Origin: Paramecium tetraurelia
Lineage: Eukaryota
Direction: 5' to 3'
Length of the DNA stretch: 64,000 nucleotides
NCBI GenBank assembly: GCA_000165425.1
Contig: CT868003.1
Coordinates: forward strand, 186,001-250,000
Every line of letters begins with the position of its first letter. The stretch's first letter is position 1. A program made the translations under genes and the position numbers. The notes beneath the pieces were generated by a model. The model saw only the letters and a list, made by a program, of their open reading frames with translations, was not told where the DNA came from and searched no databases. Positions 1-64,000 of this stretch are shown one piece after another.

Positions 1-1197
1 TAGACATCAATTTTAATGGTTGATAGGTAGTCTGATAGGAAATTTGCTGGTTCATTTTTGCAGCAGAGGGTCATTAGTAGAAACATTAAAGCATGTTTAT
101 ATTATATTGATAGTCAGTTCTTTGTTTTTATGTATGTTATTCTTAACGATTCCGGATGAAAAAAAGAAATCTAAATTTAAAAAGTTTAACAAAATAATCA
201 CCTAATTGCTCATTCAAAATGGAAAGGAGAACCAGAAGGTTTTGAGGTTGGAACTATAAAAAATGAATTAGAAAAACCAAACTAATTAATTATACAATAA
301 GCTGATTGATGGGGAGGCTGAGGCTGAGGCTGATGAAAAAAATAAGATTAAATAAATTATGGATTCATAGGTGTAAATGATGCAGACTTAACAGTTTTTT
401 ACAATTCAAAGTTTTTCATATGAGGAAAATAATCTACAGGACATTCTATCAGAAAAACCAAAGTCATCTGAAGATTTGAATTGGATTTATGCTAGTTAAA
501 AGACAATATCAATTGAGGAATATGTCAAAAATAACTACTTTGGGAATTTATATCTAACCTTATCTGTTCTATGTTTAGATGGATTCTATAATTTCATAAT
601 ATTGATTTTCAATGTTGGAAGTATGCTGTCCTTTTTATTGTTGTAATTGCCTAATCTATTGACAATAAATTCAGTATTGGATCCAGAAGTCAGAGCCGCT
701 ACAATATATGAAGGATTTCTGTATGTTGGGATAGGTCAGATTTTTGGATGCTTTTATATGGGGTTGTTTGGAGACTTCTCTTAAAAAATTACGTAAGGAA
801 TTTTGTAATAAAATAGAGGACTATATTATATCCTTGGAGTATATCAGTTGGGTTGCTTTTTGGCCTGGGGAATCTACATCTTTTAAATAGACTTTTTAAT
901 ATTTTCAATGTCATTCATCTTGGGATTTACTTGTTCAGCCATGATGTCAACTACAATATCATTTTAGATAGTTTATTTTCATAAAGTATAAATTTGTATT
1001 GAAAATAGTTCATCTACTCAGTAGATTTGATGTATATAATTTTCAGTTTCTCTTTCTCCGTCACCTCCATATTATATATTATTACTAACTTTTTCGGAAA
1101 ATTTAATGGTTTGATACTGCTATAGATTTCAGGGATAATGGGATTATTATCCATTTGGAGGATACATAAAAAATTGAAGGCAAAATTGAATAAATGA
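1..1197 (+). CDS. MFS-type (UNC-93-like) multi-pass transporter, 5'-partial
   Basis: With TAA/TAG=Gln: many hydrophobic helices (IGSLIGNLL..., YVGIGQIFGCFYMGLFGDFS), a hydrophilic central loop, small introns and TGA at 1195-1197. Confidence 0.6.
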
Positions 1198-1238
1198 CAA
1201 TGACTAATTATTATACAATAACGAATGAATAGCTTTGT

Positions 1239-2044
1239 TCAATTCTTCAAGAATGTTGTCAATGAGTCCAACCATTAGATGTACAATCTTTGTTCCTTAT
1301 CCAATGAATAATGTTCAATGAATGCTCCCAACTCATCATTTATTCCAAAGGTTTTCAAATAGTCTACCAAAGCTAATTGTAATCTCTAAAAATAACAATT
1401 AATAATAACCTCATCTAAAGTGATGAAATCTGGACCTGAATAATCTTACAATCCTCTCTCAAATCTTGGAATTTTCTTGTGAGCCTCTAAGTCCTTAATC
1501 AAACTAACTAAATTAACATTAACCTAATAGATAAAATAAATATATATACTTCTCCTTATGATGTGGTACATTCATAGCATAAGATTTATCCATTGCTCTT
1601 TTACAGATAAACTGTGAAGTCAGCATAATCATTATGTGATTCTTATTATTCTTCTTCCTCTTGATTTTACTATTTGTTATTTTATTCTTCTGGTTCTTCC
1701 TCATCTGCTTCATCTGTATTGGGTTGTCTTTATTGGAATTGCACAATGACTTTAACATCACCCACTTATTTTTCCAATGTGATTTCATGATTGCTATCAC
1801 TGTCAACCAATTAGAAACCAGCCTTCTCAACAAATTGAATAGCTGTGTCATCCTCAACATAATTGGTTTTTTCGTATTTCAATTCTTTCTCTACGATTTT
1901 TACTAATTTTTATCCAGCTATTTTATTAATTGAGTGTATACTTTTATTGACCTTCTCCAATTAGGTGCAGAATGGAGCAAAAACTCTTGTAACATTCATT
2001 GGTTTGATGGTTCTTAACAATCTAAGAGGGATTTTGGAAATCAT
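1239..2044 (-). CDS. Mitochondrial acidic matrix glycoprotein, MAM33/C1QBP (p32) family
   Basis: Basic presequence MISKIPLRLLRTIKP, then EKELKYEK, an acidic loop, and the C-terminal family signature YSGPDFITLDE-RLQLALVDYLKTFGINDELGAFIEHYSLDKEQRLYIQWL. Confidence 0.85.
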
Positions 2045-2578
2045 GCTATAAATTTTTAATTGTGATAATTTATTTAATGAAAAATGTCAAATAAATTATT
2101 ATTTCATTCTAAATTATTAATGAAACAATAAGCAAAATACGAAATAGTTCTTCAATATTCAAATAATAATATTTTATATCAAAATATTTAATCTAAAAAT
2201 TTACTATTTTTCCAAATATATATTTACACACGGAATATTTTATGATATACAATATTTCTATAGTATAAGTAAAGAAACAAATATATAGGCTTATAATTAA
2301 ATAAAATGGATTATATCTATTATTCCAGAAAAAGAATTTAAGAAATTTTTGTATATATTATAATTTAAAATACAATCCCAAATTTTTTAGATCTATGCTA
2401 CCTTATATCAATTAGTATTATGACAATTACGCAAATATATATATATAGTTTTTAAGTATTATTGGTTAGAGAAATATTTAAGTAGCTTACAAATCAAGAG
2501 TTCCTTCTTTATTGTTACAATTATTAAGAGAAATCTTTAATTAGAGATAATTTGTGCTATTATAAAAATATAAACAAA

Positions 2579-3789
2579 TCAAAAAAACTCTTCTTTTAAT
2601 TTCTTCTCGCCCCACATATTAATAATATCCAACTATTAATTAAATTAGAATCATTACTCTTCTGATCAAGGTTAAGATTTTACGAACTTTCTTATTGTCC
2701 TTAACCACCTCTCCTAAATCAGTTAACGAAGTAGACCAAGGATATGCTTTATTTCTTAATAGTAACTAAATGATTATTATCATTCTTACTTCAATAAGAG
2801 GAATGTTATTTTCTTATATAGCTAAATACAAGGGAGTTCTATTCATGATATCAATAGAATCAACATCTGCGTGATACTTAATTAATAATTCTGACATTTC
2901 ATACAATCCCTTTTTACTAGACCAATGCAAGGCTGACATATTAAAGAAATCAAAATCAAAAACTAAGTATTAATTTTTATCTAGATATTAACGAACCTTT
3001 TCTAATTAATTCAACTTGACAGCATGAATGAATTCTTGCGAGTAGAGCTTTTAATATGGCTTTTTGGAGAAGATTTATTTTTATATCATCATTTTAGTAG
3101 TGATATTCATTTCTTTTAATTTTTTTAAAGCTCTAAGTAAACATTATCTTAATTATTTTTTAGTTCTTTTTGCAGGCTTAATTTACTCATTCAATAAATT
3201 TTCATCTCTTGTCGAATTAATAACATTTCTTGTTTTCATTACTGAAGAATTTTCGAATCGATTTTCCTGTCCTGTTGGAGACTTGATCGATAACATAGTG
3301 CTTTCATCAATATCAGTCTATTAAAATGCTCTGTCTATTCTGCTAGTTTATATTTGTATCTCAGTTTCACAGATATAATCTGATTCAAAAGGGATTTTAC
3401 GATTTCGAAATTTTGAAATCTAAGGAGATTTTGAAAGTGTTGTTCTATTCATACTTTGAGGACTAGTAACAAATTTTATTCTGAATCGAGGAGAACTGTT
3501 TGTACCCTTTTAATTCTCTAATTTGATCGGAGCAATCTTCCTTATATTATTGTCACTTTGTGAAGCTTTCTTTTCTTTTATATACCCTTTCTATCTCTCA
3601 AGGTATTCCTTATAGGAGAACTTCACTGCTCCATCTTGAAGAATAATCATAAAAGTACTTTAATTTGCAATTACTGTCATACTCTGAACTTCCATCAATT
3701 AAGGCCTAGGTTATCTAGATATATCATTGTACTTTATACCTAAATTCTGCTTGTATTTTGCAATAGCTTTAACCCATAGATTTCTTCAT
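2579..3789 (-). CDS. Ankyrin-repeat protein with low-complexity N-terminus
   Basis: Repeats FIHAVKLNQLEKV, NMSALHWSSKKGLYEMSELLIKYHADVDSID and NRTPLYLAIQENNIPLIE; two ~24-25 nt introns near the 3' end. Confidence 0.85.
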
Positions 3790-4229
3790 TTTCAATTATA
3801 TTATTTAAGGTTGGTAGTATATATTTATTATAAAATAATAAATAAGTTATAATAATAATATTTGCTGAAATAATTATTGACATATTTTTAGATTAGATCA
3901 AAATTCCCAAATTTTACCAATAGAGAAATCACTATTTTAACAATTACTAATAGTATGAAAAGCATTGATTTAATAATTAATGAACCAGAAACAGGTAGCA
4001 GATTGAAGCGCTTTTGAATACCTATTTAACGAAGCTTTGAAATAAGAATATCCTTGGAAAATTTTATTTTTTTTAATAATTATTTATTTTTATTTTAAGT
4101 ACCATTTTAATAACTGTTATAAATCTAACATTATCATGTTTTTCATTTAAATGGCAAATCCATTTAATAGATTCCTATATAATAGATATTTAATAATAAA
4201 TTATTGATGTGAAAGAGAATAATTTTAAA

Positions 4230-6682
4230 ATGAATATTATCATTTTATTATTGAAATAAATTTTTAATTAAAATATGCTATCGAACTATAAATTGAGATT
4301 AATGATAACTTGTAGATAATTTAAATAATTATTTATTCTTTTCTTATTGTGGTAATTTTCTGTTTCTTTAGAATTAAAGTTTATAAAGTGTTTTAGAATC
4401 TTTTGACTGAAAGAGCTTGAATTTTGGATTATCTAATGTAATCTATATTTATTTTATATGTAAAAAATTCCCTTATTATTCATTAAGGAAACTAAAAGGA
4501 ATGAACCCTATTTTTTTAAGTACTGAGAATACCAAAAATATAAGCTTTTAACTATTAGAATAAAATAATTTTATCCAAATTTAATTATCATTGCATAAAA
4601 GTTGAATTGGGAAATATTTGACTGGCTTGACGTATTTCAATAAAATAAAGTTATATGGAGTCAATTAAATACAAAGAGAATTATTTTAAATTAGTAAACT
4701 TTCTGTATAATCATTTTAGGTATGATGATACCATGCCCCCCTTAATTGGATATTTATGATGAATTTTAGAAGGATTTCTTAAAATCATCATTAGTTCATG
4801 AAAAGTATTTATCGACTTTAAAAATATGAATTAGTTTGAGAGTAATTAAACTGGAGGAAGCTCTGATTCATCTAGCAACAAATTAAAAGAACAAAAAATT
4901 TTAATGACTTTGAGTTTCTTGACTTTAAAAAATATAGTCTTTCCAAAGATTTTAAACCATTTGTTCTTCTCTGAATAGAAAGGAAGAATCAAAATAAGAA
5001 AGACTGATTAATTATTAAAATTATTGACAAAAACTTATAATGTTGATTTAATTGAAAAGTTTTCAATAGAAATGCCTGAATATACAGAACTAGAACTCAT
5101 TATTAAAATTTTGTAATTGTGTCTTGAGAATTTGGGTTCATTAACAGAAGAAATTTTGAGTAGCAAGGCATTTTATGCTTTTTATTATAAATTATATGAT
5201 TATTAGAAAAAGAAGTAAAGTAATAATACATATAATAATATAATATTTGAATATGTGCAACAAATAATATAGCAGACTCCAAATATTTAGGTAATCACTG
5301 AAGATTTCAGGTATTTCATTTATTTTAAAGCATAAATGATAGCAATTATGTAAGCTTTAAGGTTAGGAATTCCCTTGACTTCATTGCTTTTATGCACTAA
5401 ATTCTATATGAATAGAGATACCTAATAATTCTTTATTGAATTCTTAATAACTGATGAGGTGTATAAATAAATATATAATAAAAGATAACTCTCAAATTTT
5501 AATTATCTAATGAATATAGATTAATTGATAAATTAAAACAACTTAAGTTTATCTGACATGAATTATTATATAGAGAAAATTTTCCCAAGATATGAGGATG
5601 AATTGATTGAAACAAACTTTAATATTTTTTAAAAGAATTTAGATTTAATTTTAGAATAAAAATAATATTTGATGATAGATCTATAGCATTTGGTTGAATC
5701 AAAGAAATTTATAGAACTTTACTCTGTACTTGCGAAATATCGTCATTAAGTCGATTAAGCTGAAATATTTTATAAAGGCCTATCTTAAATCATTTAATAT
5801 TGCTAAAAAACTGAAAAATCAATATTGGATTTTAGTCCTGTGAATATTCCATCAGTTATTAAAAAGAACTTCTTTAGAACTCATGAAAAAAAAGAACTTA
5901 TTTAATAGCAATAAATTGAATCTCTGCTGATATTTAATAAGATAATGACCGAGATGATTAAATTTAGATTTCCATTTCCAATAATTATAACGTATTTGGA
6001 TTTGAATATTGACAATATTTCAATCAGTATTTCAAAAGAATTAATAATACAATGTTAGTAAGATAAGGTGTTCAATTTATTTCTTGCTTTGGTTCACTAT
6101 AACTTTTAAACTCTAGCCAAGTCTCAAACTTACTCTAAAGCCTTTTACCATTCTTAAATGGCAAAATAAGAGATGCAAATAAAGGAAATCATTTTTAAAA
6201 TGTTAGAAATAATAAGGGAATTTTAAAATTTATTAAAAAATGATTTAGAGAAAATTCTAAATGAGGAAGACACCAAATATAAAATTCACAATTTTATTAA
6301 TCAGTTCTAAAAGACCAAGATCGATTAAAATAGTATTGATTAGAAAATAGCATCCACATTATTAGAGTTAATACAGTTTGACCAATCAAAAGTTGTTGAT
6401 ATGAACAATGAGATATAACTTAAACAGCAATTGCAGAGTATCATATAAGAAATCGAATATAAAACCACTAAATAACCCTATCAAGAACGAAGATTAGGAA
6501 GACCCCCAGGATTCTATTAGCATTAATAATATGTTTAGAAGAGAGTAAGATAAAAAGCATAATATTAATAAAGATTAATTTAGTAGCCAATGTGTTAATA
6601 TTAAATCTCAAAGGTTAAGAAAATAAATAAATTGACTTCTGAATAATAGTTAATGGAAGAATTAGAGAGTATTTTAGTTTGA
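4230..6682 (+). CDS. Hypothetical helical/coiled-coil protein (~750 aa)
   Basis: Long TGA-free frame interrupted by short GT..AG introns (e.g. 4805-4834) and ending EELESILV-TGA. No motif recognised; start uncertain. Confidence 0.6.
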
Positions 6683-6760
6683 TTATTTCGAATTGTACTT
6701 CCGATAATACCGATAATTCCCAAAATTCCACTTTTTTCATTATTTTTCTAAAGTTATAAA

Positions 6761-9700
6761 ATGTTAATTAATCTTTTTCTAGCTTTAATAAATTAGCTCA
6801 TTAAATAAAGAATCTTTGAGATTGCCAAATTAATCTTTTAAAAATAATTCAAAGCTCAATATATATTGCTGTGAATTATTTCAAAATTATTATATTATGT
6901 TAATAAGTAAGTCCTTACACAACTTGACTAAGGATAGAGATTAGAGGGATTCACATTAAAATCTACAAAAAAGGTACATCAGGAAAATATTTGATTGTAG
7001 AACAAATTAAGAGTTGATGGGTGGATAAACCAATCCTTAAAATTGTTAATTGAAACCTTCTTTTTATCAAGTGTTCCCACATCAACCAAATGACTTATAA
7101 AGTAACGATGAAATGAAGGTGCCCACTCTTACAAATGTTGCTTCCTATAAAAACAATGATTAACAGATCAATAAGGAGTAATCAAAGAAGGTTATGTCTG
7201 TTCAAGAGGATAATTCATTGTTATCTCCTTCTGTAAATGTAATGATGAATTCTCATTTGTTATCAGAGACGAAGAAACAAAGTTATGATAATGGAAGGTT
7301 GAGAGTAATTTTAACTCAAGTTAAATAACGATTGTTGAATTCCATTCATTTTTCAAAATACAATGATCCTCTTGTAACTCATGAATTTAAGGAAGGTACA
7401 ACAAATAGAATAATTAACTTAGTTTCTCCATTTTACTATTATTATTTTACATTGTTCATGTTTTTGACAACATTTATCTCCAACTTCTTTACAATTATTC
7501 TCATACCCTTGCATAAGGTGTTTCATCTTTAGGAATCGGTTTCTCAGATATTCTATTATTTCAAGATTTTTGCAATTTTATTAGACTTATATTTTTAAAG
7601 AGGCCCTTACAAATTATTTAGAGGAAAAATTACTTAAAATTATAAGAATTAAAATAAAGTGTTTTTGGATTTATTTAGGCTAATTATATTATTAATTAAT
7701 TATAATTTAAATTTGGAGAGTCGACTTTTAACTATTTTATTGATAGTGATCTTGATCCTGGTGGATATGATAAGAATAGCAGAGCCATTTGAGAATTTAT
7801 ACATATCAACCCAATACATAGTGATGATAATATAATTGTGGGCCTCTATAATAGTTAGTTTGACATGCACATTGAAGAGTATTAACATCATTTAAATAAG
7901 AGTATTTGACCATGAAGATGATCAATCCTTGTCCTTATATATAAGTTACTCAATTTCCTTCTTAACCCATAATGGATACATTTGTAAATATGCAATGTCA
8001 TTTAGCATTAACTTTGAATGAGGATAATCGCATTGTAGTTTCAGTGTTTTCGTTGATATGCTACTTTTGTTATGTTTATACATTAGTTCTATTATGGATT
8101 TGGATGAAACCCAACATCGAGATCCAGGAAGAGAAGCAAAAATTACTTAAGGGATTCATTAAACATTTCCAGGAGAAGTGCAAGGATTAGGATTTGCTGA
8201 GAAGATGTTACTCTTACTTAGATTATAGGATTGATGTAAGATTTAAATGAAGAATAGATAGGAAGATTTAGGTAGAGCCAAAGAGTAATTAATGAAAAAG
8301 CTGAGTCCATCTTTGTAGGATGAGATTGATCTGGCCTTAAGAACCAAGATGTTAGAGAGGATAGAATTAATGCACAAGTTTTCTCCTCAGTTCAAATAAC
8401 AATTATTGTACATGATTGAGCAGGTGACATTCAATCCTGAAGACAATGTTTTAATTGTATGATATATCGAGTTTATAATATAATCAGGAACATTAGGCTG
8501 AGGATTTGAGTTTGTATTATATTTTGAAAGGAGAAGTGAAGGTGTAATTCCAAGGTTCTTCTTTGGCAAACAATAAAAGTTCTGTCACAAAACTTGTAGA
8601 GGGCTAGACTTTTGGGTAGCATTCCTTTATATCTGGAATACCTTCTAATATTAGTATTTTTAGTTGTGGGGTTACTACTCTAATGAAATTGAAGAGGTCT
8701 GATTTTATAGAAATATTATCGCATTATCCGAAAGATAATGAGAGATTCAGTATGATGAGAGATAATTCCCTTTATAATCAATCTTTATTCGATTGTTATT
8801 ACTGCAAAATTCAAGGCGATTACATTGTAGAATGCAGACATTTACAGTATTTCCCTCAAAGACAAAATGTACTTGAGAGATATTTATACAGTCGCAAATA
8901 ACATCGTAAACCAATGGTAAGAAAACAAAAAAGATATTTAACTTTAAGAAATCTGAATCGCAATTAGGAGAGATTGAGATCTATAATAAACCATAAATAA
9001 AGCCAAGAGGCTATTTCTGAAGAGTTCCCAGATATTTCCTAGCTTCCATATTCTGAGAGTAAAATATATAATTTTATGTTATAGATTAAATAAACTCAGC
9101 TAGTCAAATGAGTAATTCAAATCCCTTCCTAAAGGCCAGTTAAGACAACTACGTATCAGGTAGTAATTTTAATGGGGATAATATTGAACAATAACAATAG
9201 AATAATGAGGAAGAAGAGGCAGATGAGGTGGGGATAACAATCCCTAAAATTTAAGCGAGAAGAAAGATGGATGACTCCCATAAGAACATTCATAGAACTG
9301 CTGGGTTTATGGGTAATCTTGGGAATGGCTCTGTGTTAGATAAAGATGAAAAAGAGATCCTCCTTCAGTTACAAGATACATCAAATAAGGATGCCAAACA
9401 ATTTGTGCTTAATTAAGCAAATCGGAACTCTCCGAACATGCTAACCTTTCAATATTAGAAAGATACAAGTCCTTAGATTCAAACAGATTATTTATTTTTA
9501 GAATTAAATTAATAATAGCAAAATCAGGACCATAATTAAAAAGGTACATTGGGGTAATTGTCCAATAGATCCAGAACTTGCACGAATTCATTTTCAAGAG
9601 ATATTTCAAATAATCAGTCTTCAAATTCTAGATAAAATAGGTCTCTCAAACAATCAAGGGACAAGGTTAGGAAAACGAATAGTATCAATACACTTTCTGA

Positions 9701-10040
9701 TGACAACAAATTAAGATAAAAAAGTGGAACGAAACAAAGCAATCTAGGTCAGCAATCTGCATTTTAGGCTTTGGCAACTCCTGAGGTATATATGTATTGA
9801 TTGAAATTTTAGAATCAAGAGTTGATTTTGAATGATGTGATATTTAATTAGTTCGAATGTATGATGAAATACAAGATCTATTATCCTCACAATAATTTCA
9901 ATTGTGTTATTCAAAGATACAAGAATTAATTTGAGATGAGTAATTTCAAAATTAAAAAATTTAATTATTGTGGGTACTCTTTAAAATGCTTTGTCGCGTC
10001 TAAAATCAAAAGAATACAAAAATTAATTAGACGTTAGTGA
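6761..10040 (+). CDS. Cyclic-nucleotide-binding-domain (CNBD) cation-channel-like protein, degenerate
   Basis: Six-TM-like region, pore-like segment, C-linker, CNBD (LYYILKGEVKV...EGQTFGQHSFISG...LKRSDFIEIL), a Cys-knuckle-like CYYC..C, and the C-terminal YKIYYPHNNF..VI motif seen in ciliate channels. Start uncertain. Confidence 0.8.
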
Positions 10041-10108
10041 AATAAGATGCCATTCAGATGTCATTTTGATTGATTGTAATTTTTATATTTAAATTAATTA
10101 ACTCTAAA

Positions 10109-13100
10109 ATGATCACTTATTTAACCATTCTTGCTGGGATTATGTAATTTAGTAGAGAATATATTATTTAGCACTTTTCTGTAGGCTGAATGTACTCCAT
10201 CAATAATGAATCTTCTGAACCTGGATCAAAATTATTAACAAATCTCGGAGGAATTTGATTTCAATTAAGAAGTGTCATTCTCTTTTTGGTTTAAGTATGA
10301 ACCCAAAACTAAAATTTAAACCTAATATTTTTATGGTAGCTCGACCGAAGGCGAATAAGTTGCGTCAGGGTCATTACTATTTAGACTTTATGAAGAATAA
10401 GCAAAATTGTTCCGAATATTTACATATTTAGATACCAACAATTAGAATCTATAAACAATGATAATAAATGCTGATTAGAATATTTCCTCGACCGAAACTT
10501 TTAATTTAAATTTTTTAGATGGAATTTGGCAATACAAATTCTATAAAATAGTACCTGTTGATCGGAAAATATATCATTTTATCTATAATTATATGATTTC
10601 GTCCTATACTACGAGCCAGACTAAATTTGACATCGAATAGACGAAGTTTCAATTGAGCATAGGAGGTTAAGGATATGTATTTTTTGAATTTAATTTAAGT
10701 TCTCAGATTACTATCAAAATTTATACTTCAATGCCTTTCCTGGATGGATTTCATCCATAAATGTATTTCAAGGATCCCTGGACATCACTCCACCTTCATT
10801 TAAAACTAATCTGGACACATGCATTAAAAGTGTCCTAGTCTGTGATCCGAAACAGCAAAAACTGATTAGTGGCATTTAGACATCGTAAACTTAGATTTTG
10901 AAGAGCAATTTTAAATTAGAGAATACATTTGAATTTTAAGCTTGGTATAAACTTTCAATCAATAATGTACGTGTAATAATTAATACTTTTAGGCAAATAA
11001 AATTTATCACATGGTATAAATTAGAGATGAAAACATAACAACATTTAATATCATTGATTCAAGAAATCTGCTCTTAGATTTGAGGTGTGTTGTTCTTGAT
11101 GGAGGAGTCAATGTTGAGATACAGTTGACACTCCAATCATATGAATAACAACTCTATTATTCAAAAGAAGAATAAGTAAAGGTGGACTCTACAGTAATTC
11201 TTGTATCTTAATGGCATTTCATTACAATAATGTACGATAGAGAACTAACCTAACAGACAGGAATTGATGTTTATTTTCCTTCTACGTTATCGAAACTTGA
11301 AAAAAGATACTCAAACCTAATATTATTTTTCACCGGATCAGATTTATTCTTTTATTTTGGATCAAATAATAAATTATCTTAATATTTTTCAGGACAAATC
11401 GGAGAAATCAAAATTAATTCTTGTATAAAAAATAAGCCATATACTTTTGAATTATGTAACATATTTTGATTGATGATTTACTTTAGAATGCGACAACACT
11501 TGTAAAGTTTGTGATGGACCAACCTAAAGTTTTTGTACAGAATGTGATTCGAATGATTTTCGTGAAATTTCTAATCATCAATGCCTTTGCAAGGAAAATT
11601 ACTTTTAATTTGCTTTTCAAAGGAAATGCAGGGGTATTTAGATTGTTTATAATTAGAAATTAAAATTGGAGATTTTTTTTCGATCCAAGAAATTAAACAA
11701 GAATAAACTCAATGTTATTATGGTTAATTTTTGGTAAATTACAAAGATCAAGTTCGTTGTGTTGATTGGTATGCTTAATCAATATTATTATCAGTCCATT
11801 TTCTCAAATTGGTACAAAAGTGCTTTGTGGAGATTGCTTGGAAAATCAACAAATCTGGTAACATAGTATGAAATGCACATACAAATACGAAGTGAATGAT
11901 CCTCTTACCTTGGGTTCAACTTATATGAGAGCGGAATCAGAACCGTAGCAATACATAATGGACATCAATTCAGGATCCATCAATATTTGCATAGGTTGCT
12001 CTGAAATTTGCGATGATGAAGACTGTTAACCCTATAAATATACTAATTTTGGTTAACTGATCAAAGTAAGATGCAAACCAAGTAAGTATTCATGCATAAT
12101 TTATATAGATTATTATTTTTAAGATGGGGAGTGTAGATTATGCGATCAATTCTGCAATATCTGTCTAAATCAAGTCTGCATTTAATGTTAGTCGAATTAC
12201 TATTTCAACTCTATCTTCCAGAAATGCTTATTGTCTACTAGTGCATCATAGTAATGTGGATTCAATTGTCTCAATTGCATCTAATAGGAAAATAGTAACA
12301 GATGCTTGATATGTAAAGAGAATTATAAGATATCCGATGATGGATAAAATTGCGAAACCTATGAGTTAACTGATTGTCTAAATGAACACAATAAGTAAGG
12401 AGTTAGATCATCAATACCTTACTTATTTGACCCATTAACTCAATTTATAACTCAACCATATTGCAGTTTCTGTACCAAAAATAATTTTGATACAGTTGCT
12501 AATAAATGTACTGACGAACCTGCTCTTCCTACTACTTGCAGTTATTACATTGATAAAACTACTTGTTTATTCGGTACAGATTCAACATTAGTGAAAACTA
12601 CTCCTGCATGTACCTCACCTTGCACTATGTGTATTAAAGATAATGCAGATTTTACATAAGAATTTTGTGTTTAATGTCAGTATGGCTATTATATTGATTT
12701 GCTTTCTGGAACTTGTATGCCATGTCCATCTAATTGTAAAGATTGTGCATATAATTTATTACCTTTGAACAAGGATAGAATTTCAATTTCTCTAATTTCT
12801 TTCTATTAATAAGGAGTATTAAAGTAGTATTTGGATTCTTTACTCAAAATACCCTAAGATTTATTTGAATTACTTTGTAAAGATTGCCAAGCTGGATATG
12901 TAACTAATAATGGTGTTTGCATTAATGAATGTCCATAAAATTGTGAAGAATGCCAAGCAATTAATAATAAGAATGTGTGTATTAAATGTGTTCCTACTAC
13001 GTAAACTATTCTAGATGCTAACTGCTTAGAATGCCCATCTAATTGTTTAGCTTGTTCTGAAAGGACTCAAGAATAGATCTTAAAAATAAATCCTTTTTTT

Positions 13101-16100
13101 GATCTATCTATAACCACTTTTAAGAAACATTCAAACCAATGTTACAAACCAACCAAAACTAAACCTGTGATGTCTAATCAAATTGCATTAGACTGCAAGA
13201 CCATTGAAAATTGCTACAAGAGTTTTAGTATCTAAATAAATCTTTTTTGCTGGGAAGATGAATTTCAAGCTAGTTACGATAGTTAAGTTAATAAAGACTA
13301 CTATTATATTTACAATTACTTTATAGACAATTTGGTAAGTGATTTCGAATTAAACTTTTTGAATCAATAATTTTTAGAATAATTGAACCAATACTAAATT
13401 TAGCAAATCTCAATTGACATTAAATTTATATCAAGTACAGGAGAATGCTCATTTGAAAATGACAAGATTATTTTAAATTAGAAATTCATTAAATACATTT
13501 TTAATCTCTAGAGAGTCAACCTTAAATTTTATTCTGAAGATATAATGAGTTTCCATTTGCCTGATTTGCTGCAGTTGTAAGATTATTCAACTTTGATTTT
13601 TTAAAATATTATTTTTATTGGAAATAACAACATTACAGTAATAGATGCAACATCATAGAATTCTCATTTTCAAATTTAAATTCATGATTGCTAATATATA
13701 AATTTTTATAACGATTGGATGAATGCTGCTTTTCAATTCAAATTCCAATAAGTTTAGACTATTATCATATAAAACTTCAAGATATAAAATGTTAAATTAT
13801 TTAATTTTGGAATATTTAATATAAAGGTTTTGGCACCAGATTTTAGTTTAGAAGTCAATTAATTGCAAATATTGGATTCAGCCTTTACAAATTTAAATAT
13901 CTTTGATATTTAAAATCCATCAAATTTTGATTTGAATATCAAATTTGAAGACATTATGATAAAGGCTAGCCTTTACAATTCATCCTTTATCATATCTAGA
14001 AACTCGGATAAATTGATTGGAGTGCTTAACTTATTAAAGTTCAATTTAGTTGAGAGTCATCTCTATGGATCCAAATATTTGTTTGATTTAAGAACATAAA
14101 CAACAAACTTGGTTGATTGTCTTTTAGAATCAACTACATTATACGACGAAGCTTCATTGATGTATTCTTTTGGATTCAATTTATAAAATGTTAAGATAAC
14201 CAAAAGTACTATTTACTTTGGCACATTCTTCACAAATTATGATGAGAATTACTATTAAATCAATTAGGATTTAGCTTTGACTTGGAAACAACTTTCATTT
14301 GAGTAAATCTCCTATTCTAATTATAATCAATTCATCATTATCAAGAACAATACTAGTACTGAAATTGATATCTAAGACTTCTCAATAAAAGGTAATATTT
14401 TGAATAAAGATTCTCTCAAAAAGAGCAACTATCTAAAATCCTTAGTGTATTTAGAAGGTAAAAAATTGGTTATTAATGACTTAAAAATAATTAAATTGAC
14501 AGGAATCATAGAGTTATCTTTATAATTTGACTCAATAGAAATAAGAAAGAGTGTGATAACATAAAAAGCTGAAGCCTAAATAATTATTTAGCCTTCCTTG
14601 TCTTGCTTACATAACTATTATGATCTTCAGTTGTATACCCCTATTATCCAGGTTGTAAACACAAGATCAGTATTGATAGATAGTTTATAAATTTCAAGTT
14701 TGAGTGTGGTTGATAATTACATGATAGGATTTGAAGAGAATGATGGCAATAAGATCACTGTGACGATTTAGAATAGTCAGTTCTTTGATAATAATATCTT
14801 AGTTGAATCCACTTCTGTGAACTCAGGCATAATCAAATTTATTTCAAATTCTGAATCTACAATTGCATTTCAATATAGTCAAGCAGCCAACAACATTTTG
14901 TATTCATACAGTTCCGACCAGAATTCATTATTAGGAACAGTCTTAATGATTTCCAATCTTTTTGGTTCCATAGTAATAAACAACAACCAATTCATCAATA
15001 ACTAAGCAATAAACACAACATTTTCGATCTCATATTTTTATGCCCAATAGGTAACTGTGAAGGATAATTCATTTAAAAATAATAACTTTGATGATTTAGA
15101 ACTAATTTACAACAAAATAAGTGATTCATACGGAGAAGAAGTATATATCGAGCAGATAAAGGAAAACTACAAAATATTATCGAATGGAGGGAATGGATAT
15201 TACAGAGGAGATAATATACTAATTTAAAATTGCATTTTTGATTCATCAACTGCGTTGTATGGAGGGGGACTATACATCCAAACGATTAATAAGGGGAGAA
15301 TAAACATTAATAATTGTCAATTTCTTAATTTAAAAACTGATTTATCGGCAAATTTAGAAGGTATGGGAGGTGCTTTGGTGATTGATGGATCAACTGCTGA
15401 AATTAAATTGACTTTGCACGACTGCACATTTGATAAAGTAATGGCTAAAGTCTTTGGAGGAGCAATATACTTTGATGTTTCACAGAAACTTAACAATATC
15501 GAAATAAAAAATCTAAAACTTAAGAATGTGATGTCTCTCATGGGTTCGTTCATCTATGCATTGTTTAGTAGTTAAGACATTTCAAATTTATTTGTAGACA
15601 ACGTTGCTTGGGAAATGGATTAATCGGTAATATTGTAATATTTTGGGGAATTCAAAGGATTTAAATCTGATTATTCTATGTAAATAAAGGAGAAGAGTAT
15701 GTTGGTAGTAACTTAAAATGGGAATATCAAATTGTAAAATCTTTAAATATTTTCTACTTATTACTTTGGTTTAATTTCGATGATAGATTGCATTCGTTGC
15801 ACAGTTCACAACATTTTGATTAATTAACCAAAAAGAATGTATTATAATGCATTTTACTTTGGGAATAATAACTTATATTCTTCATCCTATATCATTCTGA
15901 ATCAAATTTACTTTGATACTTTGACTGTTTTTCCTTATTCATCTACTACCAATTGCAAAAGTCTTTTGGATATGAAAGTAGAATCGGCACACATAAATTG
16001 CAACTTGAAACGGTTCTTGAGAAGGGGGATATAGTCTGCCATATCCAATACTAAATTTTCAGACAATGGGGATTGCAATTTAAATTTGTTGCTTTAATAC

Positions 16101-19100
16101 TCTTAGAGCTCATAAGGAGTATCTGTGATGGATATATTTCATGGGTATCAGTTGGACGGGTATAAGATGTCCCATGTTTAACATTTTAAGAGTATTACCA
16201 TAATTTCAAGTGCATATGATTATTTGGATGCAACTTTTGATATAGCAATGAATGTTTATTCATAATACAATAAGACTCTGTACTTTAGCGATATTTTCTC
16301 CATCTAAAATACTGCATTTTAGCATGTTAGAATCTCAGGTACACCTGAAAAACAGCGTTTACTTCAACAAAGTAGTGGAAGTTCATTAAGATATCCAATA
16401 TACCTATAGAATTTTATTAATCACTTAGGAAATTTCTGGTCCTATTCAGGCTTTCTAATATACAACTATTAGGCAATGGTATTTAATTTCATCATTACTA
16501 ATATGACTCAATCGGTTTCATATATAATGGAAGCCAATAATGCGTAAAATAATTACCATTTTTACATAAATACCTTAGTGACTGACAATGTCTTATAGGC
16601 CGCGAGTTTATCAAATCCTCTGAGAACAGGTGGTAATCCAATAACTCCTGAGTTAATAATGAGCAATACAATTATCTTATTCAACTATAGAAAAGACTAT
16701 ACTGCATTATCAAACATAGTCGAGTTAAGATCCAAAAGATTGGCTTTTAAATATGATGGTGTTAATTATTTGAGAGCAGTTGAGAAACTGAAAACCGATA
16801 CAAAGATTATTGAAGAAGTTTATGTAAAACCTTACAAAGCACCAGGAGACTCCAATCTAACAAAATATTTGATGCTGCTGCCTCCTAGTGGATAAAGCTT
16901 TGAAAACTATTCTTATTTTGACAAACTTACAGAAGCATATATACCATTGAATATCAACATGTCCATTACGTTAATGAATTCTTAGTTGGAAAAAACAGTT
17001 TTATATACTGGAGCCTAATACAATCTAACTGCAAAATACAGAATAATGAATCAATCGAATCCTATGGAAAATACAACATTTACGGATCTCTCAACAATTT
17101 AGGTTACTGATTCCACTAAAAATGAGAAATTCATTAATGAATTAGTAATCGATTTTGATCCCTATTCAGACCCTTCGCTTTACTATTAATTATCATTTTC
17201 TTGCAATTATATTTTGATTTTCACATACTCTGATTCCTTTCCATATAAGATGAAAAACACAATAACAGATTATGAATTGAGAATGAATATTAGGACTTAT
17301 AAATGTTAAGTAGGAGAATACATCTATTTAAATTAATGTAGATAATGCGATCAGACATAAAATTACTTTTAAGTTTTGGAGGGATAATCTTTCTGTTATT
17401 TTAAGGATGATGTGAGCACAATCCAAGTTTAGAGATTCACTGTACAAATGAAACCAAATTATTGGAGATATGTATTCAATAGCACTAAAATCGAATATTG
17501 CTATCATTTCCCAACTAATTGTTTGGGAGGATGGAAATATGGGGATCAAACATGCATTGAAGGTCATATTGGAGCTTTGTGTGAATAATGTGATCTATAT
17601 AACACAAGAGGAGATGGGTCTTTTTCTGTAAGTTCATAATATAATTGTGGAAGTTGTGAAGATGTTAAATGGAACATCATTATTATTGTTATTATTGCGC
17701 TCTTGTAAATTAATTCATATATCAAATAGCACCTTAATATTGGGAATAATAACAGTTAAGAGCAATGCAGATGATACGGATTCGTTCAACTTATAAGTAA
17801 AAGCATTAGAAGCCTTTGGTATTCCTACTAGTATTAGAATCATGTCCACAATTTTGATTAAACTTTTGACCAACTATGCCTAGATTATTTCGAGTGTTTT
17901 CACCTTTTAACTTACACTTCCACCAGAGATTCAACAATCAACTAATAGTGTAGGTAACCCTACTCAGAGTATGGTGTATTCACTGGATTGCTTTTTGATA
18001 TCTATGTCAGATATGACAATCATGTACTTGGAATTTATTTGGATGGTAGCAACACCCTTCTTTTTCATTTTCATCATCTATTTTGTCTATTTCTTCATTG
18101 TAATACTCAAAATATCCAAATTTAATATGGGAGTTATTAGTACCACCCTTATATACTTTTACATCTATATGCAGCCTAACTTGATTTAGACGTATCTCAA
18201 TTTATATTATATCAATTTAGTATGATATCCCAGTTGAGTAGAAGATCAATATCCGGAGTTGAATTTGTCTAAGGAAATGTAGCATATTTGTTTTAATCTA
18301 AAACTCATCAAAAATGGCTTATCTTTGTAATAGTGCCAATTCTCATGATCATCGGGTTTGTGATTCCTCTGACCCTATGGTATCAAGTCTTTAAGAATTA
18401 AAGAAGAGGCAAACTCAAGGAAATTTCGGTAAGGAACATCTGGGGTTTCTTATACAATGAGTACAAAATCAATGCTTACTATTGGGAGACTATCAAATTA
18501 ATATAGAAACAAACAATCATCATCGCTCTCAACTATTATGAAGATTAAGTAAGTATCAAAGCATCCCTAATACTTTTAATCGTATTTCTATATCACGTCT
18601 TAAGTAACAAAATTAACCCCTACTCTGTTGTTAAACTGAATCGTTTAGATACTTACTGCACTGTAGTGTGTTCTATTTCCATCATATTGTGCTCCACCAT
18701 ATATTCTGCGTAAATTGGAGGTTAATATGAAATTGTGTGGCCATTCTATATTATCACAGCCGCCATTAACTTGCTCTACATCTTAGAGCTCGTCATTGAA
18801 ATCATACTTTCTTATTTAGCTTAATATCAGGAATTGCTAGACAAACTAAAAACATTGATTCGAAATAAGTGTCCTTACTTTGTTGACAACTACCCATGCT
18901 TCTAGAGACTGCTAACTACAAAGTAAGAGAAACAGAGGAAGGTTAGAGAGATTTGGAAGAAAGTTAGGAAGCCCTTAATGGTTAAAGTAGCAAGAGTGAT
19001 AAAGGCAAAGGAGTAAGAAATCATCTAACTTTTAGATATACAGAAAATCATTCCCCTGAATCTTTCTATAGGAGACGAGGTGGAGTCTCTAGTCCTAGTC

Positions 19101-19363
19101 CTATATTTTCATATCGAGGAGATGCAATAAGAGGCGACATGATTGACTCCTAATCCTAATTGAATAGTTCGATGCAAAGGAGATAAAATATGAGTAATCC
19201 TACTATCAAGTTGGTTGAAACTCTCTACTAGCCAAGAAACGAAGAAGAAAAATTAGACCCTCGAACCCAAAGAGACGAATTCTAAGTTGCCGAGGATCCA
19301 TTGAGTCCTCGAATTGTTTATCTCAGTCTCGGTCCAAATACAAGAAGTGTACTAAGAGAATGA
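10109..19363 (+). CDS. Giant surface multi-pass membrane protein (~3000 aa): signal peptide, LamG/ConA-like, furin-like Cys repeats, parallel beta-helix, C-terminal multi-TM region
   Basis: SFSFWFK, FQAWYK and WHFITI..FSGQIGEI motifs; CxxxCxxC repeats at about 11490-13220; GGNGYY, YGGGLYI, GGALVI and FGGAIYF beta-helix motifs; CLGG..CIEGHIGALCEQC; TM helices including WGFLYNEYKINAYYWE. Confidence 0.8.
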
Positions 19364-20538
19364 TATTATTTTTCCAATTCCTTATAAATAAATAGAATCA
19401 TTTTTATTAAAGATAAATAACAAATCTAGAGCTTTTAACTACTTACACCGTTCCTTATTTTCATTCTTATTGAAAGTATATCATTATTTATCAGCATTTA
19501 TTTTTAAATAGAATCCTATTCCAAATTCAAATATCATTTGATATTTAGATAGAATGAATCCAATTTTATTCATTTTCTATTTGAGTTATGAATATCTAGG
19601 AATCTAGATGAATATCTATAATATTTAGAATCAACTATTCTTTTTAAAAAATATAAATTCACTATAAATAATTTTAAATTTATTTAGTATTAATCGTTTT
19701 TAGTATGTATTATAAATAGTTGAATGTATCCTAAACTACAAATATAAATTTATACTTAGACATAGATCAGGGATTGTTAGGATTAAAGATAAGGATTGAG
19801 TGAAAGTACAGAATAAGATCATAAAATTCACCATTTCTGTTTTGGCATAAATATCTTTCCTTGATTCAAGATTCTCTCTGAACCAAAGATTGTAATTCAA
19901 TAAAAAAGTAATTGTAGAATTTTAAATTAATAATTTGAGACCAAAAAAGAGATTAGAGGTTTTTAATGAAAGGTTAATGTGAATAGTTAAGAAAAAAAGA
20001 AATTATTTTTATAATTTCTAGGTTAATTGTTGAAGTGAAGTTAAATAACAAAATTTAAGCAAATAACGATTATAAGGCTAAATAAAAAAGACTTTACCTA
20101 ATCAGAATCTATGTAGTATGATTCTTTTTTGAAGATAAATTTTTAAAATTCTTTAAGTTTAAAAACAAGACAGTTTGGACAAGTGGCATCTTCAATTATA
20201 GGGCAAACAATTAGGAGTAAGGGAAAGCGAGAGATAATATTAATAGATTAGATTTGGAGATGATAAAGTTGGGAAGTAATTTTGGAAATTTTGTAGTTTT
20301 TTGGATCAAATACTAAGAAAAATGAGTAAGTACTTTGAGGAAGAATTCTTAAGTTGGAAATTCTTGAATAATATCAGAGATTGAAGAGGTCATTTCAATA
20401 ATTGAATAGTCTGATTCTATATAAAATTAAATTCTGTTAATAGTCAATCATTAATTGTATGTATTATTACTCTAATGATGATGAATTTTTGTATGATATC
20501 ATTCAATATTACATCATTTAGAATTAAATAATTTTTGA

Positions 20539-22676
20539 ATGATTAAGTAATTGCTTGCTATTGTGGCAATTGGAACACTGTCAATAGTGCCTTACCTTGA
20601 TAACACAGATTACAACCCATGGTTTGAAGGAGATACATTCATCGTCTCTTTGGATGGAAGCATGAAGAGAATTAGTAGATTTGATCCAAACTGGAAACCA
20701 TAATCAGCTTATGAGTAATTATCGAAGTAGATAAATCTAGAGATTACCATGAACAAATCTATCAAGAATAAGAGAGATAGCGCAAAGAGAAAATGTCAGA
20801 CTTCTTGAAGACTACAGCTAACATTTGTACAAATGGAAAGGATCACACCAAATTGACCTTATAAAATTACATGGATGAATTCATCAAAGGTCCTTGCTAA
20901 CCAGCTGTTTTAGTGCCTGGTCTGATTGGTACAGCTTTATAGGTATATATATATAATTCTATAGTCTAATAGGTAAAAATTGATTGCGAAACCTTATAAG
21001 CAAAAAGACCTGATATCTTTGAAAATTGTGGTTGGTAAACTTGCAGTTCATCTAAATTCTGGTTGAAGAAACCAAGTGAAGAATACAGAATGTGGATAGG
21101 TGCCTTAAGCAGTCCTTTTTCAATTGCAATGACCAGCAAGAAGGACAAATGTTTTGGAGATTTCGTTGAACTTTATTATGATAGATCCAAAAAGGATCCA
21201 AGAGACAGATACACAGCAGCCCCAGGAATTGAAATCACTTGGGCTGGTAACACTCCAAAATCAATTGATAACGAATGCGGAACAACAGCCATTTAAGAGA
21301 TCGCCACTGATTCCGTTATCAAGGCAGCAATGTGTGATCCCAAAGGATATCATGTTTTCTCAGACACTCTTAAAAACATGGGTTACATTCCAGGATTAAC
21401 AATGCAAGCTGCCCCATATGATTTCAGAAAATCTATTGCTGCTTCAGAATCCCAATAATACATCAAGAAGTCTGTGGAAACATTCTATAGATTGACAGGA
21501 AAGAAAACCTACATCTTTGGACATTCTTTGGGTTCCCTTCATTCAACAGAGGCAGTGTACTCAATGACTCAAGCATAAAAGGATAAAGTAGCTGGTATTG
21601 TGACAATTGCTGGACCTCTTTTGGGAGCAACTAAGACATTCAAACCTTAAGTAGGTGGAGATGACAGCTTTATGTTTAAAGTGTTACTCTTGGATGCCGG
21701 TATTAACTGGTATGCTCAAAGGAAAATGGCTCGTACATCTGCCAGTATAGTGGATCTATATCCATAAGGACACATTCACAAGATTCAGAGATGCACCATG
21801 GATGTAAGAGATCCTTGACAGAATGGAATGGGATAATGAGTTCATTTCAACTGGAAGGAAACCAACAAGAGCAAATCCTTTACCTTGGTTCCCAGAACCT
21901 AGTGAAGTTTGCGGTGCTGATTTTGCTGACAGATCTAACCATTGCTAATTGTTAATGCACGACATGAGTGAACACTTTTTGAAAGTCGTTGATAAATTGT
22001 ATTATTCAACCACAGAATCCACCAAATAAGCCATTACTGACACCATCACTGCTACTGATGCCTAATAAGTCTTGGATTATGTCGAAGGAAACCACAAGAG
22101 AAAAAGCCAATAATGTTGAACATCCAGGAGTACCTATGATCGTAGTCTATGCTGCTCATGAAATGACTCCATTCCAATTTGAATATACCAAACAACCTAA
22201 ACCCATTGTTGAGTCTACTGATGATTTCTACTTCCCAGATCATATTACCAAAGCCATCGGAGACAGCACAGTTCTTGCCTCCTCATCCATGACTCCAGGT
22301 ATCAAGTGGGTTTATGAACACAAACATGGATTAACCACCATCCCAACTAAATTGGTTGAATATTGTTCATAATATAACGGAGATGCAGTCTCATCTATTT
22401 ATGATTCAAAAGATGCTTAAGGATAAAAACAATTCACTAATTCAGGATATTTGGGTCTTACTTGCTCTTGCAAATTTGGATAAACTGTATATTTATTTCA
22501 TTTATCATTATCAGGGAATCGACCATTGTGGACATGCCTGTATGATTCAAGACACATTATTTATTGAGTTTGCTGCTGATGTTTTAACTCCAAACTGGAA
22601 ATCTACCATTACATCAACACCAGCCACTGAATCTGAACTTAAAAACATCCATGAAGGATGCACCAATTTACATTGA
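20539..22676 (+). CDS. LCAT / group XV phospholipase A2 family acyltransferase with two apparent +1 frame disruptions
   Basis: Signal peptide, PAVLVPGLIGTALQ, AAPYDFR, nucleophile GHSLG, PGVPMIVVY, GDSTV (Asp) and GHACM (His). Introns at ~20715-20740, 20943-20972 and ~22487-22514. Frame breaks near 21768 and 22084. Confidence 0.85.
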
Positions 22677-23283
22677 TTATATCAATAAATCCCAGTAATA
22701 ATTTAAATACCAAAATTAAATATCAATATCCTATTCTATTACAATTTTTAAAGATTTTCAATACATTCTAAAGAGATAATTTATATATACTTAGTTGTGA
22801 ATAGGGCTTTGATATTGAGTTGCTTTAATTGTTTCCTCACTCTTTCGATAGAAGGCTTAATGGTTTGAAACTATTTAAATCTATATTTCTAGAATATGTA
22901 AAAATCATAAGTAATGATTTCATAGCAATTTGTTAATTTAAGCAAAACATACATAACCTCAAAATCTATAAGCCAATACAAACTATATAAATACTTATAT
23001 ATAATTTGAAAAGCACTCTATCTTTTTTGATATATTCATATTCTATTATCAAAAGATATAATATCAGTCAAGTATATTGTTTATTCAAATGATAAATAAT
23101 GTTAGAGAAATAGGAGATTAGAGGGGCATTCTATGTTATTTTATAAATATTAAGAGGATTTCTCTTTGGAACCATAGAGTCTCAAGAATTTATAATAAAT
23201 TTTTAAATTTTCATAATCAGTTTTTATTAGTGATATCACACATAAGTATCCAGAAAACCTTGAATTTACATAATTAGGTTTAA

Positions 23284-23993
23284 ATGCTTTAAAATTAGTG
23301 TTAATTAGTAGAATTTCTAGTCTTTGGATAATCATGTAAATGATGACTTAAACATAGATATTGGTAAAACTTCATTTCTAAAGTCGGCAAAGGGAGAAAA
23401 ATTTGATGAAAATTATTACCCTAATACAGGAATAGAATTAATAATCAAATAGATTAAGATTAGGGATGAAATATAGAAATTATACTTGTGGGAATTTCCA
23501 GGATTTTCAAATTTCAAACAGATAGCAAGAAGGTATTATAAAAGGGCTTAAGGTCTTATATTACTATACGATATAACTGAGTATTAATGTTATTTTAATT
23601 GAACTAGTCATGAGTCATTTATTAATTTAGAAAACTATCTAGAAGAAGCAATTTAGCATCATGATTCACTTTTGAGCATCATCTTGATTGGAAACAAAGT
23701 GGATTTAGATAGTAAAAGATAAGTTTCAATTGAAGAAGCAGAGGATTTTGCTCAAAAAAAGGGATTCCCTTTTTTCGAAATTAGTGCTAAAACTAATCAT
23801 AACATTGATTTAGTACTTGAATATTGTCTTAGTGATGTTCTTGAAAAAGCCAAAATTAAAGGAATTGAATTAAAAGTAATTAGACAATCGATTAATATAG
23901 AAAATTCATATTGATAATGAAGAGCCAGAATCACAAACTTCCAATTCAGTATCTTTAAACTAACAAAAGAAGAATTGGTTTAAGTGTTATTGA
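23284..23993 (+). CDS. Divergent Rab-like small GTPase
   Basis: G1 GQSYIGKT (across a 22-nt intron), G2-like PNTG, G3 WEFPG, YYKRAQG, G4 GNKVD, G5 EISAK; three small introns; ends WFKCY. Confidence 0.85.
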
Positions 23994-24201
23994 TATTTAA
24001 ATTCATTTTAAATAAATAAACCATTAAATAATTTTCTAATGTTAAAGACAATAGAACAACACCGTTTTTAATTGAACTAAGTTAATAGAAATTCAATTAA
24101 TATATTCCATAATTAAAGCATATCATAATATAGAACAAATAAAGTGGGCTTTAAGATAATGTTTAGATGATTGAATTCATTTATATATAAATTATTAAAT
24201 T

Positions 24202-25744
24202 ATGGATTCAAGACTTATAAAATAAGTGAGATAATATAAATTGAGGAAAATATTAGGTCAGGGATCTTTTGCAACTGTGTTTTTAGGGGAAAATCCAAAG
24301 AAAGAAATTTTCGCAATCAAAGAAATCAAACTTGAAGAAGATGACGGATCGGAAGAAGTTCAAAAATTACATTAATATTTCGAATAAGAAATAGAGATTT
24401 ATTTAAAAACAAAGCATGCTAATTTGGTGAGTATGATAGAGGAATTTACTGAAAAGTAGTTTCGCTATTGTGTATTTGAGTATTGTGCCAATGGAGATTT
24501 AAATAACTTTTGGAAAAACAATTTACTCACTGAATAGGAAGCCAAGACGATATTCACATAAATTTTAGCTGGAATGAAATATCTTGCTGAATAATCTATT
24601 GTACACAGAGATTTGAAATTGGATAATATTTTGATAGATGAAAAAAACACAATAAAAATAGCTGATTTTGGGTTTGCTAAATACTATAATTCAGAAGATA
24701 TTTTCGTTTCTTATTGTGGAACTCCAGCAACAATGGCACCAGAAATATTAAAGTATTTATTATAGTTTAAAATTATAGTAAATAGAGTTACGATTTTAAA
24801 TGTGATATTTGGTCATTAGGAGTGATCTTATACTAACTTATTTTTAAGAAATATCATTGGAAGGGAAACGTTCGAAGTATACTTGACTTACAGAAATAGC
24901 TCTAATAGTACAAAGTAAAATTGTTTATTTATTAATATTTAGGTTGAATTTGATAATTAAGTGAAATTATCGGATGAAGGAAAGGATCTCATTAGTAAAA
25001 TGCTAGTTAGTGATAAAGAAAAACGAATTAATTATCAATAATTATTTGCTCATCCTTGGTTGGAAGGAAAACTAGATGAATCCTAAAATTTGTTGGAATC
25101 ATAATGGCTCATCTAATCTAAATTGACAACAAAATAACCAGGGTAGATAATAGGCAATATTATAAAATAATAAAGGAGAGTGAAGGCAGACTTTTGTTAA
25201 ATACTTGATCATTGCATAAAGGATTCTAGGAAGGAAGAGGTGAAAGAAAAATTTAAAAATTTTAGAAAGCAAGTCAATTAAGAAAAATTTAATGTAAGAT
25301 AATATCAATTGATTTAAGATTACAATAAATAGTAATAATTTAATAGACAAACCCGAATTCGAACTCTTTGATTATACATGTGAATTGTATGAATTTTTGA
25401 GCAACCTTTATGATCAATATGAAATGAATTATAGAGAGACTGCAAAAAAAGAGTTGGAATTGATTTAATTCCTAAAGGAAAATCCATTATCTAATAGTAT
25501 CACTTTCAACTTTGATGGATTAAATACACTAGAGTAAATTAAAGTGGTGAGGAATTCTATTGTTGAAGAGGATATAAATGACTTTGAAGATCCTTAAAAT
25601 TGGTAGATAGACACCATAGAGATTGATGAATTTAAGAGAGATGTCGTTGACCTGGTGATTCATGATAGATTTAAACTGAACAAGCTAGATCAGATGTACT
25701 CCTATCATGTTAGTTAGTCTAATAATATATTAAATAAAAATTGA
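24202..25744 (+). CDS. Ser/Thr protein kinase (ULK/ATG1-like or CAMK-like) with helical C-terminal tail
   Basis: [33 protein letters not shown] and DIWSLG all intact. Confidence 0.9.
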
Positions 25745-26210
25745 TATACTTAACTCTAGATTTATTAATTAAACTTCCCATTTCATCATTATTGCTTAGT
25801 AGAAGGGGTACTAGCAATATTGTTCTTGGTTATAAAGTGACTAATTGAAAATCTGATTATTCGTAAGATAGGTAGAATATTGATTTAGTAAACTAAAGAG
25901 TTGCTCTAAAATTGTTGTAAAAATTCTATATCTCTGAGAATTCTAATACTTATAGACAATGTTACATTAAGTTTTTAATAAATATCATAAATTGCCTCAA
26001 TATTATTCTATATAAAAAATGTAATCTAGTTGATTAAAAAAAATATCATATTGTAAGATGACCATTGTTAAAAAAAAGGAACTTAAGAATAAGCCAGATG
26101 AGAAATTATATAATCAACAAAGTAAAAATAAATGTATCTTAAATTTAATTGCACAATTAAAACTTTGTAATTCCTAATCTAATAATTCAATCATTATATA
26201 TCTATTTTAA

Positions 26211-26883
26211 ATGAGCTTAGTATTAGTCGCTAGCAAAACTTGTCCACATTGCATAAGAGTGGTCTTGACTTTAAACCATTTGAAAATTCCTTATGAATTG
26301 AAATACATAGATATCGAGAATAGACCAGATTGGTTTATAAAAGCAAGTCCATTAGAGAGAGTGCCTATTCTATTTGTTGGTGATGCAGTCCTTTTTGAAT
26401 CTCTTGTAATTCTAGATTATATCAATACACTTACTCCTCAATCATTACTTCCAAAAGATAATTTATAGATTGCTTTGAATAGAGCAAGAGCGGAGTTTTC
26501 ATAAGAGATTATTGAAATTCTTTGGAGTGTGTTCTCAGCTAAAACATTAGAAGTAATAATAAATTGATTTTGAGGCTTTTGATTTATAAATGAAAGAATT
26601 GAGATGGCTATTCTCTTCATTGGAAACTTGGCTCTAATAAACAAAATTTATATCCGACAATGTTTTGACTCTGGCTGATTTTGCTTATGCTCCAATTTTC
26701 ACTATAATACCTGCTTTAAAACAGGTTATGAATTTTGATATATTTGATGGTTTTCCAAGATTAAGAGCGTATGTCGATAATCTTCATGCAATCCCTGAAC
26801 TCAAAATGAGTTTAGTAGAAAACTATGATCAGCTTATTTAGAAGAAGATACAATCACGAGAACCATACTTTTGGAAGTAATGA
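26211..26883 (+). CDS. Glutathione S-transferase (omega/DHAR-like), copy 1, CPHC active site
   Basis: KTCPHC, SPLERVPIL, LFESLVILDYI, TLADFAYAP; 22-nt intron at 26553-26574. Confidence 0.9.
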
Positions 26884-27155
26884 AATATAAATAATATTTT
26901 AATCATTTACAGTATTTTATTCAATTGTTTATACAAGGGATCTGAAAGTATCAGTTAGTTTGTTAATCAATTAGGTTAAAGAAATTCAATCAAACCAGAT
27001 TAAATTGTATGAAGAAACTCCATGAATTTCAAAGTGAAAGGAAATTTAATATTTTTATCTTAGAATTGGTGTTAAAAATTGTGAATTGACTTAATATTAG
27101 GAATTTAGAAATTCAAATTCACAAATGATTAAAGTGCTTACTTATAAATTTAATT

Positions 27156-27829
27156 ATGAGTTTAAAATTGGTATCCTTCAACATTTGCCCATACGTTCTT
27201 AGAGTGGTCTCTGCTTTAAACCATTTGAAAATTCCTTACGAATTAAAATATATTGATTTGTAGAATAAGCCTGACTGGTTTATAAAAGCTAGTCCATTAG
27301 AAAAGGTGCCAATTCTTTTTGTTGGTGAAACAGTCCTTTTTGAGTCACTTGTAATTCTGGATTATATCAATACACTCGCTACTCAATCATTACTACCGAA
27401 TGACAATTTATAAAGAGCATTGAATAGATCAAGAGCAGAATTTTCAGGAGAAATAATTGGCACTTTCTGGAGCGTATTTTTAGCTAAAACTGAAGAGGTA
27501 TAATTGTATTTGATTAATAGTCATTTAACAGCAGTTTGGGAGACTTGAAATGGTATTTTGAGAAATTAGAAGTCTGGTTACAATAATCCAAATTCATTTT
27601 CAGTAACGAATTAACTTTAGCCGACTTTGCTTATGCTTCACTATTCACATTACTGAATGCACTCAAACCTCTTTTGAAATTCAATCCCTTTGAAGGGTTT
27701 CCAAGATTGCAAGAATACTCAGATACTATGTTATCGTTACCAGGAGTGTAATAGAGTAGAGTTGAAAATTACGATCAACTAATTCAAGAAAGAGTCATTA
27801 AGGTAGATCCCTTCTTTTTGAAATTATGA
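27156..27829 (+). CDS. Glutathione S-transferase (omega/DHAR-like), copy 2, CPYV active site
   Basis: ICPYV, SPLEKVPIL, LFESLVILDYI, TLADFAY; intron at the same position as in copy 1. Confidence 0.9.
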
Positions 27830-27998
27830 TTTATGTAAATTACAAAAACATAATAAATTAATAATTGAATTTTTATAAGACTTTTACTTAGAGATGGTTC
27901 TTGAATTAATATAAGAGAAGCAGTTAATTTATGAGGGACATTAGTTAAGAATTTAAATGAAATTTAATTTAGATAATGATGAATATATATTAAAATAA

Positions 27999-30900
27999 TC
28001 ATGGATGATAATTATAAAATAATTATACTTAATAAAAATAATCTGCGAAGGTCTTTTCTATTTATTTGTTTTGTGCTGCTCCTTTAGCAAGTTATTATTA
28101 TTTGGGAATGATGGAGTACAGCTTATCTAACTTGACATTTATTATTTGATCCCATTCTTAACTTTTGTATGGTTGCATTCTTTGTTTGATTTTAGAGAAT
28201 AGAACATTGAAATCATTGGGCATCTTTTGGAAGTACCTCAAGATCAGGACTGATATATCTGAGATTCTTATGTTATACAGGAAAGCACCAAATAGACAAT
28301 TCTCTGCAATTAATCTCTATTGAATCTAAACTGTTATAGATGATATTTACATATTATGAATGGCTGAACTAATCGTAAGTTTAGATGTCAGATATGATCT
28401 TCAAGCAGGTCATCAATGATCGTTTCTCCTGTATTAAGAGGGCACAGTTAATAAACTAAATAAATCTGAAATAGAATTACGTCTAAAATGTATCCAAATA
28501 TCTCATCAGTTATCATTTATCTGGTAATTTCAAATTCCAACAACCATTGAATAACATAGAACAGCTGAGACATCTTATGAATGTAATTGCTTAAGTCATT
28601 CAAATTGATATATTTGAAAATTAGTAGGATCGATTAATAGATCTGATTTCTAACTTGCTTCTTGCTTGTTGTCAATCGATTTAGGTATTTCAAATTTTGG
28701 AATATCTTCAATAATTAGAGCAAAGGCTTGTAGTAGAGTTTGTAAATATTTTGGATACTTTTTTGCCCCAATTACCTTTCTTAATTGAATTCTTTATTTA
28801 TAGAGTCCAAATGGAATTATACTTTCTAAATTACAAGCAAAATCCACTCATAAAGCTGATCAATCATGACTTACTTCAATTAGCCAATCTATCCAGTAGT
28901 ATTTATCATCATCCGAGTCAATTTGAGCATATCAAAATTGATGGCTTATGCAAATAAATTCAAATAAGCCTTATCATCAATAATCTACATGATGACACCA
29001 TAGAGACTCCTAACATTTTCATTCAACATGCTCTGTAGGATAAAAACGATATCTCCAGTGTTTTAAATTTGATCTAAAAACTACAGAACATCATTCTTAA
29101 ATTTCTATATGAGTTGATCAGATGCTAATTAATCTTTAATGGATTCATTTTCAACATTGAGCAAATACATTTTGACCTTATGATAGTGAGTGATGATCTT
29201 TTGATTGGGGATGACTCTAAATTCGTGAAAATCAGAAAAGCATTCTTTTGGTATGTTGATTTGGTTTATTTAATAAAATTCATCTTCCATTTTGACTTTA
29301 GCATTGATGAAAATTTTTAAGGATTTCAAAATCAATTCTTAGTCATTGAATAGGAATATTCGACTAAAATTAAAGATAGTTTTTCTATCAATTTACATTT
29401 TCTAAATAATGTCCTCAAACTTAATAAGAGCTTATTGATCAAATAGGACTTTCCAAATCTTATACAAGAATCTGTCTGTAAAAGGTGATTATTTTTTTAA
29501 GTATAAGAATGCGAAGTCAAAAGCCTTGCTATAAAGTTCCTAATAGTGAAATTGCTTAAACAAATCTAAGTTAATTGGATACAGAAACTATTCCATCTTG
29601 TAGAATTGTAATTTATTAATAACATCTAGTTGATATGTTGTGCATTTGATAGATGCAAACAATCCCATAGCATAATACTTGAATGCAAATTCCTGGACAT
29701 TTTGATCAGGATTTAATTGAATTATTTAGGCAAAGAACTCTAAGTATTATTCAATCATAAAGCAACTGATTTCTTTCAAAATGTGTTTGATATTGTTTCT
29801 CAAGAATTTATCATTGATCCATTGGTTGTTCTGGATAATCCAAGAATTAAAAAAGCTTGCAATAATGGGCATAACAAAGGAATGTAACTAACTATAGTCA
29901 TATTATCTTTGAAATCTAACAAGATTCCTCAGGAACTTAAGTCCCACTTAAATAGCCTCAATGGTGGTCAAAGTCTTGATTAAATTCAAGTTAAGTTCAA
30001 TCCATTGTTGGGTGTGATTGGCAAAGATGGTCTTGCCAGCAAAATTAAGCAAACTAATAGAATTAATTTTGGATATGTCCGATACCATAATGTTGGATGT
30101 GATTTGATAGATAATTTCTATGCTTTGTTTATCATTGGAATAGTATTTTTAGTAAATTTTGCAAATTTTACCCAGAGACTCCCATATTTTAATGTTTAAA
30201 GGTAACAATTCTGTGAGTTTAGCAATGAATTACTGATATTTGACAATGGACCAAACCATTTTGATGTGATTAGTGATAGGATCCATGTGATCTAAATGTT
30301 GATTTTGTATCATCTTTTCAAGTTCATTTTAATCCAAGATTTAGAATTTGATTTCCTTCATGATGGTTTACAAGTTTCTTTTGTTTTTTACTTCAGCTCT
30401 TTTGATCTTGTGCCAATCCTTTTCTTTGAAGTCCTCTCTAATTTCTGAGGATAACAGCAAATTCAGTAGATCGATCGCACTATCCAACAATTGTAAATCT
30501 GGATTGCTATTATTTCCGATCAAACTGGCAGTGATGATTTCAAGAAGGGCATCAAGATTGTGCTTGAAGAACTATTGCCTGACTATTTTTTGTTTTGAAT
30601 CAAGGATCTTGAATTCTCCTACTCGATCTTATGGTTGCAATCTTCTGAGTACAGTGTCGATGATAATGAGGTACACTTGTTTATTGATTATTTGGGCTTG
30701 TTCTTTAAAATATTAAACAGGTATTTGATCATAAAAGTGCAAGACGATGTTGGCAATTATGGATGCAAAAAAATGATAGACGGGACGTGAATGAGTAGTA
30801 AATCTTTTGATTCTATTCCATGCAAATTCAAATATCTTACCAAACTCTGGTGTATTTTGATGGTTTTGATCGATGTATGTGGATACCAAGCTTCCCACAA

Positions 30901-31033
30901 TTTGGAGTGTGATTTCATTATCACTCTAATCTGCCAATTGACATAATAGAATGAGATTGTCTTGATTCATATTTTTGTGTAATTGATCTGGGTCTATTTG
31001 ATATGTTTCATAGAGTTGTCTTTCAAAGTTCAT
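27999..31033 (-). CDS. ~1000 aa all-helical HEAT/ARM-like protein, possibly importin-beta superfamily
   Basis: Long TGA-free frame from MNFERQLYETYQID with amphipathic helical periodicity and karyopherin-like size. The family call is inference only. Confidence 0.5.
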
Positions 31034-31300
31034 GTTAATTTTAATTCAATAATTAATTCATGACATTTCTGCACCTTCAAGGAAAACTATTTTAGGGTTT
31101 TTTAATAAATTAATAATTAATTAATCTAGTTCACAATACCAAACTTAGATAATGAACAGAGAGAGAGAGAACCAAATGAGAGTAGATAATGCTTTCTATT
31201 TCATAAATAACTTTGCCATTTGGTGATCACAACTTCTATTTTAAATAAATGGTCTAAATTCAAATAATATATATATAATATTTACAAAATTGAAAAGGAA

Positions 31301-33271
31301 ATGTTGGTCGGTAACTTGGAAATACTTGTGAATTTCAATTCTTTTCGAAATATTGACCTATTTGATTAGGGATATTACTCATTGAAGGTAGAAATGAGCT
31401 CAGAAAATGCTGAAGTTGTATAACCCTATCTAATGATATCGCAAACAGGGAATAAAAATGATGGGTAGATCTTGGACTCATGTTTTTGTTCGAGAGTGTT
31501 TGATATTTAGTATTCTGAACAATACATCGAATTGGACAACACTTGTTTATTTAGAATACTGTATTAGGCTCATCCAAACAAATATGCCGCAATCAAAGTG
31601 AATGTAGGTTTGCTGTATAGTTAAACCTTGGAGGGGGAATGCCCAATTTTATCGATGCAATAAGTTAGTAATTTCGAATGCATAATCAACAATGCTTGCG
31701 AGGGAGTCTAATAAGGAGTGGATGTCATATTCGATAGCAATCATCTCTGCACTACCAGGATGTACATTTACACAATGATATTGGATTACCGATTCACAGG
31801 AGGAGTCAATGGATTTCAGGAGTTTCTGAAGACAAAGACAAATGATTGTAATTCACTCCATCTAACATTTTAGTTGAGTAACAGGAAGTCAACCAATTCA
31901 TAGCAGAGTATGTAGATTCTCTGGGATCAATACAAACGAAGTACCGTAATTTGCTAATCTAAATCATTAATGAATTGAAGGATAAGAATATTTAAATGCA
32001 AAATTTAATGAGGATTCCCATTGTGCAAACAGCCAAATTCAAAGCCAATTTACAAACTAAAAGTTTGGGAGAAGACTGCCTATTGATAATCAATCAATTG
32101 GGACAGTCTTTGTTCTAATTATGGAATTAATTCCAACCGTTGCTCAAATACTCAAGGAATTACCTCGTGGAATCAGTGGATCAAAGGTTGTTATAAAACT
32201 GTAAGAAACTTTCATCGGAATCTGTCATCTCCAATTAGGCAACTTTTGAAGAGATTCAAACTCAAATCTCATTGCCGTTGCTTAAACAAAGGGAGGACAT
32301 TTGGAATCAGGCAAGGAAGAGTTCAAAGAATCAAACGCCAAGCATTTAATTATTGGATCAATTCTACTCGCAACCCAATGCTTTGCCCTTCTTCTTTGAA
32401 GACATAGTTTCCTCATAACAAAACATCACTCAATTTCAATAGCACTCATAAAATAGAAAACATGTTCTTATATTGGTTCATGGATATTAGGGTACTTCAG
32501 CTGACTTATAAACTTGGAAGAGTTACTTAAAAATTAAATTCCCAAATCACCTAATCATCCAATCGGAGATCAATTAGGATGACACAGAAGATAGTATCTC
32601 TGTCATGGCTAGTAGATTGGCTCAAGAAATATAGAGGTAAATCACTGATAGGACTCACTTAAAATAATAAGTTTAAATATCATTCATTGGACATTCCTTG
32701 GGAGGAGTGTTGATTAGATGTGCTCTACAACATTTAAACAAATATCAAGATTGCATGCATACCTTCATTAGTTTGGGTTCTCCTCATGTTGGATTGGGGA
32801 TCCAACAATCCACTTTGATTGATGCAGGGTTATGGTTTATGAAGGCATTCAAAAAGGAAGATCAAAGGGTCTGTCTTAATCAAATGACTTTGTGTGATGA
32901 AAAAGATGTCCAAAAGACCTTCTTCTATAAGTTGTCTTAGAACTCCAAATTTGGGTGGTTCAAAAATGTCATTCTGGCTTTTTCACTTCAAGACAGCTAT
33001 GTCCCTTTCTCATCGGCTAGTTTGACTCGGATCAAAGAACAAGGGTAACACTTATTGTCTATTTCATAGTGATCGAGCAAATGCGCACAATCAAATGGTG
33101 GAATAATTGTTTCAGCAAGTACCATCTACCCTAATTAAAACTTCAGTTTTCTTTCCCAACATGAAAACCAATATTGACAAAATGATTGGTCGTGCAGCTC
33201 ATATTGAATTTATCGACAACAGCAGCTTTGTTAGACTGTTTATTGATTATTATTATGAATATTTGTTATGA
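31301..33271 (+). CDS. FAM135-like protein with C-terminal DUF676 putative lipase/serine esterase
   Basis: N-terminal FRNIDLFDQGYYSLK (FAM135 signature), LVHGYQG, ISFIGHSLGG, FISLGSPHVG, DSYVP, IGRAAHIEF. Confidence 0.9.
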
Positions 33272-33389
33272 TTAGAAAGGAAGAAGCACACAATAATTTT
33301 TCATTGAATTAAATTCCGATTTGTAATTATATTTTAAATCTATTTAGAGAAGGAGAAATAATTTTGGTCAATAATATTAAAATTAATTA

Positions 33390-33685
33390 ATGAGTTAGTC
33401 TCCCATAGTCTTTACAAACAAGCCCTCTAAACCCCATCCTCTAGATGACAGCGTTTGGAGACAGAGGACAAATTTGCCCAAACTACATATAAGAGACCTT
33501 TAACCTGAAATCAAAAGCGAGCCACATTACTTCAAAAATAATCAGCTTGAGGATAGTTAAATTATCAATAATTATACTGTCCGATCTGGCGTATAACAAG
33601 AGGTAACCATATATTATTACATTTTAAGGAACCTGACTATATTGAAGTGGACTGGAATGCATTCCAACTCATCTCTTTGGATTGA
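33390..33685 (+). CDS. Small hypothetical protein (~89 aa)
   Basis: ATG after an AT-rich leader, a 26-nt GT..AG intron that restores the frame, ending EVDWNAFQLISLD-TGA. Confidence 0.6.
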
Positions 33686-34689
33686 TTCCAGCATTTTATT
33701 GAGTAAATAAAGAAATATATATATATTTTAAAAGGATTATATCTATTTCCCCACGCTTGATTTAGATCTAATACGAATGTTTAGGCATTTAAAACCTAAC
33801 TCATTTGTTTCTCCTTCCACCCTTTCTTTAATCTTCAATTACAAATTACCATAATTAACTCAACCTTATATTTAAATTCAATTTCCTCAAATGCACCTCC
33901 CAAAATCCAAAAATCCTTATTAAAAACATCTCCAAAATATCCACTGACTATTATAAATATCATCCCAACTATAACTCCTTAAATCATATGCGAAAAGTTA
34001 TATAGATTTGTGTATATAATTCTTTTTTAAGTTCAACTTTCATATCAGAAAATCGAGGATCCATCCATTTAAATGAATACATTAGACTCTGTTAGCTTAT
34101 TCTCAATATTCATACATGGTAACATCCTAATTCTATTGACTTGACGGTTTAATTAGTTCTAATAATTATTTATGTGCTCAAATTAATAGAACAGCATATG
34201 TTTTGTATTTAATTCTACATGTTGAATTCTACCATAATCATAAAAGTCTAAACTTCATTCTCGAGATATTTGTATATATTTATGTATTAATAAAATTTGG
34301 TGTCAATTATTTTCAGTAACACGAGTAGGCTAAAAGAGTGGATTCTTGTTACAACACTTTTCCAACATCCTGAAAAATTGAGACTACAACTTGGATGATA
34401 GAGCTTTAAGAATTCTGGATCTTTCTAGTAGATTCGCCTATATGCAGACTTTACTTATTCGAACTATTTTCTGTTGATCAAGCAATTCAAGAAGAGCATA
34501 TTGTAAATATTAATTAATAGCTGAGTATGGCTGATAATAACTAACACATTATGATTAAGATTACATTGTATTAATTATTATTATATAATTTGAAGGGTGT
34601 AAAATAAAAATGTCGTGGTTTAAAATAAATACCAGGATTTTTGTTATTAAATTGGGTTGACTCTGAATTTGAAAGTATATTACAATTAA

Positions 34690-36273
34690 ATGAATACTAA
34701 ATTAGAGACTATACCTGTACTTTAGGAGAAATGCAAATTTCATTAAAACGAATAAGCTAATTTAATTTGTCTGACAGCCTCGTGTTTAAATCAAGGATTT
34801 TTCTGTTTTCAATGTAAGAATCATCATGAAGGTCACAATGTAATTTAGGGAATGGAATTCTTTGACTCATTGAAATAGTTGGTCTGCTTTGATGGTTCCT
34901 CTAAGCCATCCAATAATGTGAACTAAGTGTCAGCCAGAATAGTAACAGCAATGCTGACAACGATTGACGAATTAGACGCATTGAATTAGTACTTCTCTGA
35001 GATTCTGGGGTCGATAAGATTACAATTCGAGAAATATTGTCAGATATCAAATGATGTGAATGTGATAAACAACTTTTTGATTTTCTCTTAGAAGGAAGGA
35101 ATAGAGCCATAATAATTCAAGGATAAATTTGAGGAGTGTTTGAAGAGACTCTGTCTGAAATTACAGAAATTGCACATCAAATCTACTGTCACATGTCAAT
35201 CCAATTCATTGTTTGTACCAGACGAGAGACTATTCTAGGAATATTTGGAACCCCTTATATCAACCTTGAAGGGAATACGGTTGTAGGCTGAATCTAGTTT
35301 CACTAAGCCTCTATACTATAACAAATTGGATTTGAATTTCAAAAATGGGTTGATGCCTTAGGTGAATTCCTTTTTTGAACCTGTAGTATTCGAGACAGAT
35401 TAACCGAAGGAAGAGGATAAGGTGTTGGAGAGATTGTGGATAGACAAGAATGAAACCATGAGGAAGATGTTGATGATGAAATAACGAACAAAGGAAGAAC
35501 AGGTTATTGATGATGAACCATTCTCATATGGTAATGGAAGATTGGAAAAAGTGTTTGCTGTAGCTGGATCCAAAGTCTGGTTCCTAGATTTCATTTACAG
35601 TAAATTCAAACCAACATCTAAGCATTCAAAAATTGAACCCAAATAGGCTTGTGTAATATGCAAATGTCATCAGAAATTCGCGAGGATTAACGAGTTCTTG
35701 AATTGCAAGTATGGGGATCTGTATGGACCCTATCATTTAGAAGCTAGATTGTTGGACAGTTTCAAGATGGCCTTTGATAAGAGAACCAATAAGGATTACT
35801 TGATTGACAGAGGAGGTCTTTATTTCCACGACTTATGTGTGTATTGGTCATCATTGGTGGAATGCGATGAGAAGAAAGGAACCATAGATTTTGAATCTCT
35901 ATAAGAAGCAGTCAAAATATCACAGGAGACCTACTGTTATTTATGCAAGAGGAAGGGACCCACTCTTAAATGCAATAATGAAAATTGCCAGATTTGGATA
36001 CATTACTATTGTTGGAAGGAGTTGGAACCTTCTCAATAATACTTGGACAATCAGAAATTTAGAATGCTGTGTTATCAACATGTGCCAGCCAAGTATCGTA
36101 AACCAGCTTGGGCTTCTTAGAACTTATTATTGGATGATCAATAGATGGAGAAGAGGGAAACCAAAGAATATAGACAAAGTTAGTTTGTTAAGTTTACATA
36201 TCAAGAAGCAGGACAGTCCAGATACATATAGAAATTAGAACAATAGGCTACGAAGTAATAAAATGAGGAATGA
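34690..36273 (+). CDS. Zinc-finger protein: N-terminal B-box-like Cys/His cluster plus C-terminal extended PHD (C2HC pre-PHD + HC5HC2H-type)
   Basis: Single exon of 527 codons; CKFH..LICLTASC..CFQCKNHH..H; CVIC..HDLCVYWS..CYLC..CNNENC..HYYC..CYQH. Confidence 0.85.
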
Positions 36274-36297
36274 TTTATATTTAATTAGTATTAATTA

Positions 36298-37555
36298 TCA
36301 CACTCCATTTGCATGAATCTTTGTCGAAATCACTCTACTCTCAGCATTGAGAAAGTCACCCTGTATATTTAGACCCAAATAAAACAAAGACTTCGAGTAA
36401 AAATAAGTAAGAACAAATCCTCCAAAGAAGCAAATTGGTATAGTTTGGAAAAGTATTACTGCTGACAGATGCTCAGTAACTATGAAAAACACGAAAGGTT
36501 CCACTATCAACAGTAATACTAGCAAAAGCACAACTCTATAGACCTTTAGAGTCCATCTTAATTTGGCGAAGTTCTGATAAAACTTATCCTCATCATAGGT
36601 TCCTCCACAGAGTTTAGTTCCCAAAAGCAGAAAATAAATGAAAAGTATTTAAAAACTATTATTGAAACAATTGTTTTAAAGCACAGATGCACTTTTGAAT
36701 TTATAGGGATTAGTTTATGATGCGCATTTCCTTAACATAGCATTCAACCACATTTCAACTTCTCCATTGTTAATTAGAATTTCATTGCGATTCAATCTGT
36801 AAAAAAGATAAGAAATCATTATCCATATAAAAGTTACAAAAGTTGAAATATAAATTGTTCTCCTTCCAATTCCAGGTCCTCCTGTTGCCAAACACGTTTT
36901 AAAATAGTTAAGCAATTTATCATGAACATAGGTCATATAATTAATCATCACATAACCTGAATATACCCAACCTAATAATACTTACCCAAAAGTGTGTGCA
37001 CCAAAAAACACTCTAGATAATCCAGTGACAGATGTCCAAATGATTATGATTGCTATGCTTATTACTCTGAGCACTTTTGGATATTTTACACTAATTTAAA
37101 TTTATAATGTACTTCTCCTAATCTCTCCATACTGCTGGAAATAGTATACAAGGCAATAAGAAACACATCAAAGATGATTGCATAGCATGACCAGATGGCT
37201 TACCAAATTCTTTATTGCATTGCAGTCCTTTTATGTCTTCTTCAGTCCAAAATGGCCTAGCCTAATGATATATGTTTTTGAGTAGAGAGTTCAATGAAAC
37301 AATGAACATTATCATGCAACCATATAAAATAGCCCCTAATTTATTTTCCCTGAACATGAAAACGAGCAAGGCAATCCCTGGAAAAATGTTCAGCCAATCT
37401 GAAAAGAATGTCATTATTTCCTTTTCGCCTTTAAATTCCTTATTCTGCAAGTAAACTGTTAACTTAGTATTCGCATCCCACATCAAATCATTAAGAATGA
37501 TATCAAGTATTACATAGACTCCTAAAAATAGAGTAGAAAGTATGAAGGTTCGCAT
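36298..37555 (-). CDS. PAP2/glucose-6-phosphatase-like membrane phosphatase, copy A
   Basis: KNIYHQARPFW, CNKEFGKPSGHAM, SRVFFGAHTFGQ; multiple TM helices. Confidence 0.88.
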
Positions 37556-37601
37556 TTTATTAAAATTACTGGGTTATTTTTATTACAATTTTATATATAT
37601 A

Positions 37602-38916
37602 TCAAGAATTCTTGGCTTACAATTCAAACGACATTCTATTAAGTAGCAAATTAGAATACCCATCTGGAGCTGATTGGTCACTCTCTATTATTTATAAGAA
37701 ATCGCCAGGCACTGAAATCTTTAAATAATATAGCACTTTCGAGTACACTACAGTTATGATCAATCCTCCTAATATCGACACTGGAACTATCTAAATTATA
37801 GATTCCATTACTTAACCAAATGCTTATGCATATACTGAATTAAACTCAATCAAGAAAAAAGGAATCAGCAAAGCTACTAACAATATCAACACAAATATCC
37901 TCAAAGTCTTGGACCAACAGGACAGTGACTTGTAATGATATCTGAATTGCTTCTACAAGTATATTCCTTTGCTAAGTTTGATTCCAATCACAAAGCTTAG
38001 CATGAACCAAATATATAAACTCATACTAAAGCATATGTTCTATAAAACTGGAGGACTATCGATTGTGTATAGACTTGTTTATTTCTGACACTTATCATAG
38101 ACTGCATTCATCCACAATGTAGCTTCTGCTGGACTTATGAATAGATATCTGTTTAATTCTAGAAATAAGATCGATACACAAGTCCAACTGGATGCAATCA
38201 AACCGATAATATATATTACTCTGGTTGAAATGCCCTGATGTCCCACTTACAAACATTATGCTAAGTACTCTGTGATTCGATCATGAAAATAGTTCATGTA
38301 AATAATTGATATATAACCTTAATATACCCAACCCAGGAGGATTTAACCAAATGAATGGACTCCCATAAATACTCTTGAGAATCCAGTCATGAAGGTCCAA
38401 AAAGTGATTATAAATATAAACAAGACCCTTAAATATAACGGATATTTGCAGCTATGCTTATTAAAGTTATTACTTTGGCTGATCTTTCCAAATAGCTGGA
38501 AACAATATAGATGGTAAAAGGAAACACATAGCTTGTGATGACATTGCATGACCTGAAGGCTTTCCGAATTCCTTATTGCATTCATAAGGTTCAATCTCTT
38601 AAACGATAAAAAATGGTCTCGGCTGATGATAGAAATTTTTCAGCAAAGAATTAGAAGCAACTGAGAATAGAATCATCCCACCATATAACAATGCTCCTAA
38701 TTTATTATCCAATATAAGAAAAGCAATTCCTGCTATGCTTGGAAGTACATAGAGTGAATATGAGAAGACTAGAAACATGTCTTTTTCACCGGAAAACTAG
38801 TTTGATTGCAAATATAATGTCAAGGTAGTGTTGGCATCCCACATTTCCTAATTAAATATAAGGTCGAGGGCTATGTATAAAAAGAGTGCAAATGTTGCAA
38901 TAATAAATAGTTTCAT
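37602..38916 (-). CDS. PAP2/glucose-6-phosphatase-like membrane phosphatase, copy B
   Basis: KNFYHQPRPF, CNKEFGKPSGHAM, SRVFMGVHSFGQ; shares the WDANT.LT.YLQ N-terminus with copy A. Confidence 0.88.
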
Positions 38917-39069
38917 TAATTAATAATGATTATATGGTGGACATTGATTTTGCGAATGAGAATACATTTGAAATCATTTTTATTATAAAATATGGCAATT
39001 GTAAATTAGAATATACAATTGCTATTAGTAATATCTTTAGTGCTAGTAATTATATTTAACATAAAATTA

Positions 39070-40440
39070 ATGAGAAACTTGAATCATGTGTCATTGTATG
39101 CTTTCACAGCCCGAGCAATTCACAGTCAAGTGGCAATCATAGGAGGTGGAACTGCAGGATTGAATGTTTCTGCTCAATTAGTAAGAGATGGTCACTATAT
39201 CCCATAACAAATTCGTGTGTTTGAACCATATAAGATGCATGCCTATCAAACTGGATGGACATTGGTTGGTAGATAATGATTATCTAATGAAGGTGGTGGC
39301 ATGTGTAAAGCCGATTAAACGATGAAGCCGATGGAAAAGGTTCTGCCCAAAAATGTATGTCTGAGTGATTGTCCAGTTGTCAAAATTGACCCAGAATAGA
39401 ACACAATAGTGACAATGGATGGATAGAAATACACATATGATTAATTGATTGTGGCAAGTGGAGTGCAACGTGATTACGCATCCATTAAAGGTATAAATAT
39501 AAATTTATCCATTTTTTAGGTGCTTTGGAACAACTGAACAACCCAGAAGCACCAGTAGGAAGTATTTACTATTACAGATATGCCTAAAAGATAGACAAAA
39601 TGATTAGAGAATTCGAAGGTGGTAAACTAATATTTTCAGAACCACCTACAAAATGTGAGGGAATTCCATCTAATATTGTATTCCTAACACATGAAAGATT
39701 ATCATCAAGAAATGTCAAATGTGATTTCCACGTGTACAAAGCCAATGATTCTATTTTTGGCATTCCAAAATACTCAGAAATACTTGGAGAATTGGCTCAT
39801 GAGAAGGGATTGCACTGTCATCTAAAAAAACGATTAATTGAAGTTCAAGATCATAAAGCCATCTTTGAGGATGTTGAGACCAAACAACTATCTACATCCG
39901 ATTATGATTTCTTGCATATTGTACCACCCTAAGTAAATAGTGAATCTCATATCTTATTAAGAAACCAGCTGCATTCATTGCTGAAAGTGGACTGGGTGAT
40001 TCAGATGGGTTTGTCAATGTCCACCCAAACACACTCCAACATGTACGTTATGCCAATGTGTGGGCCTTGGGAGATTGCTCTTCACTTCCAACATCCAAGA
40101 CTGCTGCTGCTGTGATGGCCCAAACTCCCATTCTTATTAAGAACCTCGTCAGAACTTGGAAAATGAAATTGCCACCTCTGCCAGAATACGAGGGTATGCA
40201 TATTTAAGATGGCATAAAGGTTACACCTCTTGTCCTGTCTACACTTCCAATAAGAAAGTCTTACTTGCCGAATTCAAGTACAACAAACAACTAGATGAAA
40301 CATTCCCAGTCTTTCAATCATCAGATAGTAGAGCCATGTACTTGATGAAGAAACATTTCTTCCCATTCGCTTATTGGCAATTGATGGTTAGGGGTCTTTG
40401 GGGAGGCAGAGACGGAATAAGATTATTCAAAGGAGTCTGA
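39070..40440 (+). CDS. SQOR: Sulfide:quinone oxidoreductase, mitochondrial
   Basis: VAIIGGGTAG, YQTGWTLVGGG, TKCEG, LHIVPP, TLQHVRYANVWALGD, SKTAAAV, YEGYTSCP, LLAEFKY, MYLMKK..FPFAYW; four tiny introns. Confidence 0.92.
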
Positions 40441-40577
40441 AAATATGCTCATATACAATATATATAATATTAAGATAATCATGTAGTCTCGCATCAGAGT
40501 TAGTGAGGGGATAAAATAGCAATACGCTCTTAAATTTAATTCGCAATAAAATTGCTATTGAAATAAATATTTAATTT

Positions 40578-42020
40578 ATGAAATAATAAAACTTTATTAA
40601 ACCTTTCCCTGCTTTTAATACCTTTATAAATGTTTTAATGGCTTCTGGACCTATCTTATTGCCGATGAGCTCTGCAAAAGTGGGTTATGGTTACGCTTCC
40701 ATATCGCTTACAATTTGTTGTCTCATCAGTATAATAGCATGCGATTTCATCGTGGAGGTAGCCGAATAATCTGTATTTAGACTAGGCTCTCTATTTAGCC
40801 GATCAAATTGACAAAGAGACCGACATGATGAGTAGATTGAATATTTAGGCAACTCACACCGTTTCTGATTCGACTGAAGAAATATCGTCATCTTAGCCAT
40901 TGGAATCGAAATATGCTATATAAAGCCAATTTGAATATGGATCTATGGCAAAATTGTTTTATGGAAAATGGGCTGAATATTTCACAGTCTCCATTATTGT
41001 GATCTACTTATATGGAGCAGTTGTAGCTAAAGGAGTGATGGTTGGAAATTCCCTATCGTAATCATCTATATATTAATATTCAAAATAGTTCAGTTTTTAA
41101 AGGCATCACCCTTGTTGAAGAATATTGGTTTTGGATTGTCATATTTTTTGTACTTTGTGGAATATTGTCGTTCAAAGATGTTGCGAGCATTCAAATAGTC
41201 TAGACAATTGTTGCCATGGCTCGTTATTTAACTATCCTTGCCATGCTTGTAGGATCTATCCAATAAATGTCTTCTGCATAAGAAATCTAGGAGATGCAAT
41301 GGTTCAACATTGACGCATTGCCACAAATGATTTCAACTGCAATTTTCGCATTTTTGATGCACCATTCATCTCCTGGTATGTTAAGACCAGTCAGACCAAC
41401 TTCAGCTATCAGAAAGATCATCTTTATCAGCTTCATTTTTGGTTTGCTCACTTTTCTATTTGTATGCTTGACTGCCATTTGGGCATTTCCATTCAAAGAT
41501 CTTGCTGCAGCCAGCTTTTATAATTAACTCTTCAATCAGGGCAACTTAAAATGGGCCTATTTTATTATTAGCTTTTACATGTTTCTAAATATAGCTGCCC
41601 TCCCTGTATTGACTATCACCATAAGGAAGAATCTGATGAAATTAGTGGTTCCTCATCTAGTACCCAAAGACAGTCTTAAAATTACTTTACCAAGTGCTAT
41701 ATTCACTTTACTTATTGTTGTGCCTTGTGCATCGCTTGCCATTTGTAACTCACTTTTATTTATCCTAAGTGCTCAAAGATGAGATTGAGATTATCGTTGG
41801 TCTCACAGGAGGTGTGTGTGGAGTATTCATTTTGTTGACCATCCCAGCTGCCTTAGTTTTACAGGGTCGTAAGAAACACACTGTCAAATACGAGGATAAT
41901 CCATACATTTCCTAATTCTAACATCCTTTCTGGACTTGGGGATTGATTGTACTTGGTTGTGTGTTTGTACCATACAATCTCTACATGCAAATCAAAAAGA
42001 TCATTGATCATTATGGTTGA
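40578..42020 (+). CDS. Amino-acid transporter-like protein, TMEM104/SLC38-type (Aa_trans)
   Basis: FINVLMASGPILLP, CDFIVE, FEYGSMAKLFYG, IYLYG, IFAFLMHHSSPG, LPVLTITIRKNL; about 11 TM helices. Confidence 0.8.
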
Positions 42021-42079
42021 TCACATTATTTGTCCCCCAAAATATATATATTATTATATTGTAAATAAAATTATAATAC

Positions 42080-42956
42080 TCAATATTTTAAGGCCTAATT
42101 CAATTGATTCTAAGTTTCCTTGTAAAGTGATTCGAAGTTAACCTATTCCAGGATCAGCAACATTGCTATTCCTCTCACATTATGGGCCAAGAATCCTCCA
42201 TAACCCCAACTGAAACTCCACTCCTTCATATTAAATTTCAATTTCTCCCACAAATTCTGCTTTTTTGATGCCTCTTACTAAAACAAAATCGATTTCACCT
42301 ACAAACGACGTCTCACACTGTCAATTGGATATATCAATGCATATGATCCCAAGTATGCTAATTGTTGATTGTAAGGAGTAGTGCCATCTAACAGAGAATT
42401 CAAACCCACTATGCCATATGCAAACAACAATGTCTATAAACACCCAACTGTAAATCCTGAATACAAGCCCTTGAAAAACCCACTCTCTATTTTTATATTA
42501 AAGCGAGTCTCCTCAAATCCAACATACATTCTTTTCTATCCTGGAATCTAAATTTCAGTTGCTTATCTCACTCTTATTGTATCAAAGGGGTAGGAGAATA
42601 TAGAAGTAGTAATGCCACAAAGTGTTGCACAAAGTCCCATTGACAAAAGCTTGAAATTCAATTTATTTATATACATCTTTGTCATAAGTGGCTTGTTTGA
42701 TATTTTGATAGAAAACATATTATGCATACACTTGAGGTATCCACATGTATATTGCAGTTAAATTTGATCTGAAGAGTCCTTTCGGTCCCTCATTTGATAT
42801 CGTTTTCTTAAGAAATTAATAAAAATTAGTCATCTTCTCTTTCGAACTCAGGGTAAGAATATCCTGGGTCTATCTGATGAGTTTATATCTCTCTAATGGA
42901 GCTAACAATGTTTTTACTATGGATGTGCTCACAAAGCCTTGAATATATTCCTCCAT
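42080..42956 (-). CDS. Mitochondrial carrier (SLC25) protein, nucleotide/CoA-type
   Basis: Three signature motifs APLERYK, YPFDTIR and YPIDSVRRRLQ; EG.KGLFR and GLYSG; one 25-nt intron gives 284 codons. Confidence 0.88.
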
Positions 42957-43139
42957 AAATAAAATGTAATATTAATTATTTTATTAATTTAAGCATTTAA
43001 AACTCGTACTTAACTCATTCTGAAATTTTGCAACACAATTCAAAATTAAGACATGGGAATACTCCTACTTTTATTTCAAGAAGATAATTCTGTTTTTAAT
43101 TATTTCGATAAGAATTAATTGTCAATATATACATTAATA

Positions 43140-44852
43140 ATGCTAAAAAATAATTAACATAAAAACTTACCTTTGTAGAAATATCTAAGTAGGTTTCGTA
43201 TCTGCACTCTGATCCTCCTTTTGAATATTCTCATAATTGCAGTGATAGTCCCACTTATTTTGGGAGTTTACCAAATCAACACTAATCTAGTCTATTATTA
43301 TTTTCAGGAATCTGCAAAGATGGCATTCGTAAATCAGAATAACAGGACGTTAAATTCAATAATGACATCCCAAGTGGCTTAATTGAAGAGTATGATGAAT
43401 CGAAGTAAACTTTCTGTTTATTCTTAAGCTGAGAGAACTCTGCAGAGCTTACAAAAATTGTATCTTCTTGATTAACATTATAATTTTTCAATAAACGTAA
43501 ATCCGGAGATGTGTCATACTTAATTTGATGATGAAGACTCATTTGACTATAGATATGACGGATATTGCATAAATATATATGATATTGAATTTGAAGAATT
43601 TTAATAATTACCTGAGTAAGACTACTTTTCGAGGGATTATAATTTTGTGTCCCTTATGAATGAATGCATAATGCCGATGGATCCCACTCAAATATTTTTA
43701 CCCGATAATATTTATTTTAGCAAAGTCGAAAGAGAATTCACTGCCTGGTGGCCTCAATGGAATAGAATTAGGGATTATCATCCCTCTAAAAGGACATGGT
43801 TTATTTAACATTTGCAGAATCATGAACAACACCCTAATTAAACTTGTTTCAAATCTGATATGTATCAATTTTTTGCAGACTATCCTGTAATGGCAATAAC
43901 CACTACTTGCAGTTTGAAGGATGAAAATAATAAATTAATTGCCATTTTGGCTTCAGATCAAGAGTTACTAGATAAATATTATAAGCATCCTAGGTTAAAT
44001 GTGATGATTGTGAATGTTGATGGAATGTTAGTAATTAGTACTATGGAGAGTTAATTGATAGCAAATTCAGCAGAACTTGGATATTTTTATGAATAAAATG
44101 TAACTGGTTTCAACAATGAGGATTGGGATTAGATTGTTAAGTATGTGTAAAATCACTCTTATTAATCAAATTGTTAATATTTTCCAATTCCAGATGATTT
44201 GCTATGCCGTTATAATTCATTGTTGAAATAGGATGTGATATTCTAAGTGCAGAACTTAACAAACCCAAATTTTCTTTACATATTGTAAGAAATGGATTTT
44301 GTAAATTATTTAGATTCTTCAATTTGACTGATGAAATTTAATGGTTGGTGGATCAATAAGAAATCATACAAGAAATCAATATCTAATCGTACTACAACAT
44401 TCTATTCCTGGTATCGATAGCGTTATTAATCATAACCATCCAATTGGTATGTATATAGATAATCTTCCTTCCTCTGAACGATTTAATCAAACACTCAAGG
44501 GCTTATCTCAAATCTAACTCTCACAGACTTCTCTTTAGATAGAAGGAATTCTACTTATATAACTTTTACATTGATGGTTATGCAAGCAGTATTGATATTC
44601 TCAATTTTAGATAATATCCTATTAGGGTTAAAGTTGGCATATAAATAGATCTATCACAGAATAAGCAAGCAAAAGTTTAAGAAATGTGATTAGTGCTAGA
44701 TCATTTAGAAGTTTTAGTATCCTTCAAATCAAATAAGAACTAAATTACATTTAATTAAACAACTGGATTTTGAATACTCCATTAAATTGACAGAGAATCA
44801 GATAAGGAAACAAATAGTTCAACCATGTTTAGTGAAGTCCTTTGATTTTTGA
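43140..44852 (+). CDS. Two-TM membrane protein with extracellular dCache-type sensor domain
   Basis: TM1 (ICTLILLLNILIIAVIVPLILGVY); DYHPSKRTWF..SDMY..AITTTCSL..KLIAILASD; VMIVNVDGMLV; TM2 followed by PLNDL; two introns (~44285-44313, ~44589-44610). Confidence 0.75.
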
Positions 44853-44979
44853 AATTAGTTATATTTTGCAGAATTACTATCAGAATAGAATATACTAGAT
44901 TTAATATATGTTAGAATAATCTACAAATTCAATTAAATTCTGGAAGATTAGTGAGTCACAAGATAAAGATTAAATGAAA

Positions 44980-45741
44980 TCACTTAATATTTTTTTGGAT
45001 TTGCTTAATTTACTTGTATAGATTAGTGTAGATCTCCAAGTTCTCCTGATGTAACTAATCTATATTCTCAACGATGTTCTAAATATCTTCATTGGGATTG
45101 GCGTGTCTTAGATTGCTAGAGACAGTAGGTTAAGCCACTCTTTGTACTATTTTCTTGTCTTTCTCTGAAAGTTGAAATTTTAATGAAAATGTATCAGTTT
45201 CTTGGAATTGTAATTTGAGTGATTCCATAAACACTCTGTCCCTCATTTTCTTTTCCTCAATGCGAGTAAGAATGAAGCGGTCAGCCTCGTTCAATTCTTT
45301 GCCCAACTTACGGACTATGAGATTATCTCTGGTCATCTGGATGGCATCCATTAAACGATTGACATTACGATCACTCCACAAATCTACCACTCCCATTGAA
45401 CCATCATTGGCGGCATCCCCAAATACATCTCTCACTTTTTTAATTAAAGGTTGTAAGTAGTAATTATTCTTCTTTTCGTGAGTTCTGAATCCAAATTTAA
45501 GGAAAGTCAGTCTTTTATTCTTGGATTGCTTATTGGCCACTCCAAATGTTTGATCTCGTTTCACTTGTATGTCAGTTTTAGGAAGTTCACGCATCTATTT
45601 GTATCTCAAGAGGCCTCGTAAATGACCCAAAGCAAAACTAGACTTTACATTTTCTTTAAGAATATCAATATTAGGCAGGAGAGAAGGTTCACTCTTCTAT
45701 TTGGGTTTATGCTGTTATGAAGATCTCGATAATTATTTCAT
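44980..45741 (-). CDS. Hypothetical basic/coiled-coil protein (~253 aa)
   Basis: Single open frame MKQLSRSS...IQKNIK-TGA; the 154-aa ORF-track entry is its core. Confidence 0.7.
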
Positions 45742-45793
45742 TTTAAATATATTAGAAATGAATTTAAACATCTCTATATTGCTAGGATAATTA

Positions 45794-48132
45794 ATGTTAA
45801 GGAGCATTATCAATATCATATAAGAGGGTTAAGAGGAGTCTAAAGATGCAACCACACTGACATTAAATTCATTCGCAGCCATTTTTATTTTGATAAGCTA
45901 CTTCGTGAATTACCATCTTACAAATCAAAGACTTTTGTAATTAATGATCATTTAGATCATTATAGTATTGCAATTTGAAATTTCATTTTATGACAACCAT
46001 CAATATTTATCTTTTAGCATAATCGTATACCTAATTTCACTCTAGCAGTATCTCAATAAACAAAGGAATTGTTTTCATTATTTAAGTCACATCGTATTGA
46101 TATATGTTGTTACCAGATTCCTAACACAAAGATTTAATGATCTTGTTATATGGGAGATCATACTAGTGTTAATATGGCAGCCATTCAATCATTATTTATT
46201 ACATTTGCTGAGACGAATAAAATATCAAAAAAAGGAAGAGTTAAATTCACAGATCCAATTCCATACTCTCTCAACACCCTAAGCATAAAACACTGAGAGA
46301 CCCGAAGAGCAACCTACAAAAGGTAATCTTGCTGAAGATTTTTTTGATTGTATTCCGGAGGGATTGGTTATTCTGGATGAATTTCATAAGATCGTCAGAC
46401 ACAATTCAAAAATATTGCATTATTTGAATATAACAGACCCACTTTAGATTCCATCAGCTCTGGATGGGCTGTTTAGAATGTAAAAGTTCAATTTAATTTA
46501 GAGCTCAAAAAAATAGAAGTCCTTAAAAGGAGAAAAAGAAGCCAGTTCCCTTGAAGCAAATCAAACAAAGGATGGATATACAATCTTATTATACCAGTTC
46601 TCTTGGAACTTCGTTGAAAAAGTAGTTCTGGATGTCTGATAAAGATCAATATAATTTTAGTCTGCAAAAAGGAGATTCCATTACTTACCCTTTCCTTTAA
46701 TCCATACTCAATGAATTCAAGCAATAGAATTTGAATGAAAATATGACCATAACTTCAGAGTGTAATAGCATAGTAAAATACTAAATATCATAAGAAAACT
46801 CAGTCAAATAAAGACACCTTTAAATCAAAATTTATGATATTAAAATGACTTCATATTCAACTACTCCAGTATTTTTATTTATTGTCGAAAATATAACCAA
46901 TAAGGAACAACTCAAATTATTAACGAATAGATTTAAATTCCAATAAGCATTGTTGAACTCCTTCAGTCACGAGTTGAGAACCCCTCTAAATTGCACTTTA
47001 ACTTTATTATAAGCACTCAAAAGTAAATTGAAAAATGAAGAACTGAATGATGAATACTTGAATCCTTCAATAGTCTCAAGTCAAAGATTGCTGTACCAAA
47101 TCAATGACATCTTGGATTATGCCTAATTGGAATGCCAAGATTTTTAAATCAACATTACTGAATTTAGAGTTGGCGAAGTATTTTAGACCTTAAAAGACTT
47201 CTTTGAATAAGAGTGCAAACAAAAACAAATCGAATTGATTATTGAGAATGAAAGCTTAATATCCATTCGAAGTGACAAGGATAGAATTACTTAGGTTTTA
47301 ATCAATCTCATTAACAATTCAATTAAATTCACATCTTAAGGAGGAAGAATTGTGATCAGTTTTAAAAAGAGAGACAATATGTATTAATTCACTGTCTGGG
47401 ACAACGGTTAAGGGATATCTAGTTTAACTTTGGCCAACATCTTTGAATCCCAGAAAAATATGTATGCCAGTGTTAAATTCTTAGAAAATACTTCTAATTC
47501 AAATAAGTTGGGACTCGGATTAAAAGTGAGCAGAGGTATCGCTAGGAATCTCTGTTAAAATGGAGATCTCATTATTAAAAGTTAAAAGGGTAGTTATACA
47601 TCAATTAACTTTTATGTTGAAGATCAACTCGTTAAAGTGAATGAAGATATCACAGAATAAGAATCCATCATGAGATTTGGAAGTAAGAACACTGTTCATA
47701 AATGTGAATGTCCCTAAATACTGATTGTTGATGATGTGCCCTTTAATCATATTGCCTTGATTGCCATTTTGAGCAATTTTGGAATCAAATCAGAGAGTGC
47801 TTACGATGGAGCACAAGCAATAGAAAAAGTGAACGTTAGATTAAAAAACAAGGAATGTTGTAAATCATATCGGATCATATTTATGGATATTGAAATGCCT
47901 GGCAAAAATGGATTTTAAACTTCAGCAGAAGTAACCATAATGTGATTCATAGATAGTTGAAATTTTGAAGCAATCCAATTCCCAGTCAGTTATAGTGATG
48001 TGTTCTGCTTATACAGGAGAAGCAAATGTGGAATAAGCTCGGCAATGTGGAATGAAAGAAATAATACCTAAGCCAATAGCTCTCAATAGTCTATAACTAT
48101 TAATATCTAAGTATTTTTAATCATTATCTTGA
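45794..48132 (+). CDS. Hybrid sensor histidine kinase (TM - PAS-like - HisKA - HATPase - REC)
   Basis: DCIPEGLVILD (PAS-like), SFSHELRTPLN (H box), QVLINLINNSIKFT (N box), WDNGQGI (G1), LGLGL (G2), ILIVDD..IFMDIEMPGKNG..KP (receiver). An alternative in-frame ATG lies at 45758. Confidence 0.92.
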
Positions 48133-48170
48133 ATTTTACTAATATTTATTTTTAGTAATAAGATTATATA

Positions 48171-49563
48171 TCAAATATCTTAATTTTCATCTTAATCAGC
48201 TTGGCTAGTACTTTCTTAGTTCTTGCCTACGTCATTCGTCTCCTTTTAACTAGATCTTTCATTTATTCCACTCCCTTTGCTATTGTCATCTTGTTCCATC
48301 TAACTATTATTATTGGAAACATCCAATTCATTTGGATCTTCATATACTTCTTAATTTTCTAAATTTTCTTGATTTTCCTTATTTTCATGATTTTCTTCTT
48401 CAAAATGCTCTACATCAACTTAACCGACCTCTAAATTTTAAAGTTTCTTTTTTTATTCGGATGCAGACTGCTGTTCTTCAGTTGGCATCTCTATGTCTTC
48501 CTATATTGTTTCCTGTTTCTTTCCTCTGCTGTAGATCATAAACCGTCTTTCTCTCTAACTAATAAATCCTTAAGATGCTCTCTATTGACTATCCGTGCTA
48601 TTTGATCGTGAGTTTCTCTGACTCCTCAGCTGTCTCTATTGAGTAATCCTCTATTATTCATGCAAGGCTTGCTGTTCTAAGTGTTTGGCACTCTTTAGAT
48701 CTATTTTCAACTGCAAAGGCGGCATCAACTTCCTTGCTGGATCAAATAATTTATGTAACATATAATAAGACATTGTTTTCTTTTCTATCATTTACACCTA
48801 AATTATAGTCGAAACTCTACCTCTCTGAAAAACTCAAATATTTCTATATTGGATGCCCTTGAGTTGGAATCCAAAAGTGCTGAAAGTGAGTTAATCAATT
48901 GTCTTTGAAATTATCTCAATTCACAGTAAAGATTGCAAGCTAATTTCTTTAGAAGAAAGTCATGTGGAAAATTAGATAAAGCTGTTTTTAATTAAGGAAC
49001 AAGTGATAAACCATGATTCACCAAGTTTTCCAATTTAAAACACTCTACAACCAGACTTCTATAAAATATCACTTATACTTAGTTTAGAGGTTTGGTTTTC
49101 GAAGATGATTATTACGGTATGCCTTCATTTCCTACACATTTAGTGCTAACTTCTGAAGATATTAGAGGAACGGAATTTGTAGATTATCAAGTAACCAAAC
49201 TTCATTTGTTATCTACTTGAAAACAAAGGTTTCTGGTTTAGACGAAGGTCTACTTTACGATTTGTATTACTTATTGAAATATGCAAAATTCATCTTTGAA
49301 AATTGTTATGCAAATTCCTCACTAATGTTTAATACCTAGTGGATTGTGATTAGCATTTTCATCTTCACCGTGTAAGGTTGCAAATCCTCCTCTTAATAAA
49401 CCTTGAAAAAATCTGTAATATTTTATTCATCAGTTAGAAATGGAATTAGAATTTCCACGTCCTCCTATTTATAAACAAAGTTGTCTCTTGCTAAACTAGA
49501 TTTAGTTAAAAAGCTTTCGAACTCTGATTAACCCTGAAATAGCTTCTTGAATTTCTTTATCAT
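48171..49563 (-). CDS. ANTH/ENTH-like helical N-terminal domain plus low-complexity charged tail
   Basis: VKMKMLITIHQVL resembles the ANTH K.LI.LH.LL helix; long Q/R/E-rich disordered C-terminus. The family call is tentative. Confidence 0.5.
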
Positions 49564-49698
49564 ATTTATAATTATACAATTACCAAAAATAACATGAGTG
49601 TTTTACTTCTAATTTATATATTTATTTAAAATAACTCTCTCATACTTAATCAAGACAGACAATTATCAACAATTTAATCTTATTTCATAATTCATATA

Positions 49699-49884
49699 TC
49701 AATCTGAATCCTCTTAAATTTTATGGGAAATTAATTTTTTCTCCTCTTAAACCAACCCTGGATGTATAGTCTACAGCAATTTACAATATTCGTTAGTCTC
49801 ATCTAAAAAGTTTTCGTATTCTTTTTTGGTCATTTAACTACGAGGACACTTGCTTTTCTACTTCTTTATTTTCTTTCTTGCCAT
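49699..49884 (-). CDS. Small basic hypothetical protein (61 aa)
   Basis: MARKKIKKQKSKCPRSQMTKKEYENFLDETNEYCKLLQ...TGA, flanked by AT-rich intergenic DNA. Confidence 0.5.
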
Positions 49885-50218
49885 TTATATTAAATAATAA
49901 TATTAAGTAATCTAAGCCACTTTGAAAAGAGTCCTTTAAACAATTTATATAGGCATCTATGAACATCTTATTTGTATAATAGAAATTTTCACAATAGTTC
50001 TTAAATTTTATTACATAATCAATTGAAATTCATACTTTACTGAATTTACTAATATGAAATTGTTGTGTATTCTCATTTATCAAAATAGAACAATTATATA
50101 GAGTAACTAGAAATTTCCATATTCAGGAAAATTTAGCTATTTTTCATATTGACCAAATTTCATAATTCATAAAAAAATCAAATAAATCTTTTACTGTTAC
50201 AAAATAAATTATTATTAC

Positions 50219-52874
50219 TCATTATTTAGTTCTGAGGCAACGAATGATTTTCAAGCATGTCTCTTTCTATACTAAGATCATCAATAATATCTGAAAATAT
50301 CTTTCGTCTCTTAAATTTCATTAATTACAGATATTCATAATTTTATAAATTGAAAAAGTTAGTTTATTCTAGTATCTTTTCTATTTTTGAATTACATGAA
50401 TACAACCAATTGAACATTTGATATTGTAATTAAAATAACGGTGAGGCATAGTTATTTATATCATATATTAAATTGCTACTAAGTCGCAACCTTAAATCAT
50501 TAATTTGTGTCAAATTGTTTATTTTTAAATCTCTGTTAAGATTAAATGAGGAGCATATCATTTTTTATCTTAAAATAATTTGTAGGGCCTTACTAATTTC
50601 AAGTTTACTTTGATCTAATAGAAATTATTATAATTCCTTTAAATATTTATCTAAATATGTTATATTTTTAATACGTCTCAATTCACTTCTAAAATTTAAC
50701 AATTAATATTCATTTAAAACTAGAAGTACATCATTAGCAATCTAAGTTTTTAACTCAACCCTTTTTTATTTAAATTTAAATTTCAAAAAGTTAACTTAAT
50801 TTTTATATTTAATTCTTTCAGATACTGGTAAGGATTCATATTGTAAAATGTTTTTTAGTTTCTAAATTGTTACTTCTAAATTTCCACTTCTTAACAATTT
50901 TAAAATTTCTGGTAATTCATCTTAAAAATCGAACTCATTAATGAAATCCACATTTCTCTTGATGGCTTAGCTATGTTCATTAAGGCAGCTTGATTTTTAA
51001 AATATAGGAGCTGATTCAGCAACAGTCTCTCTAACAGAGCATTCACTACCAACCTAAAGACTATTTTCATTATAACTTTCCATTTCATCAAAATCTTCAA
51101 TATCTTCAATTTCTTCTTAATCTAAATGCTTTTAAACCATGTTCTGATGCCTCTATACCATATTTTTTTCAATTTGATTTTTCATTTGATAAACATTTCT
51201 AATATCTAAATCATAATTACTTTTCTTGCTATTCCAATAAGGATTTCTCCCTTAAAATATTTGTATAAATGTATCTCTTTTCAACTTTTCTTGTATTTTT
51301 AATAAACACTAAACTTTATGTTGCAAAATATCTAGGCAGTTTATTAAATTTGTTGATGGCAAAGAAATCAGAATTAATAGCTAATAAGAATTCGATTATT
51401 TCTAAATTTCCGATGCTCATTGCTGTATGACACAAACTTTAACCATTTTGACTGGAGTGATGATTGAAATCAAACAATTAACCTTTCTTAATATTGTGTC
51501 GTTTAATTTGATTGTATTAATATCCAAATTGAATTGCTTTGATTTACTATTTCTTTATAGCAACATCCAAAGGAGTACTACCTTCGTAATTCTCTACATT
51601 AGGTTCAGCCCCATACTAAAGAATAGTATTAGCAAACTCACTGCTATTTTCGTGTTTGTCAAAGTTCATCATTAATTAATGTAATGGAGTATTCCCATCC
51701 ATATTTCTATGCATCAACAAAACTTCCTAATATAATTATATAATTTGCAAACTTGATTATTATGAGAGGCCAGAATGAATCTCAAATTTTGGATGTCAGC
51801 TCGTTAGCTTATTTGATGAATGGCATTTACTGAAAAAGTTGCTCCAAATGATTTGAGGATGCTTACTGATCTTTTTTATTATAAATACTTAACCTTAATT
51901 TCCCATCTAAATAACACACTGTTAGAGGAGTGTTGTTATCGAAATCTGTTTTGTTGATATCTTAAGGAATTATTTAATATAATCCATGCAAAGCTCCGAT
52001 ATCATCATTTAATCCTGCCTAACAAAATAGGTTCCTTTCCTTATAATCAGTTCCAGAAAAGTTCTATTCATTAACACTTAATAATTTCACAAAGTCTAAA
52101 AAATTTAATTTATTATGTTTCAATGCATTCATTAACTTTTACTGGATCGAAGGATATTTAACGAAGTTCAATTTCAAAGGCAACGGAGGCTTGCAGTATT
52201 TGAACCAGTCAAATTCTAATTGATTCATATTTTTTATGACCCTATCAAAACTCCTAGGGAGTTAAGAGATTGGGTTCATTTAGATACACAAGACATCAAT
52301 TGAGTAGGGATATGGTTGCTCGAAATTATTGCTTGATATATTCAGTTATTTCAAACTCGCAATATGTATATTTAGACTGTGTAATTAATTGAATGACAAA
52401 TCCAATATTTCCAAGAATTTTAAAGACTCTAAGAAGTTTGGAACAAAAGTTAAAAAGTTTGAGCTCATATACAGTTTTTAGAGATTGACCATTGATCTTC
52501 TAGTAGTATAATAGATTTACTTGATATCTTCTGGAATTTAATGTAATTTACATCTTGTTAAATCAAGTAGTTTGAGGTTCAAATATTTATTAAACGATGT
52601 ATGAGTATTGTTTAATCCTTTCCCTTGAACTTCCAATTTCTCGTCTGTAAACAAATATTCTTGTATCTATAATATTTTTATATCCCCTTACTGTTTCAGC
52701 TGGTGCTTTCAAGTCAAGAGGCTAATTGATGTTTAAATTTGAAAATTGAATTTTATCTTCTAATGTCTTCTAATTCAAAAAGGCTAGGTTTATCCCCCTT
52801 TAATGCTCATCAAATTCTGATTCATTATACATGTCACTTTAAGAACTTTCTACATATTGTAAAGTTTAATTCAT
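50219..52874 (-). CDS. Leucine-rich-repeat plus ankyrin-repeat protein
   Basis: LRRs LKLLDLTRCKL, LQKLYMSSNFLTFVP, LEILDLSFNQL and LKQLNISSNNF, followed by ankyrin repeats (DINKTDFDNNTPL, GNTPLH); small introns. Confidence 0.8.
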
Positions 52875-53487
52875 TTAATATAAAAGTAACTATTTTATTA
52901 ATATAATTTCTCACAATTAATTCACTTTAACTTCTCTATTATGTCACGCATTTGGATCATCAAACATTCATAGATATTGGTTCTATTAATCACTTGTTGA
53001 ATATATATATATATTAAAAGGACTAAAAAAATAAAATTAATCTCCTCTCAGTAATAATTCACAAAATCAAAAACTTGACACTCAAGATTTGAATTGATGA
53101 TCTATTTAATAATTTTTAAAGATGATTAATGATAGATCAATTAATTTTAAATAAGAAATTTATTATTTTCAATAATAACCTTATATTTGACCTAATAATA
53201 CAAGTTTAGAAACCTGAATTATGTAAAAATTCAAAACAGAGTTATTCTTTGAATATCTCTTAAATAGTTTAATAGTGTATTAATAATACAAGACATTCAC
53301 AAGTTCCTGTAACAGAAGAATTTTAACTGTTTAATTTGAATGCTTTATTGGCTTACTGCATTTCCCCCAAATTATGGAGCCTCTTATAACTAATATACAA
53401 ATTTAGCTAATTTAATGTTAGGATTTAATTTGAAAGACTACAATTGACCTTTGTATTAGTATTAGAAAAAAAAATACAAATAATGTT

Positions 53488-53913
53488 TCAGAACAATTAT
53501 TCCATTACTCTTGAACTTATTTTTTTAAGCTTGATCATTTTGTCATGTTTGGGATATACAATAGGTAGTGGATCATTATTTAATTATGAAAAATCTATTA
53601 ATGGGAGGAAAGATTGATGATGTTGAACTTGGGTGGGCTTCCTACTATACAGCATCATTAGGCGTTGTTTATTTTAGATTTAACATCTTTTGCTTGTAAA
53701 TTTTTTAAATTCTTTGTTTTCCTTTTATTTCATTACGTCAAGCTCTAAGTACTGCATACTCATCGTTGGAGGATCAAGAGTTGACAGCCTTCGTTTAACA
53801 TCACACATTTAGGATGGCTGCGAGTTTTCAGTGTTAAGAGTTCTATGTCGAAATTATACTGTCTTCCTTTGATCATTTAATCGAGCAATGATTTCCTTAA
53901 TGTTATATTGCAT
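53488..53913 (-). CDS. Hypothetical protein (~141 aa)
   Basis: Single open frame MQYNIKEIIARLNDQRK...MEQLF-TGA with coding-like composition. Confidence 0.55.
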
Positions 53914-54120
53914 AAAATAATTTATTGCATATACTAATTTAATTGCTCACATATATTAATTAATCCTGTTAATTTAAATTTTTAAATATTAGTGAAATAA
54001 ATATAGATCAATGAAGATAGTCTAACTGCAACGAATTAATTTTTTAGCATATTTGTAGGAATTATTTTTTTGTTAGATTTGTTGGTTTTTCTTCCACCAC
54101 TAATTTTAGTTTGAATTAAT

Positions 54121-55768
54121 TCAATTAGAATATGGATGTATCAAAATTTTTGGCAACATGTTTACAGATCTCTAAGTATACGACCAAATATGTTAAGAGC
54201 AATATGCCACCTTCTTCTACTCCACCCAATTAATCATAATCCTTTACATTTATCAATTTGAAGTTCAATTAATTCTATAACAAAATAATTGAGTTTCTTA
54301 TTAGAGGAAGCATTAGAATGTAATAACTTTCAACTTCCAATTCACTTTAGTCAAAGGCAGCTGCAAATTTCTTATCTTTAAGGATTTCATTTAATAGAAT
54401 TTCATCCCTATGAATTGAGTCCCACTAAATGATAAATGAAGCTGCTTACCAATTTGTTAAATGAAGTTCTAAATGTCTCATTCATAAGATTGCTTTGAAC
54501 TATAAATTCACTCTTCTTTGTCTAATCAATAGTAGAATGATTCTTGTTCAAAATAAAAATGAGTTATTTTGATTTAAAAATAGCATGTTTGATAGTAATG
54601 TATAATACTTTCTCTTTCAATCCTCCTTCAAGAAAGAAGTCAAAATGATCAACAATTTTAGCTATTCTTAAAATCAATTTAAGTAAATTTAGAATGTTGT
54701 TTACAGCATCTCCATAATTTACTAATTCCTATCTTGTCTCTAGGAGATTCTTATTGCTTTAAATTCGTTAAACAGAAGGGTTAGGACGTTATTAAGAATA
54801 ACTGGTTTTTGCTCTGTTTTCAGGATTTGCTAATTGGGAATTATTAAAGGAAAATTAAACTGACTTTCTGGATGGCCTAACTTAAAAGTATCTGAATAAA
54901 TCATGTTCCAATAATTGATTACAATTGTATCTCTTGTTCTCTTCCAATTATAAACATTTGATGATGAGATCTTTCGCTACTGATGAAATCTATATATTTC
55001 TTGAGAATTAAATTGGAGTCGTTGTGATTACCTTAACAAATTCCTATTCTGTGCCTGCTTACCAAGGTACCTTTCCTAAGAAATGTAGAATATCAATACC
55101 ATTCAAAATTTAATAGAACATTACTCCTAAACTCCAAATGTCGCTCTTCTCTGAATATTTATTTTCAGTCAAAGCCTAAGGAGGCATATAAAGAGTGGTG
55201 CCAACATTATAATATACCTTTTCTTTTGGAGAATTTATCATTTTAGAAAACCCGTAATCAGCAATCTTATAAATCCTTTCCTTTATCAAAATATTCGATG
55301 GTTTGAGATCTCTGTGAATTACACCCTTTGAAATTTGCTCTTTGAATCCTGTCAAAATCTGATAAAATATTAAGACTGCTTCATTCTCAGGGATATGTCC
55401 TCTTTTTATGATCAGATCTGCTAAATCACCTTTATAAATAAACAATGTGTTATACCCTAATTGCAGTATTCAGTTATGATATATGTGAAATTAGTGTTTT
55501 GACAGTAACAAAGCATTTTAACAATATTGATTGAATCTAAAACCTGTAAAGCTGTTATTTCCTGCTGTAATAACTGTCTCTCAATTTCATGCTGCATTTT
55601 AGAGTGCTCACATACCTTAACTTTAGTGAATAACCATACTTTTATAGCAACGATCTCTCCATTCATATCATTTTGCCCTTTGTAAACTTAGCTCTTGTAT
55701 CCTGATCCAATCAAATCATCTGGATTATAACTGTAAACACTAACTTTTATCCGCTTTTGATTGTTCAT
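54121..55768 (-). CDS. Ser/Thr protein kinase (ULK-like, DYG variant) with helical tail
   Basis: IGSGYKSQV, VAIK, HRDLKPSN, ADYG, VGTTLYMPPQ, DIWSLG; several ~25-nt introns. Confidence 0.88.
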
Positions 55769-55939
55769 ATTTTTATAATTAATTTCTTTATTTTTATTGC
55801 CCTTCGGTAAATTAATCAATTTAAATGCTTAGTTGATAAAACTAAACAATTTATTAATTACGTTTTATCAGTATTTATTTAAAAAATGTTAAGGAAATCC
55901 TTTATTAGAGTCTTGCTAAATTAAAACTTAGATTCAATA

Positions 55940-56720
55940 TGTGAATAAATGGTTTTTCTTTAAAATCAAGTGATGCTTTAAGATGTTAATTGAAATAAGA
56001 GAATTCATTATATGAATACTCCTAAGAACAGTTAATGTTTAATACTATAAATATTGTAAATTCTTATCATGAATTCTCACTCCATTCGCATGAAAAGGGA
56101 GTAAATATCCAAAATAGTTTTATATATTGATTGAATATCACTAAAATTTAAATATATTTGCGACTCAATAAAGATTCATAAGGTCAATGGAAAGACTAAG
56201 CTTCCAAAAATAATATCATTTTTCGACAACCTTTGCACAATAAAATTGATTAGAAACGTAAGGATGTTTGGGGAATAATAAACTTTTTTGGATACTCAAT
56301 TTAGATAAAATAGTTGGAACATAATTCAAATTTCATAATTAAGGGACAATCTAAATGTACTTTTGATAGTAAAATGTTTGAGACTAATAATTTGTTGAAA
56401 ATCATAAATAAAAATGGGTAAATTTTATCCTCAAGGGAAAAGAAATCCTAATTTTTTCAAAGTTTAGATTAAATCCTTTCAAAATATGGATATTACCAGA
56501 GAGACCTCAAGCCATATAATATTTTATTAAGAAATAATGAGGATCCACATTTTTATTAACTGAATTCTATAGATAGGATGAAAATTATTTATTTCTTAAT
56601 CAGGAAACAGTGATTATCATGGTCCTGAAAAGATTACTATTGAATATTATAATTAAAAGGTGCTATTTCGTTAATAAGGAATGCAAATCTTTTGAAATAT
56701 GCACTTTTTTCAGTGATTGT
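55940..56720 (+). pseudogene. Decayed protein-kinase relic
   Basis: KYGYYQRDLKPYNILLRN matches the catalytic loop of the downstream paralogs. There is no Gly-loop or DFG, and in-frame TGAs occur at ~56128 and ~56611. Boundaries are approximate. Confidence 0.55.
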
Positions 56721-56920
56721 GAGAAATTGATATATTAAATAAAAGGATTAATCTTGTTAGAGGATCTTGATACATTAAAGTCAAGTTTGGTATGTCAGAA
56801 TGTCAAAGTGTTATTCGATTAGTGACTTTAAAAATTATTTTAAAATCTAAATTGTTCTATATGTATAGCTTAAATACCTTTTCTAATAAGTTTGAGATAA
56901 TAAATTAGTATATTTAAAAA

Positions 56921-58440
56921 ATGAAATCTCCCTCAAAAGATTTTGCTTCAACATAAATTGATGAAAAGATGAGTTCCTGTTGGTAATTCAAAAACATTTC
57001 CAATTTGCCTCTAACCATCAGTTTTGATAGATTCAATGTGTTTTCTGAAAAGAAAAAAACGTTCAAAGAGATAGAGATAGCGAAGATGAAGAATTTAATC
57101 TTTAAGAAAAAGAAAAATCAAGTAATAAGGAAATTTTGATTTTAGACTGGATTTTTGATTGTCGATATAACAGATTGTATCATTTCAATAGTTGAAAATA
57201 ATCATATTGGACATGGTCTTCAATTTACGAAGGCAAGTTTTTAGTTTCTGATATTCGGGTCTCATATTCTTGATTGGTTTGAATCATTAAAAAAATATTG
57301 CTATTAAACAGAATTTAGTAACAAGTATGAGTTATTGAATTTAATCAACAGAGGATCGTTATACAAAGTATCAAATAATAATAAATCAAGTTATACGATG
57401 CAATTAATATTTACGAATAAACTAATTATACTGTAAAAGTATATGAAAAATAATTATTAACAAAATAATCAGATATTGATGCCATCAAAAAAGAAATTTC
57501 TATCTTTAGATTGATGAATCATCCTGGAGTAGTAAATTTGATAGAAGTGTTTGAGAATGAATAAGGATTCCTCATAGTATATGATTCCTTTGAAGGAGGC
57601 ACTCTAAGTGATATGATAAAAAAATATCAAATTCCAGAATAATAGGCTATTAAGATAATTTTTCGATTGCTAGACTCTCTAAGTTATATTCATGAATAGA
57701 GTGTCCTACATAGAAACTTGAAGCCTGAAAACATTTTAGTAAAGAATGTTTTGGCTCCAAATAATGTTTAAATTAGTGATTTTAGTCTTTCTGATTTCTT
57801 TAGGAGGGATAATAAATACCTCTTTACTCGTTGTGGTACACCTGGGTATGTTGCTCCAGAAATTCTACAAGATAAAAGTTATGATTTTAAAGTTGACGTC
57901 TATAGTTTAGGGGTCATTCTCTATACCATGCTATCAGGAGGTGCTTCTCCCTTTCCAACAAAAAGCTATGATGAAAGGATTTTTCTCAATTACAATGGCC
58001 AAATCGATTTTTCAATTATTGATGCCTCATCTGATGCTCTTGATTTATTAAAGTAGATGCTTGAAATCAATCCACAGAAAAGGATCAATTCATTTAAAGC
58101 AATTTGGCATCCTGTATTCAAAGGTTTACATAAACTGAAGATTACTAGCTTAGATTAAGAGAGAAGAAATTCCTCGATTAAATTGACTATTAAATAAAGT
58201 CTGCCTCCTAAGACTCTTGAGAATCTAAAATTAATCCCTTGTCCCATTAACATATTGCCTCCTGCTTCATTATAATTTTAGAGAAGACAAAAGTTTAGAA
58301 TTGCTATGAAAAATAACCGCCAGAGTCTAAGTAAAGCTTCATCTCCATTTATGTCTCCAGGAAGAACTCTATTTACAACGCAATCTCAGAAACCACTCTT
58401 TTAAAATTTATTTGAAAAGGAAACTACATAAATTTATTGA
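56921..58440 (+). CDS. PH-like domain + CAMK-group pseudokinase
   Basis: PH-like helix [11 protein letters not shown]; degenerate Gly-loop [11 protein letters not shown] instead of HRD; DFS instead of DFG; intact [10 protein letters not shown] and DVYSLG. Confidence 0.85.
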
Positions 58441-58712
58441 GTATATTTTGTTGTATAAGATTAAAAAATTTATTGATAGATAATTTTAATATTCGTTTCT
58501 AAATCCAAAAAAAAGGCTTAAATTTTTAACGATTAATAAAATACTTCATTTGAACCATTTAGACCGTTGATTCATGTTCATTTTATATTGAATTTAACAT
58601 TATAAGATTTATATTTTGATCTTTTTTATATTAGAAACATACTTGAATTTGATAAATCAATTATATTTATGTTGAAAGTATAAACTAGAAATTCCATTAA
58701 TAATTTTACCAT

Positions 58713-60244
58713 ATGAAATCTCACATTTTACTTAATTGCTAGTCGATACTTTTTGAAACAGATTAACATTTCTGGAAAAAAATAGATGAAAATATTAAAA
58801 TCGATGAATTTACAAAAGAAGAGCTTTACTATTATTCCAAGAAACACAGAGAATATAAATAAAAGACCTTTGGCAGAAAGGGTTCGATTATAGTGAAATT
58901 CGGTAACAAAGAAGTATATTTTTTATTTTAAAGTAGAATGATATAATGTATTGTAATGTGGCAGACTCTTTAATGGAATAAACTAATCATCAAAAATTCG
59001 GGTATGGACTCAAGTTCATCTAAAATACTTATCATATTGAGGTTTTCGGTTAAATTCAATAATGGAATCAAGAACTAAAAAAGTATTGTATTCAGACCAA
59101 TCTTAAATCCAAATATACAATAGGGAAAAAACTTGGAACAGGAAGTTTTGCAGATGTATTTATCTTATTTTAACCTTAGGTTTATCTTATCATTCATAAT
59201 GTGAGTAAGTAAGAGTTCGCTGTCAAAATATTTGATAAGACTTCTAGTAAATTTGATTTAACTTGCATAAAATAAGAATTGCATATTTTGCGATAAATGG
59301 ATCATCCAAATACAAGTCATATCATAGAAGCATATGAATCTTCAAAATACTTATATTTAATACAAGAATTTTACAAATATGGAAGTCTTTACGATTATCT
59401 CTTAAAAACTGAAATTCCAGAAGATGATGCCATAAAAACTACATATAAGTTGTTAGAAGCATTAATTAGTATTCATTCGAAAGGAATATTGCATAGAGAC
59501 ATCAAACCTGAAAATATTTTACTTCGCAAACCCAATCTCGAGGATATTGTTATCTCAGATTTTGGATTGGCTGTCTATTATAATGATAATGGCAGGTATA
59601 AGCATTAAAGGGCTGGTACACCTGGCAATATTGCTCCAGAAATTCTGAAGGATTAAAATTATGATTATAAAGTTGATGTTTATGGATTAGGGATGGTACT
59701 TTATTAGATGTTAACATCTAAGTAATCTCCTTTCTACAATAAAAACTATCAAAAGATGCTGTCTGAAAATCAAGAAGGCTACATAGATTATTCGTAAATA
59801 AAAGCCTCATCTCAAACTATTAATTTACTTACTAAGATGCTTGACCCTGATCCTTTGACAAGATATACAGCATAATAAGCTAAGCAGGATTAGGCATTTA
59901 AAAAGTATAATAGACAGACGATTATAATCAAAAGAAAGAAATATAACAAAGATCAAACTGTCTCAAGTTTTAGCCCAAGAAGCAATTCTATTTATTTTAG
60001 TCCTTCCCAATAACGAACTCCTCCTCTAAATGTCTCAAGCCCAGTGAATAATTCTCAATTCAATAGAAGAATACTGGGGCTCCCTTTAAGATTAAAACAT
60101 GAGGATAGGAGATAGTTTTTTTCACCTAATTCCAATATAAATAGTGGGACCTTTTGTAATTTGTCGAAAAATAATTATAAAATATCAACTAACTTAACCA
60201 GAAATAGTATTTATTATGGAATGATTTCTCAAAAGGCTTCATGA
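58713..60244 (+). CDS. PH-like domain + CAMK-group Ser/Thr kinase (catalytically intact tandem paralog)
   Basis: GTGSFADV, FAVK, HRDIKPEN, DFG, AGTPGNIAPE; same architecture and first-intron position as 56921-58440. Confidence 0.9.
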
Positions 60245-61355
60245 ATGAATTCGAAATAATATGATTATTTAATTTTAGTTGTTTATTATTCGAAATTTTT
60301 CATTATAACAAAATATTTATTGATTGCAGCTTCTTGATTTAGGGGGTCAAAATAAATTGTTTAATCCTATAAATAATCAAGTTTAGAAAAAAAAAAATAG
60401 GGATATTTTGATTCGTAAAATCCAAAAAATTAAGAAGGAACAATAAATGTTATTTTAAGTGATCATAATCTATAGATGACCTAGTTTCTATCATTTATTA
60501 AGTTTACAATTAAAATTAAAGATTTCTGCCCAACTTTAAGGAGAAGGTAGGTTTTTCAATGGAGGATTAAAATTATATTTATTTATAATGCTATGGGATG
60601 ATTGAAATATTATATATTCTTTCTGGATGCTGTAAAATAGATATTCTAAATAGTGATCTAAATTAACAATTTATGTAATTAAAGAAATTACATTAATTAT
60701 CATCCTCCAATTTTGCTGTATTAAAAATTACATTAAAGATAATTTTAATATTTCTCTACTGCATTCATTGTTAAAGCTTGAAGATAGAGATTCATAAATT
60801 AATTATAGTTATTCTAATGTGATTTTAAGAAAAGCATATCATGAATCATTACTTGTTTATTCAGGGATTATTTTTTAAATCATAATATGCATTAAGAATG
60901 GAGATAAAAATATAGAATTATAAAATAACTTTAATTAGAGAGGAAAAGAAATGGATTGATAAATAGAAATGAGGATAATACAGAGTAAGGCCTTGTTATT
61001 AATTTGTGTTTGATAGCCCTTTGAATTTGAAGCAAAAAACAAACTATTTTTTAAGTAATGATATTTTGTTAATTAAATATAGAGATTTCTTTAGTGTGTT
61101 ATATTTGCAACATTAATTCTTTATATTTGTGGCCAATTTATCAAAATTATTATCTGAATTGAGTATATTTTTATAGAGATGGAGGATTTTTGATTTTAAT
61201 TATTGGTGATAATTAAATGAGTTTGAATGATATTTTATATGGGTTAATGGTCTTATTTATGTGCAAAGCGAAGTGAGGCATTATTATTTATTATTGATGT
61301 ATTTATATAAATTAGAGATTAAAATTGTTCTAGAGAATTTTCATAATTATTTGAG

Positions 61356-61911
61356 ATGATTTTAAGAATAAGAAATATTTATAGGTTTTGTAGCAACAAC
61401 AACTCAAATTATCATAAGATTGTTGGCTCATTGCCAGGATAGAACAACAAAGACATAAAGGAGAATTTAGAAAAGTTTTCAAGAATTTATTAAAAAGTTG
61501 ATTTTAAACAATTGCAGAGAGAATAGATTGATGAATAACAAAAGAAATTTATGTTGCAGAATTAAGAGGCATATCAATTTGGTGAATCGATTCAAGTTGG
61601 TGAAAAGGTAATCAATCTTTATATGCGAGGGGAAAATTGGATAGAGCAACTATTTGAAATTGATGGGTGTATTTTTTTTGGGGATGTTCATATATTTGGG
61701 GAAAGAAACTTATAAATTCTTTACGAACCCTAGAAATGTATTGCTATATGATGAGAGCACTGGAAAAACATACTACACTACTAAGGAAGAATTCGAGAAA
61801 ATTAAGGCTGAGTAGAAAAGAAATAAGGAATTCAAAGAGTTCAGGTTTAAGGTGTTGTCCAAGCAACAAGATCAGAGGGAGTAAAAAGGAAGCACAGATT
61901 CATTATTTTGA
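61356..61911 (+). CDS. Small single-TM protein, probably mitochondrial
   Basis: Presequence-like MILRIRNIYRFCS, a 22-nt intron (61609-61630) that restores the frame, TM LMGVFFLGMFIYLG, TGA at 61909-61911. Confidence 0.6.
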
Positions 61912-62132
61912 TAATTATATAACACAATTAATTATTCTTGTGGAATCATCCCTTAAATTAATTGAAAAAGGTCATTTGATTTAGAAAGAGAGTTGAATCA
62001 GAATTTGATTGGATTTCTTAATTGCTTGCGTCATATTGAAAGTGTTTTATTTATCGAATTAATACTATATATAAATGAGCTATTCATTCTGCAAAATAAT
62101 CATAAATAAAAATCTCTATTTTGGAGGATTTG

Positions 62133-64000
62133 ATGCAATTCACTTTGAAATTGGCATTTATTTTAGCATATCTGCAAGAGACTTTATCTTAGACATGCAG
62201 AGTAAGCATTATTATATGGTTAGCTTTAAAATACAGAATACAATTTGTTGACGATTGTGAATGGAGAGACCTTCCGCTTGCCACTGAATGACTATTTCAT
62301 TGGTGATGGACTCTCATACACCATTCAGCCTCAAAATTCCCCATTTGCTGAGAAAACAGTAGCACAAGGACAGGAATCTATAAAAGAAACAATAATTTCT
62401 ACAACATCCTCGTACCTTAACAATAATCCAAACACTTAAGGATCAAATTATTACGCACTTGCTCAATTGACAGGGGGTGGATATTACATATTATCATAAT
62501 TCCAAACCGGAGCCCCATATATTTAGAAGAATTACAATCACAATTTTGGATATATCGCTCCAGGACCAACTTGCTTTTCAATTAATTTCATTTAAAATGA
62601 AATTATGATAACATGCTCAGCTTAAGGAACCAATCAATTGACATACTTATTCTACACTATCGATTAAAATCCCCCTTAATTGTTATTATAGAGTTAGACA
62701 ATCAATTCCAACACCATTCAAGCTGGAGCTTATGTAACGACTTAAGCTGTGGGATAATATATAGTCACTTTAATAAATACTGGCACATATAAAACCGGAA
62801 CCTATTTTTCAACATACTCAGAACTCTATGTATTCCAATTGAGTTTGGATACTCCTTAATAATTCAATTTCAACCAAATACAAATCCCAAGTCCACTTGT
62901 TGGCACTGACTACTATACAGGTATTTCCTTACAAGAAAATGGCATTCGTAATTATTATCATATATCTTAGTTTTCATTACTACTTATTAAAGTGGATTAG
63001 CATACTTGAATTTAAACACTGTGCCAAACTAACTCCAATTTTTCAATCCATTTAGCCAAGGTACTTTGGGAGTAAGTTCCTATAGTGTGGATTACTCATC
63101 AAGCTTCTTTTATTTAGCAATTTGGAACGCCGAGGGTATAGTGGCAGGTGTCTATAATTCAGCAAGTTAAGTACCGGTAATAAACTTAATATATAGTGTA
63201 GTTTAAAACAGCTTAAGTGATTCAAACTAATCAAATCACCCAAACTTAAATGTTTGCAACTCAAGTTTTTATGAATCCTAGATTCCTTGTTGCAGTGAAC
63301 TCTAATGGTATTAGTGTCTATCCAAGCATCTTAAATGACATTAATAATTGGTAATTGCTCTATTATATCCCTTCAAATGTATTATCTAGCGCTTTCGATT
63401 ATTACAATAATATCTTAGTAACTGTTGCAGGCTAGAATGTTATCACTTATTAATTTAATAACCCAATTGTCACAACCTCAAATTTGGCTACTTCTGCAGG
63501 CATTTAAAATTTCACAATCACTGCAACTCCTTCTATGTTCGGAGGAGCAAAAACCAGTCAGCCATGTAGTTTGATTTTATACTACAATGTCACATCGCCC
63601 ATTTAGACAGTTGACATATTTTAGGCATATCAAGTGAATAGTGCAAAGGAGACATTCGTTCAATGGGGTCCCCTATTTAATTTATATTTGGGCTCAATTT
63701 AAACAGTAAACATAAATAAAATGTTAATTGGACCAGCTATTATTGCAGGATTCCCAACTACCAATGCAGCCTACTCTAATATTGATATTCAATTCTCAAA
63801 TGTTCTTTCAACTCCTTCATTAAACAGTCCCTACAGAATTAACTCCAACCTAATAGTTGGATAAAAAATCTTGTACTCACAAATGTTTTATGATGCCTCC
63901 TACATAGTTAATGATAAATTAGGAGAATAATTCAAGGACACTTACCTTTAATTGGTTCAAGTCTCCAATTATATTGTATTGTTCTAATGCTAAGGTTTTG
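62133..64000 (+). CDS. Large secreted/surface beta-rich protein, 3'-partial
   Basis: Signal peptide MQFTLKLAFILAYLQETLS, a 23-nt intron, an LPLNDYFIGDGLSYTI Ig/cadherin-like strand, and a Thr/Asn/Gln-rich frame open to the window end. Confidence 0.65.

Follow-up and report, generated by a model that had tools for sequence, protein, structure and literature searches.

The Paramecium tetraurelia gene GSPATT00030242001, located on the forward strand at positions 43140-44852 of the window (the whole 64-kb stretch of DNA that was analysed), may encode a two-pass surface protein with an extracellular bacterial-type dCache_1 sensor, a reading to which a probability of roughly 0.45 is attached. The ectodomain is almost certainly a complete double-Cache (dCache_1) fold, and alignment places at homologous positions in it all five residues with which PctA-type receptors hold the carboxyl and amino groups of an amino acid; the cytoplasmic tail is short and conserved, with neither an enzyme domain nor a recognised signalling module. 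The protein is a credible candidate for a ciliate nutrient sensor.

GSPATT00030242001 is a spliced and expressed gene. Read with the ciliate code, its coding sequence extends from the ATG at 43140 to a TGA stop at 44850-44852 in four exons, and the product has 545 amino acids; the gene bounds given in the initial annotation stand, to which the three tiny introns lying within them, previously unmentioned, are now added (Table 1). The RNA evidence consists of intron-less contigs (runs X3 and X9) and raw oligo-dT reads (runs X21 and X22). The X9 contig spans 43161-44867 minus exactly 24, 29 and 22 nucleotides, which are the three introns, and the X3 contig spans 43125-43929, beginning upstream of the annotated start. 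The ATG at 43140 is the earliest within the transcript; an in-frame ATG at 43053 was rejected as the start, there being no RNA depth at 43000-43066 and the X3 contig starting only at 43125. Expression is low, with 28 (X21) and 51 (X22) oligo-dT reads, all confined to 43134-44875, from sequencing of roughly 1.1 and 1.3 billion letters. Excision of intron 1 yields ...MMNRTERTL..., the same as in three orthologues, and the spliced product aligns without gaps to the 545-residue proteins of P. octaurelia (505/545 identical), P. primaurelia (447/545) and P. sonneborni (429/545), identity across the four species being 79-93%. The public protein model, of 479 residues, lacks TM1 and keeps intron 1 in; its UniProt entry already bears the name 'Cache domain-containing protein'.

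Table 1. Coordinates in the window of the features of GSPATT00030242001 and its product
Feature	Position	Strand	Basis
Transcribed region (reach of RNA-derived contigs)	43125..44867	+	X3 and X9 contigs
Exon 1: cytoplasmic N-terminus, TM1, start of stalk helix; codes for residues 1-88 and base 1 of codon 89	43140..43404	+	
TM1, about residues 21-45	43200..43274	+	Kyte-Doolittle 19-residue windows up to 3.09
Ectodomain, residues 46-400, interrupted by introns 1 and 2; predicted dCache_1 fold plus two insertions of eukaryotic style	43275..44392	+	
Intron 1, 24 nt, GT..AG, in frame	43405..43428	+	Absent from X3 and X9 contigs
Exon 2: bulk of ectodomain	43429..44284	+	Splice model, RNA contigs
Y205 to position 213	43776..43802	+	Profile alignment to PctA Y121-DPRS-R126-P-W128-Y129
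Y234, equivalent of PctA Y144	43863..43865	+	Invariant in 13-member motif-bearing subset
D265, equivalent of PctA D173	43956..43958	+	Invariant in 13-member motif-bearing subset
Intron 2, 29 nt	44285..44313	+	Absent from X9 contig; orthologues read ...FLYILFFNLTDE...
Exon 3: end of ectodomain, TM2, first tail helices	44314..44588	+	Splice model
TM2, about residues 401-428, ending at conserved Pro427	44393..44476	+	Hydropathy
Helical cytoplasmic segment, residues 429-486, HAMP-equivalent position; spans intron 3	44477..44672	+	
Intron 3, 22 nt	44589..44610	+	Absent from X9 contig; orthologues read ...DGYASNNILLG...
Exon 4, with TGA stop 44850-44852	44611..44852	+	Splice model
C-terminal motif K490-x3-C494-x3-(E/Q)498-x2-Q501-Y502-P503	44682..44723	+	22 full-length relatives

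Hydropathy distinguishes two hydrophobic segments, in agreement with the TM1-ectodomain-TM2 layout first proposed, and the predicted order is TM1, a 355-residue ectodomain, TM2 and a cytoplasmic tail that is short, as had been noted, at 117 rather than about 110 residues. Residues 1-20 contain five K/R and no D/E, and the flanks have five K/R at each cytoplasmic side versus one and none at the outer sides. Eight N-glycosylation sequons are situated outside and none in the tail, and four outer cysteines are conserved in the family; the ectodomain probably has two disulfides. In the AF2 model TM1 belongs to a helix of residues 21-106. The P-L-x-x-L string reported after TM2 is present as P427-L-N-D-L431, with P427 kept in 19 of 22 full-length relatives.

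The fold of the ectodomain emerges from family profiles and from structure prediction. Single-sequence searches were negative: Pfam returned no family at E<=10 for the window's open reading frame and none at E<=1 for the closest orthologue alone, and the ectodomain sequence found just one chance match (E 1.4) in the PDB. The HMMER comparison with dCache_1 that had been suggested is negative for the protein's own sequence and positive at the level of the family profile. A profile of 25 relatives matched solved dCache_1 sensors (7k5n, E 1.1e-8; 7w0w, 8.6e-6; PctA, 2.2e-3; E 8.6e-6 to about 2e-3 for the solved chemoreceptors), and a profile of the 13 motif-bearing relatives scored better (7k5n, 9.5e-11; PctA, 3.2e-6); among the matches listed for the family profiles, every one with E below about 0.1 was a Cache sensor. 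Pfam dCache_1 was matched by two of the 25 relatives (best E 3.5e-4) and MCP-like_PDC_1 by three (best E 2.2e-5), in both cases below strong significance. Foldseek placed dCache_1 domains, many of them solved with amino acids bound, at the top of the matches to the AF2 model, and the structures nearest to the ESM Atlas model were bacterial TM-dCache_1-TM-HAMP proteins (TM 0.64-0.68). Single bacterial dCache_1 domains can be aligned over the whole of residues 55-388, and the model is bimodular, with a long N-terminal helix, membrane-distal and membrane-proximal PAS-like modules, and a C-terminal helix leading into the TM segment. The bacterial-chemoreceptor-like dCache ectodomain of the initial annotation thus reappears both in family profiles and in predicted structure.

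The amino-acid motif of such sensors (AA_motif; dCache_1AA) was defined by Gumerov et al. 2022 (PMC8915833). The residues previously picked out for it, at 43776-43799, 43863 and 43956, have their codons at those places (Y205 at 43776, R210 at 43791, W212 at 43797, Y234 at 43863 and D265 at 43956), and HMMER profile alignment puts all five on AA_motif positions of PctA (Y121, R126, W128, Y144 and D173), the family reading Y/R/W/Y/Y/D on PctA Y121/R126/W128/Y129/Y144/D173. The separations that had been given, 21 from W to Y and 30 from Y to D, are in fact 22 and 31. The motif positions are kept throughout the four orthologues; residue 213, either F or Y in them, is F in GSPATT00030242001 and Y in most relatives, and its PctA counterpart, Y129, makes no ligand contact (bioRxiv 10.1101/2023.04.06.535858). 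The R126A and D173A substitutions of PctA are described as weakening or abolishing binding (PMC8915833), and R126 as the position that separates amino-acid from amine receptors (bioRxiv 10.1101/2023.04.06.535858). The AF2 model has a pLDDT of 76-93 across residues 201-270. The full motif pattern arose in 79 of 200,000 shuffles of the protein (0.04%) and its N-terminal part in 1.4%; Y-x4-R-x-W occurs once in the six frames of the 64-kb window, at this gene. The W-to-Y distance was rightly called somewhat long: the spacer between the motif halves (F213 to Y234) is 20 residues, outside the 13-17 that PMC8915833 gives for prokaryotes alone, and the PctA row of the profile alignment has a six-residue gap here. 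In alpha2delta, according to the same source, the two motif parts fall in different annotated domains. At least one of R, W, Y234 and D265 is missing in 12 of 25 relatives, and so the fold is retained in the family without the motif.

An amino acid or close analogue is a plausible ligand, held tentatively and at slightly below even odds. Less probable is that the dCache fold and topology are kept for some other ligand, such as a carboxylate, amine, purine, folate or ammonium released by bacteria, with the motif residues preserved to maintain the pocket or to hold a ligand that has just a carboxyl or amino group in common. A spacer exceeding that of validated prokaryotic amino-acid sensors would fit such a ligand, as would the differences of paralogues at motif positions, which suggest a family tuned to many ligands; however, all five AA_motif positions, the discriminating Arg included, are conserved in four orthologues, and the best profile matches bind amino acids (7k5n with proline, then PctA and CtaA).

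The tail was searched for output modules, and the statement that the protein has no output domain is upheld: none of 17 tails matched HAMP or any other Pfam family at E<=10, and Pfam detected no MCPsignal domain in the 117-residue tail. The initial annotation also saw a resemblance to the start of a HAMP helix after TM2, which no sequence test supports. HAMP is absent from the best 25 of the 26 Pfam families found for 25 full-length relatives, the tail profile found no HAMP chain in the PDB (one unrelated match, E 0.7), and Foldseek with the tail model had no PDB match at E<=10; a HAMP-like element is only weakly suggested, by where the segment lies, by the conserved Pro and by a language-model lead that is itself weak. 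The AF2 model has helices at 426-441, 445-457 and 468-485 after TM2, and residues 429-486 are identical to the three orthologues at 58/58, 56/58 and 54/58 positions (93-100%), the highest identity of any region. The C-terminal motif, K490 to P503, is identical across the four orthologues, and among 22 relatives its residues are kept as K in 17, C in 20, E in 15 (Q in a further 5), Q in 14, Y in 18 (F in a further 3) and P in 14. The CxxC (KCDQC) singled out earlier in the tail is present (C491 and C494) but is not a feature of the family, and was rejected as a functional pair: C491 occurs in 5 of 22 relatives versus 20 of 22 for C494.

An exhaustive HMMER scan assigned 31 cluster representatives to the family, found in Paramecium only, the longest having at most 572 residues; thus no member has a fused output domain. 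The suggestion of an uncharacterised family is borne out by the many paralogues found. Word-indexed homologue searches, which are weak evidence here, returned just the four orthologues with the family alignment and no relative of greater length, and tblastn of 39 family proteins or fragments found no second copy in the 64-kb window (0 of 47 matches outside the gene). The family profile is closer to bacterial Cache domains than to animal ones. This nearness, the restriction to Paramecium and the low read depth would also be expected if the gene were a bacterial acquisition now decaying or without function, a disfavoured and very improbable explanation, given the intact frame, the three correctly spliced ciliate introns, the gap-free orthologues in four species, the particular conservation of residues 429-486 and the retention of many paralogues.

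The bacterial dCache_1AA chemoreceptors PctA, PctB and PctC of Pseudomonas aeruginosa, Mlp24 and Mlp37 of Vibrio cholerae, and CtaA share the TM - double Cache - TM layout of the Paramecium protein, and the match to PctA extends to every AA_motif position. In contrast to them, the Paramecium protein lacks an MCP signalling domain, its short tail does not match Pfam HAMP, its motif spacer is the longer one noted above, and its gene is eukaryotic, nuclear and intron-containing. Its ectodomain is about 100 residues longer, and the extra insertions carry the four conserved cysteines and N-glycosylation sequons. Short output-less bacterial dCache_1 clusters of the ESM Atlas (362-437 residues) score 0.95-0.96 by language-model features, which puts them with its closest neighbours, a lead that comes from those features alone, without alignment; one of these clusters has HAMP in 48% of its members. 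Fungal and plant histidine kinases (e.g. Sln1) and a Naegleria adenylate cyclase, bacterial-type Cache enzymes of eukaryotes ascribed to horizontal transfer in PMC4822843, likewise have an extracellular Cache sensor of bacterial type, but possess an output domain, which the Paramecium family does not.

Alpha2delta and CACHD1 resemble the Paramecium protein as eukaryotic extracellular dCache_1 proteins with an AA_motif and no enzymatic output, and are described as acting on partner proteins (PMC8915833). An unlikely alternative modelled on them is that the product is an auxiliary or trafficking subunit, permanently bound to a membrane complex, for instance a channel, in the way that alpha2delta serves CaV channels, and not a transducer, its Cache pocket at most modulating assembly or surface delivery. 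These two, the sole well-studied output-less eukaryotic Cache proteins, act in this manner as presented in PMC8915833, and the tail of the Paramecium protein has a conserved short motif, not a domain. The architecture, however, is bacterial, with two TM helices and a single dCache that is not nested and has no VWA inserted in it (no Pfam VWA match in 25 relatives); CACHD1 scores are insignificant (E 0.19 and 0.92) versus 1e-10 for bacterial sensors; and the strongly conserved helices after TM2 fit a conformational relay. The lack of VWA is contrary to the statement in PMC8915833 that all eukaryotic dCache_1 proteins have this insertion; the supplements of that paper which were examined contain no Paramecium protein, their sole ciliate being Litonotus (5 rows).

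It is reasonably probable that the protein is a small-molecule sensor signalling via a partner. The ligand, an L-amino acid or a closely related molecule with both amino and carboxyl groups, would bind in the membrane-distal pocket predicted from the sequence to be formed by Y205, R210, W212, Y234 and D265, and binding may shift the C-terminal helix and TM2, by analogy with bacterial dCache receptors. Movement of TM2 would alter the helical segment after Pro427, which in turn could expose the K-x3-C-x3-E/Q-x2-QYP motif to, or hide it from, a separate partner, putatively a channel, pump or kinase if alpha2delta and CACHD1 are a guide.

Paramecium is drawn to bacterial metabolites, glutamate included (PMC8208649). 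Searches of titles and abstracts found no paper linking a Cache protein to a ciliate, and searches on the gene and protein identifiers found none. A part for this protein in chemokinesis towards amino acids is rather doubtful. A broader proposal, improbable as a whole, is that the many-membered, lineage-specific Paramecium dCache_1 family might supply the long-sought chemoreceptors with which the cell surface detects bacterial metabolites, this member responding to amino acids such as glutamate, and might signal by a new route, a divergent HAMP-like helical relay and the K-x3-C-x3-E-x2-QYP docking motif directly gating a channel or pump, and kinases, cyclases and G proteins taking no part. If the ectodomain does bind amino acids, the protein would give a classic behaviour a receptor candidate that can be tested directly, would exemplify how a eukaryote has re-wired a bacterial sensor module whose output domain is gone, and would offer a simple system in which to study the relay of ligand binding by alpha2delta and other output-less Cache proteins.

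The top database match of the gene is Paramecium tetraurelia GSPATT00030242001 (XP_001427006, UniProt A0BM41), with 100% identity across the covered part; the window is AT-rich (GC 0.22-0.37), and the reading frame is open under the ciliate code only. In the public model, of 479 aa, the start is placed at an internal Met (residue 75 when read unspliced), so that TM1 is missing, and an in-frame 24-nt intron at 43405-43428 is retained. A corrected model of four exons, separated by three GT..AG introns of 24, 29 and 22 nt, yields a 545-aa product that aligns without gaps to the 545-aa orthologues of P. octaurelia (505/545 identical), P. primaurelia (447/545) and P. sonneborni (429/545). The spliced form is present in contigs of two public runs: a 1632-nt contig spanning 43161-44867 omits exactly 24, 29 and 22 nt at 43405, 44285 and 44589, and a 781-nt contig spanning 43125-43929 has the 24-nt gap. 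RNA-derived contigs and three orthologues thus support a protein starting at 43140, which is the first ATG of the transcript, and the coding limits of the initial annotation (43140..44852) are the true ones. In two oligo-dT RNA-seq runs the gene received 28 and 51 reads, the first mate always on the minus strand, with none in the flanks at 43000-43066 and 44876-45000; given these reads and the spliced contigs, the gene is transcribed, at a low level. The upstream neighbour, of at least two exons, belongs to the mitochondrial carrier family (Pfam Mito_carr, E 2.2e-11 and 8e-12) and is unconnected with the Cache gene finding; the downstream neighbour, a frame of 300 aa that is open under the ciliate code, matched no Pfam family.

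Coordinates in the window of the GSPATT00030242001 splice model, two conserved segments of its product, and the neighbouring genes
Feature	Position	Strand	Basis
Upstream neighbour, mitochondrial carrier family	42080-42956	-	Pfam
Exon 1	43140-43404	+	splice model
Exon 2	43429-44284	+	splice model
Exon 3	44314-44588	+	splice model
Exon 4	44611-44852	+	splice model
T-G-F-N-x-x-D-W segment (residues 314-321)	~44103-44126	+	family alignment
Post-TM2 region (residues 429-503)	44477-44723	+	family alignment
Downstream neighbour, open frame	44980-45882	-	ciliate code

Single-sequence searches of Pfam and PDB gave no match for the protein. In an exhaustive HMMER search across 1.84 billion representatives, 31 relatives of 30-572 aa were found at E<=1e-3, 10 of them at E<=1e-10; 23 of the 31 (eight short or partial ones omitted) were aligned with the orthologues P0005 and P0006 to give an alignment of 25 family sequences (A1). 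Hydropathy places membrane segments at approximately residues 21-45 and 401-428. The inner flanks are basic (5 K/R and 0 D/E at the N-terminus, 5 K/R and 1 D/E after TM2), unlike the outer ones (1 and 0 K/R), the 355-aa loop carries 8 N-x-S/T sequons and the tail none, and four loop cysteines are conserved in the family (C117 in 23/25, C135 in 25/25, C337 and C348 in 21/25 each). This pattern of charge, sequons and cysteines fits an extracellular domain flanked by two membrane passes, in an N-in topology.

The best solved match of the A1 profile was a proline-bound diguanylate cyclase sensor of the double-Cache (dCache_1) class (7k5n, 1.1e-8), and bacterial chemoreceptors of that class were also matched (7w0w, 8.6e-6; Mlp24 6iop, 1.2e-4; PscC 6mni, 1.3e-4; PctA, 2.2e-3), whereas the metazoan Cache protein CACHD1 reached only 0.19. 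A profile of the 13 motif-keeping relatives (A2) gave stronger matches (7k5n, 9.5e-11; PctA, 3.2e-6; CtaA, 3.9e-4). An AlphaFold2 model was computed from A1, in which the first row was the P. octaurelia orthologue (same length, 93% identity and no gaps relative to the window's product); its mean pLDDT is 73.3. It comprises a long helix spanning 21-106, followed by an alpha/beta module (~156-296), a second module (~297-388) and a helix into TM2. With this model Foldseek found 104 PDB chains at E<=0.001, headed by dCache_1 ligand-binding domains, many of which were solved with amino acids bound, and the nearest structures to the ESM Atlas's own model are bacterial TM-dCache_1-TM-HAMP enzymes (TM 0.64-0.68). 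The double-Cache ectodomain is thereby established, as the initial comparison with bacterial chemoreceptors had proposed. It is approximately 100 residues longer than bacterial dCache_1 domains, mainly at 107-155 and 300-346, the regions in which the conserved cysteines fall. In the membrane-proximal module the family keeps a T314-G315-F-N-x-x-D320-W segment (T314 and G315 in at least 90% of A1, D320 in 25/25), and PctA carries TGF at the aligned position in the A2 profile alignment; this segment could form a second pocket or be structural.

The residues first recognized as an amino-acid-binding motif are real and lie at the codons assigned to them. In the profile alignment, the family's Y-x4-R-x-W-Y...Y...D falls on YDPRSRPWY...PY...GGD of PctA, matching Y121, R126, W128, Y129, Y144 and D173 (motif definition and numbering of Gumerov et al. 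2022, PMC8915833). All positions are retained in the four orthologues, position 213 being F in two and Y in two; the corresponding Y129 of PctA is assigned a structural role, with no ligand contact (bioRxiv 10.1101/2023.04.06.535858). The protein also has the Arg by which amino-acid sensors are told apart from amine sensors. Only the spacer between the motif halves departs from the pattern; already noted as somewhat long, it has 20 residues, compared with 13-17 in prokaryotic sensors (PMC8915833), with a six-residue gap in the PctA row after the start of the R-x-W-Y helix. Among shuffles of this protein the motif's N-terminal portion alone recurred in 1.4% and the full pattern in 0.04%, and the motif was found once across six frames of the whole window. 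Placed by alignment and secondary structure, in a region of pLDDT 76-93 (residues 201-270), the five motif residues would form a putative distal amino-acid pocket.

Source names were sought for 30 of the 31 representatives (all except P0035). The 25 that have one are all from Paramecium (P. tetraurelia, P. octaurelia, P. primaurelia, P. pentaurelia, P. sonneborni and P. bursaria), five of them from P. tetraurelia itself, and the five nameless ones are fragments of 30-110 aa; the paralogue family anticipated at the outset exists, with no second copy found within the 64-kb window. Thirteen of the 25 aligned members keep all of R, W, Y234 and D265. Each of the remaining 12 is missing at least one of them: nine have L, M, N, V, Q or H in place of D265, one has a replaced R210, and two differ at Y234 alone; in A1 members without the Asp, position 234 is often occupied by F. 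Such variation resembles that in sets of bacterial paralogues whose ligand ranges are diverse, and the Paramecium family probably covers several ligand classes; a ligand of a different class is accordingly a rival to an amino acid for the present protein, in which the motif is intact. Separately, a cluster of ~566-aa Chytridiomycota proteins in the ESM Atlas (phylum known for 3 members only) lies near by language-model features (0.97), its members carrying MCP-like_PDC_1 (19%), HAMP (18%) and dCache_1 (12%). On this language-model lead, similar short Cache proteins may occur in other eukaryotes.

The tail gave no Pfam match, whether searched within the window's protein, within 25 full-length relatives or as 17 isolated tails, and no relative has a longer tail or fused domain (maximum 572 aa among the 31), so the protein lacks a recognisable output domain, as first described; a search of longer proteins for family matches, itself weak evidence, also found none. 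A HAMP-like relay, in line with the HAMP-like start initially seen after TM2, is favoured by the position of the tail immediately behind TM2, by Pro427 (19/22 relatives) and by the language-model neighbours of residues 400-545, all of them HAMP clusters but at 0.83-0.88, under the tool's trust line; the tail profile matched no solved HAMP sequence. The odds that the tail is a divergent HAMP are about even, and it is not classed as one. Among orthologues, conservation peaks in residues 429-486 (58/58, 56/58 and 54/58 identical, compared with 131, 118 and 116 of 141 in the distal module and 36, 29 and 25 of 40 in TM2), the post-TM2 helices thus being conserved above the ligand-binding module. 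Across paralogues only K-x3-C-x3-E/Q-x2-QYP survives in 429-503 (of 22 relatives, K490 in 17, C494 in 20, E/Q498 in 20, Q501 in 14, Y502 in 18 with F in 3 more, P503 in 14). Of the CxxC (KCDQC) noted at the outset, the pair is not conserved and the second Cys alone (C494) is. The orthologue conservation and the surviving motif show that the tail matters, and suggest a partner-binding or relay element in 429-503. The possibility that the gene is a functionless relic is disfavoured by its conservation and splicing.

The Cache call itself is not new, because the automatic UniProt name of A0BM41 (in UniRef, 'Cache domain-containing protein') already contains it. Upadhyay et al. (2016, PMC4822843) name alpha2delta, histidine kinases of fungi and plants and a cyclase of Naegleria as eukaryotic proteins with Cache domains, which they attribute to bacterial transfer. 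Gumerov et al. (2022, PMC8915833) report the motif in most eukaryotic groups and a VWA insertion in all eukaryotic dCache_1 proteins, whereas the Paramecium architecture has no VWA; the portion of their supplementary tables covered here holds no Paramecium entry, the sole ciliate being Litonotus pictus (5 rows). Full-text searches returned no paper on dCache in ciliates and none citing the gene or protein identifiers, and among the papers listed none had both Cache domain and Paramecium in title or abstract. Within this literature, neither the full-length model with TM1, nor the bacterial-type architecture without VWA or output, the intact motif, or the Paramecium-wide family and the motif of its tails was found.

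The initial observation is upheld with minor corrections, and its interpretation as a whole is partly supported. A small ligand bearing an amino as well as a carboxyl group would bind in the distal pocket, the C-terminal helix and TM2 would shift as in bacterial dCache receptors, the conformation of the post-TM2 helices would then change, and a separate partner would be engaged through the C-terminal motif. Chemoresponses of Paramecium run via membrane potential, which makes a channel or pump an attractive, if speculative, partner. Precedent for eukaryotic Cache proteins without an output domain comes from alpha2delta and CACHD1, whose targets are channels and co-receptors (PMC8915833); a constitutive auxiliary-subunit role is a rival to ligand-driven signalling. 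For binding assays and RNAi the gene makes a good, inexpensive target.
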